Below are positions 1 through 64,000 of a stretch of DNA of 64,000 nt, one piece after another; within the stretch, counting starts at the first letter, position 1; every line of letters begins with the position of its first letter. The notes beneath the pieces are model-generated. The model worked only from the letters and a program-made list of their open reading frames with translations, was not told the DNA's origin and ran no database searches. Made by a program: the position numbers and the translations under genes. Location of the stretch: the NCBI RefSeq assembly GCF_003334255.1, contig NZ_QOWU01000018.1. One strand, written 5' to 3'. The DNA is from Escherichia coli (GTDB lineage: Bacteria; Pseudomonadota; Gammaproteobacteria; Enterobacterales; Enterobacteriaceae).

Positions 1-77
1 AGCTGATAGAAACAGAAGCCACTGGAGCACCTCAAAAACACCATCATACACTAAATCAGTAAGTTGGCAGCATCACC
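1..77 (-). mobile_element. IS1 terminal segment (left inverted repeat plus first codons of insA); element body lies beyond window start
   Basis: Positions 1-77 are the reverse complement of the IS1 IRL end as I recall it (GGTGATGCTGCCAACTTACTGATTTAGTG...CTATCAGCT); reading leftwards from pos 22 gives GTG GCT TCT GTT TCT ATC AGC = start of InsA (MASVSIS). Confidence 0.85.
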
Positions 78-363
78 CGCTTGTAGAATGGCGGATTTGG
101 TTTGAAGCCTATTTTTTACTCTGCTATGTACCGTGCTTAATTTACTATTTTTTCTATTGTCGATTCCTCTGGCATAACGATTTTATGATGGCATGTGACA
201 TGTATTTCCGTTGGGGGCATTTTAATAAGTGAGGAAGTGATAGGAAGTGACCAGATAATACATATATGTTCTGTACTCTCTTGCGCATTTTGATTGTTGA
301 CTGAGTAACCAGACAGTTGATGTGCACGATTTCCCCTCGCCCTAACAGACGTGGGCGGGGGCA

Positions 364-967
364 CCCGGTGTGTGCAATATACGAAAAAAAAGCCCGTACT
401 TTCGTACGAGCTCTTCTTTAAATATGGCGGTGAGGGGGGGATTGACTCGCTTCGCTCGCCCTGCGGGCAGCCCGCTCACTGCGTTCACGGTCTGTCCAAC
501 TGGCTGTCGCCAGTTGTCGAACCCCGGTCGGGGCTTCTCATCCCCCCGGTGTGTGCAATATACGAAAAAAAAGCCCGTACTTTCGTACGAGCTCTTCTTT
601 AAATATGGCGGTGAGGGGGGGATTGACTCGCTTCGCTCGCCCTGCGGGCAGCCCGCTCACTGCGTTCACGGTCTGTCCAACTGGCTGTCGCCAGTTGTCG
701 AACCCCGGTCGGGGCTTCTCATCCCCCCGGTGTGTGCAATATACGAAAAAAAAGCCCGTACTTTCGTACGAGCTCTTCTTTAAATATGGCGGTGAGGGGG
801 GGATTGACTCGCTTCGCTCGCCCTGCGGGCAGCCCGCTCACTGCGTTCACGGTCTGTCCAACTGGCTGTCGCCAGTTGTCGAACCCCGGTCGGGGCTTCT
901 CATCCCCCCGGTGTGTGCAATATACGAAAAAAAAGCCCGTACTTTCGTACGAGCTCTTCTTTAAATA
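364..967. repeat. Tandem direct repeat array, 181-bp unit x about 3.3 copies, immediately downstream (in transcription direction) of serX
   Basis: Identical sequence recurs with period 181 (e.g. tggcggtgaggggggg at 425, 606, 787 and in the tRNA at 968); the identical ORF-track proteins at 370, 551 and 732 confirm the period. Confidence 0.95.
927..954 (-). terminator. Intrinsic terminator of serX (8-bp stem, GAAA loop, T8 on minus strand); copied in each repeat unit at 746-773, 565-592, 384-411
   Basis: Minus strand reads gctcgtacGAAAgtacgggc followed by tttttttt directly after the tRNA CCA end. Confidence 0.7.
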
Positions 968-1055
968 TGGCGGTGAGGGGGGGATTCGAACCCCCGATAC
1001 GTTGCCGTATACACACTTTCCAGGCGTGCTCCTTCAGCCACTCGGACACCTCACC
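968..1055 (-). tRNA. serX: tRNA-Ser (anticodon GGA)
   Basis: 88-nt reverse complement GGTGAGGTGTCCGAGTGGCTGAAGGAGCACGCCTGGAAAGTGTGTATACGGCAACGTATCGGGGGTTCGAATCCCCCCCTCACCGCCA; long variable arm, encoded CCA. Confidence 0.95.
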
Positions 1056-1249
1056 AAATTGTCGTTCCTGTCTTGCTGGAACGGGCGCTAATTTAGGGAA
1101 ATCATGACCTGAGGTCAACAAACTTTTTGAAAAAATCGCGCGTTTATTCAAACTTCAATCAATGTGTGGTTTTAATAAGCGAAATCTGCTTTTTTTGCCA
1201 CCGACCACGGATTTGTTATGCTGGTGGCCTTTGTAGATCATAACGATAA

Positions 1250-2227
<978 letters not shown>

Positions 2228-2281
2228 TAAAGCATCAGGATTCCTGCTATCCTTGGCGGGAATTGAATACAGGAGAGAGTT

Positions 2282-3019
2282 ATGTATCCCGTCGACCTTC
2301 ATATGCATACCGTTGCCAGCACACATGCATATAGCACATTAAGTGATTACATTGCCCAGGCCAAACAAAAGGGCATTAAACTTTTTGCGATCACCGATCA
2401 TGGCCCGGATATGGAAGATGCGCCGCATCACTGGCACTTCATTAACATGCGTATCTGGCCGCGAGTGGTTGATGGGGTAGGGATCCTGCGCGGCATCGAA
2501 GCTAACATTAAAAATGTTGATGGTGAAATTGACTGCAGCGGTAAAATGTTTGACTCGCTGGATCTAATTATTGCCGGTTTTCATGAGCCGGTTTTTGCGC
2601 CACATGACAAAGCGACCAATACACAAGCGATGATCGCCACTATCGCCAGCGGCAATGTGCATATAATAAGCCATCCCGGAAATCCCAAATATGAAATAGA
2701 TGTGAAAGCCGTTGCTGAAGCAGCCGCGAAACATCAGGTGGCGCTGGAAATCAATAATTCCTCATTTTTACACTCACGTAAGGGCAGTGAAGACAACTGT
2801 CGTGAGGTAGCCGCAGCGGTACGTGATGCTGGAGGTTGGGTGGCATTAGGCTCGGATTCTCACACCGCGTTTACCATGGGGGAATTTGAAGAGTGTCTTA
2901 AAATCCTCGACGCGGTAGATTTTCCGCCAGAGCGCATTTTGAATGTTTCTCCGCGCCGCTTACTGAACTTCCTTGAATCTCGCGGTATGGCACCGATTGC
3001 GGAATTTGCAGACCTTTAA
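2282..3019 (+). CDS. ycdX: PHP-domain phosphatase YcdX
   Basis: 245 aa, N-terminal [14 protein letters not shown] metal-binding motif typical of PHP domain. Confidence 0.93.
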
Positions 3020-3042
3020 TTACTAGTAATGGAAATATATTA

Positions 3043-3597
3043 ATGAACGAGTTTTCTATCCTCTGTCGTGTGCTGGGTTCGCTCTATTACCGCCAACCAC
3101 AAGATCCTTTACTGGTGCCGCTGTTTACCCTGATTCGTGAGGGGAAACTGGCTGCGAACTGGCCACTGGAGCAGGATGAGTTGCTGACACGTTTGCAGAA
3201 AAGCTGTGATATGACGCAAGTCTCTGCCGATTACAATGCGTTGTTTATCGGCGATGAATGTGCTGTGCCGCCATATCGTAGCGCATGGGTTGAGGGCGCG
3301 ACGGAAGCGGAAGTGCGCGCTTTTCTTTCTGAGCGAGGGATGCCATTAGCGGATACGCCAGCCGATCACATCGGCACATTGCTGCTCGCAGCTTCCTGGC
3401 TGGAAGATCAGTCAACGGAAGATGAGAGCGAAGCACTGGAAACACTGTTCAGTGAGTATCTGTTACCCTGGTGTGGTGCGTTCCTTGGCAAAGTGGAGGC
3501 CCATGCAACCACGCCTTTCTGGCGCACCATGGCACCGCTAACCCGCGATGCCATTAGTGCAATGTGGGACGAGCTGGAAGAAGATTCTGAAGAATAA
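3043..3597 (+). CDS. ycdY: TorD-family chaperone YcdY
   Basis: 184-aa ORF immediately after ycdX, sequence recognised. Confidence 0.9.
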   Translation: MNEFSILCRVLGSLYYRQPQDPLLVPLFTLIREGKLAANWPLEQDELLTRLQKSCDMTQVSADYNALFIGDECAVPPYRSAWVEGATEAEVRAFLSERGMPLADTPADHIGTLLLAASWLEDQSTEDESEALETLFSEYLLPWCGAFLGKVEAHATTPFWRTMAPLTRDAISAMWDELEEDSEE

Positions 3598-3698
3598 GTG
3601 TGATCTACGTCACTCATAACTGCAACGGATAATTTGTTGTTGCATAAAATGTGTGCTCGATCTCATTCATGGCCGCGTTTTCTGCTATCATGCGCGGC

Positions 3699-4190
3699 AT
3701 GAACATACTTCTCTCTATTGCAATCACAACAGGCATTCTCTCCGGTATCTGGGGATGGGTGGCTGTTTCCCTGGGCTTACTAAGCTGGGCGGGCTTCCTG
3801 GGCTGTACGGCCTACTTTGCCTGCCCGCAAGGTGGGCTGAAAGGGCTGGCGATCTCCGCTGCAACCCTGCTTAGTGGCGTGGTGTGGGCGATGGTCATTA
3901 TTTACGGTAGTGCACTGGCACCACATCTGGAAATTCTCGGTTATGTCATAACCGGTATTGTCGCGTTTCTGATGTGTATTCAGGCCAAACAGCTGCTGCT
4001 TTCATTTGTTCCGGGGACGTTTATAGGCGCATGCGCGACGTTTGCCGGGCAGGGTGACTGGAAACTGGTGTTACCTTCGCTGGCGCTTGGGCTGATATTT
4101 GGTTACGCAATGAAAAACAGTGGCCTGTGGCTGGCGGCGCGTAGTGCAAAGACGGCGCACCGTGAGCAGGAAATCAAAAATAAAGCGTGA
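3699..4190 (+). CDS. ycdZ: Inner membrane protein YcdZ (DUF1097)
   Basis: ORF 3651..4190; start placed at ATG 3699 (MNILLSIAITTGIL) giving 163 aa; hydrophobic throughout. Confidence 0.85.
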   Translation: MNILLSIAITTGILSGIWGWVAVSLGLLSWAGFLGCTAYFACPQGGLKGLAISAATLLSGVVWAMVIIYGSALAPHLEILGYVITGIVAFLMCIQAKQLLLSFVPGTFIGACATFAGQGDWKLVLPSLALGLIFGYAMKNSGLWLAARSAKTAHREQEIKNKA

Positions 4191-4253
4191 GGGGCACTCA
4201 CGCTTTCGCTTAAACAGTAAAATGCCGGATGATAATTCCGGCTTTTTTATCTG

Positions 4254-5087
4254 TCAGGATTCCGGTGGAACCGACATATGGCGGTATTTCACCAGAATGT
4301 CATTCTGCCGTTCTGCTTTATTTTGCAAATCCCACAGACCACGGTCGATACCATCATTAATCAGGAAAATGACCCCTGTTTCGATAGCCGACATCAGGCA
4401 CAGCATAACAGGTTCGTTCGAGGTGTAACCCACTTCCCCTTCAAGCAAGCGCTGGTAGTCAATAAAGCGGAAAACCCCGGCCTGAACTTCATAGGAAAGT
4501 ATCGTCTTACTGGTGTTCACCGAAGAAAGGATCTCGCCGGTACTCACATTGACGACGCGCAGGTTCACGGCAATCTGATCGAGCTGGTATTGCGTGTCGG
4601 CACCGATGCCAAAATATCTTGCCCCAACCCCGCCAGATTTGACGTTGCTTTCATAACCGATAATCGAACCTTCAACCATGATATTTGCCGCCGTTAAAGA
4701 TTGCAGCGGGATTCGGTTATTAATGGCAACCGTGCCGTTTTCTTGTGCCGCACGAATAATCTTGCGCTCGTTAAGCAGGTTTTGTAAGCCCTGGCGCTCC
4801 AGCGGTATAAACCAGCGAGAATCTTTCAGTGCCGTGACCAGCATTGCCGTGGCGCTTTGCGGAACAGCAGTGGAGAAGTTACTTGCCGGGTAGGGTTTAA
4901 ATTGCCCGGTTTCGTCCTGAATGTTGTATACCGAAACAAAGATTTTACCCGTCGGCGCTGGCAGATGGGTCAAATCTTTGTAGCTCTGAGCACGAGGCAT
5001 TAATGTCGGTCTGGCGGCTTCTTTAGGCGGGGCGGTTAAGCATCCGCTCAGTAACATGACGGCAACCAAAAGAAATAAGCGCTGCAT
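4254..5087 (-). CDS. csgG: Curli secretion channel lipoprotein CsgG
   Basis: 277 aa, lipoprotein signal MQRLFLLVAVMLLSGC. Confidence 0.96.
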   Translation of the reverse strand: MQRLFLLVAVMLLSGCLTAPPKEAARPTLMPRAQSYKDLTHLPAPTGKIFVSVYNIQDETGQFKPYPASNFSTAVPQSATAMLVTALKDSRWFIPLERQGLQNLLNERKIIRAAQENGTVAINNRIPLQSLTAANIMVEGSIIGYESNVKSGGVGARYFGIGADTQYQLDQIAVNLRVVNVSTGEILSSVNTSKTILSYEVQAGVFRFIDYQRLLEGEVGYTSNEPVMLCLMSAIETGVIFLINDGIDRGLWDLQNKAERQNDILVKYRHMSVPPES

Positions 5088-5113
5088 GATTATTTTCCTT
5101 ATGAAGCTGGGGC

Positions 5114-5530
5114 TTAAAAATCGGTTGAGTTATTTTGTAAACCCGAAACCTGGATGGTCGAGGTTTGTCCGGTTTTACGATCTGTCACGTTCAACTGCAA
5201 TTGACCATCGCGGTTGGCAATATCGATAATATAATCGTTGGTCACCATGCGGCCCGGTTTACCGGTATTAATATTCGACAGTAGCCCACCTAAAATTTGT
5301 GACTGGATGGCCTGAGTAAAGTTATCTAACGCTGAGGGTGTTTCAATACCAAAGTCATCGTTATAGCTCGGATCTTTATAAGAGTTTTGGGCCTGAGCGC
5401 TATTTAATAAAAAAGCGCCATTATTTGGGTTACCACCAAAGTTTGGATTACGGAACTGGAAAGTCATGGTTCCAGCCCAACTTAATGGCGAAATAAGCAT
5501 GAGTAGAACTACTGCATGTTTGACACGCAT
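5114..5530 (-). CDS. csgF: Curli assembly protein CsgF
   Basis: 138 aa with signal peptide; in csgDEFG order. Confidence 0.95.
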
Positions 5531-5554
5531 TGCAGCCTCCGAACAATTTTTTAT

Positions 5555-5944
5555 TTAGAATTCATCATGCGCCAAATCGCCCGTACTTAATAACGCCTGA
5601 TTTATTTGGCGACGATTTAGTGCTTCTTCAGTTTGAATCAGTGCAAAGACGACAGTTTTCTCGAAGTCTCTTTTCAACGGAAATAAAAAAGTCTGGAAAA
5701 TAACGTCCTGATTGACCGTTATAGTGATCCAGCTTCCCCATCGTGCACTGGGCCTTTCATTAATCGTTAAGTTACCCGTATAGTCACTTTCCCATTTATC
5801 ACTAAAGGCTCGGTAAAAATCATGGCCAATAGATGAAACAGTATGGTCAGTTAGCAATCCCGGGACTTCTACCTCAACGGCGTGAAGATTCCCTGCGGCG
5901 AACAGAAATTCTGCCGCCACAATCCAGCGTAAATAACGTTTCAT
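5555..5944 (-). CDS. csgE: Curli secretion specificity factor CsgE
   Basis: 129 aa with signal peptide. Confidence 0.95.
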
Positions 5945-5948
5945 GGCT

Positions 5949-6599
<651 letters not shown>

Positions 6600-7353
6600 G
6601 ATGAAACCCCGCTTTTTTTATTGATCGCACACCTGACAGCTGCCTCTAAAATAGAAGCACCAGAAGTACTGACAGATGTTGCACTGCTGTGTGTAGTAAT
6701 AAATCAGCCCTAAATGGGTAAAATATAAAACTAATGGATTACATCTGATTTCAATCTAGCCATTACAAATCTTAAATCAAGTGTTAAACATGTAACTAAA
6801 TGTAACTCGTTATATTAAAATGTTAACCTTAAGGTTTTATTAAGTTTAGAAATGATAGAAAAGTTGTACATTTGGTTTTTATTGCACAATTTTAAAAAAT
6901 CATACAAATGGTGATAACTTACTAATAATGCATATAAAAAATATTTCGGTGTAGTCCTTTCGTCATGTAAAACGTTCTTGTTTTTTCTCCACACCTCCGT
7001 GGACAATTTTTTACTGCAAAAAGACGAGGTTTGTCACGGCTTGTGCGCAAGACATATCGCAGCAATCAGCGACGGGCAAGAAGAATGACTGTCTGGTGCT
7101 TTTTGATAGCGGAAAACGGAGATTTAAAAGAAAACAAAATATTTTTTTGCGTAGATAACAGCGTATTTACGTGGGTTTTAATACTTTGGTATGAACTAAA
7201 AAAGAAAAATACAACGCGCGGGTGAGTTATTAAAAATATTTCCGCAGACATACTTTCCATCGTAACGCAGCGTTAACAAAATACAGGTTGCGTTAACAAC
7301 CAAGTTGAAATGATTTAATTTCTTAAATGTACGACCAGGTCCAGGGTGACAAC
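6600..7353. promoter_or_regulatory. Divergent csgD-csgB intergenic control region (csgD promoter and long 5' leader, csgB promoter)
   Basis: 754-bp AT-rich spacer between divergent csgD and csgB start codons. Confidence 0.85.
6781..6806 (-). promoter_or_regulatory. OmpR-type binding site in the csgD promoter
   Basis: Minus-strand sequence GTTACATTTAGTTACATGTTTAACAC matches the csgD OmpR box as I recall it; sits about 180-210 nt upstream of the csgD ATG. Confidence 0.55.
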
Positions 7354-7809
7354 ATGAAAAACAAATTGTTATTTATGATGTTAACAATACTGGGTGCGCC
7401 TGGGATTGCAGCCGCAGCAGGTTATGATTTAGCTAATTCAGAATATAACTTCGCGGTAAATGAATTGAGTAAGTCTTCATTTAATCAGGCAGCCATAATT
7501 GGTCAAGCTGGGACTAATAATAGTGCTCAGTTACGGCAGGGAGGCTCAAAACTTTTGGCGGTTGTTGCGCAAGAAGGTAGTAGCAACCGGGCAAAGATTG
7601 ACCAGACAGGAGATTATAACCTTGCATATATTGATCAGGCGGGCAGTGCCAACGATGCCAGTATTTCGCAAGGTGCTTATGGTAATACTGCGATGATTAT
7701 CCAGAAAGGTTCTGGTAATAAAGCAAATATTACACAGTATGGTACTCAAAAAACGGCAATTGTAGTGCAGAGACAGTCGCAAATGGCTATTCGCGTGACA
7801 CAACGTTAA
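7354..7809 (+). CDS. csgB: Minor curlin subunit / nucleator CsgB
   Basis: ORF 7327..7809; start at ATG 7354 (MKNKLLFMMLTILGAPGIAAA) gives 151 aa. Confidence 0.95.
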   Translation: MKNKLLFMMLTILGAPGIAAAAGYDLANSEYNFAVNELSKSSFNQAAIIGQAGTNNSAQLRQGGSKLLAVVAQEGSSNRAKIDQTGDYNLAYIDQAGSANDASISQGAYGNTAMIIQKGSGNKANITQYGTQKTAIVVQRQSQMAIRVTQR

Positions 7810-7849
7810 TTTCCATTCGACTTTTAAATCAATCCGATGGGGGTTTTAC

Positions 7850-8305
7850 ATGAAACTTTTAAAAGTAGCAGCAATTGCAGCAATCGTATTCTCCGGTAGC
7901 GCTCTGGCAGGTGTTGTTCCTCAGTACGGCGGCGGCGGTAACCACGGTGGTGGCGGTAATAATAGCGGCCCAAATTCTGAGCTGAACATTTACCAGTACG
8001 GTGGCGGTAACTCTGCACTTGCTCTGCAAACTGATGCCCGTAACTCTGACTTGACTATTACCCAGCATGGCGGCGGTAATGGTGCAGATGTTGGTCAGGG
8101 CTCAGATGACAGCTCAATCGATCTGACCCAACGTGGCTTCGGTAACAGCGCTACTCTTGATCAGTGGAACGGCAAAAATTCTGAAATGACGGTTAAACAG
8201 TTCGGTGGTGGCAACGGTGCTGCAGTTGACCAGACTGCATCTAACTCCTCCGTCAACGTGACTCAGGTTGGCTTTGGTAACAACGCGACCGCTCATCAGT
8301 ACTAA
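7850..8305 (+). CDS. csgA: Major curlin subunit CsgA
   Basis: 151 aa, signal peptide plus Gly/Asn/Gln-rich imperfect repeats (SELNIYQYGGGN, SDLTITQHGGGN). Confidence 0.97.
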   Translation: MKLLKVAAIAAIVFSGSALAGVVPQYGGGGNHGGGGNNSGPNSELNIYQYGGGNSALALQTDARNSDLTITQHGGGNGADVGQGSDDSSIDLTQRGFGNSATLDQWNGKNSEMTVKQFGGGNGAAVDQTASNSSVNVTQVGFGNNATAHQY

Positions 8306-8324
8306 TACATCATTTGTATTACAG

Positions 8325-8351
8325 AAACAGGGCGCAAGCCCTGTTTTTTTT
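8325..8351 (+). terminator. Intrinsic terminator after csgA
   Basis: aaacagggcGCAAgccctgttt hairpin followed by a T-run. Confidence 0.7.
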
Positions 8352-8363
8352 CGGGAGAAGAAT

Positions 8364-9128
<765 letters not shown>

Positions 9129-9222
9129 GTTTCTGAACAACTCACGTTGCTGAGCAGAAAAATGCGATTTAACCAAAAAGCCTGCTGTACACTTAAGAAA
9201 CAAGAAGGTGTAAGGAGGCGTT

Positions 9223-9756
9223 ATGAAAACGCGTATTCATGTTGTGCAGGGTGATATTACCAAACTGGCCGTTGATGTGATTGTGAATGCGGCTAATCCG
9301 TCATTAATGGGAGGCGGCGGCGTCGATGGGGCCATTCATCGCGCAGCGGGTCCGGCCCTGCTGGATGCTTGTTTAAAAGTCAGGCAACAGCAGGGCGATT
9401 GCCCTACGGGGCATGCCGTTATTACGCTTGCAGGCGATCTTCCCGCTAAAGCCGTAGTGCACACCGTCGGGCCAGTCTGGCGTGGTGGTGAACAAAACGA
9501 AGACCAGCTTTTGCAGGATGCCTATCTCAATAGCCTACGACTGGTGGCGGCAAACAGCTATACGTCAGTGGCTTTTCCTGCAATCAGTACTGGGGTTTAT
9601 GGTTACCCTCGTGCGGCAGCGGCTGAAATCGCAGTAAAAACCGTTTCAGAATTTATTACCCGTCACGCTTTACCCGAACAGGTATACTTTGTCTGTTATG
9701 ATGAAGAAAACGCCCACCTCTACGAAAGACTCCTTACCCAACAAGGAGATGAATGA
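9223..9756 (+). CDS. ymdB: Macrodomain protein YmdB (O-acetyl-ADP-ribose deacetylase)
   Basis: 177 aa, macro-domain motifs ([24 protein letters not shown]). Confidence 0.95.
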
Positions 9757-11179
9757 TTTGCCCCGGCTGGCGAGCGCGGTGCTGCCACTGTGTTCGCAAC
9801 ATCCCGGTCAGTGTGGCCTTTTTCCTCTGGAGAAAAGTCTGGATGCGTTTGCCGCCCGGTATCGTCTGGCCGAAATGGCAGAGCATACGCTCGATGTTCA
9901 GTATTACATCTGGCAGGACGATATGTCGGGTCGGTTACTGTTTTCCGCCCTGTTAGCCGCAGCAAAGCGTGGCGTTCGCGTCCGTTTGTTGCTGGACGAC
10001 AACAATACGCCCGGACTTGACGACATTTTACGCTTGCTTGACAGTCATCCACGCATTGAAGTCCGGCTTTTTAATCCTTTCTCGTTTCGCTTGCTGCGTC
10101 CGCTTGGTTATATCACCGACTTTTCCCGTCTTAATCGCCGTATGCACAATAAAAGTTTCACTGTCGATGGCGTGGTGACCCTGGTGGGAGGACGAAATAT
10201 TGGTGATGCCTATTTTGGAGCAGGGGAGGAGCCACTTTTTTCGGATTTAGATGTCATGGCAATAGGACCCGTGGTAGAGGACGTTGCCGATGATTTCGCC
10301 CGCTACTGGTATTGCAAATCGGTTTCACCCTTACAGCAGGTGCTGGATGTCCCGGAGGGTGAAATGGCGGATCGCATCGAGTTACCCGCCTCCTGGCATA
10401 ACGATGCCATGACGCATCGTTATTTACGCAAAATGGAATCCAGTCCATTTATAAATCATCTGGTTGATGGAACATTGCCGCTTATCTGGGCGAAGACACG
10501 TTTATTAAGTGATGATCCGGCGAAAGGGGAGGGCAAGGCAAAACGGCATTCACTGTTACCGCAGCGCCTGTTCGATATCATGGGCTCACCCAGTGAACGC
10601 ATCGATATTATCTCTTCCTATTTTGTACCGACACGCGCAGGTGTGGCGCAACTCTTACGGATGGTGAGAAAAGGGGTAAAGATTGCGATCCTAACCAATT
10701 CTCTTGCCGCTAACGATGTTGCTGTCGTCCATGCCGGATACGCGCGCTGGCGCAAAAAATTGCTCCGCTATGGCGTGGAATTATATGAACTCAAGCCGAC
10801 GCGTGAACAAAGTAGTACGTTACACGATCGCGGCATAACCGGTAATTCCGGAGCCAGCCTGCATGCTAAAACCTTTAGCATCGATGGTAAAACGGTGTTT
10901 ATCGGCTCTTTCAATTTCGATCCGCGTTCAACATTGCTCAATACTGAAATGGGCTTCGTGATAGAGAGCGAAACGCTGGCACAGTTAATTGATAAACGCT
11001 TTATTCAGAGCCAGTATGATGCGGCCTGGCAGCTCCGTCTGGACAGGTGGGGACGGATCAACTGGGTTGATCGTCATGCAAAGAAAGAGATTATTCTCAA
11101 AAAAGAACCCGCCACCAGTTTCTGGAAGCGGGTTATGGTCAGACTGGCGTCGATATTGCCCGTGGAATGGTTATTGTAA
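9749..11179 (+). CDS. clsC: Cardiolipin synthase C (phospholipase D family)
   Basis: ORF 9689..11179; ATG at 9749 overlaps the ymdB stop; the database protein may start at TTG 9758 (473 aa); HxK PLD motifs present (RMHNKSF, LHAKTF). Confidence 0.9.
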
Positions 11180-11186
11180 ATGTGGC

Positions 11187-12344
11187 TTAACGGGCTGGTG
11201 CTTTATCGTTCTCACGCTTAACAACCGGTTTACCAGAGAACAAAAACTTCAGTAACGGGATGCGCAAATGAATTTCATACAGAATTATCGCAATCCCTAC
11301 TACAAATATCAGGCCACAGAGAAAACCAAGCCAGTTGGAGGTGATGTGCGGTGTAATGTATGCGCCGAAAAACAGCGTTAACGGGTGGTGAACCAGATAG
11401 ATAAACAGCGATGCGTTAACAAAATAAGTCACCCGCGCTGACTGGAAGTTAAGCAAACGGTGGCCAAAGGAGAAGACCACATTCACCATCCACAGACCGA
11501 GGACCATGGTGATCACCGACTCGGTTTCGTACATCCAGGCATCGCCACTGCCATAGCGCTGGTTGAGTAAATAAGCGACAAACGCCAATGCTGCTGCAAG
11601 GGTACAGCCACGAGACGGCGTGGTAAACAAGGCTTTAAGATGAGGGAAAATGAAAGCCAGTGCGCCGAGGATAAAGAACGGCAAATAAAACAGCGTTTGC
11701 ATGACAATAAAATTGAACATGCCATTACTCAGAATGGGCGGATACACAATAAAAATCGTTCTTCTTATTACCGCATAACCGATGCCGAGGCATAAAAAAA
11801 TCACCGATAGTTTTACCATCGAGAATTTTTTATTCGTTTTATCAGAATTTTCTAAATTATTTCTGATGCGCTTAAATATCCATACGCACAGCGTCGTCAT
11901 GACCACTAACACCAGTAAAAACCACAGGTGTGATATTAATTCCCAGGCCAACGTATTATATTTGTCATACAATGACAGCCCAGGCCAACTTTCCGCTTTT
12001 CCTTTGACATATTGCAGCATAATAAATTGCGGTAATGTCAGTAGGGGGATGGCTGTTAACATCGGGATACCTACACGTTCGACACGTACTTTCCACCATT
12101 TTTTCAAGGGATAGCGTAAAAAAAGCATGTAGGAAAAGTAGCCGGATATAACGAAAAATACCTGCATGCGGAACGAGTGGATGAAGTCATTAAAAAGGGT
12201 CAGCCACAATGATGATTCGGCGCTATTCACATGCCATGTATGGCTCGAATAGATTAAAGAAATATGAAAAGGTATCCCTAACAACATCAGCCAGGCGCGG
12301 ATGGAGTCGAGGAAATATTCACGTTGCGCGGGTACTGGGTTCAT
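11187..12344 (-). CDS. opgC: Osmoregulated periplasmic glucan succinyltransferase OpgC (acyltransferase-3 family membrane protein)
   Basis: 385 aa, polytopic hydrophobic, sequence recognised. Confidence 0.9.
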
Positions 12345-12626
12345 ATATGGTTAACTAATCTCGGATTTTTCGTCTTATCCCTGTCGGGTTATGCCTTTAG
12401 GCTTGTTGCCATAGTGACACCGACCTGACCGCGCCAGGCGCAGGCTTCAAGGTTTTTATGCATAGCATCATCGCTACCACTAACCAGAATGGAAGCGTCT
12501 GTAAGACGGTTGATAAATAAATTTGCTGGCAAACCCTACACGAAGTCGATGCTTCTGTCTTTAGGAGAAGCACGGAAAGTGAAAACGGTTGCAATCAGGT
12601 GCTTAATCCATGAGCCAGCGTGCTGA

Positions 12627-16809
<4,183 letters not shown>

Positions 16810-16820
16810 AAACGTAGTTG

Positions 16821-16918
16821 CCTGATGCGCTACGCTTATCAGGCCTACATCGTTCCTGCAATTTATTGATTTTGCAAGACTTTGTGGATCGGATAAGGCG
16901 TTCACGCCGCATCCGGCA
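16821..16918. repeat. REP (repetitive extragenic palindrome) elements downstream of opgH
   Basis: gcctgatgcgctacgcttatcaggcctac and ggataaggcgttcacgccgcatccggca are canonical REP units. Confidence 0.8.
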
Positions 16919-16937
16919 AAAATAACGAGCCAATAAA

Positions 16938-64000: not shown

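Follow-up and report, generated by a model that had tools for sequence, protein, structure and literature searches.

An IS1 end within ycdU beside an empty serX site at the end of an Escherichia coli draft contig

The left edge of a 64,000-nucleotide stretch of Escherichia coli DNA (contig NZ_QOWU01000018.1 of assembly GCF_003334255.1), referred to here as the window, begins with the terminus of an insertion sequence and continues through AT-rich DNA towards the tRNA gene serX. The question raised by this locus is whether the IS1 terminus marks the boundary of a genomic island or an insertion into the ordinary chromosome. The original prediction, made from the letters of the sequence alone, described an IS1 end followed by non-coding DNA and left room for an island boundary, with any accessory content further to the left. 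The feature is very probably an ordinary IS1 insertion in ycdU, located at the end of a draft contig and accompanied by its native flank. IS1 insertion is an event of an already known, ordinary kind.

The IS1 end and the contig end

The first 77 bases of the window (1-77, minus strand) are the terminal 77 bp of the left (IRL) end of IS1, as predicted. The 23-bp left inverted repeat, GGTGATGCTGCCAACTTACTGAT, lies on the minus strand of 55-77 with no mismatch, and a motif search found no match to it in 100 shuffles. All 77 bases are 100% identical to each of the IS1 left ends of the compared loci (16/16). The GTG start of insA occupies 22-20 (minus strand); the gene is read leftwards, and its first seven codons (translation VASVSIS) fall inside the window. 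Within the same IS1 end there is a sigma-70-like promoter site, running from 70 to 43 on the minus strand. The insA promoter is known to be located in the IRL of IS1, and this predicted site is taken to represent it.

IS1 contains insA followed by insB', which is expressed via a programmed frameshift, and insertion generates a 9-bp target-site duplication. The terminal inverted repeats are about 23 bp in length, with IRL starting GGTGATGCTGCC and IRR starting GGTAATGACTCC; the right end of the element reads GGTAATGACTCCAACTTA. The window shares the exact 23-bp IRL, the insA start and the promoter-like site with IS1 of the IS1A/IS1R type. Its target is also AT-rich, as is known of IS1 insertions, with ycdU at 40.5% GC. 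The full element is 768 bp in length, whereas the window contains 77 bp of it; beyond the record lie insB, the right end and the other copy of the target. The IRR is seen on the copy with an identical junction in the complete genome NZ_CM146015.1 (locus L001, bases 5310-5332).

Base 1 of the window is base 1 of the GenBank draft contig QOWU01000018.1 (88,796 bp; assembly GCA_003334255.1), and bases 1-15530 of that record are 100% identical to window 1-15530. The remainder of the IS1 is therefore outside the record, since the window starts at the physical end of the contig. The sequence breaks off after 77 bases of IS1 because the draft assembly broke at a multi-copy repeat. The expectation of an IS1 copy just outside the window is thus confirmed for the IS1 end, with the correction that the rest is beyond the record itself and not merely beyond the window. 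A second draft with the same junction, L022, contains 44 more bases of IS1 than the window, and its IS1 part encodes a 22-aa fragment matching the Pfam family Zn_ribbon_InsA.

The sole protein record that extends across the junction, found on QOWU01000018.1 only, is RCQ41705.1 (‘hypothetical protein APT10_10605, partial’; window 2-232, plus strand). It is a read-through in frame 2 that runs antisense to insA in the IS1 part and continues into what remains of the ycdU 3′ end. No stop interrupts plus frame 2 between base 2 and the TGA at 230-232, but a hybrid IS1-ycdU protein was rejected: the frame has no start codon before an FMM near its end, and in the sequence of draft L022 it is shut by a TGA 11-13 bases to the left of the window. 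RCQ41705.1 is therefore an annotation artefact of the contig edge.

The ycdU remnant and the serX site

Identity to K-12 (an MG1655 derivative) begins exactly at base 78, which corresponds to nt 833 of ycdU; the sequence of the junction between IS1 and ycdU is GGCAGCATCACCCGCTTGTAG. The stretch from 78 to 232 on the plus strand is the 3′ remnant of the gene (nt 833-987); it starts within codon 278 and runs through codons 279-328 to the TGA stop at 230-232. Its DNA is 100% identical to K-12. Translation of 80-232 yields the exact C-terminal 50 residues and stop of K-12 YcdU. The first nine bases, CGCTTGTAG (78-86, unstranded; ycdU nt 833-841), are probably the right-hand copy of the IS1 target site, as judged from the start of K-12 identity at base 78 and from the left junction of the read-archive contig L026 described below. 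The remnant is followed by the native intergenic spacer between ycdU and serX (233-363, unstranded), which is identical to the unoccupied K-12 arrangement and is kept to the left of the island in O157.

A comparison of 78-363 with E. coli genomes, suggested to separate native flank from island-derived DNA, shows that the flank is native. It is 100% identical to K-12, and 2670 of the 5426 complete E. coli genomes contain it, always with the annotation ycdU. The region is AT-rich as described, with 42.0% GC vs 50.8% for the whole window (37% for the ycdU remnant and 47% for the spacer). Its description as non-coding holds for 233-363 only, as 78-232 consists of ycdU codons; the remnant was overlooked because it has no start codon. 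YcdU contains several strongly hydrophobic 19-residue stretches, and ycdU is the membrane-protein gene expected on this side of serX in K-12. Six matches to the 78-363 flank come from records that are classed as plasmid.

The 75-aa minus-strand ORF at 137-364 does exist. It was not accepted as a gene, being antisense to ycdU and having no annotation in the K-12-derived record. No NCBIfam family was found for this ORF, for full-length YcdU or for the C-terminal remnant. Rfam has no family in 78-363, and its RtT-like units begin at 425.

These units belong to a 181-bp tandem array of 3.4 copies (364-986, minus strand; RtT-like units at 425-561, 606-742 and 787-923, from Rfam and repeat analysis), which leads into serX, the gene for tRNA-Ser (GGA), at 968-1055 on the minus strand. 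The 3′ end of serX, TGGCGGTGAGGGGG, recurs in every unit of the array and is the attachment repeat of islands at this locus. The array is 100% self-identical in the window, and K-12 differs at 521 and 561. Its copy number varies among genomes, with one unit fewer in NZ_CM146015.1 and in draft L022. Both the copy number and the perfect identity in the draft may be products of assembly.

The serX gene is an integration site of islands, as had been proposed. It has been reported that OI-48 of EDL933 and SpLE1 of Sakai are integrated in serX and flanked by the 14-bp repeat TGGCGGTGAGGGGG, with ycdU as the upstream chromosomal gene of OI-48 (PMC3064760). A further case is the CP4-like island at serX in PQIJ01000013.1 (GCA_002991645.1; L020, reverse complement of 1-4990), a close relative of the window that carries the CsgF V102I change. 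There the island replaces the array at the serX 3′ end and encodes CbtA/CbeA toxin-antitoxin, RadC, antirestriction and DUF4942 genes.

The locus of the window shares with OI-48/SpLE1, the tellurite-resistance and adherence island, both ycdU as upstream backbone gene and the TGGCGGTGAGGGGG repeat in every array unit. It differs in that OI-48/SpLE1 contains an integrase and island DNA between ycdU and serX, and the window has neither. In O157:H7 a copied serX 3′ end comes after the equivalent of 78-363, at about window-equivalent 436, and a tyrosine integrase and the island genes follow. From this layout and the published description (PMC3064760), serX islands lie between the ycdU flank and serX, rightwards of position 363. 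Over 78-1300 the window and K-12 are collinear, and no annotated gene or integrase occurs between ycdU and serX. The attachment site is empty, in the K-12 arrangement: neither an integrase nor foreign DNA separates the tRNA repeat from the backbone flank. The 78-363 flank itself is backbone and not island DNA, as O157 keeps it outside its island. The idea of an island boundary at this point is accordingly not upheld. Accessory content to the left of the window, as the original prediction supposed, has a slight chance.

The gene context of ycdU differs between lineages. In O157:H7 (L004 1-6155) it stands last in an intact cluster with an ABC transporter, a lipoprotein-sorting-like protein and a full-length ACP S-malonyltransferase. 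In K-12-like strains (L015 11946-13285) the cluster has been truncated by an IS3, which leaves a pseudogene and ycdU.

The proposed course of events is that a canonical IS1 transposed into ycdU, the AT-rich gene of an uncharacterised hydrophobic protein that adjoins serX in K-12-like E. coli. The IS1 left end would have come to abut nt 833 of ycdU (codon 278), with insA transcribed away from serX. Such an insertion would sever the last 51 codons of ycdU and would leave the spacer, the repeat array and serX untouched.

IS1 events in ycdU among other genomes

Among 5426 complete genomes the identical junction occurs only in NZ_CM146015.1 (strain YZ_2_2_complete). This genome contains a complete 768-bp IS1 at the junction, annotated as a frameshifted IS1 transposase. 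On its left side the right end of the IS1 borders directly on the ACP S-malonyltransferase pseudogene, after which come IS3, dgcT and pgaA. A complete IS1 followed by the usual core neighbours with no cargo, the arrangement that would speak against an island, is thus what is seen in the sole complete genome with the junction. This genome lacks a 9-bp duplication, and it also lacks 968 bp that K-12 has here.

The left junction of this deletion, ACATTTCTGA joined to the IRR, was also recovered from the draft contig SNBA01000187.1 (L027) by exact-protein look-up with the third version of the junction ORF, again with no 9-bp duplication. The two other versions of the deletion-type ORF gave no exact-protein match. 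For the right junction, the exact-protein look-up in read-archive contigs returned no match, and an exact 40-mer over the junction had none in JGI metagenome contigs. A literature search found no paper naming both ycdU and IS1. Strain YZ_2_2_complete has a further IS1 in csgD, the curli master regulator (L001 12074-12830); csgD is intact in the window.

The interruption of ycdU by IS1 is a recurrent event. It is found in ten complete genomes at seven distinct junction sites (nt 278, 391, 441, 485, 678, 695 and 833). Simple insertions with 9-bp duplications account for two of the ten genomes (NH-21 and GZ2408P). The remaining eight, representing six distinct events, contain a single IS1 without target duplication and are missing 968 to 10,048 bp leftwards. 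The deletions end in the ACP S-malonyltransferase pseudogene, pgaA, pgaB, pgaC or pgaD, and take ycdU, IS3, dgcT and part or all of pgaABCD (K-12 locus L015, coordinates 2690-13131). In NRZ106056 an oppositely oriented IS1 links pgaC to window-equivalent base 316.

It is well documented that a target duplication can be lost through adjacent deletion or recombination between IS copies (PMC11708052). The ycdU genomes resemble IS1-bounded deletions produced by either intramolecular adjacent deletion or recombination of direct IS1 copies, with 8/10 having lost sequence next to the IS1 right end. The end points alone do not separate the two mechanisms, and the window shows the right side of the junction alone. 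OkiPb01701 has the same ycdU junction as NH-21, yet is missing 3,959 bp. This pattern would fit an insertion first and an IS1-bounded deletion later.

The sequence around the insertion is that of K-12 with few changes. Window 78-25000 aligns to the K-12-derived strains XL1-Blue and TOP10 in a single piece at a rounded identity of 100.0%, and a comparison of about 50 kb with one MG1655 derivative gives 11 mismatches and a single gap. Nine single-base differences, mostly C>T or G>A, are private to the window in a comparison of about 50 kb with a K-12 derivative and NZ_CM146015.1 (positions 521, 5227, 5606, 16888, 16923, 18914, 22862, 31894 and 41163). The change at 5227, CsgF V102I, is common to AP027626.1 and several drafts. 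On these differences, the source is assigned to a K-12-like natural lineage and not to K-12 itself.

The sublineage of the window is characterised by 5227T and 5606T. Its close relative AP027626.1 has 5227T with ycdU intact, and NZ_CM146015.1 has neither SNP. The SNP comparison of the window with NZ_CM146015.1 did not find the two to be sister strains. The junction is thus present in two SNP backgrounds, and a hot spot or recombination is therefore favoured over one shared event. The 9 bp of CGCTTGTAG may be a sequence-specific hot spot of IS1 with at least two or three independent hits, a reading held tentatively and at somewhat less than an even chance.

The far side of the IS1

A simple insertion in the orientation seen here would leave the remainder of ycdU on the far side of the element. 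With the 9-bp duplication, its predicted product is YcdU residues 1-280 plus Gly, 281 aa in total. A single insertion in the opposite orientation would instead fuse the IS1 right end to the 3′ part of ycdU, giving GGAGTCATTACCCGCTTGTAG. Eight read-archive (Logan) contigs encode a 281-aa truncated YcdU. These are Logan assemblies only, and none is an NCBI draft of the window's lineage, an absence that counts weakly against a simple insertion in the window.

One of the eight contigs, L026 (Logan ERR2010914_912), was read for the IS1 end itself. It consists of 30 nt of an IS3 end, 1,181 nt identical to K-12 whose last bases are CGCTTGTAG, and a 39-nt piece of IS1. At 1203-1250 of L026 the 9-bp target meets a variant IS1 left end, GGTAATGCTACCAAC (beginning GGTAATGCTACC), followed by IRL-type internal sequence in the opposite orientation to the IS1 of the window. 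The variant GGTAATGCTACC has two differences in its first 10 bases and is present in none of the other 16 IS1 copies, and the L026 left junction occurs in no complete genome of the 5426. As the L026 end is of the IRL type, a single IS1 oriented as in the window could not have it as its far end. It would represent either an independent event, with IS1 inserted the other way round in the same 9 bp, or the second arm of a structure with two IS1 copies.

Composite IS1 transposons are known with direct copies, as in Tn9, and with inverted copies, as in Tn1681. The IS1 end of the window might be the right arm of such an element at ycdU nt 833-841, with an inverted pair of IS1 copies, their left ends outward and cargo between. 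The outward left end is compatible with this arrangement, as is the use of the same 9-bp target in other assemblies: the eight read-archive contigs contain ycdU nt 1-841 with CGCTTGTAG and then an IS1 left end, which together with the window junction makes a perfect 9-bp duplication. Exact reuse of a site is also rare, having occurred just once among the other ycdU insertions (NH-21 and OkiPb01701), and possibly there by descent. However, composite transposons hold cargo and none is seen here; the two junction types are on record from different assemblies, and the left-hand IS1 end belongs to a different isoform. NCBI-sourced records do not contain the 281-aa product, and a close relative of the window that shares its junction is among those without it; NZ_CM146015.1 has a single IS1 in place of a pair. 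The occurrence of the window junction in two SNP backgrounds also suggests an IS1 hot spot, at which a third independent hit is plausible. The composite arrangement is consequently considered improbable.

Two further explanations concern the right side of the junction. If 78-363 were the edge of a serX-associated island, the IS1 would mark its boundary; serX is a genuine integration site, as OI-48/SpLE1 and the island of PQIJ01000013.1 attest, and the ycdU flank is AT-rich and present in just 2670 of the 5426 complete genomes. This is highly improbable given that O157 keeps 78-363 on the backbone side of the attachment site, that collinearity of the window with the K-12 derivative starts at base 78 and extends past 50 kb, and that Rfam finds RtT-like repeats alone between ycdU and serX, with no annotated gene or integrase. 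The IS1 end might also be an assembly artefact, a chimeric contig end in place of a true insertion in ycdU. A start at a draft contig end with 77 repeat bases is indeed expected for a break at a shared repeat, but the identical junction in an independent complete genome, and its continuation 44 bases deeper into IS1 in draft L022, make an artefact scarcely credible.

The preferred reading is accordingly that of an ordinary IS1 insertion in ycdU. The record itself shows an IS1 end, a remnant of ycdU, the native spacer and the end of a contig, and several arrangements can be considered for the far side of the IS1. Backbone with a leftward IS1-bounded deletion, of the 968-bp type or larger, is somewhat favoured. 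The remainder of ycdU with the 9-bp CGCTTGTAG duplication, as expected of a simple insertion, has an appreciable chance of about one-third. There is a slight chance of some other IS1-mediated rearrangement, and an equally slight one of extra cargo.

The insertion has little biological weight in itself, as ycdU is uncharacterised, in K-12 it is already the stranded end of an IS3-truncated cluster, and IS1 insertions are routine. In practical terms the apparent boundary is an assembly break at a repeat; with a backbone flank and an empty serX site, no island search is warranted here. As a minor by-product, the comparison shows IS1 insertions and IS1-bounded deletions to recur in ycdU and the neighbouring pga-dgcT region of K-12-like strains. 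In several isolates these deletions remove the genes for the PGA biofilm polysaccharide.

Follow-up and report, generated by a model that had tools for sequence, protein, structure and literature searches.

The 181-bp tandem array that lies behind the tRNA gene serX in Escherichia coli is very probably an RtT-type tRNA-trailer repeat of this locus, that is, a diverged relative of the repeats found at tyrT. The array was analysed in a window of 64,000 nucleotides (E. coli RefSeq assembly GCF_003334255.1, contig NZ_QOWU01000018.1), in which it occupies the strand of serX. The Rfam model for RtT (RF00391), which was derived from the tyrT repeats, gives 46.3 bits for every one of the three bodies of the array, both when searched locally and when the whole window is scanned. 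With a gathering score of 45 the margin is narrow at 1.3 bits, and the variant distal unit of strain MG1655 scores under the threshold. Every unit is closed by an exact copy of the 3'-terminal 19 nt of the tRNA including CCA, as is the case in the RtT family. In addition, the serX core contains segments that mimic the two T-stem strands of tRNA-Ser, and it can form a closing stem with the pseudo 3' end.

The serX array is already known, as it is present in the K-12 reference and is labelled automatically as RtT sRNA. An equivalent array of 3.4 copies with 99% identity is found in MG1655 (NC_000913.3), where the interval from ycdU to serX carries no annotation in the curated record, and the NCBI pipeline places one to four "RtT sRNA" features beside serX in many RefSeq E. 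coli genomes. The view taken in a preliminary description of this DNA, that the arrangement would be a known tRNA-locus structure and not a new system, is borne out by the RF00391 matches, the MG1655 array and these RefSeq labels. No literature on the serX array itself was found among the papers searched, and papers mentioning RtT restate the 1991 work on tyrT and call its function unknown. Our analysis adds a copy-number polymorphism that extends even to K-12 lineages, a contrast with tyrT in termination, the finding that no conserved peptide is encoded, and a wider spread of RtT-like units.

Structure of the serX array

Tandem Repeats Finder reports a single array at 364-986 with a period of 181, 3.4 copies, 100% matches and no indels. 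A repeat search of the window returned three copies of 261 nt, spaced 181 bp apart and 100% identical throughout, and a comparison by script found the three full 181-bp units and the 80-bp remainder to be letter-identical. Perfect periodic identity over 623 bp cannot be produced by chance. The preliminary description had given the period, the identity and the lack of mismatches correctly, and its copy number of 3.3 needs to be revised to 3.44, which amounts to four terminators, three complete bodies and four tRNA 3' ends, one of them real and three pseudo (Table 1).

Read in the sense of the tRNA, CCA is followed by a 44-nt trailer and then by a body of about 137 nt that closes with a pseudo 3' end. 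The parts of the 181-bp unit are the 19-nt end of serX, reaching from A58 of the T-loop to CCA, a copy of the serX trailer and terminator, and an RtT core of about 100 nt. The first body begins 45 nt from the CCA end of serX on the same strand, and successive copies of the tRNA end are separated by 162 bp without a conserved ORF. The repeated end reads AATCCCCCCCTCACCGCCA in the sense orientation and tggcggtgagggggggatt on the plus strand, and its recurrences, which had been placed at 425, 606 and 787, are exact over all 19 nt. The palindrome caactggc/gccagttg, also noted earlier as a constituent of each unit, is present in all three bodies.

Table 1. Coordinates of serX, its repeat array and the parts of the array in the window
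Feature	Position	Strand	Basis
Promoter-like site upstream of serX (TTGACC, 17-nt spacer, TAAATT)	1090..1118	(-)	Consensus scan alone
serX, tRNA-Ser(GGA)	968..1055	(-)	ARAGORN; Rfam tRNA 53.8 bits
Last 19 nt of serX, the first and real copy of the repeated 3' end	968-986	(-)	
Whole array, 3.44 x 181-bp unit, 100% identity	364..986	(-)	
Terminator 1, the native serX terminator	927..954	(-)	Fold -20.4 kcal/mol, z -6.4
RtT-family body 1, with pseudo 3' end 787-805 at its end	787..923	(-)	Rfam RF00391 46.3 bits against a gathering score of 45; fold
Internal hairpin CAACUGGC/GCCAGUUG of body 1	859..878; repeats at 678-697, 497-516	(-)	Repeat search and fold
18-codon frame MRSPDRGSTTGDSQLDRP, from the ATG of GGATGAGAA	847..903; repeats at 666-722, 485-541	(-)	Judged not coding
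Terminator 2, identical copy	746..773	(-)	Sequence identity
RtT-family body 2, with pseudo 3' end 606-624 at its end	606..742	(-)	Rfam RF00391 46.3 bits
Terminator 3, identical copy	565..592	(-)	Sequence identity
RtT-family body 3, with pseudo 3' end 425-443 at its end	425..561	(-)	Rfam RF00391 46.3 bits
Partial unit of 80 bp at the distal end, comprising a pseudo 3' end, terminator 4 (384-411) and the leader as far as CACACACCGGG	364..443	(-)	

Terminators and predicted transcription

The trailer hairpin is 16 bp long and consists of a core stem GCUCGUAC, a GAAA loop, the stem GUACGGGC and an extension of A/U pairs, after which U8 follows. A terminator hairpin with T8 had been described for every unit, and folding agrees with this, giving -20.4 kcal/mol with z = -6.4 at all four sites. 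A consensus terminator scan of the tRNA strand missed the hairpins that folding shows clearly, probably because the U-tract is taken into the stem by its A/U-paired extension. On the plus strand, the consensus scan flagged the trailer hairpin with a T-rich run as terminator-like four times. Terminator 1 is terminator-like on the plus strand too because of the A-tract upstream of it, and the serX trailer hairpins look bidirectional, that is, terminator-like also for the convergent gene ycdU.

The consensus scan found no promoter-like site inside the units, and the sole promoter-like site on the tRNA strand near the array is the one upstream of serX, at 1118-1090. As a strong terminator stands before the first body and after every pseudo 3' end, transcription of the bodies would depend on read-through. 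Under this model, most serX transcripts are expected to stop about 40 nt past CCA at the hairpin and U8, and the RtT bodies, which would be transcribed by terminator read-through only, are probably mostly silent. The second gene for this tRNA offers an informative comparison: serW possesses the same tRNA and the same trailer and terminator (-21.3 kcal/mol) without RtT, and RtT bodies are therefore not needed for making tRNA-Ser5. A requirement of the bodies for tRNA-Ser5 expression is ruled out both by serW and by the body-less alleles that occur naturally at serX.

Pairing of the T-stem-like segments

Covariation was assessed in an alignment (A1) of 29 diverse RtT units. When segment 1 is paired with segment 4 and segment 2 with segment 3, 91.6% of the cells are paired and six pairs are changed on both sides, and the alternative pairing of 1 with 2 and 3 with 4 gives 98.7% paired cells and four pairs changed on both sides. 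Both pairings beat 500 of 500 shuffles and all slid controls, on paired cells as well as on the covariation score. The two are mutually exclusive and equally supported, and the independent events behind them are few, namely three T-stem types and one further locus, L114. The compensatory change at L114 lies outside any tRNA copy, segment 1 there following a change in the acceptor strand of the tRNA. Within this alignment, complementarity of the T-stem-like segments is shown to be kept, in a manner that may reflect either fold and may act at the level of RNA or of DNA. Together, complementarity across tRNA types and conservation across genera would argue for some selected role for which the explanation as a trailer repeat does not account. 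A hammerhead-like reading of GAUGAGAA was dropped by eye, as its core does not fit.

Copy-number variation at serX

The preliminary description had raised the possibility that copy number varies at the serX flank, and across E. coli it does, from 0.44 to 4.44. The query consisted of the two flanks only (286 bp on the left and 714 bp on the right), which lie less than 1 kb apart in 2,081 of 5,426 complete genomes; this search would not join arrays of more than about 1 kb, and one row containing IS1 was left uncounted. In a systematic sample of these genomes, the gap between the flanks was 80 bp, equal to 0.44 copies and no body, in seven genomes, 261-263 bp (1.44 copies) in six, 441-442 bp (2.44 copies) in four, 623 bp (3.44 copies, MG1655 among them) in three, and 804 bp (4.44 copies, the K-12 derivative MC1061 among them) in two. 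A base-by-base check returned 804 bp (4.44 copies) for MC1061 and 80 bp (0.44 copies) for MB51. Strains without a body, as read from locus L131, keep just the 80 bp made up of the tRNA end and the native trailer.

Over the roughly 2,800 bases that were compared, the window and MG1655 differ at two, positions 521 and 561, both of which fall in the distal body. MC1061 carries the same two variants as MG1655 and one additional perfect unit, and three K-12 lineages were found to possess three different array alleles. Judging from this allele pattern, unequal homologous recombination most likely drives the variation in copy number: unequal exchange or gene conversion between 181-bp units, or between the 80-bp end repeats, would add, remove and homogenise copies. 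A deletion between the 80-bp end repeats would be the simplest explanation for the 0.44 allele. The recent unequal recombination suggested in the preliminary description fits these data, given the two MG1655 distal-unit substitutions that are absent in the window, the extra unit of MC1061 and the range of copy numbers. An assembly artefact or laboratory amplification is ruled out, as MG1655 and many independent complete genomes share the array. In practical terms, a perfect repeat of 623 bp can be collapsed by short-read assemblies, and array length is a fast-changing marker that separates even K-12 laboratory lineages.

Islands and other rearrangements at serX

In O157:H7, an island adjoins the real 3' end of serX and supplies its own terminator. 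At the far end of this island, 14 nt of the tRNA end (TGGCGGTGAGGGGG) are followed by the 80-bp partial unit and then by ycdU. This 14-bp core is the published direct repeat of OI-48 and the SRL PAI (PMC3064760), and it is present inside every pseudo end of the serX array. Three spare copies of the core used by P4-family integrases, along with a recombination hot spot, are likely consequences of the array, which in this respect offers a series of additional attachment cores at a site where islands are known to integrate. Other rearrangements were seen at the same locus. Strain AZ184 lacks the ymdE-ycdU segment, the end of dgcT lying 104 nt from serX, and its serX trailer contains the terminator and the truncated, diverged start of an RtT body; in E. 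coli B, IS3 interrupts the array. The serX unit has no match in a phage collection of 50,697 records, and its matches in a plasmid collection are mostly to chromosome-sized or non-mobilizable records, leaving a phage or plasmid origin of the unit unsupported.

Alternative explanations for the array

A working small-RNA array is an alternative that we consider unlikely. Read-through precursors would in this case be trimmed to the pseudo CCA, and the resulting RtT RNAs would mimic the T-arm of tRNA-Ser and its uncharged CCA end and titrate proteins that bind tRNA ends (e.g., in the stringent response), as has been proposed for the rtT RNA of tyrT. Such a role draws support from the annotated rttR of tyrT, whose 171 nt end exactly at the pseudo CCA, from the Northern signals given by RtT relatives in Actinobacillus (PMC4986893), from the complementarity of the four T-stem-like segments across tRNA types, including the compensatory change at L114, and from the folding of both the serX and the tyrT bodies below shuffled controls (z of -3.1 and -2.0 for the two bodies). 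It is difficult to reconcile, however, with the hairpin of -20 kcal/mol and U8 before every serX body when an internal promoter was not found by the consensus scan, with serW, where the same tRNA has no RtT at all, and with the presence of the body-less 0.44 allele in many natural E. coli; the covariation, moreover, comes from few independent events and fits both exclusive pairings equally. Another possibility is that the units are footprints of repeated site-specific integration at serX by a tRNA-targeting tyrosine integrase, where a small circular element or its decayed end used the tRNA 3' end as core and left one pseudo end per integration. We regard this as improbable: there is no integrase gene and no island DNA between the repeats, real serX islands look different, the duplicated block is 80 bp (19 nt of tRNA and 61 bp beyond) and not a short core, the core of the O157 island is 14 nt and not 19, and neither the phage nor the plasmid collection points to a mobile source. 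These points have to be set against the status of serX as a proven integration site whose 14-bp core is contained in the pseudo ends, the constant start of the pseudo end at A58 of the T-loop (19 nt) at serX, tyrT, tRNA-Lys and tRNA-Asp, which resembles a fixed crossover point, and the position of the array at the junction with the variable ymdE-ycdU segment.

It is extremely improbable that the repeats encode protein, whether as a Tpr-like basic peptide on the tRNA strand or as 137-aa frames spanning two units on the plus strand. The tpr frame of tyrT starts at an ATG within the conserved GGATGAGAA motif, and the serX units keep this ATG but stop after 18 codons, compared with 29 at tyrT; among related units it has a length of 5 codons in most tyr-type ones from other genera and ranges from 11 to more than 100 in ser-type ones. 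The Tpr-like frame is not a conserved protein because its length varies in this way across related units. Plus-strand frames of 83 to 137 aa are present, but with a period of 181 (3 x 60 + 1) the long ones change reading frame from one unit to the next, as expected of a stop-free repeat. Both kinds of frame are ruled out as proteins by non-conservation and by the 3n+1 period. Taken as an RtT-type trailer repeat, the serX array itself is ordinary and matters little, and the wider question concerns the RtT family, namely for what reason many bacteria retain, downstream of tRNA genes, a module that reproduces the T-arm and 3' end of the adjacent tRNA.

RtT-like modules behind other tRNA genes

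An exact-pattern scan with GGATGAGAANNNNCGNNNNNGGTNCGA, using one genome per species, found at least 120 loci. For 171 matches, among the matches listed, we took the closest tRNA gene that lies upstream within 1.2 kb in the same orientation, and 127 of these 171 lie 3' of a same-strand tRNA gene. Among the matches listed, the upstream gene was tRNA-Ser(GGA) in 61 cases, tRNA-Tyr(GTA) in 59 and tRNA-Ser(CGA) in two, with one case each for tRNA-Pro, tRNA-Lys, tRNA-Asn and tRNA-Asp and one uncertain tRNA call; the first motif match usually lies about 60 nt past the tRNA end. No upstream tRNA was present within the stretch examined for the other 44 of the matches listed, and inspection of their positions placed many at the start of a cut locus and some, as chance matches, inside genes. 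The number of matches expected by chance in the whole collection is about 35 by our estimate. The order tRNA-Ser(GGA), trailer and RtT is found in Escherichia albertii, Citrobacter, Enterobacter, Kosakonia, Pluralibacter, Trabulsiella, Phytobacter, Superficieibacter, Pseudescherichia and Intestinirhabdus, and the serX element must be old in the Enterobacteriaceae because this order recurs across so many genera.

In an Rfam scan of twelve distant loci, the gathering score was reached by the Sedimenticola locus only. It is conceivable, if doubtful, that RtT-like modules form a much wider class than the Rfam threshold captures, each retailored to the neighbouring T-arm and sharing a conserved role that has not been described. 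If this were true, candidate roles would include imitation of the uncharged tRNA end by an RNA that arises from terminator read-through, or participation at the DNA level in recombination specific to the T-loop.

RtT-like architecture was observed behind tRNA-Lys, Asp, Pro, Asn, Ser(CGA) and Tyr as well as behind tmRNA, in hosts that belong to distant phyla and include Alteromonadales. In Neptunicella the module follows tRNA-Lys and is tandemly repeated, and in Kangiella it follows tRNA-Asp, its body flanked by a terminator on either side as at serX. Marinobacterium has it downstream of tRNA-Pro and Sedimenticola downstream of tRNA-Tyr. It was also seen directly behind a tmRNA gene, and in metagenome bins assigned to Fibrobacter, Chlorobiales, Lentisphaera and Gastranaerophilales. 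The order of its parts is a segment complementary to the tRNA 3' strand, GATGAGAA, two T-stem-like strands, TTCGA, about 80 nt of hairpins, and the tRNA end from A58 to CCA. At the distant loci the segments match the local T-arm each time, and pseudo 3' ends, where retained, start at A58 of the T-loop. The module often lies beyond the tRNA's own terminator.

Comparison with known systems

A comparison of the repeats at serX and at the paradigm locus tyrT shows a common plan with several disparities. In K-12, the tyrT locus contains 3.1 copies of a 178-bp unit that closes with the 3' end of tRNA-Tyr, and rttR and tpr are annotated there, rttR as an RNA of 171 nt whose 3' end coincides exactly with the pseudo CCA, and tpr within rttR. 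There are four RtT matches at this locus, one of them between tyrT and tyrV, and their scores of 133-137 bits compare with 46 bits at serX. As at serX, the RtT repeats of tyrT and tyrV follow the 3' end of the tRNA gene directly and in the same orientation, form about three tandem units with a length near 180 bp, and have the last 19 nt of the tRNA including CCA at the close of each unit. A base-by-base comparison identified GGATGAGAAGC, CGACC, GGTTCGAC, CCCGNAGGGCGAG and the final AATCC...CCA as motifs common to both units. The minimum-energy folds predicted for the two bodies also follow a common plan, in which the 5' segment pairs with the pseudo 3' end as a closing stem, the two middle segments form a small hairpin, and there are internal hairpins and a free 3' tail. 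The T-stem-like segments themselves differ, being GAAGG/CTTC/AAGG/CCTTC at tyrT and GGGGG/CCCC/GGGG/CCCCC at serX, and in each case they match the T-arm of the locus's own tRNA.

The most significant disparity concerns the spacer, which forms a hairpin of -20.4 kcal/mol followed by U8 at serX and is unstructured at tyrT (-0.6 kcal/mol); a scan found no terminator-like sites inside the tyrT array. The overhang of the array is 80 bp at serX and about 25 bp at tyrT, and the tpr frame encodes a basic peptide of 29 aa at tyrT as opposed to 18 codons at serX. Also, rttR is annotated as an RNA product of tyrT, whereas an RNA product of the serX units would be hypothetical, and the two loci probably differ in whether their repeats are transcribed. 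Termination within the tyrT repeats is reportedly Rho-dependent according to older literature, which agrees with the unstructured tyrT spacer. The likeness to tyrT pointed out in the preliminary description thus holds for the unit length and copy number, the tRNA 3' end and the presence of tpr, but does not extend to a conserved Tpr-like frame at serX or to a hairpin terminator in the tyrT spacer.

Three further systems invite comparison. One is formed by RNAs from the 3' trailers of tRNA precursors (3' external transcribed spacers, e.g., 3'ETS-leuZ), which occur in single copy, precede the terminator and function through base pairing. An RNA from the serX bodies would likewise originate in the trailer of a tRNA precursor, but these bodies are situated beyond the terminator and mimic the tRNA end. 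With the bacterial VNTRs that are kept by unequal crossing-over, the serX array shares a polymorphic copy number and the homogenisation of units within a genome; unlike VNTRs of anonymous DNA, it is built from a module that has structure, is conserved phylogenetically and is linked to a tRNA gene. The ser'X pseudo-tRNA ends left by P4-family integrase islands at serX and serW (OI-43/48, SRL PAI) likewise repeat the tRNA 3' end in direct orientation on the downstream side of serX. Unlike these island ends, the copies in the serX array enclose no island or integrase, comprise 19 nt of the tRNA together with 61 nt of trailer, and recur at a strict spacing of 181 bp with an RtT core between them.

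Variation of the serX array among E. coli genomes

Two differences separate the window from MG1655 in the approximately 2.8 kb compared, and both of these, at positions 521 and 561, lie within the distal RtT body (the roughly 137-nt part of each serX unit). MC1061 retains the MG1655 variants and carries one additional perfect unit. An IS1 terminal inverted repeat occupies positions 1-77 at the edge of the window, where it breaks up ycdU; this gene is uninterrupted in MG1655 at the site of the IS1 junction. Strain YZ_2_2 has an IS1/ycdU junction identical to that of the window, yet its serX array has only 2.44 copies of the unit.

The array of strain ecMN1F (L003, 3062-3801) contains five RtT cores spaced at 179, 181, 180, and 181 bp; segments within the core imitate the T-stem strands of the adjacent tRNA. 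These spacings are uneven, and perfect homogeneity is thus not true of all arrays. In E. coli SCPM-O-B-8794 (L028, reverse strand, 6638-6744) the first unit spans just 106 nt and GGGGTTCGA is joined directly to ATCCCCCCCTCACCGCCA, giving a T-arm-like sequence without interruption; from its sequence, this unit looks as if an insert of about 80 nt had been lost.

The ymdE-ycdU segment is absent in AZ184 (L128, 2378-2481), leaving 104 nt between the end of dgcT and serX, and the serX trailer there consists of the terminator followed by a diverged, truncated start of RtT; the serX array therefore borders on a stretch that is variable. An RtT unit is interrupted by IS3 in the E. coli B strain BLR(DE3) (L127, 2072-2481), in which about 1.9 RtT units remain, ycdU is absent, and the terminator of the tRNA-adjoining unit is a perfectly symmetric A8/T8 structure of -23.2 kcal/mol.

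Other features of the window

The remaining Rfam matches in the window are, as expected, those usual for the corresponding region of K-12.

Other Rfam hits of the window that pass the threshold
Feature	Window position
ES056	6655-6746
ES036	16841-16883
PyrC leader	26012-26061
rne 5' UTR element	47796-48132
SraB	49993-50161

Comparison with other tRNA and tmRNA loci

K-12 serW (L129, 1754-1841) has the same tRNA, trailer, and terminator as serX and is devoid of RtT; CRISPR-DR4 repeat matches are found just past the serW locus. An RtT-like module directly follows the tmRNA gene at locus L122 (1140-1700), with segments matching the tmRNA T-arm. Outside the enterics, such modules also stand behind genes for tRNA-Lys, Asp, Pro, Asn, Ser(CGA), and Tyr; the loci belong to Neptunicella (L045), Kangiella (L118), and Marinobacterium (L006), and to metagenome bins from other phyla, assigned to Lentisphaera (L088), Fibrobacter (L107), Chlorobiales (L059), and Gastranaerophilales (L020). 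The modules behind these tRNA genes all score below the Rfam gathering score. A hairpin with the pattern AAAAT..C(T/C)GGA(A/G)..ATTTT is common to several of them.

Follow-up and report, generated by a model that had tools for sequence, protein, structure and literature searches.

The csgD-csgB intergenic region of a K-12-like Escherichia coli strain: a curli control region whose OmpR repeat contains a perfect RstA box

We analyzed a 64-kb stretch of Escherichia coli DNA (hereafter the window) and found that positions 6600-7353 are almost certainly the control region that the divergent operons csgDEFG and csgBAC share, in the form of the K-12 allele. These operons are those of curli, a biofilm fibre. 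With the start codon of csgD, on the minus strand, at 6599 and the annotated ATG of csgB at 7354, the gap between the two genes amounts to 754 bp; the ORF listing starts csgB at an upstream ATG, at 7327. All 754 bases are the same as positions 1103197-1103950 of MG1655 (NC_000913.3), which lie between csgD and csgB, the flanking genes are also the same, and the numbering of the window follows NC_000913.3 from position 1096598 on. The same length is given for the K-12 region in PMC12713406. An initial annotation had called this stretch an unusually long, AT-rich and divergent curli control region, and each part of this description held up. The region lies between the divergent csgDEFG and csgBAC operons, is orthologous to the K-12 region and presents a G+C content of 34.5%, relative to 50.8% for the whole window. 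In the equivalent MG1655 annotation of the first 50 kb, it is the longest of 57 inter-feature gaps, the runner-up being a gap of 735 bp beside serX. We found no evidence contrary to this reading.

The region is widespread in the species: it was found in 5330 of the 5426 complete E. coli genomes (at least 80% coverage). Fifty-four genomes presented no match and 42 more presented a partial match only; six of the matches in this collection are carried by plasmids. We then used CsgD as the query against a single genome of each species and obtained 80 loci. Of these, 75 presented csgD and csgB as a divergent pair, with a separation of 742-802 bp at 73. A total of 77 intergenic regions from about 20 genera were aligned with MAFFT and weighted for redundancy, and conservation was defined as the fraction of sequences agreeing with the K-12 base. 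The features of the region and their conservation are listed in Table 1.

Table 1. Features of the csgD-csgB region and its flanks. Coordinates are those of the window, relative positions refer to the csgD +1, and conservation was determined across the 77 aligned regions.
Feature	Coordinates	Strand	Relative position	Conservation	Sequence or remark
csgD (b1040)	5949-6599	(-)			216-aa ORF; csgE, csgF, csgG downstream
csgD-csgB divergent intergenic region	6600..7353	(.)		0.57	754 bp, 34.5% G+C
csgD leader (5' UTR)	6600..6746	(-)		0.89 (+50..+88)	147 nt
csgD core promoter	6753..6780	(-)		0.86	TTGATT 6780..6775, 16-nt spacer, TAGATT 6758..6753, +1 A6746
OmpR activating site, D1-type (placed by sequence)	6781..6806	(-)	-60..-35	0.85	tandem GTTACATTTA / GTTACATGTT plus TAACAC
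RstA box	6804..6791	(-)		0.85 (OmpR/RstA box)	TACATTTAGTTACA; exact, unique match to consensus TACATNTNGTTACA, within OmpR repeat
MqsA palindrome	6825..6836	(.)	-79..-90	0.44	AACCTTAAGGTT; exact, unique match
MlrA binding site	6860..6893	(.)	-114..-147	0.70	AAAGTTGTACA-N12-TGCACAATTTT; exact match
Conserved distal block	6894..6928	(.)		0.76 (6894-6910)	ATTTGTATGATTTTT at -150..-164, then IHF-consensus-like element at ~-166..-182
Central spacer	6937..7176	(.)		0.35	near-constant length
Conserved islands in spacer	7016-7023; 7030-7040		~-294..-270 (csgD strand)		GCAAAAAG; TTTGTCACGGC
Short ORF	6815-7006	(-)			from ORF listing
Short ORF (fourth)	6922-7065	(-)			
Short ORF	7031-7225	(+)			from ORF listing
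Short ORF	7066-7260	(-)			from ORF listing
csgBAC promoter module	7177..7296	(+)		0.72 overall	
Candidate CsgD box	7219-7229	(+)		0.90	CGGGTGAGTTA; matches CGGGKGAKNKA
Invariant -10-like sequence, putative csgB -10	7249-7254 (hexamer CATACT)	(+)			GACATACT
CpxR-like sequence	7262-7276	(+)			GTAACGCAGCGTTAA; 2 mismatches; without statistical weight alone
Repeated decamer, two copies	7270-7279; 7290-7299				GCGTTAACAA; presumed csgB leader; 20 bp apart
csgB translation-initiation region	7332..7353	(+)		digits 8-9 (77 sequences)	CGACCAGGTCCAGGGTGACAAC before ATG
csgB (b1041)	7354-7809	(+)			annotated start ATG 7354; csgA, csgC downstream

Beyond the region, the first 50 kb of the window differ from MG1655 by 11 substitutions and a single indel, a 1-bp insertion at 24635. 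The substitution at 5227 leads to V102I in CsgF, the one at 5606 in csgE is silent, and nine other positions differ. Positions 1-77 do not match ycdU of MG1655: they derive from an IS1, whose terminal inverted-repeat end they represent, and a transposase of this element is annotated here in the genomes that match best. The strain is therefore K-12-like and carries an IS1 within ycdU or next to it. At 364-986, upstream of the tRNA-Ser gene serX (968-1055), we also observed ~181-bp tandem repeats, which are annotated as RtT sRNA in other RefSeq genomes.

The csgD promoter was located from its transcript. The csgD UTR is reported to be 147 nt long and to be the target of seven Hfq-dependent sRNAs (PMC6061853). 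This length places the +1 at A6746, with TAGATT as the -10 element at -12..-7 and TTGATT as a -35-like hexamer. Across 13 genera, CTAGATTG and CACTTG do not vary. Serra et al. swapped out exactly this interval, thereby removing the native RpoS-dependent promoter, as indicated by their primers (PMC5014196). A generic sigma-70 scan yielded 2 matches relative to 3.6 expected and the csgD promoter was not among them; such a scan is uninformative for an RpoS-type promoter. The transcribed leader accounts for 147 of the 754 bp and constitutes the sRNA-targeted part of the hub, which was absent from the initial annotation. The minimum free energy fold of the leader is somewhat better than those of shuffled sequences (z = -2.28) and includes the CCCAUUUAGGG hairpin described in PMC6061853.

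The leader also matches the Rfam family RF02752 (ES056 sRNA) at 6746..6655 on the (-) strand, with a score of 119.7 bits relative to a gathering threshold of 43 and over positions 1-92 of the 92 of the model. The match is full-length and the family is typed as sRNA in Rfam, as would be expected if ES056 were an independent small-RNA gene and not part of csgD. We consider this improbable, however, since the 5' end of the match is base 6746, which is exactly the +1 deduced from the 147-nt UTR, and since the match covers +1..+92 of a leader that reaches the csgD start codon without interruption. The 3' end of the match presented no terminator-like site. In addition, sRNA-induced RNase E cleavage of the csgD leader is documented (PMC6061853) and would yield such a fragment. 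ES056 thus most likely represents a fragment of the csgD leader and not a separate gene. A literature search on the name ES056 returned nothing relevant, only unrelated chemistry.

Upstream of this promoter, two OmpR half-sites, GTTACATTTA and GTTACATGTT, occupy 6806..6787. With the +1 at 6746, the repeat spans -60..-41, is centered at -50.5 and adjoins the -35 element. The initial annotation had quoted a 26-mer on the csgD strand as matching the OmpR site of this promoter, and the reverse complement of 6781-6806 is exactly that sequence (GTTACATTTAGTTACATGTTTAACAC). This assignment proved correct: the sequence lies at the D1 position and agrees, save for one base, with the motif determined by OmpR ChIP-exo. 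That motif is GTTACATTTTGTTACAT, and csgDEFG belongs to the OmpR regulon (PMC5438342); the window reads GTTACATTTAGTTACAT, the differing base being in the spacer. The pattern GTTACATnnnGTTACAT was found exactly (no mismatches) once in the 64 kb when searching both strands and in 0/100 dinucleotide-preserving shuffles. The OmpR repeat is not a chance match.

The published record places the site at the same location. PMC13304067 puts the activating D1 site of Salmonella at about -51. In E. coli, the D1 (equivalent) site is the only OmpR site described as footprinted in PMC10002515, which also cites a genomic SELEX study for a further site of OmpR-P, downstream of csgD P1. A W3110 csgD recombineering primer ends with ...GAGTTACATTTAGTTACATGTTTAACAC, directly upstream of the replaced promoter (PMC5014196), which is independent evidence that the box sequence adjoins the csgD -35 element on its upstream side. 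The features of a D1-type OmpR site were found together: tandem GTTACA-type 10-bp half-sites, a center at about -50, and alignment and conservation among orthologs. According to the literature, this would be the site that is bound by OmpR-P and needed for activation; we placed it here by its sequence.

The conservation of the box is 0.85, relative to 0.57 for the whole region, and reaches 0.89 for its two heptamers. In an alignment of 13 genera, Salmonella enterica among them, TACAT, GT.ACA and TTAACACTTG are invariant. Variation affects the first G of the upstream GTTACA (0.2), most genera presenting TTTACAnnnnGTTACA, and because this G is not conserved, the exact double GTTACA is confined to 4/77 aligned regions (three besides the row of the window itself). 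Within E. coli, the 61-bp core extending from the -10 element through the OmpR box (6750-6810) is at least 99% identical in 4798/5313 genomes. The box aligns to the csgD promoter of S. enterica and to 11 other genera; alignment to characterized csgD promoters was the comparison on which the initial annotation had staked its reading, and the reading stands.

Known OmpR-dependent promoters provide further points of comparison. In Salmonella, csgD (agfD) presents OmpR sites D1, D2 and D3-D6; the gene order is as in the window and the intergenic region is 760 bp long in subsp. diarizonae. The Salmonella D1 site, TTTTACATTCTGTTACAAGTTTAACAC, aligns to the box of the window, and the -35 and -10 elements are common to both, but overall identity between the S. 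enterica intergenic region and the window is only 64%. Moreover, opposite effects of H-NS and RcsB have been reported for Salmonella and E. coli (PMC12388358; PMC12713406), and Salmonella lacks the MqsA palindrome, unlike the window. The F1 and C1 sites of ompF and ompC resemble the csgD site in presenting head-to-tail GTTACA-type half-sites with 10-bp spacing beside the -35 element (PMC5438342). The porin promoters, however, carry hierarchical arrays of three or four OmpR sites (PMC10002515), in contrast to E. coli csgD, which presents a single high-affinity OmpR site, shared with RstA, at an RpoS-dependent promoter.

The initial annotation had not mentioned that the OmpR repeat doubles as a perfect RstA box. 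The RstA consensus is TACATNTNGTTACA, and extensive overlap of RstA and OmpR sites has been reported at csgD (PMC4117788), with which the perfect box inside the repeat agrees. Both observations would also fit a repeat that is mainly an RstA site, responding to acid and low-Mg signalling via PhoQP-RstBA, rather than an OmpR site. This appears highly improbable: deletion of ompR abolishes curli expression but deletion of rstA was without effect in the same screen (PMC12713406), and far tighter binding of this DNA by OmpR than by RstA has been reported (PMC4117788). The repeat also agrees with the OmpR ChIP-exo motif. The two readings are not exclusive, since use of this DNA has been reported for both regulators, and we retain the repeat as an OmpR site that RstA may share.

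Several elements were identified further upstream of csgD. PMC4894380 locates the MqsA palindrome 78 bp upstream of the start of csgD. Its conservation is poor outside Escherichia, and the flanking TTAACATTTTAATAT is conserved. In the 13-genus alignment, the palindrome is present in the E. coli row, already altered in E. albertii, and absent from Salmonella, Citrobacter, Enterobacter and other genera. The MlrA operator, AAAGTTGTACA-N12-TGCACAATTTT as quoted in PMC3509220, was found once in the window and in 0/100 shuffles, and it is located upstream of the OmpR site; strong conservation was observed for TGTACAACTTT and GTGCAA. Immediately distal to this operator is a further conserved block, in which the Salmonella and Citrobacter bases aligned at ~-166..-182 read AATCAATATATTA. 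The IHF consensus is WATCAANNNNTTR, which we take this element to fit, making it a putative IHF site. In a review, the IHF site of Salmonella is put at -181 (PMC13304067), and the reported position of MlrA is between those of IHF and OmpR (PMC3913822). More generally, shared or competed use of the upstream 200 bp has been described for RstA, MlrA, IHF, MqsA, RcdA, RcsB, CpxR and H-NS (PMC12388358, PMC3535384, PMC12713406), and ompR, mlrA, ihfA, csgD and rpoS are all needed (PMC12713406).

On the opposite side of the region, we defined a csgBAC promoter module in which AGTATGTC and CTCACCC are near-invariant across 17 species. The csgB promoter is reportedly preceded by a CsgD box with the 11-bp consensus CGGGKGAKNKA, and the sequence CGGGTGAGTTA, which matches it, is a candidate for this box. 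A literature search for the consensus string returned no match. The pattern was found twice in the window relative to 0.52 expected, and this second match elsewhere makes the pattern weak by itself. The second exact match, CGGGTGATAGA (33826-33836), is inside flgA and probably arose by chance; cross-regulation of flagellar genes by CsgD has been reported. The hexamer CATACT would constitute the csgB -10 element, from which a putative csgB transcription start follows. We rejected CpxR site calls made by scanning for GTAAA-N5-GTAAA with 2 mismatches, which gave 87 matches in the window relative to 54 expected; the consensus being too degenerate, only the csgB-side match was retained, as "CpxR-like". 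Both copies of GCGTTAACAA are kept across genera (with GTTAACGC as core), and the first copy overlaps a near-palindrome, GTAACGCAGCGTTAAC, that is CpxR-box-like.

The promoter modules of csgD and csgB are separated by a central spacer whose sequence is scarcely conserved. Over the 266 bp of 6911-7176, conservation is 0.36, which is near the level of saturated divergence. Its length, however, remains at 262-277 bp in 74 species of about 20 genera (sd 3.5, CV 1.3%). The csgD-proximal block (6747-6910) measures 162-165 bp in 74 species, and the block with the CsgD box (7177-7229) measures 53-54 bp. In contrast, the transcribed leaders are better conserved in sequence but vary more in length (CV 4.6% and 6.8%). 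The distance from the CsgD box to the csgD -35 element is 431-444 bp in 68/69 species. Helical phasing of the inter-promoter distance was not supported (mean resultant length of 0.34, where 1 is perfect phasing). The AA/TT periodicity of 10.5 bp over 6747-7270, a stretch wider than the spacer, was exceeded by 0.7% of shuffles (five periods tested) and is consistent with published intrinsic curvature. H-NS binding from -69 to -339 has been reported in Salmonella (PMC13304067).

Exceptions to the constancy of length are two Kosakonia species whose regions measure 586-589 bp. In E. coli VTB97420v, a chicken isolate (NZ_CP178690.1), an IS1A lies in the spacer at the equivalent of 7110-7119, with a duplication of about 9 bp at the target site, and the distance between the promoters is more than doubled. 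Two conserved islands were also found inside the spacer. On the csgD strand they read CGTGACA and then TTTTT(C/G), the second being TTTCTTAAG in many genera. We searched the literature for mapped CRP sites that might explain these islands (7016-7040) and found nothing usable.

Three of the short ORFs exist as listed, with 63-64 codons each, and the initial annotation had set them aside as AT-rich noise. That one or more of the three encodes a small protein is barely conceivable: each short ORF, the fourth included, is intact in just 1-2/77 aligned orthologous regions, and other species of Escherichia already present broken frames (0-5 stops, or lost starts). They span the least conserved DNA of the region (0.35) and none is annotated in MG1655. 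Their near-absence as intact frames from the orthologous regions indicates that they are indeed noise. A foreign or horizontally acquired origin of the AT-rich DNA was rejected because the neighboring genes and the length are unchanged in about 20 genera.

The retention of length as against the loss of sequence raises the possibility that the distance between the csgD and csgB promoter modules is itself under selection. We regard this as a tentative and somewhat doubtful reading of the alignments. It is the sole lead here that is modestly new, is possibly absent from the literature, and is the one aspect of the region on which additional work might be worthwhile. If true, it would imply an architectural need, such as a loop shaped by H-NS/IHF, or a bridged filament whose contour length is fixed, by which both promoters are coupled; the bimodal on/off expression of curli could have its basis in this coupling. 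A spacer of constant length and free sequence would offer a testable handle on the coupling of divergent promoters by nucleoid proteins.

These elements can be assembled into a working model of the region. What we computed here is the identity of the region, the positions and matches of its motifs, their uniqueness in the window and their conservation across the phylogeny; protein binding and the direction of regulation are taken from the literature, and we infer the role of the spacer, the IHF site, and the csgB -10 element and start. In this model, the RpoS-dependent csgD promoter would be activated by phosphorylated OmpR, which would bind the tandem GTTACA repeat beside the -35 element as a head-to-tail dimer and could recruit RNA polymerase from there. 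The same repeat would be open to occupation by RstA. The MqsA palindrome, the MlrA site and the IHF-type site would act from further upstream, within the block of near-invariant length (-1..-164). Once transcribed, the csgD mRNA would be subject to Hfq-dependent sRNAs that repress translation or trigger RNase E cleavage at its 147-nt leader. CsgD itself would act about 470 bp away, at the conserved box overlapping the csgB -35 position, and would switch csgBAC on. The AT-rich center with its phased A-tracts may serve as the substrate for an architecture built by H-NS and IHF.

The csgD-csgB control region is already known in detail, and the initial annotation was right to present it as well studied and not novel. 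Its confirmation here brings no new biology, and it places the window on a K-12-like chromosome near 1.10 Mb. It is at this region that the commitment of E. coli and Salmonella to the production of biofilm matrix is decided, which makes csgD-csgB a textbook example of the integration of signals at a single promoter.
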